Shown one piece after another: positions 1-64,000 of a stretch of 64,000 bases of DNA. The notes beneath the pieces are model-generated. The model was given only the letters and a program-made list of their open reading frames with translations. It did not search any database and was not told the origin of the DNA. The translations under genes were made by a program, and so were the position numbers. The stretch's first letter is position 1. The number at the start of each line of letters is the position of its first letter. Location of the stretch: positions 19,406,001 to 19,470,000 of the forward strand of contig NW_025964372.1 in assembly GCF_023055435.1 (NCBI RefSeq). Direction: 5' to 3'. This stretch comes from Haliotis rufescens (lineage: Eukaryota).

Positions 1-772
1 CAGTAATCCCCATTTGCAATGAGATTGTCTCCATTTGTAACTTGTTTCAGAGTTGTCTAGTGAATATTAATCTAAACATATTACAGTTTGCAATAGTTAT
101 GGGTAATGCAGTGTTCTGCGGGGTAGCCACGTGTCACACCAAACACCTTAGTTCGATTCCCCCAGGGCACAATGAATATAGCCAATATCCTCGGTACCCC
201 CCGCCGTGTTACGATGGCATATTACTTAACGCGACGTAAATAACCATAACCACTCAGTGTAATGTCCGCAGACACAGAGGACATACAAATAAATATTGAC
301 TGCAACAGTTATCCATTAGGCACCCAAAGACGCGCCAATCATGCATGCAGCTAGAAATGTTGAACATCTCTGATCTCGCGGGGACAACCGATTCCCCGAG
401 GCGGTGTCACGTGACCTGATTGTTTGCGTACGTTTCCGTTCTTCGTGTGATTGCTGATGTGGTCGGTGTTTAGTTTCAGGCCATGTTTGCTGTCGATAAT
501 CATATTGCGACTACAGGTGATAAATATAGGCCTCCTTGTCGATGTCAATTGATACTATGTATTGACTCATTGAATAACGTTCTAGTGAGAGGGTAGTATT
601 TGCACTAGCAACGGTTATCTAGTTTGGAATTATATTCAAGATTGTCTTGGGGAATGATGTGGCCAATTATAATTTTGTCTTTACAGTGGTTGGTTCAAGT
701 CAACTCTGGTTGGCTGTGTTGTAAATTTGTTGTATTTTACAGTGATTAGTTCTACTTTATAACGTTTGGTTA

Positions 773-1745
773 ACCACTACTACTACTGCTGCTACAACCA
801 CTACTGCTACAACTACTGATGCTGCTACCACAACTGCTACAACTACTGCTTCTGCTACAACCACTACTGCTGCTGCTGCTACCACTACTGCTGCCGCTAC
901 AACCATTACTGCTACTACAACTACTGCTGCCGCTGCTGCTACAACTACTGCTGCTACAACTACTGCTGCTGCTAAAACCACTACTGCTACAACTACTGCT
1001 GCTGCTGCTACCACTACTACTGCTGCTAAAACCACTACTGCTACATCCACTACTGCTGCTGCAACCACTACTACTGCTGCTAAAGCCACTACTGCTGCTA
1101 AAACCACTACTGCTACAACTGCTGCTGCTACCACTACTGCTACAACCACTACTGCTGCTGCTGCAACCACTGCTGCTACAACAACTACTGCTACAACCAC
1201 TACTGCTGCTGCTACAACCACTACTGCTGCTGCTGCTACAACAACTACAACTGCTGCTGCGACAACCACTACTGCTGCTGCTACAACCACTACTGCTGCT
1301 GCTACAACCACTACTGCTGCTGCGACAACCACTACTGCTACTGCTACAACCACTACTGCTGCTGCTACAACCACTACAGCTGCTGCGACCACTACTGCTG
1401 CTACAACCACTACTGCTGCTACAACCACTACTGCTGCTGCTACAACCACTACTGCTACTACAACTACTGCTGCTGCTACCACTACTGCTACAACTACTGC
1501 TGCTGCTACAACCACTACTGCTGCTGCTACAACCACTACTGCTGCCGCTACAACCATTACTGCTGCTGCTACAACTACTGCTGCTGCTACAACTACTGCT
1601 GCTGCGACAACCACTACTGCTGCTGCTACAACCACTACTGCTGCTGCTACAACAACTACTGCTGCTGCGACAACCACTACTGCTGCTGCTACAACCACTA
1701 CTGCTCCTGCTACAATCACTGCTGCTGCTGCTACGACTACTCTGA
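773..1745. repeat. Cryptic trinucleotide repeat (ACT/GCT/ACC/ACA), about 970 bp
   Basis: Uninterrupted triplet-phase low-complexity tract. It generates the poly-Val/Ala and poly-Leu ORFs in the track; the frame starting at 773 reads Thr/Ala. Confidence 0.95.
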
Positions 1746-2044
1746 CGTGGATGTAGGTGCTGCTACTATTGAGTAATGCTACTCATACTACAGTTTCTAC
1801 TTCCACTACCATCACCACCACCACCAGTATACTACTACTACTACTCGTTACTTTTACTACTACTACTTCTGCTGCTGTTACTAATTTTACTGTGGCTACT
1901 AAAACAACCCTATAATGATCCTGGCAGTGACAGTTAATCCCCCTGTCCAGCAACTTTCAGGGAGAGGCTAATATCAACACAATAATGATAACATATTACA
2001 CTAATCGATAACAAATCAGCGCTGATCAATAACCAATATCCTAC

Positions 2045-2220
2045 CCTCTGTATTTGGGGAACCGGTTTCCGCGTGGGTCCTCCTTCATGTCGCTGGCGCG
2101 GATTCCGTTTCGTGGCGGAAGAACCCGTCCAAGCTTCTCGATAGTAATATTGTCCACAAATTTCCTTTCCAAGCCTTTCTTTTTATCTTCGTCCGTTTTA
2201 CCTTGCTCTGTGGCCTCCAT
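2045..2220 (-). CDS. Possible first coding exon of an unidentified gene continuing leftwards
   Basis: caacATGG Kozak context at 2220. Reads MEATEQGKTDEDKKKGLERKFVDNITIEKLGRVLPPRNGIRASDMKEDPRGNRFPKYR, then a candidate donor GG|gtagga at 2044. CpG-rich context. No homology recognised and no partner exon confirmed. Confidence 0.3.
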
Positions 2221-3540
2221 GTTGATCTTTGACTCCTGTCAGTACTAGCGGAAGGAGGATCTCCCCAGCGTCTCTGAGAGCCCCCATGGGCGTGTCCGCT
2301 TTAATAAGGATAGCGCGGTTTACAACGTTATAAAATTGGCTGAGACATGAGTTTACGATTTATAGGTAAACAAAACATACGAGATGAGACACGCTCCTAT
2401 CTCGTCGTCATATATATAAGCCAATATTTGTTTACATTTTGACCTCACCGTATGGACACACTCGAGATGTTAATGTGTGGCACTGTGAACATCATACCTC
2501 TCTCCTTCACCACACAACCATATCTAACCATATATCAAAATGATGTCAAAAATATCGTTCATACTATCTTAACAAATACACAAACCTAGAAGTAGGAACT
2601 AACAAAACCTACCTGATGAAAACAAGCTATGAGAATATACGCACACCTGTATATTTAACAGGTATTCCCGTGCAGGTACCCCAGGCGATACGAGGTCTAC
2701 CGGAGTTGCTCAACATATAACTGACGTGTATATATCACATCACATAATCAGGCCTCGAAGGACACAGTCCTTAAGTTGTCATTGCCGCATCATGTAACCA
2801 TGGTAACATAATCAATACATCATCTGTACTAGAGCGGTTATGGTTCATTGTTCACAATGAGGAAGGAACCCCTCAGGTGACGAGACTGAAAGGCATGTCA
2901 GCCAGAAACAAACACGTCTCGGCTGAGTGATATATGTTATGCACCTTTTAGGATAGTTTTATGTTACGTTGTTTTCTGTTGTAGGATCTACCTATTGTCA
3001 ATTTGTTCGTTTCTTATGAACGCAGTCACAGACAATAGAATCTTAGTCAACAGAAACTGAATTCTTGTCATTGTATACCTGCGTTTGTATAGATCCCTGG
3101 CTAAATGATAGGTTGTTGATTCGGGGCTCAAGGCTAATGCATTGTGTGTACAGGTGTTGCCGTTGACCATTTGTGGGAACACTGACGAAAGCACATCGTA
3201 TTGCGTGTCAATATGAAATAAAGGTTTATTATAAAAAACACCATGGGTATATTAAGAAACATGTACAATTGACATGCTCAGCCAGTCACACTACTGAATT
3301 CTCTAGTAATTATGTGATAATAGTGTAGGCTGTAACGACCAAAATATCAAAGGGAAGAGTAGCATCCCTTGGATGCCTTGATCCACCGTGTGCGAGTTCG
3401 AATCCGCTTATTTTCGTAGTTCACCAAATGGTACGCATAATATGACTGGTGAAAGTAATAGAGATCATAAAACCAATTTCAGTGTTATTGTTCTGAAATT
3501 ACAATTAAACAATTAAAACAATGTAACCTCATTACTATAA

Positions 3541-3960
3541 CGATCGTGGTTAGAATAGGTCTTCAGCAACCCATGCTTCCCGTAAAAAGGCGACTATGCT
3601 TGTCGTAAGAGGCGACTGACGGGGTCGGGTGGTCAGGTTTGCTGTCTTGGTTGATGCATGTCATCGTATTCCAATGGCGTGGATCGATGCTCAGGATGTC
3701 AATCACTGGATCTCCAACAACCTCTTCTGGCCCTTGTTGTTTGTTGTTAAGAGCCGCACTCAGAAATATTCCACCTGTATGACAGCAGTATGTACATAAT
3801 CGAGTCTGGACCAGACTAACCAGTGATTGACATCATGAGCATCAACCTACGCTATTGGGATACCAGACATGCATCAACGAAGTCAGCGAGCCTGACCATC
3901 CGATTCTGTTAGTCGCCTCTTACAAGCATGGGTTGCTAAAGACCAATTCTAACCCGGATT
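3541..3960. mobile_element. Two family-B SINE-like copies in inverted (tail-to-tail) arrangement
   Basis: + copy about 3541-3712 (ttagaataggtcttcagcaacccatgctt...) followed by a - copy about 3735-3960 (...ttagtcgcctcttac...ctaacccggat). Confidence 0.8.
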
Positions 3961-4232
3961 AATGACAGACCGTCGTCACATAGCTGCAGTTTTGCTTTAT
4001 GCTGCGTAGGGTGCGAATCTGTTAAGAGGGCAACCTCGTTAGTTCTTGCTTCCGTGTTGTTTAGCGAGCACTAAGAACTGATTTGAATTTAATCAAACTG
4101 ACTTGGCCACATCTTCCAGAGTGACAAAGGCGAATAATATATTTTTTTTTCTTTTCACTTTGACCGATGACGCAAATTTACTGATATGGAGTTCTATTTT
4201 TTTATATATTGTAAATATTAATGTTGCTGGAC

Positions 4233-4970
4233 TGCAACGTGAATCAACAGGTCAACCAGTCGATGTATGGATGAAACATTGCCCGTGCGACGTGAATCAA
4301 CTGGTCAACCAGTCGCTGTATGGATGAAACATTGCCAGTGCGACGTGAATCCACTGGTCAACCAGTCGATGTATGGATGAAACATTGCCCGTGCGACGTG
4401 AATCCACTGGTCAACCAGTCGCTGTATGGATGAAACATTGCTCGTGCGACGTGAATCAACAGGTCAACCAGTCGCTGTATGGATGAAACATTGCTCGTGC
4501 GACATGAATCAACAGGTCAACCAGTCGCTGTATGGATGAAACATTGCTCGTGCGACGTGAATCCACTGGTCAACCAGTCGATGTATGGATGAAACATTGC
4601 TCGTGCGACGTGAATCAACAGGTCAACCCGTCGCTGTATGGATGAAACATTGCTCGTGCGACGTGAATCAACAGGTCAACCAGTCGCTGTATGGATGAAA
4701 CATTGCTCGTGCGACGTGAATCAACAGGTCAACCAGTCGATGTATGGATGAAACATTGCTCGTCCGACGTGAATCCACTAGTCAACCAGTCGCTGTGTGG
4801 ATGAAACATTGTCCGTGCGACGTGAATCAACAGGTCAACCAGTCGCTGTATGGATGAAACATTGCTCGTGCGACGTGAATCAACTGGTCAACCAGTGGCT
4901 GTGTGGATGAAACATTGCTCGTGCGACGTGAATCAACAGGTCAACCAGTCGCTGGGTGGATGAAACACTG
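4233..4970. repeat. 53-bp minisatellite, about 14 copies
   Basis: Unit GTGCGACGTGAATCAACAGGTCAACCAGTCGCTGTATGGATGAAACATTGCTC; ggatg recurs at 4269 and 4322. Confidence 0.95.
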
Positions 4971-5125
4971 CAAACCTACTTCCGACATTATTGGCCGTTT
5001 GGATCTAATCGGCTGGTCCGTTTTCACAAATGTATTTTTTACTTAATTGATAAATTACAAAACCGATTCATATGACAGTTATTAACACTGATTACATTTG
5101 ATCAAACTTAACCAAATCTGGTTCA

Positions 5126-6447
5126 TCACAGTGAGCTGCTTACCCGCTTAGTCTTGTACAGCTCCAGTGAGCACTGATACACACTTTCCCCATTTCTCAA
5201 CATATCTACACAAAAACGGTCTGGTTCCTTTTCGTCTTCCCACAACTCAAGTTCAAGGTCATCCCCACAGTTACATTCTTTTCTGTACCACATGAAAGCA
5301 GATTTGAGGTTTAACGGTCGCAGAGCAGAACCCGCGTTGGTTTGACTTTTCTCCCTTTTAACTAAACCATCACAACAATATTTCAAATAGTTTGTAAAAT
5401 TCAGATGGAAGTTAGCGTCCGTATCACTGAAAGGGACTTCCCCTACTAACACCTTGCTTACACGTGATTGGTCAGACGGCCTCTCTAGAGCGTGGAATCT
5501 CATTGGCTCGCCTGTTCCACACAGGTGCCCGTATGTATTCTTCCACTCCTGGGGAATCTCAATCGGCTTTCGAAACGTGGTATCTAGTAGTATTATCTGA
5601 CTTCTAACTCGTGCCAATGGAATGCCTCCCGCCTTCATTGCTGTCTCTATGACGAACGTGCTCCTCTCGACGTTGTTGATGTTGCTGTCTAGACACAGAG
5701 GGGCCTTCACGACACCCTCATCATACAGTTTTTCGTGAAACTCCGCCTTTGAAGTGACGATAAATGAATGATATTTCTGGTAGAGTTTATACAGTCCGAG
5801 CATGGAGTCCCTGCCGTCAGCTGGGTGTAGGAGACACGATTGTGTGGAGTCCATCGCGTTCACCACGCTCCACGGCTGCGGGCACGCTGTGAATAGAGAG
5901 GTGAAGATGAAATAGGGTCTCGAACTTTTAAGATTACTGCACTTATTATAGTGACATGCATGTACTTGTGTGTGTGCCTGCGTGTGCGCGTGTGTTGCTG
6001 GCTGCTTGTAATAGTCCGGTCTAATGCCGGTTTTATGTGATAGCCCACTGAGATACCATACCGTAGTTGGTCATGGAAACCCCACGCTGACACAATATAC
6101 TGACACCGAGTCGACTTGTCCTTGACTTATCCCCTTATGCCGAACGCCAGATCTGGTAACAAGTACAATTAATAACGTGTTTAAGTAGGACGCGCCGGGG
6201 ATCGAACCACCGACAAACGCTCTATCCACTAGACAACGAGCTAACGAACGCTGCGATAATCAATATAATGAACTACTACAGTACACAGTTGAGGCTCGTG
6301 GATAATCGATGTTTGAACAGGGAGGGATTCAACGCCACTTTAAGCATAACTTCAGTTACATCATCACGTGTCAGTTTGAGGAAGTGGGGTTTAACGTCGC
6401 GTCCAAGATTATTGTACTTATATAGCGACGTGCATGCACTTACGTGT

Positions 6448-6484
<37 letters not shown>

Positions 6485-9400
6485 CTGCTTGTACTAGTCG
6501 GGACTGATGCCGATTTATAGTGCTAGCCCACTGAGATAGTATGTCGCAGTTGAACATGAATATCCCACACAGTATACTGACTCCAAGCCGACCAGTCCTT
6601 GTTTTAGCCCAATAATGCCGAGCTCCAGACAGGGTAACAACAACTACCATCTTTTAATGTCTTTTGGTATGACGCGGCCGGCGATCGAACCCCAGATCTT
6701 CCGCTCTCCGAGCAGACCCTCTACCACTAGACCACGGAGGCGGTCTGAAGTGTGAGGAAAGCCACGCAGTCATATCACATTTTGTTACGATTCCTATTTG
6801 AAAATTATAAATTGTACCATACAGTGCATACGACATTAGACACATTCTTCCTGGACTCACAGTGCGCGTCAAAGGCTGTGTAGGGCAGGCCAGGAATGAT
6901 AACTCGTCCACAGTTCGGCGCCGGGAAGATTCTTTCATATCCAAGCTGTTTAATAATTCTGAAAAATAGAAGATTGTAAGCTCACACGCTTAGAAATATA
7001 TAGACTTTATTAGGTCACTCAACCACATTAACATGACATGTGACTAAATAGCTAAACGTTGTTATTATTAAGTATTTTCATGGGTTTAAATAGTCTCAAA
7101 ATCACAGTGGCACATATATATAGTAATAATTAAATAAGTGGAGTAAGATTGAACACAGTTTTAATTGGCTAGCGCTTTCAACTCGTACCACGTGCGAGTC
7201 CCATCAGGAATGATGAATGGCCTGATGAGACTCGTACGTGGTACTAGTTGAAAGCGATAGCCAATTAAAACTGTGTTCAATCTTACTCCACTTATTCAAT
7301 TATTACTATATTGTGCCTGAGAGTTTACTTTACTGTGCTTTATATATATTATTATTATTATTACTTGGTCTAGCTGTGTCTGTTTTGTGAACCATCTCCA
7401 ACCCCCTCCCCCTTCTTTCTCGGGGACTTGGTGTCATGGTATCCCGATCACTGGTTTGACCGGTCCATATTCGATTCTTTACAGGCCACTGGGTTCGATT
7501 CCCGTCCGCGTAATACCAAAAGAAGTTAAAAGATGATACTTGTTGTTATCCTGCCTGGCGCTCGGGCTAAAACAAGGACTGGTCGGCTCGGGGTCGGTAT
7601 ATACTGTGTCTGAGTTGGGTATTCATGTTATAGTGAGTGAGTGAGTGAGTTTGATTTTACGCCGCTTTTAGCAATATTCCAGCAATATCACGGCGGGGGA
7701 CACCAGAAATGGGCTTCACACATTGTACCCATGTCGGGAATCGAACCCGGGTTTTCAGCGTGACGAGCGAACGCTTTAACCACCAGGCTACCCGACCGCC
7801 CCTCATGTTATACTGCGGCATGGTATCTCAGTAGGCTAGCACTATAAAATGAGCATTAGTCCGGACTAGTAAAAGCAGCCACATACACACAGGCATGCAC
7901 GTCGCTATATAAGTGCAATAATCTTGGACGCGACGTTAAACCCCATTTCACCTCACCTCACCTTTCCCTTTACCAGGAACCGGATTCTATTAAAGGGTGC
8001 CTCAGCTACAGCTAATGATTTACTCCCATCATGTTTGGAAGCATCCTCTCCATGGCCCGCATTTCGGGTTACCTATACTGTAACCCTTGGATCCAACCCA
8101 TGGTTCTCGCGATCCCAAATTATCGGCCCTTGATTTCCTTTGGCCGATTTGATTTGCTACGCAACTCAGAATGCGAGTACAAGCCAGCCTCAATGTCGGG
8201 TTGGCCATGTCAACATTGCGGCCAGTGCCATTGATACGATAGAGTTTGCGAGATATTCAACATTGAAAAACTGTGTGACACGCCAAAGAAAGCCCATTTC
8301 AAGGGAAATTGTATTAATAATAAATAATAAAGTCCATTTCTTCAGCGCCATTTCCGTCTACGTAGTCGCCCATAGCGCCTCACACAGGGTCATAGACACA
8401 TCTAAAGAGATAAGTCTTTAGTTTTTTGTCTTGAAAGTGTCCAGAGTTGGAGATTGCCTAATTTCCACTGGAAGGGAATTCCAGAGCACAGATGCAGTGT
8501 GAGCAAAAGTACTGTTGCCGAATGCTTTGAGTGAGACCATAGGGACACTAAACTGGAGTTTATGTGCTGATCTGAGATCTCGTGCTGGCTGGTGTAGGGT
8601 AAGAAGTTCACTCAGATAGGAAGGTGCTGTACTATAGTAGCACTGGTATGCAATGCACACGACTTTGTATTCAATCCCAGATCTTAATTGAAGCCAGTGT
8701 AATGATTTTAATAAAGGAGTGACATGTGCACGCTTATTTCGTCTACATATCAATCTGGCAGCAGCATTCTGCACACGTTGCAATTTGCTACATAGATCCT
8801 GTTTGATATTAATAAGCAGACTGTTAGCATAGTCCAACCTGGATAGGATAAGTGATCTCACGAGCTGATGTGCCGCATCATATGTCAACATGGGTTTTAT
8901 CTGACTGATATTTCGTATGTGGAAGTAGCAACTTTTGCAGATATTGTTTACTTGACAATCCATGGTCAGGTTTTGGTCAATGATGACTCCAAGGTCTTTG
9001 ACAGTCAAAGAAAAGGGGATGTCAACTCCATCAACAGTCAAGAATGATTTGGATATTGATGCAACAGATCGGCTACTCCCAGTGAGTATGACCTCGGTCT
9101 TATCAGGTTTTATTGTATCATTGTATTATATACACACCGCCGAGAGAAATGCGAACCATGGAAACATAAAGGCGTATGTACGTAAAGAAGAGATGCTTCT
9201 GATGTGTACCGGCCCGTGAAGACCCGATTGGTTGGTTGGTTGGTTGGTTTGATGTTTAACGCAATATCAGCAATGTCCCATTCCGGGAACGCTGTTAACA
9301 TTCTGCCAACCCTAACTTTACTATTGGGTCAGTTGACGGTGAACACAAAATATGGATTGACACTTGATATAGGCTGTCTTGTTGGAAGCCTACAAATTAA

Positions 9401-10432
9401 TAGCATGAACTATCTTGACTGAGTTATTCTTCTAGGGGCAGATTTCAAAAATATATATGTTACAGTCAATGTGTAAAATGTGATTCACTTACGCAATTTA
9501 CAATCTGCCTAAATATGTCTGTCATTTTACAAATTGACTCAAAATTAAGTCCAATCATATGACTGACTGACCAAACATTGCTAAGGAGGTCACAACGGCT
9601 CAAAAACATCACAGTCGACTTATTGTGATAAGATTAAAATAAAATAAATTATATATACATTGACGTCGGTTTTCTTTTAATCCTGGGGCGGTGGGGTAGC
9701 CTTGTGGTTAAAGCGTCCGCTCGTCACGCCTAAGAATCGGGTTCGATTCCCCACATAGGTACAACGTGTGAAGTCCATTTCCGGTGTCCCCCGCCGTGAT
9801 ATTGCGGCAATATTGCTAACAGCGGCGTTAAACCTCACTCACTCTTTTTATCCTATGAATTTTAGTCACATGGTTATGAAATTAAGCATCAAACTGTTTA
9901 GAATTCGTTATCATGATAAATAAATGGAAACTTGAGATAAAATGATTGAACTATAAAAGCTTTTTGTAAATTGCCTTCATGATAAATAAATGGAAACTTG
10001 ATATAAAATGACTGAACTATTTAAGCTTTTTGTAAATTGCCTAAGTGAAAATTTCAGTCATTGTACACATTGACTAATATATATTTCGCACTGGGAAGCG
10101 GACACTTCCGTCTTGGAATTAATCCCTGTCGTATACGCTAACATGGGGTGCTTATTTTAATGATTCCAACACTTACAGACCGCCGTCATATAGATGGAAT
10201 ATTGCGGAGTTAAACGAGAAATACGCAAAACAAACATAAACAGAACCTTTAATGGAAACATTACGGTACAGCGTGACCTCGTTCCCTCACCGTCGAGAAC
10301 AATCTATCGTGTTGTACGCGCCAGTGTTGAGAAAATCGGTCTGATATAGGTGGCACATTATGGTATTTATATCGACAAGCTAATAGAGTGTTTTTGTATG
10401 TATGTTAGTTACCTTGAAAAGCCTGTTGCCAT
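5126..10432 (-). CDS. Double hotdog-fold, acyl-ACP thioesterase-like protein (292 aa, 3 exons)
   Basis: Exons 10432-10413, 6958-6861 and 5886-5126; GT-AG, phases 2 and 1 match, 879 nt total. Motifs: GLPYTAFDAH (N-terminal hotdog), SQIILLDTTFRKPIEIP, SDTDANFHLNFTNY (DxDxNxHxN), YRKEC; C-terminus KRVSSSL. Exon 1 is the least certain part. Confidence 0.8.
5905..6235 (-). mobile_element. SINE family D (Meta/MESC-domain-like), degenerate copy
   Basis: B-box (ggggatcgaacc on +), tagcccactgagatacc core and shared 3' tail; similar to the copies at 6370 and 7490. Confidence 0.65.
6370..6745 (-). mobile_element. SINE family D (tRNA head, Meta/MESC-like body) with internal (GT)n
   Basis: tRNA-like head (cgatcgaacccc...ctctaccactagaccac on +), body ataccaaaagac...gactggtcggct...gctagcactataaa on the - strand, (GT)n at 6448-6482. 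Confidence 0.75.
7109..7317. repeat. About 100-bp-arm inverted repeat of Penelope-type terminal repeats carrying hammerhead motifs
   Basis: 7109-7208 is nearly the exact reverse complement of 7221-7317, with a 12-nt spacer. Confidence 0.9.
7218..7263 (+). ncRNA. Minimal type I hammerhead ribozyme motif
   Basis: TGGC-CTGATGA-GACTCGTACgtgGTACTAGTT-GAAA-GCGA-TA-GCCA. Stem I TGGC/GCCA, core CUGAUGA and GAAA, stem II, short stem III (GCGC in the mirror copy), UA cleavage site. Confidence 0.7.
7490..7965 (+). mobile_element. SINE family D interrupted by a family A SINE
   Basis: ggttcgattccc B box, then body; the sequence resumes after 7812 and ends ...ggacgcgacgttaaaccccatttcacctcacctcac. Confidence 0.75.
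7633..7802 (-). mobile_element. tRNA-derived SINE family A, full length, 10-bp TSD
   Basis: TSD TCATGTTATA at 7623-7632 and 7803-7812; A and B boxes; (ACTC)n tail. Confidence 0.9.
8315..9112 (-). mobile_element. 5'-truncated L2/Crack-clade LINE (RT C-terminus and 3' UTR)
   Basis: ORF 8418-9041 has VKDLGVIIDQNL, SRLDYANSLL, LQRVQNAAARLI and HVTPLLKSLHWL. 3' gcgc stem-loop and (TTA)n-type tail near 8320. Confidence 0.85.
9684..9845 (+). mobile_element. tRNA-derived SINE family A
   Basis: ggggcggtggggtagcc...ggttcgattcccc...gcggcgttaaacctcactcactc, flanked by an approximate TSD (cttttaatcct/ctttttatcct). Confidence 0.85.
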
Positions 10433-11940
10433 CTTTGAGAAGCGAAACCGCGGGATAAACAATGGCGTGTGTTCAGCTCCGCGTATCTGGGTCAAAGGTA
10501 AAAGTTCATGTATATGTCACTGAGGCTCATGGGATCGATGAGGCACAGCCAACACATCTGTTCCAGTAAACTCCCATGTATCGGGGTATTCCACGCTCGT
10601 ATACCCTGTTATATACGTCATCAAGCGATTCACTGTTTATATCGATGCTAATATAGTCCAGTGCTAGGAACAGTTGAAAAGTTCGATGTAGGATAAAACT
10701 CTTAAATCCTTATTTTTTCTAAATTAAAAAAAATAAAATGAACATCTTCGTAGGATTTACACGAGCTGCGTGTAAAATAGTCAAATTGACATATTCAATA
10801 TATCTTCGATTTGCAAAGCCAGGGATATTATTAAATAGCCTGAGACCATTAGTCACCATAGCTTTGTTTTGGAAGTGTCCCCGTTTTTCCAATCTCTTAG
10901 CACACAATTTCACCCACACAGGAGAGTAATAACTCCGATATTTGCACATATGTGCATTGTAGATATTCTCAATGTTGATTGGTCAGCCAGTACTTCATTG
11001 TTAACGACAATAACGTCATCCATTGTTTATGACGTCACAAACTAAGTACGTTACGTCATCTGAAGAACAACAATATATTTCTTCCATTTTAGCTCGAAAC
11101 ATGCTACAAAAGTCAGTAATATACAGAATAACCTACTAAACACTCGCCTAAGGCTCAGGATTAACGCCATTTATTTACTTGGGTAGATAATCCATAATTG
11201 GTCGTAGCTCGTTGGTTATTGTCTAATTATTAGTATGGTTCCATTCGAATCATGCCCCAATCAGAGGTCTAATTTGTTTTGTTTAACGATTCACTCAGCT
11301 AGCTGCATGGCGATAGCCTATAAATAATGGAGGCTAGACCAGACAATCCAGTGATTGATATCGCGGGCAACGATCCTCGCCGTCGGGGTACGCTGCCACG
11401 CCATCAACCAACTCACCAAGCAAGACCACCCGATCAATGATGTTGCATCTTACGGACTAGCAGTGAGGTTGTTAAGGACCAATTATGATATGGAACTCCA
11501 AAAATAGTCGCTTCCTACGACTGGCAGTGGGATGCTGGCGATACATTCTACCTCAGGAGCCCAACCGGGGAATTCTTGCATAGTTCATTCAGCTGATTGA
11601 GAAAGTGCAGTCTTGTGGTTTTAGACAGATGGCTCTTCCTGCTATAGATACAACTAACCTTTGTCAGCTCCATGCACGTCTGTGGTCCTCATATAACTGA
11701 AATATAGCTTGCCTGCTGAGTATGTCAACATTCACTCACTCCATGTGGCTCTGCTTGTTTGTTTATTTGTTGTTTAACGCCGCAATCAGCAATATTCCAG
11801 CTATATGGCGGCGGTCTGTAATTAATCGAGTGATTGATTTCAGAAGCATCGATCCACGCAGTTGGGATACGATGGCATGCATCAACCAAGTCAGCGAGCC
11901 TGACTACCCAATCCCGTTAGTCGCCTGTTAGGGCAAGCTT

Positions 11941-12160
11941 GGGGACACAGGTGTGTCGTCTAAGGCACAATCGCCAGAAACCTATGATTGTTGGTTCGAT
12001 TCCCGATTCGCCCCGATTGTTTCTAGAATTTTCAGCACCATACCCGTGTTAATGGGTTTCACCAAAGTAGTAAACGCAACTTCGGGCTTTCCTGCCACAT
12101 TTAGCTGACATGAAGTGATATAACTGGGATACTGTTGAAAGCGGGAGTTAAACTCAACTC
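11941..12160 (+). mobile_element. SINE family C (tRNA-Leu-like head), with internal deletions
   Basis: gtcgtctaaggc...ccagaaacctatgattg...ggttcgattccc...gttaaactcaactc; matches the copy at 43535. Confidence 0.75.
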
Positions 12161-13269
12161 AAAACAATCTTAAACATAACATTTTGGTTGAAAACTAGAA
12201 AAAGTGTTTGAAACAGGAGCAGGCCCTTCTAGAACGCCCCTAGAAATCATTACACACCACCGCACATTTCCAGTGTGATATCATTATCTTCGGTTTGGTG
12301 GAATGCTTGCTTACATCACACCAGATTAAAGTATGTCGCCTCTGGCTAACATCCCGAAGATTCCAAAGGCTTTCCCACTGAAGTTACAGCAGTTCAACTC
12401 TAGTGGCATCGTCTCCGACTCAGAAAGTCGTATAACTCTAGTTATGTTATAAAAATGTTATGTCCACTTCCAGTTAAAATATATCAAAGATATGTAGTGG
12501 GATCTAAAAAGAAAATGACCTATACCTCCAGCTACTTTATTATAAGCAGTAATGGTTGAGAATTCCAGTTGCTTTGTTTGTTGTACCTTGTTTGACTCTG
12601 CACTCAACAATATTCCAGCCATATGACTATTAACGGCCACTAAATAATCGAGTGTCGGCCAAAAAATCCAGTTATTTCTGTTGCAAGCAACGATCCATAC
12701 GACATACACCCGTCATTTCTGCTGGATATACGTAGGTTTCTTTGAAGAAATACTGAGTGGGTTTTTGGTTAAAACTCGAAATTTCTGAATCTTAGAAAGC
12801 TCTGATTGGCTCGCTCATACAAGACTGTCACAACTCTTCATACAAACGTAGTCAAATAAAAGAACTACAGCATGCACGTCTTTGAAATTTACAGAACAAG
12901 CTGTTTGAAAATGGTAAAATACTTGGAAGGATCTTATGACCTTATTCATAGGTCACTCTTACCTATTCTTGGACCTGTCTTATGATATACAGTGATCTGC
13001 AGTTAATGCTTCTTGGGTGAGGGAATTAAACCTTTTTACAGGTCACGATATTTTGAGGATGACACGACCCTTCACATCAGTGACCAAAAACGTTTCTCGG
13101 GACTAAAAAGAATACACATAATATATCCCCCTTCCTTTATGACGTCTTCATTAACAACCAAAATCACAGGGGTGGAAATGTCAGGAAGTCGGACATAGGA
13201 CAACGAAAACTTGCCTGCGAAAAATGAAATAAAAATCTCAACCTTGTCTTAGAATTAAAAAACAGTAAC

Positions 13270-13645
13270 TCTTTCACCACAATGCTGCCAAATGGTGTTG
13301 GTGTTAAAAGTGATGCTTTTACTACTATGCTACGCAATGTTCGTGTGACAAGCAACGCTTTTACCACAATGCTGCCAAATGGTGTTCGTGTGACAAGTGA
13401 TGCTTTTAGAACATAAGGTACCCAATGTTCTTGTGACAAGCGACGCTTTTACCATATGCTACCAATGATGTTTGTGTGACAAGTGATGCTTTTACCAATA
13501 TGCTACCCAATGATGTTTGTGTGACATGTGATGCTTTTACCATTATGCTACCAATTATGTTTGCGTGACAAGTGATGATTTAACCACCATGCTACCCAAT
13601 GATATCTGTGAGATAAGCAACACTTTTACCAATATGCTATCCAAT
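13270..13645. repeat. Degenerate ~44-bp tandem repeat, about 8 copies, just 3' of PSMB1
   Basis: Recurring ttttacc..atgctacc.aatg.tgtt.gtgtgacaagtgatgc. Confidence 0.8.
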
Positions 13646-13811
13646 TATTGAATAATAATCAGACAAGACAAATGAGATATGAAGTTTAATCATATTTTCA
13701 TGGTATTTACAGTAATGTAGAAGCACATCACATATACATGAGAAATGGAACAGCACTTGATATTTGGGTCTACATGTCGCAGTGATGTTAAATGAAAATG
13801 ATCTTGATTGT

Positions 13812-16800
13812 TTAGTCTCTCCGTAGTGGGAATTTCTCCACCCTCACGCCGTCCTTGGTGATGACGTTGATGACGATGCCGTCCCCTGTGTAGATGTCCC
13901 TCTCAGCGGCAGAGATAAAGACGTCTTTTACGAGAGCTACACACTTCTCTTGTGTGAGGGGAACCTTGGTTACACCCTCTTGGTTCTTGAAGCCGATCTG
14001 AAATGATTAACATTATATAAAACAATTTAGTACTTTGATGGTGTCTGCACTATTTCAGTCTGCGACTTTAGTCACTAGCCTGAAGCCGGAGTCTTGTAAA
14101 CCTCTGTTCAGTCTAGTTACTTCAGCTGATAGCAGTCCATAAAATAACACTAAATTCTACTGAAAAGGTTGCTAGGGGCCATGTAAGGGCTAGTAGTTTC
14201 AAAAGCTTTTGGTACAGACATGTACAACTGTTAGCTGCGGCAACTGAATCTTTGTAACTGGTGTCACATAGTTACACAGAGGAAGGGAGGTAACTCCACC
14301 CTTGTTACTCAAGCAAACCCAAGAGCATGCGAAAACCAGAGCAATCATAAACCTGTAAGGCAAATCGCCATAAAACATTTATTCAGTCAATCTGACACTG
14401 CTTTTTTAAACACTATTTCTCTCATACCACGGCATGACAGTTAAATGAGAGGAAATCCTAATGCCATGCAGGCTGTAGATGATTACCACAGTATCAGCAA
14501 TGATACAAGCAAATGATCATAATCAAGGTGATCCAAGGTGCCAGAAAACAAGCCATGTCATTGCTCCACTTCATAATAATAACCTAATTTCAGGATGGGT
14601 AATTTCCCAACTTTTCCAATTACAGAGACAATCATTATATCACATATTCTTTCTACCGATGGGGACCACAGGTTTGTCAGGCCCGGTATGAGTATTTACA
14701 GATCCATATATTGATGACTGTGACATGGAAGGACAACAAACTATACTTCCGTGTGTGTCCCTGACTCACCTGGTTGTCCAGGAGGGGCTGCAGCATGGCA
14801 CTGGCTGACCCCCCAGCTCTGTATGCTTCTCTCTCATAGGAGCCCACTGGGTCAAAACTGTACACACACCCTTTACCTGCAACACAACCAGAGTGCAATT
14901 TACCTCTGAATGTACATCATGGTAGCTTTCCCTATTGAACATATTCTACAAAATTACAAATATTCAATAAACTTAGTTGGCCAAGTTAATTTCCTTTTAG
15001 CATGTTTAACTTTACTGATTTCTTTGTCCATATGCCAGGATGCAGGAGGCAAAATTGACATTGTGCTAATTGCCAGCTTACAGATACATAACGCCATATG
15101 TTGTATAATTTAGGGTATACATATATTTTGTTCATCAATTTCCATTAAAAAGCCAAAATTAAAATAACTATAGTAATATGAAAGAATGTGGTGTTCTTGC
15201 CCTTCTTCTTAGTAGTATGTATGTACATTGTATACAATGCATTTGATCAATTATTAATTCAATGATTACCAGTTACTTGTTTGATTTTTGTAGATCTGTC
15301 AAAATTGCGGCTTTTGCCTTGCAATTTGTAAACCTAAAAATAAATAAGCACACTGCCTTAGCATGGTAAGATCTTATTTGACAAACATGTTCTACCTTCG
15401 TCGTCAAGACCTCCGATTATGTTGTAAACATAGTATGGAAAGAATCGTCTGTAGTACAACATTGTTGACAGCATAGCTGCTATAGCGGATGTCGTCATCT
15501 TCTTGTGGTGATCATGGTCATAGATCTGAAGAAAACAGTTCAGGATAGCAAAACAGGTGAGATGAAATGAGGTTTAACGTCACGTTCAAGATTACTGCAC
15601 TCATCTAGCTATGTGCATGCCATGCGTGTCTGGACTAATGCCGGTTTTATGGTGCTTTTGTTTGTTTGATTTTAAGCGCAGCACTCAGCAATATTCCAGA
15701 TATATGATGGTGATCTGAAAATAATGGAGTCTGGAGCAGACAATCCAGTGGGAGACATCATGAGAATCGATCTATGCAGTTGTGATACGACACGTATCAG
15801 CCAAGTCAACAAACCTGACCACCCGATCCTGCTGCCTCTTATGACAAGCATAGTTGCCTTTTACGGCAAGCATGGGTTGCTGAAGACACACTTTAACCGG
15901 ATCTTCACAGGTATTATATAGTGCTAGACCACTGGAAAAGAAGTATTACCACGTATGAATGCAATGTGGTCCACCAGAACTACAAAGCTGTGGACAGTTT
16001 TACAGAACTGTTCTGAAATATATTGAAAGGATTCAAATGACTACTCTCAGTCTAGTAGTCTACAAAGCATCACTTAAAATGTCCTTGGTATATATACTAA
16101 ACTTACTCTTTAGATATTTATGATATTGTCATAGGAATGAACTTACCTTTAATCTTGCCTTGAGAACTTTAGTAAGTGTCAATACATCACCATGGAAACC
16201 ACAGGCACCCAAAACCGTGTTATCGGTCCTGAAAAATTTATTATATGTTGTTATTTCTAAAGTAAATATTTTTGTACAGTTCATCTGTCCATTTTACAGT
16301 TAGTTTTCAAGAAGAAATGATTCCATTTCATGTTCCATTACGAACAGTGCAAAATCTATCAATAGACTAAAATAGAACATTATTTCATCTTCTTTCATAG
16401 ACATATCTTCACTTCAAACAATGGAACTGAATGATATTGCAGGATTTTACTATCAATCAGATTCTCATGGTCCAAAGTGTGTTATTGAGTGAATGATGTG
16501 TAACATTACATCAGTGCAATCTGTAAATATCAAGTCATGGCCAGAGATACCAGTGGTTGCAAAAGCAATGACCCAAAAGATATACCTGGTATACTCAAAA
16601 GGTGTCATATGACAATAATATTTATTAACAACATGACTTAGCTCCTTTATTTGGGACAAATCACTTTTCTGTATAATTATATTACTGTTGCTAATCATAT
16701 ATTTTCATATTCCTTTACCAAAAATAAAAATGAAAGATAAATATTATTGAAAGACAAACGTTCTGCCTGAATACAATAACTATTGGTAATGGAATACTTA

Positions 16801-19177
16801 CATCTGATAGGTCTTGGGCATCTCTCTGGAGTGAATGGAGAATCCTTCACTCAGCCTAGTATCAGATGCAACCACTGAAAAATCCTCTCCCGCTATTGCC
16901 AGAACAGTGCTGAAAGACAACACAGCATGAAATATGTTTGTCATTACACTTACAGATGATTGAGTGAATATTTGTCATATTATGGCATGGCAGCTCAATG
17001 TGAGTGAGTTGGGTTTAACGCTGCTTTTAACAGTATTCCAGTTATATCACGGCGTGTCAGCTTAATGTTGGAGGAAAGCCTGATGTGATGCAGGTCTCAG
17101 ACGTTTACCACTTCGGTGAAACCAACAAGCATGGGTATGGTGCTGACAAACCTAGAAACATAATCGGGGCGAACCGGGATTCGAACCCACAATCATAGGT
17201 TTCTGGCGTGCCCAAGGGACGCAACTCTGCACAGTGAATCACGGCGCCTCAGACGACTGGGCCACCCGTGCCCCCCAGCTCAATGTGAAAGGGGAGTTCA
17301 AAGTGATGTTGGTCAAATATACACTAACCACTCAGTGTCAGGTGACACACCCAACCATGTCCCAAGGTGCTGGTATACAAATGATGATAATCATCATAAT
17401 CACGGTGAATCTGGGATACAATCAAATCATAACATAGGCCTAGTCAGGGGTGCAGGCTAAAACGGCACCTCAGCAAAACGTCACCGATTTCTCTGGCGAA
17501 AACGGCACCGCATTTGGCGAAAACGGCTACTATGTGTCGGGTGAAAACGGCACCTCTATTTTTAATAATGATAAGAACGATTTTTATGGTAATATATATT
17601 GTAAATAATTGTGATCTGGCAGCACCATGTTAGGCCTCTTAAATACAGTTTCAGTTTAAATTGAGTAAAGGTACTCAGAGACTATATGGTCTCTGAGGTA
17701 CTTAACACTTCAAAGCACATAGTGTTTTCACATTAAAGGGGAAGTGTACACGCAAAAGTTACTTTCTTTCTTTTTCTAAACAAAACGCAATTTTAGAATT
17801 AGTTAGTATCTGTGTTTGAAAATATACACTCATTTTTTCACAGTGAAAGTAGGAAGCTCACAATAGTGTGAAAATGATAAGCCGTTATGAGGCCTTCGTT
17901 TTTCGAGCTAAACAGGCCTGAGTTATCCCCCTTAGATTATGACGTAATTGGTGCCAATTCAACTGGGTCCCTGTCTATTCTCAACGCAAAAGATATCAAG
18001 TACCAGTTTGCGGTAAAACAACATGGCCTACGACACACTCCGGCGCAGTGGTGACTCAGCATAACACTATGCTAGCTGGCATCTGAGACGCAAGAATCAC
18101 ACAACTGTACCTACACCACGTGAAGCGGCTCTAACAAAGCATGATGACGTCATAATGTTTATCAATTGGCACCAATGACGTCATATTGCAAGGGGCATAA
18201 GCCATGGTGTTTTTGTTATGGAAATAGAACACTTGGTAAATGTGAAAAATATAAATAGCTTTAATGCGAAAATTATGTTGATTAATTGTGATATTTTTAT
18301 ATTTTTGTCTATGACACTTCTAGGTTAACACTTTTAATGTGGAAAAAGTACAAGAAATATAGGTTCATTTCCGTGTGAACTTGCCCTTTAAGTTAACTGC
18401 GCCTCCCAATCAGTCGGCGAGTAAATAAGAGTAGGGGTCTAATTTCTTACTTGTTTTATTTCACAATTTCACAATTATTTGTGTTTGTAAAGACGACGTG
18501 AGTTTAATTTCTATTATTTTTCTTCAAAGCATGTCATGTTTTCACAATAAGTTGTGTTGTGTATAAGCTAAGTTGGATTATAGTTGGAGTAGAGGCTAAT
18601 GTAAACTTGTTTTAGCATCTCACAATTATATTGGTGTTTGCAAGTTACCATATAAGTTTAATAGCACTTTTTTGACCAAGGTAAAAAAAAAAAATAAGGT
18701 GCCGTTTTCGCCAGGCAATAGTAGCCGTTTTCGCTTGAGTCGAGGTGGCGTTTTCGCCAATCGGTGCCGTTTTCGCCCGGTGACGTTTTGCTGAGGTGCC
18801 GTTTTCGCTATAACCCCCTAGTCAGTACTACTACTACAACTATTAGATCTAGAACATTATCCATGTTCAACAAACGTTTGCTGCACAATTTTACTGCTTT
18901 GTTAAGGATTTGCTATTGGAACTCATACAGTTAGTATGTGCCTCGATCAAATGTTGAGAATAGGCTACATGCTACATCGAAGCCTATCCATCATCATCAT
19001 TCAACACTGTTCACGTCTTGTTTGTAGCCTGTTACAACCAAGTGTAAGTGTCCAAATTCCTGCTTACCCTCCGTTAAATGTGTATGGGTTGAAATGAGCC
19101 TGCTTTGGATTCCCGTACTGATACATTTCTCCTCCTTCGGGATAACCCTGGACAATTGCAGGATCCATCCTCAGCAT
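13812..19177 (-). CDS. PSMB1: Proteasome subunit beta type-1 (240 aa, 6 exons)
   Basis: Exons 19177-19068, 16909-16802, 16228-16147, 15525-15396, 14876-14770 and 13997-13812; all GT-AG and in phase, 723 nt. Motifs [80 protein letters not shown]. Confidence 0.97.
17004..17275 (-). mobile_element. SINE family C, full length, 13-bp TSD
   Basis: TSD CAGCTCAATGTGA at 16991-17003 and 17276-17288; tRNA-like A and B boxes. Confidence 0.9.
17448..18816. mobile_element. Non-autonomous Mutator/MULE-like DNA transposon in PSMB1 intron 1
   Basis: 9-bp TSD CCTAGTCAG (17439-17447 and 18817-18825). TIRs GGGT...AAAACGGCACCTCAGCAAAACGTCACCG, with subterminal GAAAACGGCACC repeats at both ends. Confidence 0.85.
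17737..18387. mobile_element. Non-autonomous Kolobok-like MITE nested in the MULE
   Basis: TTAA TSD; purine-starting TIRs AGGGGAAGTGTACACGCAAA / AGGGCAAGTTCACACGGAAA; internal inverted repeat about 17921-17959 vs 18164-18200. Confidence 0.75.
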
Positions 19178-19442
19178 TTTCAAAGTATGACTTAGCTCTT
19201 CTGTTTGGGAAAATGGCAGACGAAATCTCGTTTCACTTGTCACGTGACCTGTCCATATTTGTTTGTTGACAAGTAATAAAGGACGATTTGTGCCTTTACT
19301 ACTAAAAGCACACTTAAAAAAGTAAATAGTCACGACATGGTTTATCGTAATACTTAAGTATAAGGTTTTCTGGGGGTCTTTATCTTTATCTTTTAAGACA
19401 AATCTCGCCTCTACGAGACTTCATAGAAGCGGCATATTCAGC
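19178..19442. promoter_or_regulatory. Bidirectional promoter region shared by PSMB1 and LSM2
   Basis: Only 265 bp between the divergent ATGs. Contains palindromic GTCACGTGAC (19239-19248) and a YY1-like AAAATGGC (19210-19217). Confidence 0.7.
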
Positions 19443-22400
19443 ATGGTAATTTGAGTTCGTGATAGATTGTCACAAATACAATCGCAACGGGATATTTTCG
19501 TCCTTTTGAATATTTCACTTCAGTGCATGACTGCAAAGTATGGTTGTTCATCATGTGTTCAGAACTAATTTAGGCGACATCATGAAATAGTTCCGTTAGC
19601 GTTGATTTTGTAGCAGGTGCTTGTAAGTTCGTTACCCGATCGTAAACGTGACGAACCCACTATATCTTGAAGTAAGGGTTCAATAGGCTTTATTATGATC
19701 TTAGTGACATAACCTTTTCAACTCTTGCATATTGTATCGCATTGTTTCATTGATATATTTATGACAGAAAAGAAATGCTAAATAAATGTCAGAAGGGACA
19801 TAAAATCACTCAATGGTGGGGCCTTGCATTGTTTTCTGGAACTGTGTCGTGTATCTCGTCTTAGTTTTGATTTTAAGGGAGTCAACATATTGGCCACATC
19901 GTCTATGCTTTATTGGCATGAGGCCAGACTGCAGTTTTCTTGTCAAGTTGCATCCCTTTTGTAACTGGCATGATCTGCTGATTATCCAGTTGTATTCCAA
20001 TTTGCCCCGATTTAGTGAGAATGATCCTTCATCTTTGTTTCTCAACATGATTCACATGATAATCGTCTATAACCTGCAACACATTGCACTTCCTGTCTAT
20101 AGCTTTGTAGTAGTTGGACCATACACTGACTGATGCTCCAGTTGATTGCAATATTTTACATCTCAATACAAGTATCAATCGAAATCGCACACTAAGTATT
20201 GATTCTTACCTTAAATGTATCCTTTAATAAATGTTGCACCAAACACTAATTTCTAATGAAAATGAGTAGTGAAAACATATTTTTTCATCAATATTTTCAT
20301 CCATTGTGCCATATTTGACTCTGACAGTGACATTGACAAATCGTAAGTGTGCCAGGTATTTGGCCACCCTGTCTATGAAAAAGATGGCTTACGCACCACA
20401 GATAAGGGCACATAGAAGTATTGTGATACGTATTGGATTGCACAAGTGGGGTATCGTCCCAGCCCTAATAACTGGCAACACATTGCACTTTGCACTCTCC
20501 GTCTATAACCTTCCCCCCTTTATTGTAACAGTGTGCAATAAAACTGAAATACAACCCAAATTTGTGATAAACCAATTCATTCACTTGACATAAAAGGTTC
20601 CCACTGTATAGGTGTTTAGTTACTAATTTTACATCCATCCACAAATTTTACTGTAGTTAACCATGGTACTTTGGCAGGTTACTCGTGATTATCCGGGTTA
20701 GAATGGGTCTTCTGCAACCCATGCTTGCTGCATGTGCTGTAATAGGTGACTATGCTTGTTGTAAGAGGTGACTAACAGGATCGGGTGGTCAGGCTTGCCG
20801 ACTTGGTTGATGTATGTCATCATATCCCAATTGCATAGATCAATGCTCATGATGTCAATCACTGGATTGTCTGGTCCAGTCTTGATTATTTACAGATCGC
20901 TGCTATATAGCTGGAACATTACTGAGTGTGTTGTTAAACAACAAACAACAATCTTTGATAGGTTGGTTTGAAGGGCAGAGAAAGGCTGTGAAGCAAGGAA
21001 GATAAGCATGCTGAGTAAAATGCACTATTCAGTCAATGTCTGACTTCCCACAAATGTGATGAAAACACTTCATTTATATTCACATGGGGCAGTCGGGTAG
21101 CCTTATGGTTAAAGCGTTCGCTTGTCACGCCAAAGACCCGGGTTTGATTTCCGACATGGTACAATGTGTGAAGCCCATTTCTGGTGTCCCCTGCCGTGAT
21201 ATTGCTGGAATATTGCTAAAAACGGCGTAAAACCATACTCACTCACTCATATTCACATGTCATTGTAATATTCAGACAACCAAAGGGAGATAACCCTACT
21301 AACTTACATTAAAGTATTGGCTCAGATTGTTAGAAGAGCTTCTCTGTGCATCTGTTTTTGTCACTGATATATGTTTCAATATTTTGTCCTTTCAGCTATT
21401 CTATTCCTTTTTCAAGTCCCTTGTTGGGAAAGATGTGGTGGTAGAGTTAAAGAATGACTTGAGGTAGGTACTTTTGTTCAGATGCATTTGGGGCCATGAG
21501 TGGCCCAGTCATCTGAGGTGCCGTAATTTGCTGTGTCAGATTGTGTCCCTTGGGTTTGCCAGAATCTGATGATCACTTGATTGAATCTTGGTTCGTCCTG
21601 ATTGTGTTTTTAGGTTTTGTCAGCTCCTTACCTGTGCTCATGGGTTTCACCAAAGTGGTAAATGTCTGCATCTCGTCCTTCCTCTCATGTCAAGACACAC
21701 GCCGTGATATATATTCATTACTGTTCAAAGTGGCGTTAAACCCAACTCACTCACTAGGTCAGATACAGTGGTTTGTTATAGTTACAACTTGAAGCATGTG
21801 TTAACTCCCTTATATGTGTATGAAACAGTACTTGTATGATTCACGACTGGGAGTACCTATTTCCTGTTTCAAATGATAATTATCATATTCCATTTTGATA
21901 AGAACAATACAGAGATAGACACCAATGTCACTGTGTTGTAAATTAGAATGTTTTACCTTACACAATAGGTCTGTAGTAATTGTAATCATGGTAGCCACAC
22001 TCAGGGTTAGCAGCATTAGAAATTGGTCCTTGTCCAACTGTCCAATGGTTAAGGTATGACAAGGACTAGTAGAATTTGGCCGTTTTTAAGGGTTTTGCTA
22101 TGTGTAATCATTATAAAGGCTAGTGAACTAAAACTGTTAGTTTCTACCGCTGGGTTAGGGTTAACCCTTATCACTGAACGTAGGTTACTTGTAATATTCT
22201 TCAACAGCATTATCCTACCTTTTATGAAACACTTGGTCTGGCACAAATTTAGTCATCATAGACTGAATGCTTGTGTCACTGACTACACCATGAGTTGGAT
22301 GGACTCTAGTCCATGGTTATTTTGGCCTACCAGTTTACATTACTTGATATTGTGAGAATACAGCCAGTGCTTTCAGATTTTCACTACAGCCTTAGAAATT

Positions 22401-24041
22401 CAACTTTTTTGAAACTAGTCCAGATGATTTGGAAACCTTTATTCACAATTCCTCAGACTTTGCAGGTAGTCCTGTTTGAACAAGACCAAAATGTTTACCA
22501 TGTTTACATTTTCTGTTAAGTTTTGTTCAGTTCCACAATGTAGAAAAATTGAAGTCTTAAGACCTGGTTCAGAAGTATGTCACTCAAATGCTACTAGTCA
22601 ATAAAGACTACCATCATTGGATATTTACTTGTCCTCAGCACCATTTAGTTGGGGCGAGCGGACTAGCGTTAATTAGGAATGTTGCTCTTGTGTGTGATAG
22701 ACGATATGTGTATGTTCTTCATGTGTTTATTTCAGTATTTGTGGCACCTTACATTCTGTGGACCAGTTTCTCAATATCAAGTTGACAGATATCAGCATCA
22801 CGGATCCTGACAAGTACCCACACATGGTGAGCCCCCCAGTAGGAGGAAACTATGTCCTACTGGCTAGCGTACTTCCAGTGTTCATAGTATCATATAGCAA
22901 CCCATGCTTGCTGTAAAAGGTGACTATGCTTGTCATAAAAGGCAACTAACGGGATCGGGTGGTCAGGCTCGCTGACTTGGTTGATGCATGTCATCGATCC
23001 CAATTGTGTGGATCGATGCTCATTATATTAATCACTGGAGTGTCTGGTCCAGATTCGATTATTTAGACCGCCGTCATGTAGCTGGAATATTGCTGAGTGC
23101 GGCGTAAAACCAACCAACCATAGTATCATATTCATGTATAGAAAGCATATCCTGGACCCTTTTGCCATCATAGCTTTGCAGTCTGGTTAGAATGACATAG
23201 TGGTTATAAATAGCTGTCCAATCAGTCTTTCCTGATTGAAACTAGCAGTGACACCACCAGTACATGACATCCATCTCTAATATGACTGTGAGCCTCTTGC
23301 AGCATAATGCTTTCACTCTCCTTGTCTAATAAATTAAGAAAACATCTATTCCAGTTAAAAGTTCATGGAAGACAATATTAACTTATTTTTAAATATATGA
23401 TGCACTCACTCATATGGGGCCACTGTTTTGAATGTGGATGAATGACAAACGCTCATTCAGAAGAGCTATTTTGATTGGTTGTCAAATTCAAGCTCAAGAG
23501 CAAGAGAAATTCATGATGGTGAATAGTTCCACGGTATTTATTATGATATAATGGAGATAAAATATGCTGTATATTTATTCTATGACTAGGCAGGTTTCAC
23601 TGCTGAGAAGAGACACTGTTTACTTTACCATCGAAATGTATCCTGGGTACAAAATGATATATATCTTAGTGTACCCTGATTTTGGAAGTCTTGCAATAGT
23701 TTGTCATAAGTGTATTCATGGTCAAATTACAGCATTTAACAACATGGTCACTCCCTCCAGACTGTATGTTGTGGGTGGGTTACTGGCAAGAATTCTTTCA
23801 AGTTGTCAATGCTAACATTAAATAAACACTACTGCATTTGCCCCCTCGGTAAGAGGCTGCTGCTGATGGTCAGTTTGATCCACGAGTTAATTCCTCTAAT
23901 GTTCCCTTTCAGTTGTCAGTGAAGACATGCTTCATTCGAGGATCTGTTGTGCGATATGTTCAGCTGCCTGCGGACGAGTGTGACACACAGCTGCTGCAGG
24001 ATGCAGCGCGCAAAGAGGCAGCTCAGAACAAGCAGCGATGA
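19443..24041 (+). CDS. LSM2: U6 snRNA-associated Sm-like protein LSm2 (96 aa, 4 exons)
   Basis: Exons 19443-19445 (ATG only), 21396-21463, 22736-22826 and 23913-24041. Protein MLFYSFFKSLVGKDVVVELKNDLSICGTLHSVDQFLNIKLTDISITDPDKYPHMLSVKTCFIRGSVVRYVQLPADECDTQLLQDAARKEAAQNKQR. Confidence 0.95.
20681..20950 (+). mobile_element. Family B SINE-like element
   Basis: atccgggttagaatgggtcttc...gatcgggtggtcaggc...gctggaacattactgagtgtgttgttaaacaacaaac. Confidence 0.8.
21086..21248 (+). mobile_element. SINE family A with TSD
   Basis: TSD ATATTCACAT at 21076-21085 and 21249-21258. Confidence 0.85.
21491..21755 (+). mobile_element. SINE family C, diverged copy
   Basis: tggcccagtcatctgaggtgcc...gacacacgccgtgatatat...ggcgttaaacccaactcactcac. 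Confidence 0.7.
22896..23118 (+). mobile_element. 5'-truncated family B element, 13-bp TSD
   Basis: TSD CATAGTATCATAT at 22883-22895 and 23119-23131. Confidence 0.85.
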
Positions 24042-25380
24042 TACTCCGCTCACAGGACAGTGAGAAGCACTGTGGACTTCAGTGACATTGAGAGAATGTG
24101 GACGTGTGTGTTGGAGAGATTGTGTTGACATCAACGGAAGCATGGAACTTGCATCACCTAGCAGATCATTGTCAATACTTTATGGGTTTGTATACGCTAT
24201 GTTCCTCACCTGGGAATACATTCTGCCATTTTGTGGTATAGTTTCTCATTTTAAGCCAGGTTCATTATAGAAGGAACCATCTGGTGCTCCTACCAGAAAC
24301 AGCTATTATTGTGTTGTGTTGTGTTGTGCAGCATGTGCCTTCATCTACATACTGCTTTAATCCACCACGGGTAAGCTTCATACATGCTACCTACATCCCA
24401 TGAAGATGGGGTAAGGATTTGCCTTCAGCAACTGATGCTTGTCGTAAGGGACGACTAACGGGATGGTTAAGCATGTGACTATTACTATTACTCCACATCT
24501 CTGCCCAGTGAGGCAGGTGAGGGAGGAACCCAGTGTATACAAATCTGTGAAGTACTGACGATGCCAGCTGGGGACTGTTGTACAGAAGATGGACTATGTC
24601 TGGACTGGCGCCTTCTTTGATGAAGGGGTTGTAACGTCGGTTTTATGAAATATCACATTCGGATCGTACAAATGTTGGAAGCTTTTTTCAGCTGTTCTTG
24701 AAAAATGGAAGGATCAAGGTTTTAGTTCAAAATTGGTAATAATTTACATCAGGGTCAAAATTCATGGTAATATCACCCTGGATTGGTATTTGACACAATT
24801 TATTGCAGTCAGGTAATTGATTTGTTTACTGTATTGAGAGAATTCTTTATTGACTTTTGTTGTCAAAGTTTTTGAAAAATGATGTGAGAATGTGAAAAAG
24901 TTAATTTTTTCAGTTTTATGATACAAGTTAAATCTTTTGTAAATAAAACATATACATGCTGAAATTTGTTTTTCTATTATAAGTTTCTTAAAGATGTGAA
25001 GATGGTTCTTCAGTAGCATAAGAGAAGCTGTCACCACATACTACTTGCATATCCTGAATGGATCCAGGATTATTAATAAAGAGGAGGCTAAGGTGGAGTG
25101 AATGACAACTGAATCCCAGTCAGAAGTCACACACTTGAGGAAGCCACTGCCTTAGGGTTGTCACGTAGGGTGTCTGAAAAACAGGGCTATGCAGTATTTA
25201 AATTATTAATTTGTTATACCCCACACTGGGTTTGTCAACATTAGAAATTGTTTTGCTAATACCCCGGCTGATGAAATTTGCTGAAACTGACATGAAACAT
25301 GAAAACAAGTATGGTTTCATACATGACTACTACTTACAGCTTAAGTCAGCCTTGGGGGTACACTGGTTAATGGCCTTACA

Positions 25381-25618
25381 TAAGTGAGTGAGTGAGTGAG
25401 TGAGTGAGCGGTGTTTAACGCCCCTTTTTACAGTATTCCAGTTATATCACAGCATGTCAGTTTACCACTTCGGTGAAACCCACGAGCACAGGTATGGTGC
25501 TGACAAACCTAGAAACATAATCAGGGCGAACCACAATCATAGGCCTCTGGCGTGCCCAAGGGACGCAACTCTGCACAGTGAAGATCAGCGCCTTAGACGA
25601 CTGGGCCACCCATGCCCC
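25381..25618 (-). mobile_element. SINE family C with TSD
   Basis: TSD TGGCCTTACA at 25371-25380 and 25619-25628; (GTGA)n tail. Confidence 0.85.
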
Positions 25619-26009
25619 TGGCCTTACAATGAAAAGGATGCAAGTTTGAAACCCTGGGCATAAACATTTACTCATGACTTGTATTTTGATAAAAATCAGG
25701 ATTTTGAGGAAACCATTAACATAAATAATCTTAGCATGGCAACACCAAATAAATGTAGGGGTATTATCATGAAGCCTGTATGTTTGGAAAGGTTGGTTGG
25801 TTGGTTTGTTATTTAACGCCGCACTTAGCAATATACCAGCTATATGACGTCTGTCTGTTAATAATCTAGTCTGGACCAGACAATCCTGTGATTGATATCA
25901 TGAGCATCGATCCACGCAATTGGGATTGATGACATGCATCAACCAAGCGAACCTGACCACTCGACTCCATTAGTCGCCTTTTACCCTGGATTTTCACAGG
26001 GAAAGGAGG

Positions 26010-26515
26010 CAGAGCTCCAGATAAGCTTTTGGTGTTGTGGGTATTTTACCCATGCATTTTAAAATCATTGGGTATCAGTAATTCTACCTGCGTATTCAAA
26101 TTTCTGTTACCCACTTGTTTTTACACATGTGGGTATTTAAGTTAAATATTCAAAAACACTATTCATCTGGTCCCTGCAAACTGGTGTCGTGTGGGTTCGA
26201 GAGCTTTATAGGACTCAAAAATACCACGATACTTCCACAAGAAAGTGTGATGGCAAATGATCATGATGTAACTGTCATCGTGGAGTTTGGCAAGGTTGAC
26301 GGAATGCCCCTTTATAATTTCAAAATAAGTTGTTGATTTGCTAATCGAATACGCAGGGTTACTTCACAATATTTTGATGATACGCACAAGTTTTATTTTT
26401 GTAGCGTATCTGTAATGTTCGTTGCGTATTTGATACGCTTGGATTATATTTTACTGTGTATGTCTGCATTTCTGATGCGTATTTCACGCAGATACGCAGC
26501 TTATCTGGAGCTCTG
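26010..26515. mobile_element. hAT-like MITE, 17-bp perfect TIR, apparent 6-bp TSD
   Basis: TIR CAGAGCTCCAGATAAGC at both ends; AGGAGG on both flanks; clustered GGGTA/TACC motifs at left and GCGTA/TACGC motifs at right. Confidence 0.8.
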
Positions 26516-27476
26516 AGGAGGTACAATCAACTGAGAAAGAAGAAGCCATGGCGACGGGTATTGGACACACCAACATTTCAGTAGCCATAAAGCCTCTTCT
26601 GTTACACTTAGCATGATCCTCGGAGGATTTATGGACAAGAGAGATAACTCGCTGAATATTTCACCTCCGTAGATTTGTTTGTTGTTTAACACCGCACTTA
26701 GCAAATAATCAAGTCTGGACCAGACAATTTAGTGATTGACATCATGAGTATCGATTTACACAATTGGGTAATGATGACGTGCTTCAACAAAGTCAGCAAT
26801 CCTGACCAACCGATCCTGTTTACAAGCATAGACGCCTGTTAGGGCAAGCATGGCTTGGTAAATACCTATTCTATCCCGGATCTTCACGGGTGTAGAGAAC
26901 AAGAGAACTTTCATGACTTATAAACATGACCGACAAGGTGAAGGTTTGTGCCTCCAGATGAAATTTCTGATTCTAAATAAAATATAAAATATTCTGACTA
27001 AATCAAGACTAAATGATTACCTAAGAATGCTGGCCGTTAAAGCCCTGTGAAACCTCATATAACACATTTCTTCTTTTGACGGGGAAACCAGGACTTGCTA
27101 GTTACAAGATACCAAGATAGAATATTTGGTTGATAATCATAATTTAGAATTTTTTAAAATGTAACTGCTGAACATAACTATTTTTAATCAAGTTATAAAT
27201 ATGCCTCTCTTTACAAAATATGAAACATGGGGGCTTTATGATTATTGGCGCAGGCGTTGCCCAGTCGTCGAAGGCGCAGCAGTTCAATATGCAGATGTTG
27301 ATATGTTTAAATTTGTGCAGTTTTGAGCATTTTGTGGGGTTTTCTCTTTCATTACTGTTCACCAGGCCTACGAGGACATTTAGTCATTCATGAATGGAAT
27401 GTTTGCTGTTGTATTTACACAGCAACAGTTTGGTCCTTCGTCTGCGTACTTTGGTTTCGGGGGTGGAATAAATGGT

Positions 27477-27740
27477 AAGACTTCCGCCCGTATTCCCCCT
27501 AAAAAATATATATGATAGAAATGATTGAGCCGCAATGCATAGGAGATATGTTTTGGAGGGGGTATATGGGCGGAAGTCTTTCCTAATAATTCTTTTTTGG
27601 GGTAAAAACATGTTCACAGGTCTACTAAATTGCCCGAACCAAGTCCCTCTACGGGTGCCATGAAATTGTGTCACGTTCACCCAAACAGTGCCCCGCGTCG
27701 ATCAATAAAGATCATGTGATCAAAGTGCCCACGTGACACG
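27477..27740. promoter_or_regulatory. Putative promoter of the MYORG-like gene
   Basis: Inverted repeat with CGGAAGT/GGGCGG motifs (27477-27580), E-boxes TCATGTGA and CACGTGAC (27712-27737), and a candidate non-coding exon donor aag|gtttgt near 27868. Confidence 0.4.
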
Positions 27741-28090
27741 TACAGGCTCAAAGCTGCGCTTCAACAGCAAGTACCGTACAAAGAAAGTCATTGAGGCTAT
27801 AACAGAGGTTGAAAATCTCACAAATTCTTGCACGCGATTTACTTGCAAACATCTCAAATAAAGAAAAGGTTTGTATTCTGTCACACTGTTGTGTTGAATC
27901 TTGATTATGTTATGTAATTCCTAAGGGCTTCTTCCATATACACTGAAAACAGTTGTCTACGAAATTAGTATAGAAACATTAAACCCTATATGGGCCCCAA
28001 ACCCAAACTATTAATAGATACTAAACATTCTAGTTCCGGTTCCGGCTAGGAAGTCAACTCGTGTTGTATCTCAGAAACGTGTGTCTGAAA

Positions 28091-31000
28091 ATGGCAATTC
28101 CAAAACGGAAAATGGGAAGATTACTTAAAATAAGTGGTGTAATTGTGGTTTTAGCATTAGTACTTTTGATATGCCGCTCTTTAATAAGGAAAAAGCCAGT
28201 CCTCGATATAGATCTGAATCTTTTTGACTTTAGACACAAGTTGGGCCATGTTTATTTTGACTACAGCCAGAGAACCATCACTTTCTCCGAACATAATGAT
28301 GGTGACTCATATTTAACAGTAACTTTTCCTCAAGAACTACAAAGTGCGCCTGACTTGACTTGTGATTCGAAAGATTCAAACAGCCTTTGTTTAAAATGGC
28401 TGCACAGAGGAAAGTTGGAGATAAAAGAGTCCATTTCTCAAAATGCAAGGTGTTATAATATTGTTTGGACGCCCAAGAACAATGGTTTTGTGCCCTATGA
28501 CTGTTTCCCTTTATCAGACGCCCACTGGTACGGGGGAAGTGCACATTACACACATGACTGGCCAGTAGAACAGCTGAGTGTCCCGCTACAACCCTACATA
28601 TCATCACCTCTCCACGTTTCCAGGGAAACGGGCAAAGAAGTGTTTGGTCCTGTTCTTGAGCGATACTGGTTCAGTTCAAAAGGAGTAGGGGTGTATGTTG
28701 ACAATTCTGTTCCTTTGCATGTGGGCATCAACGACAACAATAGTAACAAGATGTGTTTTAAAGCATCGTATATCACAAACCGTTTCCAGAATCCTGAAAA
28801 TCTTCCACCAATTTTGCGGTATTTTGTGTGTAAGGCTAATAATGCTAAAGAAATCCATGAACATATGTATAAAAAATGTTTTAAAGTTCCCACTCGCATA
28901 CCAGATGAATTGAGAATGCAAAATCCCATGTGGACATCTGCGAAATTAAGAGACCAAACTAAACAATCAACTGTGTTAACTTACACAAATGAAATCAGCA
29001 AAAATAAATTTCCTAAAGGTTTCTTTGAACTTTATGGCAGATATTTCAGAGCATATGGAGATTATAATTTTGATGATAAAAAGTTTCCAAATGCACATCA
29101 AATGATTGGAGAACTGAAGTCCTCTGGTTTTGAAATCGGAACATGGGTCACCCCTTATATGGATCTTAAGTCACTCCATGCTGAAACTGGGAAGAAAAAT
29201 GGATATTTTGTTCATGATGCTGACTCGGAGACATTGCCAGCCAGCATAGCTTGGAATGGCAATGTATCTTTGTTTGTTGACTTTACAAATGAACAAGCTT
29301 ACAAGTGGTTCCATGATATACTGGAAAATATACAGAAAGATTACAGAAATACTGCTTTTGTATTTGATGGAGGCGAGTCTTCGTCCTTTGATCTCAGTCA
29401 GTCAATGAAGACTTTTATTCACAATCCGTGTGAGTACAGCACTAAGTATGTGGAACTTGCTGCCAGTCTGGGAGACAAAGGGACAGTGAAGGTTGGATAC
29501 CAATCCCAGCAGTATGCCATGTTTGTCGAGATCACAGACAGACAGTCCAGCTGGGACTACAACAGTGGACTCAAGTCAATCATCCCGACTGTTCTAACTT
29601 ACGGTCTCCTCGGTTACCCTTTTATCAACCCTGGTCCTATTGGTGGAAGGGGAAGTTTTTCTCTGAAGCCGTTCAAAAATGAAAGTTTTGAATCCAAAAT
29701 TCTGCCCGAGTCCGAGCTGTATGTGCGATGGATGTTGCTGTCAACTTATTTACCCATCATGCAGTTCTCCTATGCCCCATGGGAATACAACAACGAAACA
29801 ACACTATTAGCTCTTCAACTTGTTCAATATCATCAAAATAAGGTCTTCCCACTACTAAAGGCTGCTGCGAAAGAAGCAGAAGTGACAGGTAATATGCTTG
29901 ATCAGTTTCGACAGTTCCATATATATGAGGGGGGTGCACGGGTGGCCCTGTCATCAAGGGCACTTCCATTTGCTATGTAGGGTTACATCCCTTGTGCAAA
30001 CCCCAAACCTATGATTGTGGGTTAAAAGCCCAGTTCGCTCTAGTTATGTTTCTAAGTTTGTAAGCATCATACGAAATAAGTGGAACAATGTTCAAAACGG
30101 CAGTAAGTCCAACTCACACATTAGGACAAATTTAGTTGGTTTACAGATTTTTATTCAACAAATACTTGAACACAGGAGAGTAAAAAATAAAAACTTTCTG
30201 AACTCAGTATGCTCAATATGCTCAAAGACTAAATTTGTTCACCTGTGAAGATCCGGGCTAGAATATGTCTTCAGCAACCCATGTTTGTTGTAAAAGGTGA
30301 AAATGCTTGTTGTAAGAGTCGACTAATGGGATCAGGTGGTCAGAATCTCTGACTTCACATCCCAATGGTGTAGATCGATGCTCATGATATCAATCACTGG
30401 ATTGTTTAGTCCAGACGTGATTATTTACAGACTGCCGTTGCTGAGTGCGACGTTAAACAACAAACAAACACACAGACAAAGAAAACTAAATTTTGTTACT
30501 GCATTGTACCTATTGACACATTTTCTTGTTTGGGTTATTATAATTTGAGACTAAACATGCTAAAACCTGGAGAGAACATACACTGTGAAAATGTTAAAGT
30601 AATTATATATATTGGGATAATAGGCTACTGAGACAAATATTTCCTATTATGCAATTTGTAAATTTCTGTTGAAGTTTTGACTTGACACAAAACTACTGGT
30701 GCATCTGCAAAATAAGTAATAAAGTTGGTCTTGCTTTATGATGAGATGTAATGGTTGATTGTTACAAGTAAAGGCTGTGTGTTCAATACCAGGGATTATC
30801 AAGGTTTTTAAAGTTAGTGCCCCTGGCAGGCAAATTGGGAAAAACATTGTTACTTTGTTTGAAATAGGGATTTTTTAAAGTTATTTTTTTCTTAAATTCA
30901 GATGTTTGCCTATTGTAACATTGAATTTTGAGATTGCATTCAATGCGATCATCATGATAATATGTAACTAAGCATAACAACCTCTTCCTATTTATTTGTC

Positions 31001-32085
31001 CTGTTATCAGCATGATCAGTGAAATACACTTTATCTCTACGAAGCCATAACATTATCTATTTGTTTTAGATATTAACATAAATTGGGAAACTTTTAATTC
31101 CATTTTGCAAATTTCTACTGTCATTTTCTGCAGACATGGGGCTGAATTCAGGCCATTGAGCAGGTCCAGATAAATCTCTTAATAAACAGCAACCGTGACA
31201 GATTAACAATAGACCTTTGAAACAATTGTGTGTTCTTCAGCTTCTTTTGAGTAGTGTATATTCAAAATCGATAGGCTCAGGATATTTATTAGTCTGTCTT
31301 ACAGACCCTGATACAAATATATATATCAAATACAGCCCATGCAAGTCTATAATGTTTGGCAAGTCTAGATTACTGCAGTATCTGAAAATGAAGAGAGTCA
31401 CTGGGCTCCCTTTTATTATATTTTTATTAAGATAACTGAACAACTGTTTTTTCTGTACATGTTCATTTCAGAGACTAGATGTTAGTCTAGATATTTTAGT
31501 CTGTCTCACAGACAATGATACAAATATATATCAAATACAGCCCATGCAAGTCTATAATGTTTGGCAAGTCTAGATTACTGCAGTATCTAAAAATGAAGAG
31601 AGTCACTGGGTTCCCTTTTATTATATTTTTATTAAGATAACTGAACAACTGTTTTTTCTGTACGATATGTTCATTTCAGAGACTAGATGTTAGTCTAGAT
31701 ATTTATCACAACAGAATTGAGACTGAATACGCTGGATTCAGATAAACACACAACATGAACACAAAAGTGTGGCATTCTAGGAAGGAATAAATTGTTGCAA
31801 CTTTCTGTCTTGTCAGGGATGCCAATTATTCGGCCAGTCTGGTGGGTGGCACCAGAGGACATCGTTGCCCAGCGGGTCGACTGTGAGTTCTTGGTGGGGG
31901 ATGCCCTCCTGGTGGCGCCAATACTGGAGAAGGGGGACAGGGAGCGCCAGGTGTACCTTCCAGCTGGGAGCCGGTGGAAGGATAATCTACGACAAAAACA
32001 TTATGATGGCGGACAATGGCTGGAGCATTATCGCGTAGAGCTGATGGAAATTGCAACTTTTGAGCGAGAAAAAACTCCTTTGTGA
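28091..32085 (+). CDS. MYORG: MYORG/KIAA1161-like GH31 type II membrane glycosidase (688 aa, 2 coding exons)
   Basis: Exons 28091-29888 and 31817-32085 (phase 1). N-terminal TM helix; HWYGG, GPVLERYWFSSKG, VDFTNEQA, FVFDGGE, TDRQSSW, GLKSIIP..L..GLLGYPF, ELYVRW, MQFS, PIIRPVWW, LVAPILEKG...VYLP. May be a paralogue rather than the orthologue. Confidence 0.88.
29929..30120 (+). mobile_element. SINE family C remnant at the start of the MYORG intron
   Basis: ggggggtgcacgggtggccctgtcatcaagg...aaacctatgattgtgggtt; accounts for the spurious C-terminus of ORF 28061-29980. Confidence 0.7.
31288..31703. repeat. ~208-bp tandem duplication in the MYORG intron
   Basis: ttagtctgtct...atcaaatacagcccatgcaagtc...gttagtctagatatt occurs twice (about 31288 and 31496). 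Confidence 0.9.
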
Positions 32086-35000
32086 TTATATTTGGAAGAA
32101 GGAAGAATCTACAGTGTGATGAGTGAGTGAGTGAGTTGTTGACATTGTTTTAATCCTGCTATGTGGTGATTAGCAGACACTGATCAGGAGTGCTTTGGGA
32201 TAGTTATGCAGTAAGTGAGTGGTTTTGTGCAGCTTTTACCAACATTCCAGCGATATCATGGCGGGGGACACGTGAAATGGTCTGCACACATTGTACCCAT
32301 GTGGGGAGTCGAACCTGGATCTGCAGCATGATGAGCCAAGGTTTTAACCACTAAGCTACACCACAGCCCACATATTTTGGGAAGTCTGAAGAAATTGTTA
32401 AATGGTCATAGCTTTTGATATCTGAAATTTCATATACAATTTATACTCACCGATTATATTATCTTATAAAATTGGATTTTCTTGATAAGTTTGATTACTT
32501 TTTTCTTATTTTTCTATTTCATGATGGTTTTATGAACAGGCCCAAATGAACTAATTTGGTTACCATGGTTACAAAATTTATTTTTTAGAACAAAAATGTT
32601 TTCTATCCATTGGTAATCATGACAATGTATAGCAATATTTAAGTAAGGTGAATATTGAAGGTGAAGTTAATGAACTTGAGAGAATTGTGAGTGGTTGAGT
32701 TGGTTGAATTTCTGTTATTCAGTAGCATGTCTGGTTATTGTAAAAGGAAAATTAGAAACTTATTGTGCGACTTTTACCATTAGTCTGAAGCCAGTGTCTA
32801 GTCAAATTCTGTTGGTCTAGTAAGCTCAGCAGATAATGATCCATATGATAACACTAAATTCTACTAAATTTTATATTAATAGCCATTTTCAGGTCTTTTT
32901 ATATAAGGAGCCATTTTTGGGTCTCAGGAGTTTTTGGCACAGACTGAAAACATATGAAGACCCTAAATGTTAACTTCAATAGGCCCCACCCCATGAAGAT
33001 CTGGGTTAGAATTGGTCTTCAGCAACCCATGCTTGTCATACAAGGTGACTAACAGGAATGGATGTAAACGTTTCCTGATTGTGTAGATCAGCTGTAGATT
33101 GATGCTCATGATGACAAACACTTGATTGTCTTGTTAAGACTGCTATTGCTTAGTGTGGCGTTAAACAACAAACAAACAAACAAACTAAATACAGCAGCAT
33201 GAACCTAAGTTAACTCTTTCAACACCAGTCAACCAGAAGTGTTTACTACTGGGACACCGAGTTCCCAGAGACTATTGTGTGATAGATGAAGCCAATATTT
33301 ACACCCACGGGTACAAGTTAAAACGGAGCAGCGCAAAACGGACTAAAGAATTAGGTCAAAACGCTCATGAATGAAACTCCCATGGTGCCGGGCCGTCAGC
33401 TGGCTTGGTAAACAGCTCAGTACCGCACTGTCGAGGTTTCAAAAACCTATACATTGTATCAAAAGTGTTACAATGTTCTTATTTCTTCACACAGTGTAAC
33501 CAAATTGTATAAACATCCAACCCGAGTTGATTGTCTTTCCAACAGTATCTAAAGTCAACAATTGGTTGGTTGGTTTGTTGTTTAACAACTGAGGGAAAAT
33601 GTGAGTTTGAGTCATTTGAAACATAATTTGGTAAGCTAGCTAGAGTAGTTGTGAAGCTGGGTTGTTAAAAAATGTAGTAGATATTATTTTTAAATCAATA
33701 CAGAATTATGACATTTTGACCTAGAGATATTTGCCTGTATGCAAGTGAGCTGTGTTTGTATGTACAACATATTACTTGACACAGTTGTGGTCATGCAAAA
33801 AATCATGAGACAAAAATGAAACGAAGAAAAATGTGTTATTACTTAATAATAAATCTGTGTTGTGCATTATTTCTCTAAAACGATATTTATTGATAATATT
33901 ACCAAAAAGATGTAAATAAAAATAATAATTTCAAGCAAACAGCATTTTAATCATGTTAATTGTCATTTTTGTTTTATTTTGGAAAAAAAGGTTAGCCTTA
34001 TGTCATGTAAAAGTGAAACAAAGAATATGTTGGTCTAGACTTAGATAGAAATAGCCATACCCAGCTTAGATGTTTCAAATACCTTTGCCAGAGAGCATTG
34101 CCTTTGTTTTATCAGTATTAACTTGAGACTGTGTTTGTGAAGTTCCTTCAAAGTGCTTCCTATGTTGATCCAAGATGTCAAATATTGCATGAGTGTATAA
34201 CATGATTCTTAACCTAATCTCTTCCGGCTGTCAAGTTAATGTGTTTGATCATATACTCTATGGATATAGAAGAACTGTTGTGAAGTCAGCTGGCTTTCAG
34301 CAGCATTTCATGTATATCACACAATTTATACTACTATGCATTTAATCACATTCATAAAGACCTCACTTTTGAGGGTTTGAGGGCTGGGGCTGCAGTGTGG
34401 TTGTAGGAAGTAGAAAGTTTATGTTGAACTATTGTTTATGCTTATACAATCATTACATGGCATGGTCAGATGATACAAGCCTCCTGATGTGGTAGTTTGG
34501 CTCATCTGTCTTGGATTGCAAGCACATAGGAAAATGTTTGAATCCCCATGTGAGCATATTTTCTGATGACAATTTCTGTTTATCATAGCATGTGACCCCC
34601 TAAACAAGCCCTCAAGAACTTATTTACAACACTCCACCCCTGCCCCCTCCTCCCTTTTGTAGGAACAAGTTTGAATCCCCATCTGAAGCCAATTTCTGTT
34701 TCTCATAGCATGTGACCCCCTAAACAAGCCCTCAAGGGCTTAAAAACAACACCCATATCCACCCCCTCCCCACCCATATCCAACCCCCCCCCCACCTGCT
34801 GACATTCACTCCCCAGTCTCTCTTCTGATCTCTCTACATATTTTGTTACCAGGGTACACTGTACAGGGTGATTTGTACAAAAGGTTTGATTTATGTGCTC
34901 AAACAAAGTGTACAACTCCATACAGTGAAACCTTGATGTCGCCCAGAGTTCTATCCCTTGGTGTTATTTGAGGGGTCTGTCTTTTTAAAAATTAATAATA

Positions 35001-35939
35001 ACCATTAAACATAGTATGATATGATATTCATACAGAATATGCAAAAAACATATTGACAAAATATTATTACATTAATAATGTTTTGTAAATTCAATTTTAG
35101 AATTCAATGACATAATGGATATTGTACATGTTTACATAAATATTTCTGTACAAGTTATTTGCAAGTTCCCTGCCTCAGGGCAATGATAAGACTGTGTATG
35201 TGTGTACTGTACATGTTTTTGTACAATTTTGTTCAAGACAAAATATAAATTTCACGAGTTTTTCAATCCAGTTTTGATTTCATCAGTTATTTTCCATACT
35301 GGAGTAACAAACTTATTATTTTTGCATATTCTATTGGACAATAGTTTTTCAATTGAGAGCCAAAACATTTCGTTTCTCACCTATTTGAATATTGCAGGAC
35401 ACACAGATAAATATATGGCAATTGTTATGTGACATTGCAATTATGTATATTTTTGTTGTTGTATAACTTAATGAACAATTCTATGTTTTACCCTATCATT
35501 CCATGAATAAAGAAGTATTATAATTTGAAACTAACCCCGTGTCTTGTGATTTCACAACATGTAAAATTGATAGTACAATACCCTGTCCCCCGTGGCGATT
35601 CTGGGTTAGATTCAGTCGAGTGGTCAGAATTGGTAACTTGGTTGATTGCGTGTCATGATCCAGTGTGGATCGTAGCTCACAATATCGATCACTTGATTTG
35701 TGGACCTAACTTGTTTATATACAGGCCTCCATCATCTGAGATCTTGTGGGTGTGGTGTGGTACCGGACTGTGTCATCCTGTCACCATGACAACAGTCTTA
35801 GTTTACAACTGCCCCATGGGGATTCTGATATAGTTTGACCCCAGCAACGTCTGTGTGGTGGGTTATCAATGCAGAGTGATGTGTTTACAATAAGATTGTT
35901 ATGATGACACTCGCTGGCCATGCTGTCAACTCTCCTGCC

Positions 35940-37860
35940 ACAGAATCCCCACGGAGAAAAGCATGGGGTACTGGGGACCTACTCTGCCAGGTTATCCCCA
36001 CAGCGAGACCAGCATGGGGTACTGGGGACCTACTGTGCTGGGTATTCCCACTAGGGAGAAAAGCATGGGGTACTGGGGACCTACTGTGCTGGGTAATTCC
36101 ACCAGGGAGACCAGCATGGGGTACTTGGGACCTACTTTGTACTTGGGACCTACTCTGCCTGGTAATCCCCACAGCGAGACCAGCATGGGGTACTGGGGAC
36201 CTACTGTGCTGGGTATTCCCACTAGGGAGACAAGCATGGGGTATTGTGGACCTACTCTGCCAGGTAATCCCACCAGGGAGACCAGCATGAGGTACTGGGG
36301 ACCTACTCTGCCTGGTAATCCCACCAGGGAGACCAGCATGGGGTACTTGGGACCTACTCTGCCAGGTTATCTCCACAGGGAGACCAGCATGGGGTACTGG
36401 GGACCTACTGTGCTGGGTATTCCCACTAGGGAGACAAGCATGGGGTACTGGGGACTTACTTTGCCGGGTAATCCCACCAGGGAGACCAGCATGGGGTACT
36501 GGGGACTTACTTTGCCGGGTAATCCCACCAGGGAGACCAGCATGAGGTACTGGGGACCTACTTTGTACTTGGGACCTACTCTGCCAGGTTATCTCCACAG
36601 GGAGACCAGCGTGGGGTACTGGGGACTTACTTTGCCGGGTAATCCCACCAGGGAGACCAGCATGGGGTACTGGGGACCTTCTCTGCCGGGTAATCCCACA
36701 AGGGAGACCAGCATGGAGTACTGGGGACCAACTCTTCTGGGTAATCCCCACAGGGAGACCAGCATTGGGTACTGGGGGCCTACTTTGTACTTGGGACCTA
36801 CTCTGCCTGGTAATCCCACCAGGGAGACAAGCATGGAGTACTGGGGACCTACTCTGCCTGGTAATCCCCACAGGGAGACCAGCATGGGGTACTTGGGACT
36901 TAATTTGTACTTTGGACCTACTCTGCCTGGTAATCCCACCAGGGAGACAAGCATGGGGTACTGGGGACCTACTCTACCTGGTAATCCCTCCAGGGAGACC
37001 AGCATGGGGTACTGGGGACCTACTTTGTACTTGGGACCTACTCTGCCTGGTAATCCCACCAGGGAGACAAGCATGGGGTACTGGGGGCCTACTTTGTACT
37101 TGGGACCTACTCTGCCTGGTAATCCCACCAGGGAGACAAGCATGGGGTACTGGGGGCCTACTTTGTACTTGGGACCTACTCTGCCTGGTTATCCCACCAG
37201 GGAGACAAGCATGGGGTACTGGGGGCCTACTTTGTACTTGGGACCTACTCTGCCTGGTAATCCCACCAGGGAGACAAGCATGGAGTACTGGGGACCTACT
37301 CTGCCTGGTAATCCCACCGGGGAGACAAGCATGGGGTACTGGGGACCTACTCTGCCAGGTTATCTCCACAGGGAGACCAGCATGGGGTACTGGGGACCTT
37401 CTCTGCCGGGTAATCCCACCAGGGAGACCAGCATGGAGTACTGGGGACCAACTCTTCTGGGTAATCCCCACAGGGAGACCAGCATGGGGTACTGGGGACC
37501 TACTCTGCCAGGATATCCCCACAGGGAGACCAGCATGGGGTATTGTGGACCTTGCCTGTCACATAATCCCCACAGGGAGACAAACATGGGGTACTGGGAA
37601 TCTAGTGTGCCACTTAATCCCTACAGCGAGACAAACATGGGGTACTGGGGACCAACTATTCTGGGTAATCCCCACAGGGAGACCAGCATGGGCTACTGGG
37701 GACCTACTCTGCAAGGTAATCCCCACAGGGAGACAAGCATGGGGTAGTGGGGACCTTGCCTGCCACTTAATCCCTACAGCGAGACAAGCATGGGGTACTT
37801 GGAACCTACTCAGCCACGGAATTCCCACAGGGAGACATGCATGTGATACGTGGGATATAT
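35940..37860. repeat. 51-bp minisatellite (69-bp variant units), about 33 copies
   Basis: Unit GCATGGGGTACTGGGGACCTACTCTGCCTGGTAATCCCACCAGGGAGACCA with an optional 18-bp insert. Gives overlapping repetitive ORFs on both strands. Confidence 0.95.
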
Positions 37861-38119
37861 GAGTGCATAGATTTTAATGGTTCTCAAACAATACCATTCT
37901 AATACTTAAATCGTACAAGACTCAAAGGCATTAGTCACGCGTCTCCAAATATCATTTTTTCCAGATCTACCGCACCTGATGAGCCAGGTATTTGTAGTCA
38001 CATCTCGGGTCTATATATGGACCCCATGTGCTTTTTGGGTGCCTGGTTCCAGAAATAGCAGATAACAGGCTGGGCCTGTCCCACACATGTCCCGCTCCCA
38101 CACCCGGCATTGAACCACC

Positions 38120-41100
38120 ATGGAGGCTTTTCACATACTGTGTCTCGTCATCGGTGAGTTTCTTTGGACTAACATTTAAAAACTGTTAATACTAATTGAA
38201 ATCTTGACAGTCGTGTGGTATGCACTTTCTGTTGTGGAGGGGGTTGGTGGGTTGAAACAATGAACTGAATAAGTGAGCTATTTTATCGACTCCTCGAGCA
38301 ATATATGTCAGTTTTATAAGGGTGTGTCAGCTTATAGTAACAGCATGAACAGACTTGCAGCGAACAACGAGCACGGGTATGGTACTGACTGTACAATGAA
38401 GAGTTAAAGTGGTTCAAATTCGATTAGCGGATCCGTTCACGATGAGGCTACTCTTCAACCTAAATTGCGGAGCCTTATATATACAGTTGGACCTGATATG
38501 TTCCCTGAAGGTATTAATGACTAAAAGTACATACTTACATTAAAGGAGGTAAGTTCTTAATTTAATCATTGAATAATCACAGGACAAGTTCAAGGCCAGA
38601 TACGGTGGTCACGGAAGCTGACGAACCGTGATATAACTGAAATACTGGTTAATTGAGTGACACACCGTGATATAAATGTACTGTTTAATTGAGTTACACA
38701 CCGTGATATAAAGATATATAACTGAAATACTGGTTAATTGAGTGACACACCGTGATATAACTGAAATACTGTTTAACTGAGTGACACACCGTGATATAAC
38801 TGAAATACTGTCTATAGTGAGTGACACACCGGACATAACTGAAATACTGTGTAAAATAACTGACACACCGATATATAACTGAAATACTGCTCAAAGCGAC
38901 TGACACACCGATATATAACTGAAATACTGCTCAAAGCGACTGACACACCGATATATAACTGAAATACTGCTCAAAGCGACTGACACACCGATATATAACT
39001 TATATACTGTTCAAAGCGACTGACACACCGATATATAACTGAAATACTGCTCAAAGCGACTGACACACCGATATATAACTGAAATACTGCTCAAAGCGAC
39101 TGTCACACCGATATATAACTTATATACTGTTCAAAGCGACTGACACACCGATATATAACTGAAATACTGCTCAAAGCGACTGACACACCGATATATAACT
39201 GAAATACTGTTCAAAGCGACTGACACACCGATATATAACTTGAATACTGCTCAAAGCGACTGACACACCGATATATAACTTATATACTGTTCAAAGCGAC
39301 TGACACACCGATATATAACTTGAATACTGCTCAAAGCGACTGACACACCGATATATAACTGAAATACTGCTCAAAGCGACTGACGCACCGATATATAACT
39401 GAAATACTGTTCAAAGCGACTGACACACCGATATATAACTGAAATACTGTTCAAAGCGACTGACACACCGATATATAACTTATATACTGTTCAAAGCGAC
39501 TGACACACCGATATATAACTGAAATACTGCTCAAAGCGACTGACACACCGATATATAACTGAAATACTGTTCAAAGCGACTGACACACCGATATATAACT
39601 TGAATACTGCTCAAAGCGACTGACACACCGATATATAACTGAAATACTGTTCAAAGCGACTGACACACCGATATATAACTTGAATACTGCTCAAAGCGAC
39701 TGACACACCGATATATAACTGAAATACTGCTCAAAGCGACTGACGCACCGATATATAACTGAAATACTGTTCAAAGCGACTGACACACCGATATATAACT
39801 GAAATACTGTTCAAAGCGACTGACACACCGATATATAACTGAAATACTGTTCAAAGCGACTGACACACCGATATATAACTTGAATACTGCTCAAAGCGAC
39901 TGACACACCGATATATAACTGAAATACTGCTCAAAGCGACTGACACACCGATATATAACTGAAATACTGTTCAAAGCGACTGACACACCGATATATAACT
40001 GAAATACTGCTCAAAGCGACTGACACATCGATATATAACTGATATACTGTTCAAAGCGACTGACACACCGATATATAACTTAAATACTGTTCAAAGCGAC
40101 TGACACACCGACATATAACTTAAATATTGTTCAAAACGACTGACACACCGATATATATCGGAAATACTGCTCAAAGCAACCTCGATACTTCACGATTATT
40201 GCTCCCAACGGAAGAACATACTAGTTGAAGCACCTTGGGGTATTGATGATGTATTGAAAACATTGCTCAGTCAAATTAAATTTTAGTGCTCATCATCATC
40301 TGGTACAATAGCATCCCCACTCGATAATGTGGTGATTTATACAATTGTCTGTTTTAGTTGGAGCTGCATTTGTTGTTGCACAGTTTCCGTTTCAACCACC
40401 AAATGGTAAGTATTATTACAGTACTTTTACTTCACCCGAAGGGTTCTGCAGGGTAGCTGTAATTCTCAACACACTGCACATAAACTCGATGCAGTGGTCG
40501 TTCAGAAGGCCTCTCCTTGAAAAAACTGAGTCTAGGCCGATTTGATAAGGCATTCGCTTGATTGACACTCATTTCTATTATTATTTACAGATTAAAATAA
40601 TAGAATTGCAGCAATGAGGGTTTGGGTGATCCTGGCACAGTCAGGCTGGTTTGGCTCATCATCAGCCCAGGGACCTTGCCCTCTCTACACGCAGCCAAGA
40701 CAGCGAAGGGAACTTCTCCCAGGGAGCGCTGCCCAGTCAAACCCAACCGAGAACTTTTCGGAGAATGTGAAGACTCCCCAACACTGCAGCCTTCCGCATT
40801 GTCAGACGGGCTGTATTCCCGGTAGCAAACCCAAGTACTCTTCCAATGTCAGTCAACAGATTGGGAGGTACCAAACTTAAGGCACCGAGAAAAATGGGGC
40901 GTCGGACAACTTGGTACTTGGGATGCAAACGTGACATTTCAAAAGCGAGGTGTGCATATTTGCCATGTTTTACCCGAGTCGTGTCAATCACATTAGTGTC
41001 AAAGAGGGACAGAAAATTCAATAATATAAATTATTTCATTGGATTTATCATAACGGACAATCAGGTTTTTTGGCCTGGATATGTCTGAAACAGTATACGG

Positions 41101-42065
41101 GCTTATTCCAAAGAATTTTTTATTTATCATTTTCCATGACACCCTCTACATATTCTGGGTAGTACCATGGATGGACCACTGAGTCAAAACCACAAGCAAG
41201 GTGAAGACGGTAATAAAAGGATCGAGCCACCCCATCATGTCGCTTAAGATACTGTGTTTGTGCCAAAGCTGGGCATCCACTGACAATGTATTGGACAGAC
41301 TCGTTAAATTCATTGCATAATCTACATTTCATATTTACATTTTGATGCAAAATCACACATTGATGGTTTCGAGTGGGAAGTGACTGGTCTTGACTAGCAA
41401 ACAGAAAGCCTTCTGTTTCGTTTTTCAGACAAGCCGACTTCATCCATGCGAAGGACTCTGCAGGGTTGCTGATCTTCTCAACACACTGCACATAAACTTC
41501 TTCTTCTTCTTCGACTTCTTATTATTTTATTGATGATGAACCGACGAAGAAAGATGGTTAAATAAATATGAAATGAAATATACGATAATTGAAAAATATA
41601 TGAAGGAAGTGAAATCTATCATAGATTATATTTCAGTTCCCTCGCAGTCCTGTCTGACGTGTACCTATCTGAGCGACCCAGCTGACTGCAAGCATTCCAA
41701 GAAGTGTTACCCTGGTGATGTGAGTTACAATGTTACAATGCTGTTACTTACCGATTCAATATGCAAACAATAATGGCATTCATGCACTATGTAATGTATG
41801 AATTTAAATACAGTTAGCCAGACCCGTGAAGATCCGGGATAGAATAGGTCTTTAGCAACCAAAGCTTGCCGTAAGAGATGACTATGCTTGTCGTAAGAGG
41901 CGACTAAGGGGATCGGGTGGTCAGGCTCGCTGACTTGGTTTGTGCGTGTCATCGTATCCCAACTACTTGGATCGATGCTCATGTTATGATTCACTGGGTT
42001 GTCTGGTCCAGACTCGATTATTTACAGACCGCCGTCATATAGCAAGAATATTGCAGAGTGCGGCG

Positions 42066-42098
<33 letters not shown>

Positions 42099-44940
42099 TA
42101 CAGTTAACCTTTTATCCCATATAACTAAGGTTCTCTTTTTATATCGCGGTTTAAGACCATCAGATCCAAAACTTTATTTTTAATTTAAACAAACCAACAA
42201 ACAAACAAACAAATACATACATACAAATAAATAAATAAGGTATGATAAGGAGGGTAATGTAAAAATAGTAGAGACAATTATGTAGTACCACCTTCCGATT
42301 CGTAATCTCATTCACTTATGTTTGGTAGAAGAGCAGATTCTTGAAATGTATATTTTAGTTCAAATACACTAAACTACGGTTATAACGAACACGCTTATAA
42401 CGAACTACGGTTATAACGAACTATAAATAGTAGTCCCTTTGAGTTCGTTATAACCGTAGTTTACTGTATTTAAATGTATTTATCACATGCCTACCGTGCA
42501 TACGACTCTGTCTCTATGTTTCAGTCCTGTTTCCTTGGCGAAGTACACGAGGCAGACAATGAGACCTACTACATCCAGTATTGCTACCCTGAACCTGTAA
42601 GTCAAAATATATTTTGTCTCAGGCAATAATATGTGTCTTGCAAAATCACGCCAGCAAAATGATGAAGCATGATATTTTACCAAGGTATTGTGTATATTCC
42701 CACCTATTGTGGAATGTGTGGTAGTATCATTTAAAAGCAACTTCGTCTTTAAATCCAGGAGCCTCGGATTATATCGGAAAAAACACATTTGTCCCAGAAA
42801 ATGCTTGAAAAAACTCAAACTGTTGCAATGAAAAGGAATTGTCTGCCACAAAAATACGGAATTTAAATAATATGTATATTTAAGCTCATAGCTTAGGTGA
42901 AAAATATCCTCTCTCCAGACAAAATCCCGGCGCCGTTAAACTCACTCACTGACCCAAAATTCACTGTAACGTAGCCCTGGAACCTGATTTGAATTTCAAT
43001 AATAAAGCAGTACATACATAATCAGTTACAGCAAGCAAAATAATGATAAATGGGCAAGTGATGTACATGGCGTGATACAAACAACATCTAATAATGGTGC
43101 CTTCGGCGAGAAAGCTTAAGTATGTAATTTCTAGAAACAAACGTTGTTGAACATACACCAAATGTATTTCGTCCTATTCGGGAATACGTATCTGAAATTT
43201 CAGTTGGTTGGTCTGTAGTAATAACTGATAGACTAGAAACGAAACAGTTAGAAACAGCGAGGGTGGCTACGTATCTTCCAACATTTTCCAAAGCCAGTTA
43301 ACATTATGAGACAAGATGTTTACGTTAAGCATTAGACACAGACAGAAAAAAGCTTTGCACATTCTACAAAACTATTCATTGCACCAAGATTATCTTCATG
43401 CCTTAGCTCCTTAGACAATTGAAACTTTCATTGATTGTAAACTACGAACCAAATTTAATCGTTCAATCCTCAGATTCAGAACAATAACTGTACAAAAATC
43501 CTTCATTTATGTTAACAGCGTCGTGTGGAATCAGGGGGACACGGGCGGCCCAGTCGTCTAAGGCGCCGCGATTCGCTGTGCAGAGTTGCGTCCCTTTGGC
43601 ACGCCAGAAACCTATGATTGTGGGTTCGAATCCCGGTTCGCCCCGATTATGTTTCTAGGTTTGACAGCACCATACCCGTGCTCGTGGGTTTCACCGACGT
43701 GGTTAACGTCCGAGTCCTGCATCACTTCAAGCTTTCCTCCCACATTAAGCTGACACGCCGCGACATAACTGGAATACTGTTAAAAGCGGCGTTAAACCCA
43801 AACCCAATCAGAAGTAAGAGGAGCAAGTACATTACAAGTATTCAAAGAGAACATAAGTCAGAAACAAAGCTCTATGCCTTGTTTTTACCCGTCAGGAAAC
43901 CGTTAACTTTACACGCAAGACTTCTTAACGCTGACGTTTTCAAGGCAAATCTTGTTAAATTTGACTGTAATTGTGAATCAGAATCTGAAAATGTTTCCTC
44001 GAGTGTCGCAATAACATTATATCGCTATAGCGTTTTCCGAATTTGGCATAAAATGTGGTCTTTATACCATTCTATTTTGCGACCCAACATGGATGACAGT
44101 GTCAATGAATTCCAGGTAAATAGTTATAGTTTATCGACTAAAGGATTTAAATAGTTCATGGGTTTGTCTCCAAATATGTTTGTTGAAAATAATACTAATG
44201 TTTGCATATACTGATCTTTTGGACAAATTGTACTTTTAAAGAAAGGGCGAGATTGGCCCCTGGAGCTTTTCCCAATCCTATTAACTGTATTCAATCAAAA
44301 AATTATGTACAACATAACGAGTGTCACGTCTCCAGATCAGTTGTAAATCATTGTTGTCTGACACAGCCTCTGTAAACCTTTACATTCCAACCAATGGCGA
44401 CCGACGTAACATCCCCATTGGTAAATCATCGTGTTCTAACACAGCCTATGTAAACCTTTACATTTCAACCAATGGCGACCGACGTAACATCCCTGTTTGT
44501 AAATCATCGTGTTCTGACACAGCCTATGTGAACCTTTACATTTCAACCAATGGCGACCGACGTAACATCCCTGTTTGTAAATCATCGTGTTCTGACACAG
44601 CCTCTGTAAACCTTTACATTTCAACCAATGGCGACCGACGTAACATCCCTGTTTGTAAATCATCGTGTTCTGACACAGCCTATGTAAACCTTTACATTTC
44701 AACCAATGGCGACCGACGTAACATCCCTGTTTGTAAATCATCATGTTCTGACACAGCCTATGTGAACCTTTACTTTTCAACCAATAGCAACCGAGCTAAC
44801 ATCCCTGTTTCTTGCTGCAGGGCTGTTTACAGATGAAGAGTCTGGTCGAGCAGGGGAACAACGAGCTCCGCGGCTACCACTTCAACTGGATCTCCTGCTG
44901 CAACACCGACGACTGCAACAACATGATACCTCAACCCTAG
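38120..44940 (+). CDS. Secreted Ly6/uPAR (three-finger, LU-domain) protein, 118 aa, 5 exons
   Basis: Exons 38120-38153 (ccaccATGG), 40358-40405, 41637-41719, 42525-42596 and 44821-44940; GT-AG, phases 1,1,0,0, 357 nt. Protein MEAFHILCLVIVGAAFVVA-QFPFQPPNVPSQSCLTCTYLSDPADCKHSKKCYPGDSCFLGEVHEADNETYYIQYCYPEPGCLQMKSLVEQGNNELRGYHFNWISCCNTDDCNNMIPQP. Signal peptide, 10 Cys in the mature part, CCxxxxCN. TATA-like site at 38012, AATAAA at 45090. Confidence 0.88.
38625..40180. repeat. 40-bp satellite, about 38 copies, in intron 1 of the three-finger gene
   Basis: Unit TGACACACCGATATATAACTGAAATACTGCTCAAAGCGAC; the left-hand units are more diverged. Confidence 0.97.
40430..41498 (-). mobile_element. 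R4/Dong-clade (RLE) non-LTR retrotransposon 3' fragment(s)
   Basis: ETEGFLFASQDQSLPTRNH, CRLC...ESVQYIVSGCPALAQTQYLKRHD (CCHC-type region), C-terminal RKAAVLGSLHILRKVL; frameshifted. Confidence 0.75.
41821..42095 (+). mobile_element. Full-length family B SINE-like element (no tRNA head), ~15-bp TSD
   Basis: TSD AAATACAGTTA(G/A)CC(A/T) at 41806-41820 and 42096-42110. Starts GACCCGTGAAGATCCGGG and ends (CAAT)n. Confidence 0.9.
42367..42466. mobile_element. 100-bp pogo/Tc1-mariner-type MITE
   Basis: TIR CA(C/G)TAAACTACGGTTATAACGAAC, TA on both flanks, internal repeats of TTATAACGAAC. Confidence 0.8.
42600..43330 (-). pseudogene. Possible highly decayed Harbinger/PIF transposase remnant
   Basis: Fragmentary motifs in the expected order: GRYVATLA, RIGRNT, HAMYITCP, FIIILLAVTD, FVADNSFSL. 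Many frameshifts. Confidence 0.4.
43535..43808 (+). mobile_element. SINE family C, best-preserved copy
   Basis: tRNA-Leu-like GGCCCAGTCGTCTAAGGCGC, B box GGTTCGAATCCC, tail GCTGACACGCCGCGACATAACTGGAATACTGTTAAAAGCGGCGTTAAACCC. Confidence 0.88.
44338..44812. repeat. 78-bp minisatellite, 6 copies, abutting the last acceptor of the three-finger gene
   Basis: gtaaatcat recurs at 44343, 44421 and 44499. Confidence 0.95.
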
Positions 44941-46534
44941 ACGCTAGTGGTCACGTTTACATTGCATGGCATGTTCATCTTAGTTCGTTATATGTCGTCA
45001 GCCATTTTGTGCTTTTTGTGTGTAACTTTAATGTATTTTCAAATTTCAGTTGTTCGGTTTGGTTAAGATATTAAAAGAGATTTCAACAAAATAAACGTTA
45101 TCTAATCCCTCATGCTCAAAGAATATATTGTTTGTCGAAATCGCCCTTTTTTTATAACGAAACAGTTCCCACCGTGTGTACAAGTAATTTTTCATCCCAA
45201 ACTGGCTCCCACAGGAGATATCGCTTGGGTGAGATCAAGCGATTTATAACTTGTCCGTGAAGAGATCACCCGTTTAATAAACATACAGCTGTATTACACA
45301 TCGTGTAATACCAAAACGCGTGCTTTTGTACTCTTTTGAAACCTACCAACATCCCTTGGCTTATTCAACGACATTGCGTGTGGAGATGATAGATCACTGA
45401 GAGGAGCTTATGCACGTTCGATTACCCCAGCAACCTTGTTGCTAGGCTGACGTCACATGGCATTGTTTCGTCGATGGATCTTGAAACAAAATTCCAGAAA
45501 TTACGTCATCGGGTATTGTGACGTGATTGTAAACTTTGATCGCTCGTAAGTATATGATGACAGTTGTCTGTTGGGCATCCAGTTCTTCTTCAAACAGATG
45601 CAAAGGCAAAGAGTTGTCTCCTAACCAAGCGGATTAGGTCGCGATCTTCGCGTCCTGACGTCACACGAGGCCGTCCAGACCTTGGAAGGTCCTTTACCTC
45701 ATGCCTTTGTCGATGTTTTCAGGGAACGTTTACTTTTACCTTGATATCGCTTTTATTATTATTATTATCCACCAGCCTAAATAACATTATCTTCCGTAAA
45801 AAAAATTATATTAAGAACTAAGAGGAGCATTACATTCAGGAAAGTACGTATTAGACAATTCCCATGAATCTAAATTCGTTTCTTCTTACCACAGTATTGA
45901 ATTACTGGCATACTTTCATGAAACTTTATGTCACTATACACTTTTGAAAGTGTGAAAACGATTTGAAACAACCACTAGAACCATTTAAGTAACAAACCAT
46001 ATCATGATGTAAACAGTTTCTGAGAGAATATATGGAACTGCATCTTCCCGAGGCAAGGGAGTTAACTATGAAAGTCCAGTTTCTACCCTTGCCGAACTAG
46101 GCTGGTATTATGGCGTTACATTTTGGCTGGACTAACGAGTCTATGCATAGTCCAATCAAAATCGCGAACCGACATCGAAATCAGGTTCGTAAACTGTCAT
46201 GCAGACTTCGGTCGATTGCAGTCTTTTCAAGTTTTTAATCAAGGTGCTCACATGATTTGATGCACTTCGCGATGTAAGACCCGTTTTATCACAATATAGA
46301 TCTTGATTGTCGATCAGATCGTCTTGACTAGGCGCCGCCTTTTTGTACTCATTGTTTACATTGCGGAAGTAGGCTAGGGTAGAAAATAGGTCACAGCCTC
46401 GCTTCGATTAGGGAATTCCCTTTTCGCTTTTCGACTAACGGTTATACTAACTTATAGTCCGGGAACAAACATTTTGAATATGCCTACCAAGTAGAGGCTA
46501 GTTGTACGCAGCAACATTTACTGTCAGTATTGTC

Positions 46535-47753
46535 AGTGAGTGTGTTATACCATGGATGGACCTCTGTGTCCAAACCACAAGCATGGCGAAGACGGTTATA
46601 AAATGATCGAGCCACTCCATCATGTCGCTTAAATTCATTGCATATTATACATTTCATACTTTTATTTTGATTTATAAATCAATGCAAAATTTCGAGTGGG
46701 AAGTGACTGTTCATGAGCAACAGAAAGCCTTCAGTTTCACTTTTCAGGCCAGCCGACTACATCCAAGCGAAGGACTCTGCAGGGTTGCTGATCCTCTCAA
46801 GACACTGCACGTAGGCTCGTTACAATGGTCGTTTAGGTAGTATCTCCTTGAAAAACTGAGTCTGGGCCGATTTGATATGGCACTTCGCTTGGTTGACACT
46901 CATTTCTGTACCCGTCAGCAGTACAGAACCATTAACAAAATCAACACTGACATTGAGATTATGTCCCACATCCTTGGCTCATTTATGAAAACTGTTGAAT
47001 GCCTTATTTTCATCATGAGTCCTGAACTCCTTCAAAAGACGATCATCAGACAAATAAACGTTTACAAAAGTGCACAATACAATTCCATCATGAAGTACAT
47101 CCACGTTAATTAAACCACGCCATCCCATTATGGTTGGTAAATATAAGCGTTTGAGGGAAGAGCGAGTGTAGTGGGATCTACTGTCTGACATGATTCTTTG
47201 TGTGAGGGCGCCCAATTCCCTGAATTTCTTGTTTCGTCTCATCAACAACACCAAAAGAATATGAAAGGACGGGTACAGCATAAGTACTTGTGGCTTTAAC
47301 TTATTGCGAGGGTTCAAATCTGAAATCCAGATTTTCTTAAGTATACATTTGTACTCTGCCCAAAGTGTTTCCTTGATATGGGCATTCTGGAGCTTGCCCC
47401 TCACCTGCATCTCTAAGTTCTTAAGTCTGACCTTCCATGAGATGGTCAATAACTCCAAGTGAACTGACTGATCCTCCCTCTTCTACCTTGCCACGTTTCA
47501 GATGAAGAATGTTGCATTTGTCAAGTCCAAAGACATTCCGATACCATTAGAAAAGGACCCGACACGGGAATCTGTTTTTTTATGTGGCTCCTCCATTGGC
47601 AATACGTTCAAGATCATCCATGTAAAGGAGGTGAGTAAGGGGTGTTGGGGATCTGTGCTGAGGTCCATGATGAAAATCTTCCTCTGTGCTAAACAAAAAG
47701 CTTAAAGGATTAAGGGACAAACAGAAAAGCAAAGGACAAAAAGAATCGCACTG
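46535..47753 (-). mobile_element. R4/Dong-clade LINE fragment (RT region)
   Basis: QCDSFCPLLFCLSLNPLS, HLLYMDDL, IWISDLNPRNK, RLYLP..GWRGLIN. Overlaps in sequence with 40430-41498. Truncated end abuts (ATT)n. Confidence 0.75.
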
Positions 47754-47754
47754 A

Positions 47755-47795
<41 letters not shown>

Positions 47796-47862
47796 GCACT
47801 GAATTATTATCATTATGCACTGAATTGTTATTATTATTCACTGAATTATTATTATTATAATA
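47753..47862. repeat. (ATT)n microsatellite with GCACTGA interruptions
   Basis: Direct reading. Confidence 0.9.
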
Positions 47863-48049
47863 ATACAAGTTGACTGTTTATTTTTCGTTCAAGTTTGGGT
47901 TCATTAAAATGCAATGCATTATGGGTGTTATGTGTCATTAATGATAAATGCAATGAATTTTGGCTGCACCAGTTTCAAAGGCATTCCTTAGAAGTTGACG
48001 GGTGACAGAGTAGACACGGTTAATGGATAACAACTGCTTTATTTACTTC

Positions 48050-49067
48050 CAGGCGACTTTTCTACTTGACCTTCGAACAGCAAGTCCGCGCATCACCCAT
48101 CCAACCCATTTGCTGGTAAACAAAAGTCGACGACACCTTTGTCATCCTTAAACAAGACCAACCCTGCTACTACAACATCTACCTGACATCATCCCCGAGT
48201 ACAGTTCACCATTGAAACGGAAAAGAATAACTACCCTTCCTTGTCTCCAGAACCCCAACCAACAGAGACCCGTGAAGATCCGGGGTAGACTAGGTCTTCA
48301 GCAACCCACGCTTGTCGTAAAAGGCGACTATGCTTGTCGTAAGAGGCGACTAACGGGATCGTGTGGCCAGGCTCGCTGACTTGGTTGAAGCATGCCATCG
48401 ATCCCAATTGCTTGGATCGATGCTCATGATGTCAATCACTGGATTGTCTGGTCCAGACACGATTATTTACAGACCGCCGCCATACGTCTCTACCCCAACC
48501 AAACGAGCCATCAACCTTTCTTCTCCTGGCCCACAAACACCTCTCAAGTCTATACTCACCTCAACAATTATCCACCCAAACTCGTCAACAAAGTCATCAC
48601 CCTCCAATTTAGAGGGAAAATTTCCCACATCATCAGCCGCCTCCTTTAAAAGCAAGCCAGTACTGACACCTACTTCACCAGATACACCACCCTCAATACC
48701 CTACTGAGAGCTTGCGGTGGAAACACATCAAGAACCTAAAGGTGTAGTTTATTAAACTGACTGTAACTGTGGACAATCCTATGTGGGTGAAACATCCCGC
48801 CATATCAACTCCAGAATAAAAAAGCACAAGACATCAACCATCAAATCAGACAGAAAATCAGCCACCTCGGACCACATCAGCAACTGCCCAAATCACATCA
48901 ACTGGGAAAACGTCCAAATCCTCTCCAACAACTTCCGCAACTTCACTAAAAGAAAACTCACAGAAGCAGTGCACATTCGTCGCCACAAGCCATCAATCAA
49001 CAGAGTCCAAGGTTATTCATCCCATCCGCCTACTATGAATTCATTAAACAATAATCACCCCACCTGA
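48050..49067 (+). mobile_element. Penelope-like element remnant (RT plus GIY-YIG endonuclease), with a family B element inserted at 48267-48484
   Basis: KVDDTFVI, QFTIETEKNN, GVVY..DCNCGQSYVGETSR, SATSDH, HINWENVQIL, RKLTEAVHIRRHKPSINR. Confidence 0.8.
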
Positions 49068-49651
49068 AAACTTTAAACTGTTTAATTGGCTTCCCATCTC
49101 ACTGGCTACCCCATCATGTGTTCCCTTCCATCATGTTGTTACAACATTACAGGCAGACATGAAGGTATTGTAAGAGAACATAGACTTTGTAGAATTTGTA
49201 AAACTGATTGTATTGAAGAATTTTATGTGCATGTCCAGTATATAATGATGTAAGAGCAAAATATCTAAATAACAAACGGTAACAAATTTTATAAATTAAT
49301 GACACGTGATTTATCAATGTCCATTTATCATGCTATGAAACAAATAAAATGTATCAATTTGTAACGCCCCAGACAAAGCACTATTTGCCTTTGGCCTCAT
49401 CAATAGGATGAATAAATATTTATTGATTGAGCATTATCCTTCTGTTGAAACTATTTAATCTACTAATGTAAATCTCACTCATTTATGCAATTGTTGTTGC
49501 TGTTAATTATGTACCATGTTCATTATTCAGCCTTGCTTGAAAACAGTAGAAGGATCTATTCCGAAACGACGCCTGTACAGTAAAACAACGAAGGTGTTAT
49601 CCATAAATTTCGTCTACTTTGAAATATCACAATGTTCATTGTTAATGATGT

Positions 49652-52600
49652 TCACGATGACTGAGCACAATTCAATTGCCACGGTTTCCGTTTATTCGGA
49701 ACAATATTTTCAGCGAATGTCAGATTTGGAAACAAGGAGATGGCATTAGCAATTATCTTTGAAAGACCTTGTTTTACCTTGTACCATACAATCTCTGCAA
49801 CCAGTATCAGGAAACTGCAGATCAGCCCAATTCCCACAGCAAAGAACATACTCTGGATCTTGGTGAGTGACACAGCTTTAGGGAAACTCTCTACTGGACA
49901 TTTGACCTTCGGGGCAGACTGAAGCCATTCTTGAAAGGTACGCTGCAGGATACCACTGTCGCGTAGATGATACATCCTGGCAGTGACAATGATTTACATA
50001 GGATTACATCTCGAGGATTACCAAACAAAAGAACGCTAACGGTCTAATGGTACAATGCAAAGCGTTGTCAAAATACACAGAAATCATCAGATGAAAACAG
50101 GGATTCTATTTATTGATGAAAAAGAAAATGACTTGACTATCGTTTTATAGGGGCAGTCAGATGGTACGACTAGTTTATTGCATCGGGTCAACAGCTATTC
50201 CAAGCCTTGTAATATTTACATATCCATTTTACAACGATATGGCAAACCCTATAAATAGAGTAAATGTGTAAAATAGTATAAATTGTCAGACCGGTAAATA
50301 TTCATAATTTTAAATGAGGAAACGTCAAAATTAAACGTTAATGCAAGGGAATACTTCTGTGACAATTTGAAAGTAAATTCTCATTTTAATTTCGCATGGT
50401 GCGATGAGGTAATTAATTAAGTATTATTTAATTATTAATTAAATAAGTATTATGTACACTCATTATATTCGTCAATCTATTAAGTGAAGAATGATCGATT
50501 CAGACCTACGTGTTTTCCAGATCCTGTTTGAAAGGAGAAGACTTTGGAAGATGGAAGGCTGTGTAGGAATGTCCAAATTTAGTGTCGAGTACTTGTAATT
50601 TGCAATCAGCATAGCTTAAAGGGACCATTACTGTGCCCGAGATGAAAGCGTATTTTCCCTCATGGACTCTTTGCAGGTGCTTGGTGATGTTGATACCGAG
50701 TACGTCAGGATCTGTGACCGATAAGTCCCGGACTCGTTGTACGACACCCTTGATATCTGATTGCTTAGTATTCTGAAAATCATTGTGGAGTGGTCACATG
50801 TCTTAACACTAATCTAAATCTCTTGTAATGCAAATGTACAATAATGTACTTTTATGTATGTACAATAATTCGAACTGCGTTGCACATACCTATGCCTTGA
50901 ACATTGCATGTAATCTATGTTCTTATGGGAAACAATCACGTGTATAGTGTAGACCTGTCAACCGTTCCAATCGTATCAAGATGATCCATTTTCAAGCCCC
51001 GTTTTTAATGAGATATTGTAGGTATTTGTCATCCAACACTATATTAAATATACCATGTACATCGACAGAACTGAAGCGAAATGGAAATCCTATTCGTCTA
51101 CAGAATGAAGACACAGGTGACATGGATTTCAGCTTCAAGCAAGTTGATAAGGGCACTAGCACATGTACTGACCGTGAAGACCCGTGAAGAGAATAGGTCT
51201 TCAGAAACCCATGATTGCTGTAAGAAGCGACTAATGGGACCGGATGGTCGGGCTCGGTGACTTGGTTGACGCATGTCAAATAGTGGATTGCCTGGTCCAG
51301 ACCGCCGCGATATATACTAGCCACATAATGAAACTGTGCACGGAGAAAATATATTCTGGATTGAAATACAACACAGCAAGAACAAAATGATGCAGACGCT
51401 GTAGCAGCTGAATGATCGGACCATAAGAAAATGTCAACGGGACCTGAACAACAACTGTTACGATGACGTCAGAAGATCAAAATGGAGTAGGGGGTCATAC
51501 GACAAAGTCACAAAATCAATAACGGGTATGGCCACCCTGTGCGTGAATCACAGCAGTGCATCGCCGACGCATGGAGTCCACCAAATGGGCATGGAAGGCC
51601 TGGGGAATGGCCTGCCATATCCTTCTCAAATCCTGTGCCAAGTCACGGACGTTATCTGGAGGATGTGGAAGACGACGCAGACGGCGCTCCATTTCATCCC
51701 ACACAGGCTCTATTGGGGAGAGATCTTGAGAAATTGCAGGCCATGGCAGTAACATGACATTGTTATGGTGAAGGAAATCCATTGCGACCCTAGCCGTGTG
51801 AGGACGAGCGTTGTCCTGTTGAAATGTCAATCCCGGGCTATGACGTTGCAGGAAAGGAATGACCACAGGCCTCAGAATCTGATCTCTGTAGCCAACACCG
51901 GTGAGATTGCCCTGAACAACCACCAAAGGGGTTCGGTGCCGTGCTGTTATCCAACCCCAAATAATCACAGAGCCACCTCCAAAACGATTCCTCTCCACAA
52001 TACAGTTGCGTGCATAACGTTCTCCCAAACGCCGGTAGACACGTTGGCGCCCGTCACTGTGGGAAATGTTGAACCTCGATTCATCTGCAAAGACAACATT
52101 TCTCCACCATATTCGAGGTTGGCGAACATGATTTCGACACCATCTTAGACGGTTGACTCGATGACGGTGTGTCAGGATGGGAGGTATGGCAGGGCGTCGT
52201 GGTCGAATCCCGTACTGACGTAAACGATTCCTGACAGTGTTGGGATGGATACGGCGCAGTCCAGGAATTGTCTGGGACGTCGTTCCTGCCGTTTGGAACC
52301 TGTGTCGGAGATGTGTAACCCGAATCCATCTGTCCTGTCTTGGCGTCGTTACTCGGGGACGTCCTGAACGTGGGTGGTCGGCAACGTGATTAGTGTTCTG
52401 ATAACGCCTCACCAATGCCGATATCGTGTTACGATGGCATTGGACATGTGTTGCCACCTGTTGTTGCCTCATTCCCGCTCGGATCATTCCAATGGCTTCA
52501 TGACGCTGTGCAGCTGTCAATCTTGGCATGATTTGCTTGTGATATGCTTGTGTCTGCGCCTGAGAAGTTTTGAATTTTTGAATGACCACAGATCACGCTT

Positions 52601-55600
52601 TCCAAAGTGACAGCGAATTTTGAGTTGCACATGCTGTGTACAGCTACACAGGATGCACGTGCAGTAACACATTGCACGTCCATAGGCCCCCATCAATGAC
52701 GTCATATCGCATGGCACGTGCATGAGCGTTTGAAAGTCTCCAATAATTGCTGTGTTCAAACCTATATTTCATATATGGACGGTGTGCCCTTATATCTATA
52801 TTTTCTCCGTTTCTTAATGTGGCTAGTATAGCTGGAATATTGCTGAGTGCGACGTTAAACAACAAACATACTGTGCTGAAACGTCCCACCGAAAGAGCAA
52901 GAGAGACTGAAATCCACAAGTCAAACATTGTCTTCACTGTTAGTACATGCCACTTTAACATACCCCTACAGACGAGGAATCAATACATGGCTGGGTCACG
53001 TGTTCAAATTTCCACATTGAAAACACCCTTCCTTCGTTCTATTCGTGCTTTAGTGAAAAGACTGTGCCGCAAATACTTGTGTCAATAGATGTAGGACACC
53101 GTATCTAGTTTCAAACACAGCGTTATTGGAATTAAAGTATATTTGTGGGTGAAAACGAACTGACACTTTATGTTCGATTCCACACAGTCAGCCATCCTTG
53201 AGAACTCAAGTTACATTTCAGGAGATATTGATATACGTCCATAACGAAACGTTTTTCATGGATGAATGGCCGTGTCCATTGCTATTGATAATTAGTCAAA
53301 ACATTTAAAGAAAGTGCTAATTTAAATTCCAATAAAGGAGTTATTAAAACAATGAAAGAAAGACGGGATAATATAACGGTGCCTCATATATGACCACTTG
53401 TCAAATAACGTTGACATTTTTTCTTTACCTGGAAAAGGTTTTCAGTAATGCTTGATGAATCGTAGCCTATTTTGTAGTCTTCTCTGGCTACAAGTTCAGT
53501 CAGGTTTGAAAATGGTGGCTTTTCTAATTTTATAGCAAATGTGGCCACGATGGTCCCGCAGTAGACAGCAGAGATAATGGTTGTAAACATCCACCATGCC
53601 GCAACAAAGATCCGATCCGAGTCATGTGATAAATGTCTTTCTGATCCTGTAAAAACAATTTGTTGTAGTCAAATAGATCACTTGACAAAAAACATTTGAA
53701 TCTGGAACTTGCAAACCTATCCACACCTAGAATAATACAAATATCTTCTTTCAAAATGTGGTTATCTTTTAGCATGCACTTAAAGACTATCTAATAGTAC
53801 ATGTAATGTCGAACGACATTTTGTTGTAGATGAGTACGGGAGTGTGTGAATGTTGTTGAACAGCATAATTAACAGCAATATTCGAGCTGTATGAAGGCGA
53901 TAATATCAAAAAAATAAAGAGACGGAAATGATCACCAAAGATCCACACATTCAGTGTCGAATGGCCCGTAATCAGCCAAGTCACAGAGCTTGATCATTCG
54001 ATCAATTCTACTCGATTTTTGTCACAGGAACCGGNNNNNNNNNNNNNNNNNNNNNNNNNNNNNNNNNNNNNNNNNNNNNNNNNNNNNNNNNNNNNNNNNN
54101 NNNNNNNNNNNNNNNNNNNNNNNNNNNNNNNNNNNNNNNNNNNNNNNNNNNNNNNNNNNNNNNNNNNNNNNNNNNNNNNNNNNNNNNNNNNNNNNNNNNN
54201 NNNNNNNNNNNNTCCACAATAAAAGTTTCATCAATTGAATATTTCAATCTTTTTTGCTTCACACATTATGTTTGATAAATTTAATAAAAACATAAGAAAT
54301 ATCTGCTAAACGCAGTGTACGAATCACAGTGGTTTACTGCTTGGTTTAATAACTATATTCTTACCTTGCTTCAAGCAGGCCCCATAAAGTTCAAATGTTG
54401 TTGATGTAACAGTGTCCATGTTATTTTTGCACGATGGGCACTGTTTTTCAGTTCGCAGATTGTGGTCCACATTCTTATCCTTGGAACTCAAATGCGACTT
54501 AATGAATCTCACAGAGGACAATAAGACAGTAGAAAAAAGCAGTGACACTCCAAGCACAATAAAGACATGAGATTGGAACGGTCTGAGAAAGACCAGCAGA
54601 TGGTCCTGATCAGGCTCTTCCTTCCTGAACAATACTATGCGTTTGTTCTCAAACACGGGTGGCAAGATGAAATCCGCCACAGAGTAACGGTCGATGTGGA
54701 TTGTGATATGGTCAGCTGACAAGTCGGCCTCCTGTGTTGACGCGCCAGGATGATTACATGAAATGAGTTTGACATAACATATCATAAACATTAATATCAA
54801 CCGTAAAAAGACCTTTGATGTCAGAATCAGTGACTGCCATATGTCATGAGTAAACACATATGGAAATATATGTATTTCTGGGCATGGTATAACATATCTA
54901 GACTAGTTTTAACAAAGCTTGGTTTTCATAACGATAAGGTAGCACCTGCCCTAGTCACTGTACAATAAAGCGATAAAGCCCTTCCATGATCATACGAAAG
55001 CTCTGTTAAAGAAGAGTCCAGGGTCAAACACATGCAAAGGCAAGTCAATGGTTCACCTGAACAAATATAGGAAGATATGGTACAAGACAAAATAAGAAAT
55101 TGCATGGGACATAATTTTGGTCACCGATGCTTCAAGTGTGGAAATATCCTCCACGTGTCTACCATAAAACTTTGTAAAAGGTTTACTATGACCTTGAATG
55201 TTGTAACCCTAATCAAACGTTTGAGCAAGAGTCATGTGGTACTGATATGACGCTCTTAGTCGAGCAAGCACGATTTCACGTCAAACGTGTACCAGAGGCA
55301 TTAGCTGCTCGAATGTTGCTTGGAATATTTGGATTTTCTTAAACATTTTACTCACTTTCATAAAAGAGTTCTAAAAACAAATGAGGCATTTTCCCTAGTA
55401 TTTTCTTTTATTTCCATTTCCCTTGGGAAAATCAGTGGAGGGGAATTGGTTACTTTAATTTAATTTAATTTAATCAAATCATTGATATAGCTTAAACGTT
55501 ATTTATATCTGTTTTCAGTTTACCAATCCCAGAAGAAATTTCGATTCACACGCATAAAGAAACAGATAAGTAAGAAGGGAAACACAACTGGTGCCCTTGG

Positions 55601-58600
55601 GGATGCCTACTTATTGGCTAAATGTCCTATCCTCACATTTCAGATAGATGTTATTTATCAGGAAGTCCAACATGTCACATATTACCTTCACATGAAACCG
55701 CAGATGACATTTGTTTTCACGTAAGTCAAATTGTCCTGACCCTTTGAAGATAGAGATGACGAGTTCCATAAGGATCAACAGAGGCACTGGATATACATCC
55801 ACTTCCCTAGCAGGAATATCTGCCTAACAGAAGTACTGGATATACATCTACTTCTCTAGCAGGGATATCTGCCTAACAGAAGTACTGGATATACATCTAC
55901 TTCCCTAGCAGGGATATCTGCCTAACAGAAGTACTGAATATACATCCTCTTCCCTAGCAGGGATATCTGCCTAACAGAAGTACTGGATATACATCTACTT
56001 CCCTAGCAGGGATATCTGCCTAACAGAAGTACTGGACATACATCTACTTCCCTAGCAGGGATATCTGCCTAACAGAAGTACTGAATATACATCTTCTTCC
56101 CTAGCAGGGATATCTGCCTAACAGAAGTACTGGATATACATCTACTTCCCTAGCAGGGATATCTGCCTAACAGAAGTACTGGACATACATCTACTTCCCT
56201 AGCAGGGATATCTGCCTAACAGAAGTACTGAATATACATCTTCTTCCCTAGCAGGGATATCTGCCCAACAGAAGTACTGGATATACATCCACGTCCCTCG
56301 CTGGGATATCTGCCTAACAGAAGTACTGGATATACATCTACTTCCCTAGCAGGGATATCTGCCCAACAGAAGTACTGGATATACATCCACGTCCCTCGCT
56401 GGGATATCTGCCTAACAGAAGTACTGGATATACATCCACTTCCCTAGCAGGGATATCTGCCCAACAGAAGTACTGGATATACATCTTCTTCCCTAGCAGG
56501 GATATCTGCCTAACAGAAGTACTGGATATACATCTACTTCCCTAGCAGGGATATCTGCCTAACAGAAGTACTGGATATACATCCACGTCCCTCGCTGGGA
56601 TATCTGCCTAACAGAAGTACTGGATATACATCCACGTCCCTCGCTGGGATATCTGCCTAACAGAAGTACTGGATATACATCCACTTCCCTAGCAGGGATA
56701 TCTGCCTAACAGAAGTACTGGATATACATCCACTTCCCTAGCAGGGATATCTGCCCAACAGAAGTACTGGATATACATCTTCTTCCCTAGCAGGGATATC
56801 TGCCTAACAGAAGTACTGGATATACATCTTCTTCCCTAGCAGGGATATCTGCCTAACAGAAGTACAGGATATACATCCACTTCCCTAGCAGGGATATCTG
56901 CCCAACAGAAGTACTGGATATACATCTTCTTCCCTAGCAGGGATATCTGCCTAACAGAAGTACTGGATATATACCTACTTCCCTAGCAGGGATATCTGCC
57001 TAACAGAAGTACAGGATATACATCTACTTCCCTAGCAGGGATATCTGCCTAACAGAAGTACTGGATATACATCCACGTCCCTCGCTGGGATATCTGCCTA
57101 ACAGAAGTACTGGATATACATCCACTTCCCTAGCAGGGATATCTGCCTAACAGAAGTACTGGATATACATCTACTTCCCTAGCAGGGATATCTGCCTAAC
57201 AGAAGTACTGGACATACATCCACTTCCCTAGCAGGGATATCTGCCCAACAGAAGTACTGGATATACATCTTCTTCCCTAGCAGGGATATCTGCCCAACAG
57301 AAGTACAGGATATACATCTTCTTCCCTAGCAGGGATATCTGCCTAACAGAAGTACAGGATATACATCTACTTCCCTAGCAGGGATATCTGCCTAACAGAA
57401 GTACTGGACATACATCCACTTCCCTAGCAGGGATATCTGCCCAACAGAAGTACTGGATATACATCTACTTCCCTAGCAGGGATATCTGCCCAACAGAAGT
57501 ACTGGATATACATCTTCTTCCCTAGCAGGGATATCTGCCTAACAGAAGTACAGGATATACATCTTCTTCCCTAGCAGGGATATCTGCCTAACAGAAGTAC
57601 TGGATATATACATCTACTTCCCTAGCAGGGATATCTGCCTAACAGAAGTACAGGATATACATCTACTTCCCTAGCAGGGATATCTGCCTAACAGAAGTAC
57701 TGGATATATACCTACTTCCCTAGCAGGGATATCTGCCTAACAGAAGTACTGGATATACATCTTCTTCCCTAGCAGGGATATCTGCCTAACAGAAGTACTG
57801 GATATATACCTACTTCCCTAGCAGGGATATCTGCCTAACAGAAGTACAGGATATACATCTACTTCCCTAGCAGGGATATCTGCCTAACAGAAGTACTGGA
57901 TATATACCTACTTCCCTAGCAGGGATATCTGCCTAACAGAAGTACAGGATATACATCTACTTCCCTAGCAGGGATATCTGCCCAACAGAAGTACTGGATA
58001 TACATCTTCTTCCCTAGCAGGGATATCTGCCTAACAGAAATACTGGATATACATCTTCTTCCCTAGCAGGGATATCTGCCTAACAGAAGTACAGGTTATA
58101 CATCTTCTTCCCTAGCAGGGATATCTGCCTAACAGAAGTACTGGATATATACCTACTTCCCTAGCAGGGATATCTGCCTAACAGAAGTACAGGATATACA
58201 TCTACTTCCCTAGCAGGGATATCTGCCTAACAGAAGTACTGGACATACATCCACTTCCCTAGCAGGGATATCTGCCTAACAGAAGTACAGGATATACATC
58301 TACTTCCCTAGCAGGGATATCTGCCTAACAGAAGTACTGGATATATACCTACTTCCCTAGCAGGGATATCTGCCTAACAGAAGTACTGGATATACATCTT
58401 CTTCCCTAGCAGGGATATCTGCCTAACAGAAGTACTGGATATATACCTACTTCCCTAGCAGGGATATCTGCCTAACAGAAGTACAGGATATACATCTACT
58501 TCCCTAGCAGGGATATCTGCCTAACAGAAGTACTGGATATATACCTACTTCCCTAGCAGGGATATCTGCCTAACAGAAGTACAGGATATACATCTACTTC

Positions 58601-61600
58601 CCTAGCAGGGATATCTGCCTAACAGAAGTACTGGACATACATCCACTTCCCTAGCAGGGATATCTGCCTAACAGAAGTACAGGATATACATCTACTTCCC
58701 TAGCAGGGATATCTGCCTAACAGAAGTACTGGACATACATCCACTTCCCTAGCAGGGATATCTGCCTAACAGAAGTACAGGATATACATCTTCTTCCCTA
58801 GCAGGGATATCTGCCTAACAGAAGTACTGGATATATACCTACTTCCCTAGCAGGGATATCTGCCTAACAGAAGTACAGGATATACATCTTCTTCCCTAGC
58901 AGGGATATCTGCCTAACAGAAGTACTGAATATACACCCTCTTCCCTAGCAGGGATATCTGCCTAACAGAAGTACTGGATATACATCTACTTCCCTAGCAG
59001 GGATATCTGCCTAACAGAAGTACTGGATATACATCCACTTCCCTAGCAGGGATATCTGCCTAACAGAAGTACTGGATATACATCTTCTTCCCTAGCAGGG
59101 ATATCTGCCCAACAGAAGTACAGGATATACATCTTCTTCCCTAGCAGGGATATCTGCCTAACAGAAGTACAGGATATACATCTTCTTCCCTAGCAGGGAT
59201 ATCTGCCTAACAGAAGTACTGGACATACATCTTCTTCCCTAGCAGGGATATCTGCCTAACAGAAGTACTGGACATACATCCACTTCCCTAGCAGGGATAT
59301 CTGCCTAACAGAAGTACAGGATATACATCTTCTTCCCTAGCAGGGATATCTGCCCAACAGAAGTACTGGATATACATCTACTTCCCTAGCAGGGATATCT
59401 GCCCAACAGAAGTACTGGATATACATCTTCTTCCCTAGCAGGGATATCTGCCTAACAGAAGTACAGGATATACATCTTCTTCCCTAGCAGGGATATCTGC
59501 CTAACAGAAGTACTGGATATACATCCACGTCCCTCGCTGGGAGTTTTGTCGTATGGGACAGTGGTATGGAATGTTGAAAAATAAAATGTTTTGATACAAA
59601 TTAACATGTTTTTTTCTGATATAGCCAAGAAATATTGATTGCACTAAGACATTTATGAAATATATTTAATATCTTGTTGGATAACTGCAGTATGAACGCT
59701 TTGAACTGTTAAGATCAGTTAAAATCATTCACACAAGAATTTAACCTGCACGGTTCTAAGCGTTCATACTCAAGGAAACCAACACAATATGAAATTCATA
59801 TCTTTTTGTGGCGGGTGCCTCCGTTGGGGCAGGATACGCTCACCTTTTCGCGAACGACTGGTATCATCATGATATACTAGTTGTCGCAATCGTACTATCA
59901 ACTCTGCTTTATGCAGAGATTTCTATTGGACATGGAAAGGGTTATGCTCATCTTATTTATTGGCATATGCTTCGACAGCATCCATAATGATTTAAAAGTT
60001 GTGATCCCAATTGTAGGAAGGCTGCTCGTGATAGTTTGGTCCATATTTGAATAACAATATTTTGAAGTTAAAGGGATGCCAATATTGCTGTTACAAAGTT
60101 ACAATGGAATGCAGTGACCCAATTGCGGGTATATTTGTCATGCTTCCGCAAAACAAAGTTCCAGTACCATAAATAAAAACATAACTCATTAATAATCACC
60201 CAGAGTTATTTTTGTTAAGTTCACATCAGAAAAGACTTAAAGTCAACAAATGTTATTTGTTAACGTTTTGTTGGATTCGTGAGCGTAAAATCATAACGAT
60301 TTGTTTGCGCTTGTTCACCCACAACTGCGCATGACTACTAGTGTATGAATAACATTAAAAATGGAAACTGCGAGAAATGACGGCCACTTTTAAAACACGT
60401 GATGGACTATAGGGGACTTGGATTTTCACATTGAATTACAGTTGCTAAATATTCCTCGTGACATTATCCCACTTTTTGGGTCTGCAATGTTTGACGTTAA
60501 CTGGGATTGGGATGACATTGCCAGGTTTGGTAGTTTTCTAACTCAACAGTGTCACTGGAGGGGACCATGAAAGGTCAGAAGGTCGTCGCGATATTGAAAA
60601 TATACTGGAGGATGTGCCCTGAGCGGGGAAACTTGAAACAGGCTTGTCGCAAGCTGTGATTCAACATTTTACTGAGTTCCTGATTATGTTCGCCAGTACA
60701 GCCCCGAGTGTAACTTGCCTCATGTCCTTGATGTGCCCAAGTTCGACATTAGCGTCAATCAGTGCTTGGTTAGTAGTGGCCCTTACACAATGAGAGGTAC
60801 ATACGCAACCTAAGTTTGCTTCTTTGGATTTTGTGTTTATTATTGAACGGAGCTGCCGCTGGGGATTCCTCATGAAAAGAAGTTCCGGTCTAATATCTTG
60901 TAAACGTCAAAAGGTGAAATTTGAAGATTGGAGTTGTAGATTGGAGTGTTGGTTTTGAAGAATGGACGGGTCACGTGAATACCAAAAAAGCCATTTACAT
61001 CACCGGAAAACCCATCAAAACTTCACAATAATAATATATTCTATATAACCTACTGTATCACCAACCTATTACATATTGCCTATACCATGCATACTGGTCT
61101 GTCTCTACTTACCCTTCTCTGCAACATGCCGAGCACTCCTGTCCACGAACCATTCTTGTTCTTGCCCCATACACCTTCTCTTGGCGAGATGACCTCATAA
61201 CTGTTATACGTAATAATAATAATTATATTGCTTGTTCAGAAGGTTAGAAATTGCATTTAATGCTTCTGTGAGCAGCCTGTTATATTTTCAAATAATACAA
61301 TAAGAGAGAACCAGGAAGCACTAATGTGGGTCCAATAAATGACAACATAGTGGAGTATACTTAAATCGTCAAGATTGGCTCCCACAGGGGTACCGATTAT
61401 ATGCGAATAAAACTATTTTCACTGAAGAATATTTCATAACTGTTTCTGTTTTATATGTTTAAATCAAACCCAAAAGATCAAAGAAGTCAACATTCATTCT
61501 TAATGAAGCAAAATTACTTGGCATAGGTCTTTATTTGAATCCTTTTGAATTATATAAAGAGGTATTCTAGTGAGAATCATTTTGAATGAATTAAGCAAAC

Positions 61601-62967
61601 ATTTTACGAAAAGTCGATAAAAAACGTTTCATGTTGCAAAATGGGAAATAGGAGCAGTACTGCATATGCTGGTTTTACTGAGATACCACATTGCAGATTA
61701 ATATGGATGCCCCACTCGGAGCCAAACAGACTTTGTTTTATCCACTTAATTCCGAGCGTCAAGCAGGATAACAACACTTAACACATTGAAACTTCTTTTG
61801 GAATTGTTATGGGTAGGTATATGACGTATATACATCCACTTCCCTCGGAGAGATATCTGCCTAACAAAACCACTTCAACCAAACAACATTTGGGCAAGAA
61901 AGAGTATGTACGTCAAAAGTTGTGACATGTAGACACAAAAGGCAAGAACCGATGGAGTATGAGTATGAAACTGAGTATTGTCATACAATACGTGGGGATA
62001 GTTTTTTTTGTCTCTCTGAATCTTTATGCATAGACCTAAATATTAAACACATGAGGCGGTTTCACTACTTTTTCTTTTATTTATTTCACACATTTCCTTC
62101 TCAGGAAACCTTTCAATTTTTGACAAATTTTCCCGAACCTTTTAAGATAGAGAATTAACTTTACGTCTATGGACAACGTCTACAACGTGATATAGCGTGC
62201 AGAGACAAATGCCCTAATAGATCATGGAACGAATTTTTCACCGCAGGTTTGTTATTAGACAAGGTGGTTTGCAAAGTTGAAAAATTGAATGTTTTGACAT
62301 AATTTCAAACAAATCCTTGAGCCTTCAAGAATCCACATGGTATTAATTCCACTACATACGTTTTTGTGAACATAAAGGAAGTCCTTTCTTGATGTTATTG
62401 TTATTGTGGATCATGGTCAATCTTGGTGATGGCGATTTGGTAATGCATTTGTTAGACTCGGCAAAATATTTCTCCTTGCATGAACTCCTACGGAGGCAAT
62501 GAATCCATTACGAAAGACAAATTGACACATCTAAATGTTTCAGAGTCAAACCATGTCTATAAGGCTGACATTGTGGTTTCAAAACATAGCCACTATTAGG
62601 ATGAACTACTATTTTTTAATGATGTCAGTACTTTATCAATGCAGCATAAGTTCTTTTGCAGGGTCTATTATTGCATGAAACAGATTCCCCATTTTCCATT
62701 TCTGTCTGTAATGTATGCATGTCGAAATGCATACATTCAGTTCTAAGATTAAAATTGCGGAGATATATCACATTGCACCTTGTTTTTTTTCATATCGGAG
62801 TCTCACATATGTTTTAAGGTAAGATTGTGTGCAGCAACTTACATATGTCCAAAGGATAAAGTTCACCTGAAATTAAGATTGACTGCCAACATCTGCAATA
62901 TTTTGAGTGACAAGCTGGACACCTTCCGCTTGTTGACAATCTCGTAGCCATAGTTCCATGGATGAGT
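49652..62967 (-). CDS. Divergent ionotropic glutamate receptor / IR-type receptor, 3' six exons (5' part outside window)
   Basis: Exons 62967-62867, 61200-61113, 54731-54365, 53646-53429, 50772-50510 and 49976-49652, all in phase. ILQMLAVNLNFSY, WGKNKNGSWTGVLGMLQRREADL, IDRYSVADF, FLRPF+M1, pore FELYGACLKQG, M3 WWMFTTIISAVYCGTIVATF, GKYAFI, LPKSSPFK, LRDSGIL, M4 IQSMFFAVGIGLICSFLILVAEI. Confidence 0.9.
51315..52828 (-). mobile_element. Full-length Tc1-family DNA transposon in an IR intron, inserted into a family B element
   Basis: TA TSDs (51313-14 and 52829-30); TIRs TACTAGCCACAT(A/T)A(T/A)GAAAC...GGAGAAAATATA. The host element continues seamlessly across it (accgccgcga TA | gctggaatattgctgag). 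Confidence 0.93.
51516..52529 (-). CDS. Tc1 transposase, DD34E (337 aa)
   Basis: MPRLT start, HTH region and GRPR, FADESRF, QQDNARPH, SQDLSPIE (34 residues between D and E), GGHTRY*. Confidence 0.92.
   Translation of the reverse strand: MPRLTAAQRHEAIGMIRAGMRQQQVATHVQCHRNTISALVRRYQNTNHVADHPRSGRPRVTTPRQDRWIRVTHLRHRFQTAGTTSQTIPGLRRIHPNTVRNRLRQYGIRPRRPAIPPILTHRHRVNRLRWCRNHVRQPRIWWRNVVFADESRFNISHSDGRQRVYRRLGERYARNCIVERNRFGGGSVIIWGWITARHRTPLVVVQGNLTGVGYRDQILRPVVIPFLQRHSPGLTFQQDNARPHTARVAMDFLHHNNVMLLPWPAISQDLSPIEPVWDEMERRLRRLPHPPDNVRDLAQDLRRIWQAIPQAFHAHLVDSMRRRCTAVIHAQGGHTRY
54035..54212. other. Assembly gap (178 N) within an IR intron
   Basis: Run of N. Confidence 1.
55150..59760 (-). mobile_element. 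Decayed Penelope-like element split by a satellite
   Basis: Right flank reads IKTFYFSTFHTTVPYDK. Left flank reads LMELVISIF...ICDMLDFLINNIY...FSQ.VGIPKGTSCVP, then PSNI...RACS...KFYGRH. Confidence 0.7.
55777..59541. repeat. 49-bp satellite, about 77 copies
   Basis: Unit CTAACAGAAGTACTGGATATACATCTACTTCCCTAGCAGGGATATCTGC; aacag recurs at 55826 and 55875. Confidence 0.98.
60600..60990 (-). pseudogene. Crypton-type tyrosine recombinase remnant
   Basis: SKEANLGCVCTSHCVRATTNQALIDANVELGHI resembles the S..A.L...YTNHCVRAT....L...G.E.RHI (HxxR) region of Crypton tyrosine recombinases. Confidence 0.5.
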
Positions 62968-63900
62968 CTGCAATTACACACAAGAAGAGACATTGGTGAA
63001 GGTATGAGAGTTTACACATAAACAGCAACACATTCCTTTCCATAATCATAAGAAATCGCTTCTAATACCAGAATACACGGTACCATTACGGCGATATCAT
63101 AGGTATGTGTTTTTGACTTTCTTCTTTTGTATTGGACACCAAAGCTCTATAAAAAGCCGTACAATGAGGGATATATTGCTTGGTCGAGCAAATGAACCGC
63201 CAAATCCTTGTATCAAAGATTTTCCAATCCTTAATGCAATTATGAAAGGACTACCTTTATATTCACAGAACGTATTTGAGAAGCAGAAAATACGATCAGT
63301 CCAATAATATTTTCATGCGGCAAGACGCTAACCTTTACGAAAATTATGTGGTGTTAAGCAGTTGCTTAATTTCACTAAGCAGTTGCCTTGCTGATGTGTT
63401 TCTTAATGCCTAAGAATCAAAATTTCTTTTTGGATTGCAAAATAAATACACAGGAATTTGGCCAAGACGTTTAACTATTGCTATAGGTACATAGATGATC
63501 TGATATTGTTAAAAAATGGTGAAATACCCAATTCCCTTCCTCATGAAGTAAACGAGACCAGCCAAGACAGTATCATATGATTCATATTTAGATCTCTGTA
63601 TAAAAATGACTAAAGCGCAAGCGTTTGGTACACTTTTAAGGAACAATCGAGCTTGCTCTTACCACGAAGATTTCAAAGACCGTCATATGACTTTTGCTCA
63701 AAAGTTGTTTGATCGGGTTTGCAAAATAAAAGTGCAAAAGATATTCCGCGACTTGGTCTCATATTGAAGTTGCAAAACTTATTGAACGCCTCTCGTATGT
63801 CTTTGAAACACTGCCATAGTCTTAGAGCATAGTAGGAAATGATTTTTACTTGATAGCATGGGGAATTATTCATACATATGCAAGTGAACACACTCAGTTG
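62100..63900. mobile_element. Scrambled Penelope-like RT fragments in both orientations around the IR exon at 62867-62967
   Basis: - strand INTMWIL...VKTFNFSTLQTTL (about 62250-62350); + strand LAKTFNYCYRYIDDLIL (about 63455-63510). Confidence 0.55.
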
Positions 63901-64000
63901 TAATCAAACAGATAGAGTACCAATGCACGGTGACTTGGCTGATGTCGTGTCATTGTACCCTGTCAGAATAGGACTTTGCTCATAATTTATGACACTAGTG

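What the first reader, a model, noticed from the sequence alone, without database searches (positions are those of the whole stretch)
5126..10432. Intron-containing animal gene for a plant/bacterial-type acyl-ACP thioesterase, with a possible peroxisomal signal
Seen: the 292-aa spliced product has DTDANFHLN and YRKEC, the N-terminal hotdog motif IILLDTTFRKPIEIP, and ends KRVSSSL. Known: FatA/FatB-type acyl-ACP thioesterases use DxDxNxHVN plus YRREC for catalysis. Animal FAS uses an alpha/beta-hydrolase thioesterase, and the characterised animal hotdog thioesterases are ACOT/THEM types. SSL with upstream basic residues is a non-canonical PTS1. Inference: a catalytically complete FAT-like thioesterase, either anciently retained or horizontally acquired and intronised, possibly controlling acyl chain length in peroxisomes or for a PKS/FAS product.
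Basis: partly seen in the sequence, partly recalled or inferred. Interest (0 to 1): 0.8.

Follow-up and report, generated by a model that had tools for sequence, protein, structure and literature searches.

The report
Abalone FAT-like double-hotdog thioesterase gene
This is a real, transcribed three-exon abalone gene for an enzyme shaped like the plant and bacterial acyl-ACP thioesterases; it belongs to an unstudied marine-invertebrate family whose members often carry a peroxisome address tag, so it more likely cleaves acyl-CoA in peroxisomes than ends fatty-acid synthesis.

Summary
A three-exon minus-strand gene (ATG 10432, stop 5126-5128) encodes the 292-aa product with every quoted motif. 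It is Haliotis rufescens LOC124142480, annotated "uncharacterized protein". Spliced contigs from two public runs confirm the exon 2-exon 3 junction; exon 1 rests on depth arithmetic.

With a 122-sequence alignment, AlphaFold2 gives pLDDT 95. All top structural matches are acyl-ACP thioesterases (FatA, FatB, 2ESS, 2OWN, 4GAK; Z 22-23), above LnmK (Z 18.5) and ACOT7 (Z 17). D196, N198, H200 and E243 sit where FatB has D281, N283, H285 and E319; two of the four rest on my own numbering.

It is not a clean sequence-level member. The Pfam N-domain model PF01643 fails, and the C-domain model PF20791 is borderline.

The family has at least 447 representative clusters. All 24 named ones I looked up are molluscs, an annelid, echinoderms or amphioxus. 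Abalone has at least 15 copies. 39 of 156 family proteins end in a canonical PTS1, against 0.4 expected, on both deep branches of the tree. This protein's clade conserves only the weak -SSL.

Best reading: a peroxisomal or dual-located acyl-CoA thioesterase with a FAT-type fold. Recent gene transfer is rejected. A role with FAS or PKS is untested. No paper on animal members was found, and the scan's own notes hold no other.

The parts
10413..10483 (-). Exon 1: 5'UTR of about 50 nt plus the first 20 nt of CDS (ATG at 10432-10430; MATGFS + 2 nt), followed by donor GTAACT
   Evidence: Sequence. Contig depth in bins 10236-10422 and 10423-10600 fits an exon spanning 10413 to about 10483, and about 70 unaligned letters of contigs X2/9 and X4/16 lie beyond exon 2. 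The 5' end is approximate.
6959..10412 (-). Intron 1 (3454 nt, GT..AG), filled with repeats: tRNA-like SINE copies, a 207-aa ORF at 8418-9041, and a palindrome at 7109-7317
   Evidence: very high contig depth at 7431-7991, 9675-9861 and 10049-10235, typical of dispersed repeats
6861..6958 (-). Exon 2 (98 nt; residues R7 to S40, both split codons)
   Evidence: Contigs X2/9 and X4/16 align to exactly 6861-6958 with 0 differences.
5887..6860 (-). Intron 2 (974 nt, GTGAGT..CACAG), with a (GT)n microsatellite at 6444-6483 and SINE-like repeats
5022..5886 (-). Exon 3: CDS 5886-5129 (residues 40-292), stop TGA 5128-5126, 3'UTR to about 5022-5086
   Evidence: Contigs end at 5022 (X1), 5056 (X4), 5086 (X2) and 5068 (X9), and all start at 5886 except X9.
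5552..5596 (-). IILLDTTFRKPIEIP (residues 137-151): last strand of the N-terminal hotdog and the conserved (T)RKP...P linker start
   Evidence: The family consensus VDxxTRKPxxxP aligns with UcFatB SVLMNTRTRRLSTIPDEV. P147 is conserved in 95 of 122 and P151 in 114 of 122.
5399..5425 (-). Catalytic motif DTDANFHLN (residues 194-202) at the start of the C-terminal hotdog
   Evidence: Aligned by HMMER to FatB DLDVNQHVNN and Chlamydomonas FAT DMDMNGHINN. D196 is conserved in 119 of 122, H200 in 120, N202 in 98, N198 in 47. I equate D196, N198 and H200 with FatB D281, N283 and H285 from my own knowledge of the numbering.
5273..5287 (-). YRKEC (residues 240-244), holding the conserved Glu E243
   Evidence: Aligned to Chlamydomonas FAT FKAEC. 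E243 is conserved in 112 of 122. I equate it with FatB E319 from my own knowledge.
5129..5137 (-). C-terminal tripeptide SSL: a weak, non-canonical PTS1 candidate
   Evidence: Conserved in 5 of 7 Haliotis clade members. It fits the broad consensus [ASCNPHTG][RKHQNSL][LMIVF] used in PMC8919083, which calls SSL a weak PTS1 in zebrafish Pipox.

Best explanation
The locus is the transcribed three-exon Haliotis rufescens gene LOC124142480.

Shown here:
- Its 292-aa product is one chain of two fused hotdog domains, with the architecture of the acyl-ACP thioesterases (TE14, FatA/FatB and bacterial relatives).
- The N-terminal hotdog ends in the RKP...P linker.
- The C-terminal hotdog carries the catalytic set D196/N198/H200 plus E243 (followed by C244).
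- The protein belongs to an uncharacterised family seen so far in marine and other invertebrates (molluscs, an annelid, echinoderms, amphioxus) and expanded to at least 15 copies in abalone.
- Canonical PTS1 tripeptides (SKL, SRL, AKL and the like) are spread over both deep branches of the family tree.

Inferred:
- It hydrolyses a fatty-acyl thioester, with Asp/His/Glu activating water or attacking the thioester, as proposed for FatB.
- The ancestral location is the peroxisomal matrix, which has no ACP. The physiological substrate is therefore most likely acyl-CoA. The enzyme would release free fatty acid and CoA from beta-oxidation substrates or intermediates, as ACOT8/Pte1 do with a different double-hotdog scaffold.
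- This paralogue's clade keeps only the weak signal -SSL. It is probably imported inefficiently (dual cytosol and peroxisome), or is cytosolic.
For: Gene and transcript.

Fold:
- AlphaFold2 with 122 homologues gives pLDDT 95.1 and pTM 0.92.
- Foldseek ranks 1-42 (every row shown) are acyl-ACP thioesterases, E 1e-16 to 6e-13; the next class starts at 3e-10.
- VIA-align gives Z 22.1-23.2, rmsd 2.7-3.3 A over 232-254 residues for FatA, Lemna FAT, 4GAK, 2OWN, 2ESS, 9MQF and 5X04. LnmK scores 18.5, MFE-2 hydratase 17 and ACOT7 17.1.

Sequence:
- The family profile hits UcFatB 5X04 at E 3e-13, 9MQF at 3e-12 and 2ESS at 2e-11, with alignments running across the inter-domain linker. Single-hotdog YbgC proteins match twice, once per half.
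- Catalytic columns align and are conserved: D196 119/122, H200 120/122, E243 112/122.
- The protein language model's nearest non-animal clusters are bacterial and plant acyl-ACP thioesterases.

Peroxisome:
- 39 of 156 family proteins end in [SAC][KRH][LM], against 0.40 expected from composition. 79 of 156 fit the broad consensus, against 6.9 expected.
- Canonical signals number 18 in each of the two deep halves of the tree.
- One abalone paralogue ends in SKL and three end in SSL.
- -SSL is kept in 5 of 7 proteins of this clade although the residues before it vary.

Age: named members come from Haliotis, Aplysia, Batillaria, Arion, Potamilus, Mytilus, Pinctada, Mya, Tegillarca, Owenia, Branchiostoma, Diadema and Amphiura. 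All 12 abalone paralogues I inspected, and all 15 genome matches, share one large terminal exon starting near profile position 17-37.
Against: - No enzyme assay exists for any member of the family.
- PF01643, the N-terminal acyl-ACP thioesterase model, does not match this protein or anything in the genome. PF20791 is at threshold: 21.2 bits for the exon product and 20.7 for the full protein, against a cut-off of 21.
- N198, the FatB N283 equivalent, is Asn in only 47 of 122 members and Tyr in 56.
- This protein replaces two nearly invariant family residues, G113 by E and S116 by T. That could change or weaken its activity.
- -SSL is not a canonical animal PTS1. This protein has Ser at position -4, where three clade members have Arg.
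- Among the 12 abalone paralogues inspected, 1 ends in SKL, 3 in SSL and 1 in SEL, which also fits the broad consensus; the other 7 have no PTS1-like end. Much of the family in this species may therefore be cytosolic.
- The PTS1 counts include related sequences and machine-predicted proteins with uncertain ends.
Confidence: 0.6

Rival explanations
1. A true acyl-ACP thioesterase. The enzyme would act in trans on the ACP domain of the animal type I FAS, or of the thioesterase-less mollusc FAS-like polyketide synthases (AFPKs). It would set chain length or offload the product.
For: - The nearest structures and sequence profiles are all acyl-ACP thioesterases.
- The family is mollusc-rich and expanded in abalone.
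- Abalone has many KS-containing loci.
- Seven of the 12 abalone paralogues inspected have no PTS1-like end, so they could be cytosolic.
Against: - Canonical PTS1 signals lie on both deep branches of the family, which points to a compartment without ACP.
- None of the 40 listed KS matches (contigs C445, C124, C179, C201, C1) lies on a contig holding a thioesterase paralogue (C334, C35, C557, C101, C235, C594). Animal pathway genes are rarely clustered, so this is weak evidence.
- No co-expression or biochemical data are available.
Confidence: 0.15
2. An active thioesterase that is not peroxisomal. In this clade -SSL would be a non-functional remnant, and the enzyme would work on acyl-CoA in the cytosol, or in mitochondria through its N-terminal helix.
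For: - SSL lies outside the canonical [SAC][KRH][LM] set.
- Position -4 is Ser in this protein.
- Many paralogues have clearly lost the signal.
- Residues 2-12 form a basic helix, RIIKQLGYER.
Against: - SSL is retained in 5 of 7 clade members at 56-72% identity while neighbouring residues change.
- SSL fits the broad animal consensus and is read as a weak PTS1 in zebrafish Pipox (PMC8919083).
- The N-terminal helix is modelled at block pLDDT 76-95 and residues 15-28 align to the FAT fold, so the region is not a disordered presequence.
Confidence: 0.2
3. A recent horizontal transfer from a bacterium or alga into abalone, or assembly contamination.
For: The closest characterised relatives are bacterial and plant enzymes. 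The described range of TE14/Fat is plants and bacteria only (PMC516016 table, PMC3176148).
Against: - The gene has two spliceosomal introns full of abalone repeats and lies on a chromosome-scale contig.
- There are at least 15 paralogues with the same terminal-exon layout.
- Homologues occur in four animal phyla.
- A pattern scan of 185,579 bacterial and archaeal species genomes found no close relative (low sensitivity).
- Identity to solved bacterial and plant enzymes is only 10-18%.
Confidence: 0.03
4. A double-hotdog protein with a different chemistry, such as an LnmK-like acyltransferase/decarboxylase or a hydratase, or a non-catalytic lipid binder.
For: LnmK (Z 18.5) and MFE-2 hydratase 2 (Z 17) share the overall fold. 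G113E and S116T are unusual in this protein.
Against: The thioesterase-type D/H/E columns are nearly invariant in the family and align with FAT and YbgC catalytic motifs. All acyl-ACP thioesterases score about 4 Z units above any other class.
Confidence: 0.05

Closest known systems
Acyl-ACP thioesterases FatA/FatB and bacterial relatives (ThYme family TE14; Pfam PF01643 + PF20791; PDB 5X04, 9HRR, 2ESS, 2OWN, 4GAK, 9MQF)
   Same: - One chain of about 250-300 residues made of two hotdog domains.
- Best structural matches: Z 22-23, rmsd about 2.8 A over about 245 residues.
- The D-x-N-x-H-x-N motif at the start of the C-terminal hotdog, and the [YF]-x-x-E-C motif about 45 residues later.
- Profile E-values of 1e-13 to 1e-7.
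   Different: - Only 10-18% identity.
- The N-terminal Pfam model PF01643 does not match.
- It is an animal nuclear gene with introns.
- There is no plastid transit peptide and no type II FAS context.
- Many family members carry a PTS1, which implies acyl-CoA rather than acyl-ACP substrates.
- The FatB N283 position is Tyr in about half of the family.
YbgC / 4HBT_2-type single-hotdog acyl-CoA thioesterases (Pfam PF13279; PDB 1S5U, 5KL9, 5BYU). Animal THEM6 carries this domain (my own knowledge).
   Same: This is the best Pfam hit (4HBT_2, E 2.5e-6). It shares the D-x-D-x-x-G-H-V-N-N-type motif, and each half of the abalone protein aligns to a YbgC-type chain. These enzymes use acyl-CoA, the substrate I propose here.
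   Different: Those proteins are about 130-160 residues with one hotdog and form homo-oligomers. Here two diverged hotdogs are fused, and only the second keeps the catalytic motif. The Pfam match covers only 27 residues.
ACOT8 / yeast Pte1 / E. coli TesB-type peroxisomal acyl-CoA thioesterases
   Same: Double-hotdog thioesterases. The eukaryotic members carry a C-terminal PTS1 and act on acyl-CoA in peroxisomes (my own knowledge, and the TesB-like row of the table in PMC516016). This is the functional analogue I propose.
   Different: A different hotdog subfamily with a different active-site layout. A TesB-type structure (4R9Z) ranks far lower (Foldseek E 9e-10 against 1e-16). No TesB/ACOT8-type Pfam family appears among the hits.
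LnmK bifunctional acyltransferase/decarboxylase (PDB 4HZN, 6X7L)
   Same: A double hotdog of similar size. It is the second-best structural class (Z 18.0-18.5).
   Different: 8-9% identity, rmsd 3.5-3.8 A, and a different chemistry. It had no sequence-level hit.

Membership tests
Acyl-ACP thioesterase (TE14; FatA/FatB/bacterial) | Single-chain double-hotdog fold superposable on solved members | tested here: met
   AlphaFold2 pLDDT 95.1. Foldseek ranks 1-42 are all acyl-ACP thioesterases. VIA-align gives Z 22-23 over 232-254 residues.
Acyl-ACP thioesterase (TE14; FatA/FatB/bacterial) | Catalytic Asp-x-Asn-x-His in the C-terminal hotdog plus the Glu of the YRRE(C) motif | tested here: met
   D196, N198, H200, E243 and C244 are present. 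D, H and E are aligned to FAT sequences by HMMER. In the family, D, H and E are conserved in at least 92% of members, and the Asn in only 39%.
Acyl-ACP thioesterase (TE14; FatA/FatB/bacterial) | Match to Pfam PF01643 (N-terminal domain) above the gathering score | tested here: not met
   No PF01643 hit for the exon-3 product or for P0001. Only 3 of 122 family members hit it at E<=1e-3. There is no match anywhere in the abalone genome at E<=0.01.
Acyl-ACP thioesterase (TE14; FatA/FatB/bacterial) | Match to Pfam PF20791 (C-terminal domain) above the gathering score | tested here: inconclusive
   21.2 bits for the exon product and 20.7 bits for the full protein, against a cut-off of 21. 59 of 122 family members match at E<=1e-3.
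Acyl-ACP thioesterase (TE14; FatA/FatB/bacterial) | Hydrolyses acyl-ACP of a type II FAS (plastid or bacterial setting) | not testable with these tools
   It is an animal gene. PTS1 signals in the family argue for a compartment without ACP. An enzyme assay is needed.
PTS1-targeted peroxisomal matrix protein | C-terminal tripeptide within canonical [SAC][KRH][LM] | tested here: not met
   This protein ends in SSL.
PTS1-targeted peroxisomal matrix protein | C-terminal tripeptide within the broad animal consensus [ASCNPHTG][RKHQNSL][LMIVF] | tested here: met
   SSL fits. The consensus, and SSL as a weak PTS1, are taken from PMC8919083.
PTS1-targeted peroxisomal matrix protein | Homologues carry canonical PTS1 far more often than chance | tested here: met
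   39 of 156 against 0.40 expected. The internal tripeptide rate is 0.0032. The signals lie on both deep branches of the tree.
PTS1-targeted peroxisomal matrix protein | PEX5-dependent import shown by experiment | not testable with these tools
   A reporter import or PEX5-binding assay is needed.
Known animal hotdog thioesterases (ACOT7-13, THEM2/4/5/6) | Detectable sequence orthology or similarity | tested here: not met
   The family profile found no ACOT or THEM chain among PDB sequences at E<=1. ACOT7 appears only as a fold match at Z 17.1 and 7% identity. THEM6 has no solved structure and its sequence could not be fetched, so a direct comparison was not made.

The most novel reading that the evidence does not exclude
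The mollusc-expanded family may supply the missing stand-alone chain-release enzymes for the thioesterase-less animal FAS-like polyketide synthases of molluscs. The paralogues without a PTS1 would work in the cytosol. The PTS1 paralogues would shorten or finish lipids or polyketides in peroxisomes. Animals would then have kept a type II-style, FAT-like trans-thioesterase alongside their type I megasynthases.
Probability: 0.1. Interest if true: 0.85.

Novelty: new variant of a known kind. Interest (0 to 1): 0.55.

Why it matters
The acyl-ACP thioesterase (FAT, TE14) fold is described in the literature as a plant and bacterial enzyme of type II fatty-acid synthesis (PMC516016, PMC3176148). Here the same scaffold, with conserved catalytic residues, turns up as a sizeable and completely uncharacterised animal family. 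It is found in molluscs, an annelid, echinoderms and amphioxus, with at least 15 copies in abalone. It carries peroxisomal targeting signals far more often than chance.

If the family does hydrolyse acyl-CoA in peroxisomes, marine invertebrates use a third, unrelated thioesterase type there, besides the alpha/beta-hydrolase ACOTs and the TesB-like ACOT8. That bears on how these animals handle their unusual dietary and endogenous lipids.

The family also gives concrete candidates for the unknown offloading step of mollusc polyketide synthases. FAT enzymes are workhorses of chain-length engineering, so a divergent animal clade that may accept CoA substrates could also be useful in biotechnology.

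Tried and rejected
- NCBIfam and single-sequence PDB searches of the exon-3 product gave nothing significant.
- The word-index homologue search found only Haliotis proteins. Repeating it with the 122-sequence alignment added almost nothing.
- AlphaFold2 with only 7 Haliotis sequences gave an unusable model (pLDDT 48.6). I replaced it with the 122-sequence run.
With P0001 alone it found no bacterial or archaeal relative. I therefore could not fetch bacterial or plant TE14 sequences, and I built no rooted tree of animal against bacterial and plant enzymes.
I could not inspect the genomic context of unnamed metagenome and Logan hits such as P0018 and P0034, so their organisms are unknown.
- The careful treekit search did not finish. 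I used the quick IQ-TREE tree.
- Four literature searches for animal acyl-ACP-thioesterase-like proteins found no paper on them.
Exons 2 and 3 were searched separately by reference. All full-length work used the database record P0001 returned.
- No N stretch was touched.
- Rejected readings: contamination or recent gene transfer (introns, repeats, paralogues, four phyla); an ACOT or THEM orthologue (no sequence match); a pseudogene (intact ORF, spliced transcripts, conserved catalytic residues).

Full report
**1. The observation**

The finding's coordinates hold a minus-strand gene of three exons.
- Exon 1 contributes ATGGCAACAGGCTTTTCAAG (10432-10413) and is followed by GTAACT.
- Exon 2 is 6958-6861, between TTTTTCAG and GTGAGT.
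- Exon 3 runs from 5886, after ATTCACAG, to the TGA at 5128-5126.

I translated the exons separately. They give IIKQLGYERIFPAPNCGRVIIPGLPYTAFDAH and CPQPWSVV...YKTKRVSSSL.

The exon-3 product is 100% identical to the 292-aa NCBI record 'uncharacterized protein LOC124142480 [Haliotis rufescens]' (P0001).

Full-length analyses used the database record P0001 that the search returned.

**2. Is it expressed?**

I laid the contigs of four public runs on 5000-10600. Two contigs (X2 record 9 and X4 record 16) cover 5086/5056-5886 and then jump straight to 6861-6958 with no mismatch. They carry about 70 further letters beyond that.

The depth in the bins on either side of 10413 equals contig depth times 10/187 and times about 60/178 for X1 and X2. 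X4 fits the second bin; its first bin reads about twice the expected value. That is what an exon 1 spanning 10413 to about 10483 would give.

Genomic DNA cannot produce these joins, and the genome holds no second identical copy. The exon 2-exon 3 junction is therefore seen directly in contigs. The exon 1-exon 2 junction is inferred from depth and from the length of the unaligned contig ends. The 3'UTR ends between 5022 and 5086.

The introns are full of dispersed repeats. Contig depth reaches the thousands to hundreds of thousands at 6496-6869, 7431-7991, 9675-9861 and 10049-10235. This is an ordinary resident animal gene, not a contaminant.

**3. What the protein is**

Direct database hits are weak.
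- Pfam 4HBT_2: E 2.5e-6, but over 27 residues only.
- Pfam Acyl-ACP_TE_C (PF20791): 21.2 bits against a cut-off of 21.
- The N-terminal acyl-ACP thioesterase model PF01643 gives nothing.
- NCBIfam and a single-sequence PDB search give nothing significant.

The word-index search found only seven Haliotis proteins. An exhaustive HMMER search with their profile found 447 representative clusters at E<=1e-3 and 145 at E<=1e-10.

With 122 of these as the alignment, AlphaFold2 went from an unusable model (pLDDT 48.6) to pLDDT 95.1 and pTM 0.92. The model has two hotdog domains, each a long helix wrapped by a sheet, joined by the segment around residues 141-182.

Structure comparison gives one clear answer.
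- Foldseek against the PDB puts only acyl-ACP thioesterases at ranks 1-42 (B. thetaiotaomicron 2ESS, Umbellularia FatB 5X04, Lemna FAT, Arabidopsis FatA, L. plantarum 2OWN, Spirosoma 4GAK, Chlamydomonas 9MQF), with E 1e-16 to 6e-13. Then there is a gap to 3e-10 for LnmK, MFE-2 hydratase and TesB.
- VIA-align gives Z 22.1-23.2 and rmsd 2.7-3.3 A over 232-254 residues for the same set. LnmK scores 18.5, hydratase 2 scores 17 and ACOT7 scores 17.1.
- The family profile also finds these enzymes by sequence: 5X04 at 3e-13, 9MQF at 3e-12, 2ESS at 2e-11. Those alignments run through the inter-domain linker. Single-hotdog YbgC-type chains match twice, once per half.

The printed alignments put the family's SDtDsykHtN on FatB NDLDVNQHVN and Chlamydomonas ADMDMNGHIN. 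They put the family's YkgE on Chlamydomonas FKAE(C). From my own knowledge of the FatB numbering, D196, N198, H200 and E243 of the abalone protein then correspond to D281, N283, H285 and E319.

Across the family, D196, H200 and E243 are kept in 119, 120 and 112 of 122 sequences. N198 is Asn in 47 and Tyr in 56.

At the level of sequence family, the protein is a divergent sister group rather than a clean member. PF01643 matches only 3 of 122 members and nothing in the abalone genome. One caveat is specific to this paralogue: it has E113 and T116 where 111 of 122 relatives have G and S.

**4. Who else has it**

Every one of the 24 named clusters among the 30 I looked up is an invertebrate animal:
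- Molluscs: Haliotis asinina, H. rubra and H. cracherodii, Aplysia, Batillaria, Arion, Potamilus, Mytilus, Pinctada, Mya, Tegillarca.
- Annelid: Owenia.
- Cephalochordate: Branchiostoma.
- Echinoderms: Diadema, Amphiura.

Some of these carry UniProt's automatic name 'Acyl-ACP thioesterase'.

The protein-language-model atlas shows four mollusc-dominated clusters (707, 114, 85 and 54 members) as nearest neighbours. Bacterial and plant acyl-ACP thioesterase clusters come next.

The abalone genome holds at least 15 paralogous terminal exons in clusters on contigs C334, C35 and C557, plus singles. The 12 that I inspected are all open. All 15 begin near the same profile position, so the exon layout is shared.

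A pattern scan of 185,579 bacterial and archaeal genomes found no close relative (low sensitivity).

Recent horizontal transfer and contamination are therefore excluded. The family is at least as old as the bilaterian ancestor, or it was acquired before that.

**5. The peroxisomal signal**

Of the 156 family proteins in hand:
- 19 end in SKL, 6 in SRL and 6 in AKL.
- 39 fit [SAC][KRH][LM], against 0.40 expected from the family's composition. The internal tripeptide rate is 0.0032.
- 79 fit the broad animal consensus [ASCNPHTG][RKHQNSL][LMIVF], against 6.9 expected.

On a quick maximum-likelihood tree, the canonical signals split 18 and 18 between the two deepest halves. Peroxisomal targeting therefore looks ancestral, with many later losses. 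Some apparent losses may be truncated gene predictions.

The query's own clade ends in -SSL in 5 of 7 proteins, at 56-72% identity, while the preceding residues vary (VSSSL, VRSSL, ISSSL, IRSSL). SSL is outside the canonical set. It is inside the broad consensus, and a zebrafish peroxisome inventory reads it as a weak PTS1 in Pipox (PMC8919083).

Within abalone, one paralogue ends in SKL, three end in SSL and one ends in SEL, which also fits the broad consensus. The other seven of the 12 I read have no PTS1-like end.

**6. How it most likely works**

Shown: the gene, its transcript, the FAT-type double hotdog, the conserved D/H/E, the animal family, and the PTS1 enrichment.

Inferred:
- The protein is a thioesterase.
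- Peroxisomes contain acyl-CoA and no ACP (my own knowledge). The family's physiological substrates are therefore acyl-CoAs.
- The enzyme would release fatty acids and CoA during peroxisomal beta-oxidation. That is the job done elsewhere by ACOT8/Pte1, on a different double-hotdog scaffold.
- For this paralogue I put peroxisomal import, possibly partial, at about even odds.

The main rival is a real acyl-ACP activity on FAS or on polyketide synthases. A recent paper makes this worth keeping. Mollusc FAS-like PKS clades 1-3 lack a thioesterase domain, and their offloading mechanism is mostly unknown (PMC10764717). Abalone has many KS loci. However, no listed KS match shares a contig with a thioesterase paralogue, and the PTS1 signals point elsewhere. 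I give this rival 0.15 as a reading of this gene. I give 0.1 to the broader novel case.

**7. Known or new**

The hotdog survey lists the Fat subfamily from Viridiplantae, Firmicutes and Bacteroidetes only (PMC516016). [quoted passage not shown] Four further searches found no paper on animal members.

Databases already hold the proteins, some with automatic domain names, and the gene itself is annotated. The novelty therefore lies in the interpretation: a FAT-fold thioesterase family of animals with peroxisomal signals. I rate it a new variant of a known kind, of moderate-to-good interest, with simple decisive experiments.

The scan's own notes hold no other finding of this family. A word search turned up only an unrelated PECR note and the intron palindrome.

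Noticed in passing
Rfam found no family at gathering score in 4000-11000. Even at E<=1, 7050-7380 gave no hammerhead family, only sub-threshold miRNA-hairpin hits at 7178-7251. The CTGATGAG and GAAAGC core words are visible in the sequence.
   Followed up: partly
window 4233-4971: A 53-bp tandem array of 13.9 copies at 93% identity, starting about 50 nt downstream of the gene's 3' end. Each unit carries a short ORF, which is probably meaningless.
   Followed up: no
window 28061-29980 (+): An uninterrupted 639-aa ORF with a glycoside hydrolase family 31 TIM-barrel domain (PF01055, E 7e-25). A single-exon GH31 gene is unusual in an animal genome. It could be a retrogene, a large exon, or an acquired gene.
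   Followed up: no
window 51516-52589 (-): A 357-aa ORF for a Tc1/mariner-type transposase (DDE_3, HTH_Tnp_Tc3_2, HTH_23).
   Followed up: no
window 7431-7991, 9675-9861 and 6496-6869: tRNA-like SINE copies in both orientations inside the introns. Contig depth reaches 8e5 in the runs laid. ARAGORN calls no tRNA there.
   Followed up: no
G000 contig C445, about 11.42-12.02 Mb and 14.98 Mb: A dense cluster of ketoacyl-synthase (PF00109) exon matches, suggesting roughly ten tandem FAS/PKS/AFPK-like genes in abalone. They are on a different contig from all the thioesterase paralogues.
   Followed up: no
window 779-1741: An 18/21-bp tandem repeat of about 50 copies (ACTACTGCTGCTGCTACAACC) that makes long ORFs on both strands with no Pfam match.
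   Followed up: no
P0031 (Branchiostoma floridae C3Z046, 571 aa): An amphioxus family member of twice the usual length, with three matched stretches and an -AKL end. It could be a tandem fusion of two double-hotdog units or a merged gene model.
   Followed up: no

Follow-up and report, generated by a model that had tools for sequence, protein, structure and literature searches.

[quoted passage not shown] The archetypal LU gene consists of a signal exon and two domain exons, the latter flanked by phase-1 introns and separated by an inner intron that falls at the loop-2 tip; this arrangement is typical rather than obligatory (PMC6600238). Proteins with a single LU domain are mostly GPI-anchored (PMC9819746), and three-finger toxins proper have been described as exclusive to caenophidian snake venoms (PMC10421932). 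Among molluscs, a survey of 25 genomes counted 2086 three-finger genes (about 83 per genome), including secreted single-domain forms of unknown function, and its main text names no Haliotis genome (PMC13719153). The starfish LU protein Lystar5 resides at the surface of cells, where it has been proposed to bind an integrin (PMC11595613); nothing comparable is known for the abalone protein described below.

The gene described here, one more mollusc LU gene beside those of the survey, was found in a 64,000-nucleotide stretch of Haliotis rufescens DNA (hereafter the window, meaning the whole stretch that was analysed). Taken as a whole, the best explanation of the evidence, and a very likely one, is a transcribed five-exon abalone gene that encodes a secreted 118-aa precursor of the Ly6/uPAR type, and we rate its product as an ordinary member of a known and very common family. 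In common with the closest known secreted LU proteins it has a signal peptide, the ten ancestral cysteines and CCxxxxCN in one LU domain, an end soon after CN without a GPI signal, and a phase-1 intron before the domain exons. It is unlike them in that no sequence orthology is detectable, in that the domain is interrupted by two phase-0 introns at finger boundaries rather than by a single intron at the loop-2 tip, and in that an extra small exon supplies a proline-rich N-terminus. Table 1 gives the coordinates of the gene and of the features within and around it.

Table 1. Features of the abalone LU gene and its introns (positions in the window)
Feature	Position	Strand or location	Description
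TATA-like motif	38012..38018	+	regex; ~100 nt 5' of ATG
Short upstream open frame	38087..38113	+	ATG, 7 codons, TGA; same frame as main ATG
Exon 1, coding part	38120..38153	+	34 nt; start codon in ACCATGG context; first 11 signal-peptide codons
40-bp satellite	38713..40177	intron 1	36.7 copies, 93% matches
Exon 2	40358..40405	+	48 nt; end of signal peptide (VVA/Q) and proline-rich N-terminal stretch; phase-1 donor
123-aa open frame	41123-41491	-	intron 2; weak zf-RVT match (E 0.003)
Exon 3	41637..41719	+	83 nt; cysteines 1-4 (finger I); phase-0 donor
Exon 4	42525..42596	+	72 nt; cysteines 5-6 (finger II hairpin); N67-E-T sequon; phase-0 donor
78-bp tandem repeat	44341..44810	intron 4	6 copies, 94% matches
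Exon 5, coding part	44821..44940	+	120 nt including TAG; cysteines 7-10
3' untranslated region	44941..45115	+	AATAAA at 45090-45095

The preliminary description of this DNA had drawn five in-phase exons encoding 118 aa, and this model was borne out to the base, in its borders, its phases and its piecewise translation. All four introns (4/4) run from GT to AG with pyrimidine-rich acceptors, in phases 1, 1, 0 and 0, the donor of exon 1 being gtgagt in phase 1, and the five exons translated piece by piece from the window total 357 nt, or 118 codons and a stop, in phase. Exon 5 holds finger III, the CCNTDDCN knot and six further residues before TAG, this knot (44896-44919) being the only CCxxxxCN found in the window in six frames. 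The plan of the exons departs from the archetype: the signal peptide is spread over two exons, the introns preceding the domain are in phase 1, and two phase-0 introns interrupt the LU domain, one immediately ahead of Cys5 and the other immediately ahead of Cys7. Because of the position of these two introns, exons 3, 4 and 5 encode one finger each. This difference from the archetype is modest but real.

At the 5' end, the TATA-like motif is a possible core promoter candidate. The TGA of the short upstream frame sits 6 nt 5' of the main ATG, and the RefSeq model of H. asinina begins 12 codons 5' of the shared Met, perhaps from an equivalent upstream ATG without the stop. Within the introns, the last and altered copy of the 78-bp repeat stops 10 nt before the exon-5 acceptor and contributes part of its pyrimidine tract, so that the exon-5 splice site lies at the edge of the repeat array. 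The 123-aa open frame of intron 2 represents the zinc-finger end left by a decayed non-LTR retrotransposon (reverse-transcriptase debris). Two interspersed repeats are also intronic, at 41821-42095 (a SINE-like family) and 43535-43801 (other copies of which go on with (CTCA)n past 43801). Their summed word depths reach about 1e5 or more in the transcript-like sequencing runs described below, and this depth comes from thousands of diverged contigs. ARAGORN found no tRNA in the introns, including both of these repeats.

Three further features of the window lie outside the gene. Positions 36011-37843 are occupied by a minisatellite with a GC content of 55% and a unit of 51 bp (periods of 69 and 120 bp can also be read), which ends about 280 bp 5' of the gene's ATG. 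Its period is a multiple of three, and several open frames are present, such as a 594-aa ORF at 35963-37747 (+), which is probably non-coding as it has no Pfam match. Further upstream, an open frame at 31792-32082 (+) has a match to PF21365, the C-terminal domain of family 31 glycoside hydrolases (E 1.5e-19), and is probably the last exon of an alpha-glucosidase-like gene. Downstream, 51516-52589 (-) is an intact 357-aa ORF for a Tc1/mariner-type transposase (DDE_3 and HTH_Tnp_Tc3_2).

The same description had called the gene hidden, and easily missed by annotation. This is not the case, as RefSeq already holds a matching H. rufescens protein and orthologues from two other abalones. A phmmer search of 1.84 billion representatives with exon 5 (39 aa) retrieved a 118-aa protein (E 5e-21) whose cluster has three members, each named 'uncharacterized protein': XP_046366965.2 from Haliotis rufescens (LOC124142499, hereafter P0004), XP_071096368.1 from Haliotis cracherodii and XP_067660898.1 from H. 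asinina. In a tblastn search of the window these proteins fall on all five exons. P0004 agrees at every residue with the translations of the five exons, at both split Val codons as well as over the 11 residues of exon 1 (100% match over residues 1-11), and it served as the reference for all whole-protein analyses, being identical to the product of the window. The orthologue of H. cracherodii has 1 difference and that of H. asinina is 86% identical; over the mature protein H. cracherodii does not differ from H. rufescens, and H. asinina is 88% identical, with differences at 12/99 positions, nearly all of them conservative. No paralogue of exon 5 or of P0004 was found in the 1.33-Gb assembly, and the gene is single-copy. 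A word search with the whole protein returned only its own cluster, and a search of the literature for LOC124142499, or for abalone together with Ly6/uPAR, found nothing specific.

To follow the transcription and splicing of the gene, exon 5 with its 3' flank was used as a query against sequencing runs; 20 runs were listed, with five species labels and from eight studies. Four of these were compared with positions 40300-46200 of the window: X1 and X2 (organism A, two studies), X9 (organism B) and X15 (organism E). The joints 41719/42525 and 42596/44821 are present in contigs of X1, X2 and X9, and the joint 40405/41637 in contigs of X1 and X9. Spliced contigs across junctions 2-3, 3-4 and 4-5 thus come from three runs, two species labels and three studies. 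The same three runs have zero depth in the unique intron bins (42861-43451 and 43846-44633). In X15, 30/30 bins are covered, the borders of exons 3, 4 and 5 are spanned unspliced, and no spliced joint was seen over 40300-46200. By these features, X1, X2 and X9 resemble transcriptomes, and X15 resembles genomic DNA. Since the joints occur in the transcript-like runs and X15 is unspliced, the spliced form would be RNA and not a processed DNA copy.

Of the four junctions of the preliminary description, the last three are therefore found directly in transcript-like contigs, and the first is supported indirectly. On the exon-2 side of the joint 40405/41637 there are exactly 48 letters, which fits an acceptor at 40358, and the X1 contig carries 66 further letters 5' of exon 2, which would be exon 1 (34 nt) and a 32-nt leader; these letters, along with the public protein models, indirectly support the junction of exons 1 and 2 (38153/40358). 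At the other end, the contigs continue past TAG into the 3' untranslated region, ending at 45108 (X9), 45115 (X2) and 45221 (X1), the first two of these ends lying 13-20 nt 3' of AATAAA. It is thus confirmed that the five exons form a real, transcribed and spliced gene, and are more than a product of chance.

The precursor would consist of a 19-residue signal peptide, a 13-residue proline-rich stretch and one LU domain of about 80 residues. Ten cysteines follow the signal peptide in the arrangement C-2-C-8-C-5-C-5-C-17-C-5-C-23-CC-4-CN, which fits the published consensus (PMC6600238). From C33 to C111 there are 79 residues, with a cysteine spacing of 2-8-5-5-17-5-23-0-4 that is within the LU definition, and the tenth cysteine is followed by N112-N-M, a non-sequon, as the C-terminal motif of the family requires. 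Against the Pfam profile UPAR_LY6 (PF00021), P0004 scores 21.9 bits (E 2.4e-4, profile positions 4-81 of 82), or 2.9 bits under the cut-off of 24.8 bits, and P0005, the orthologue from H. asinina, exceeds this cut-off with 26.9 bits. The next Pfam matches of P0004 are Toxin_TOLIP and then Activin_recp, which we take to form one Pfam clan with UPAR_LY6. On Toxin_TOLIP (PF00087, cut-off 21.2 bits) P0004 scores 18.0 bits and P0005 scores 16.7 bits, both under the cut-off, and P0004 has no match to QVR (PF17064) at E<=10. The single ten-cysteine domain of Ly6/uPAR type proposed in the preliminary description is thus upheld, by the cysteine pattern, by the Pfam matches within the LU clan and by an orthologue over the cut-off. 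As for the three profiles against which that description had proposed to set the protein, UPAR_LY6 is positive for the H. asinina orthologue, the H. rufescens protein staying at the sub-threshold score given above, and Toxin_TOLIP and QVR are both negative.

Searches with parts of the gene were less sensitive. Single exons gave no Pfam matches, as they are too short, and a six-frame scan of the whole genome with PF00021 missed this gene and found only sub-threshold matches elsewhere; because the gene was missed, such an exon-wise profile search must be regarded as insensitive. Two of the UPAR_LY6 matches elsewhere (L005 and L006, 17.5 bits each) stand 200 bp apart at G000:C594:42793921-42794311, within extended open frames of 251 and 425 aa, 23 Mb further on the same chromosome, and may belong to one gene with multiple LU domains.

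Further leads come from comparisons beyond profiles. In a search with language-model features, the ten best matches having a family are all LU proteins (10/10), the top one being CD59-like (0.88, 175 shared features); the same search with exon 5 alone (0.81) was uninformative. CD59-like GPI-anchored LU proteins (PF25152/PF00021) are therefore the nearest feature cluster and have the same ten-cysteine pattern. Low-confidence models of the abalone protein open finger III with a helix, as is also the case in CD59. Unlike these proteins, the abalone protein is without a GPI signal; the similarity is a lead only and implies no complement-type function. In the sequence searches, the only relatives found outside abalone are proteins with multiple LU domains from marine plankton metatranscriptomes (P0003, P0007, P0008 and P0010); a word search that started from an alignment returned nothing but such proteins. 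One of them matches exon 5 alone at E 1.5e-4, and as a group they align with the abalone protein in hhalign at E 2.2e-4. They share with it the ending ...W-x-x-CC-D/N-x-D-x-CNN-x-x-P, and several of them have UPAR_LY6 or QVR Pfam matches; they differ in having two to four tandem LU domains with Thr/Glu-rich linkers, and the identity, about 25-38%, is limited to the C-terminal half. Another match of exon 5, the second in rank (P0002, E 1.6e-12, in six stretches), is a bacterial type IX secretion protein with SprB repeats and was rejected as a repeat artefact.

That the protein might be a secreted cysteine-rich protein of another fold, such as a von Willebrand C-like domain or a novel knot, with an LU likeness in its cysteine spacing only, seems improbable. 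Its own Pfam score is, as noted, under the cut-off, and structure prediction contributes no LU match: AlphaFold2 models from alignments of 4 and 6 rows have a confidence (pLDDT 46.6 and 50.3) too low to speak for or against the three-finger fold, Foldseek found nothing in the PDB at E<=0.001, and in VIA-align wide the best Z was 3.2, with no LU chain found. Among PDB sequences, phmmer gave a weak match of the whole protein to the VWC domain of Crossveinless-2 (E 0.05), and a search with exon 5 a weak one to long neurotoxin 1 (E 1.5); a profile of the orthologues found nothing among the sequences of solved structures. The Crossveinless-2 match, however, extends over only 35 residues and was rejected as a coincidence of cysteine spacing; the VWC signature, which we take to be CxxCxC ... 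CCxxC, is absent from the abalone protein. The three best Pfam matches each span their full profile, the orthologue from H. asinina scores over the cut-off of UPAR_LY6, the top feature-based matches are all LU families, and the complete ten-cysteine LU signature with CCxxxxCN is present, all of which argues for the LU domain.

Within this Ly6/uPAR reading, the preliminary description had also called the protein toxin-like, for which nothing was found beyond resemblance at the level of the superfamily: Toxin_TOLIP is under its cut-off and the mature protein is conserved in three abalones. The likeness to snake three-finger toxins lies in their common superfamily, in the C-terminal CC-TDDCN, which resembles that of long neurotoxin 1, and in the cysteines of the 2-3 disulfide, which the abalone protein keeps as basal-type snake toxins do. 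It is unlike them (PF00087) in its profile score, in its non-snake host, in a sequence that is conserved rather than diversifying, and in the greater length of its mature chain (99 aa). It is accordingly very improbable that the protein is a toxin used in defence or attack, or is secreted as an antimicrobial, although it is small, secreted, disulfide-rich and of the right superfamily. Secreted invertebrate three-finger proteins have been speculated to be toxins, antimicrobials, repellents or attractants (PMC13719153); against this, three-finger toxins proper have been described as confined to caenophidian snake venoms (PMC10421932). The abalone gene is moreover single-copy, with no paralogue found in the genome or the window, and its mature product is invariant in two abalones and little changed in the third. 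Genes for venoms and for arms races usually expand and diverge fast. Abalone are also, to our knowledge, grazers without a venom apparatus.

The probable secretion of the LU protein follows from its two ends. Hydropathy analysis of the precursor shows a single strongly hydrophobic stretch, residues 6-18 (Kyte-Doolittle maximum 3.2 at residues 6-14), followed by V-V-A/Q, and under the -3/-1 rule residues 1-19 are predicted to form a signal peptide of the classical type, in agreement with the signal peptide of the preliminary description. The mature chain would then have 99 aa, a mass of about 11.3 kDa and an acidic pI of 4.6, and would begin with the proline-rich stretch. Its N67 lies in a conserved sequon, which reads NGT in H. 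asinina and NET in the other two species, and is probably N-glycosylated on the predicted tip of finger II, where the hairpin strands predicted in the low-confidence model (56-63 and 69-75) place the sequon at the turn. After CN come only six residues, NMIPQP, the C-terminal 15 residues as a whole are polar in 3/3 species (mean hydropathy -0.8), and the RefSeq models of the three species end in ...CNN-x-x-PQP (3/3). The polar tail, the transcripts that include the stop and the absence of a QVR match indicate that the main product has no GPI or membrane tail, and a protein of this kind is most likely secreted. The same claim had been made in the preliminary description, and the six polar residues after CN in three species, with contigs that include the stop, bear it out. 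By its predicted signal peptide, and with neither a C-terminal GPI signal nor a membrane helix predicted, the protein would join the secreted LU subgroup (SLURP/PATE-like). It is unlike quiver/sleepless (PF17064) in having neither a QVR match nor a hydrophobic tail.

Least probable of all is a main product tethered to the membrane (GPI or transmembrane) through an alternative last exon, as in Lynx- or quiver-type proteins, for although single-LU proteins are mostly GPI-anchored (PMC9819746), three independent contigs continue out of exon 5 and past TAG to reach the 3' untranslated region, the RefSeq models of three species share the ending given above, the QVR profile is not matched, and an alternative last exon with a GPI signal, which the preliminary description had named as one observation that would overturn its reading, was looked for in the contigs of X1, X2 and X9 (contigs from which rare isoforms drop out) with no well-supported joint leaving exon 5.

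For the secreted LU protein, then, with its domain ending six residues past CCxxxxCN and in the presumed lack of a GPI signal or membrane helix, the mature chain would leave the cell. By analogy with other secreted LU proteins, it would act extracellularly, its finger loops engaging a membrane receptor at the ectodomain. Precedent favours a Cys-loop receptor, nicotinic or other, as the target, although this remains a doubtful one. The conserved sequence and the single copy favour a conserved endogenous role over that of a fast-evolving toxin, pheromone or gamete-recognition protein, and an endogenous secreted ligand seems likelier than a toxin. More specifically, this conserved secreted LU protein might be restricted to abalone and might, as a soluble factor of the animal's own, modulate a receptor of neurons or epithelia, a proposal that we regard as unlikely in this precise form.

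The entries named 'uncharacterized protein' in three abalone RefSeq sets can now be labelled as a secreted Ly6/uPAR-domain protein, which matters little beyond annotation. The plan of one finger per exon, with phase-0 inner introns, adds one observation on the architecture of LU genes in animals other than vertebrates. If a receptor target were found, the protein would be among the very few functionally defined three-finger proteins of molluscs, and if the receptor-modulator reading is true, it would be a molluscan functional counterpart of SLURP and Lynx that arose independently of the vertebrate genes.
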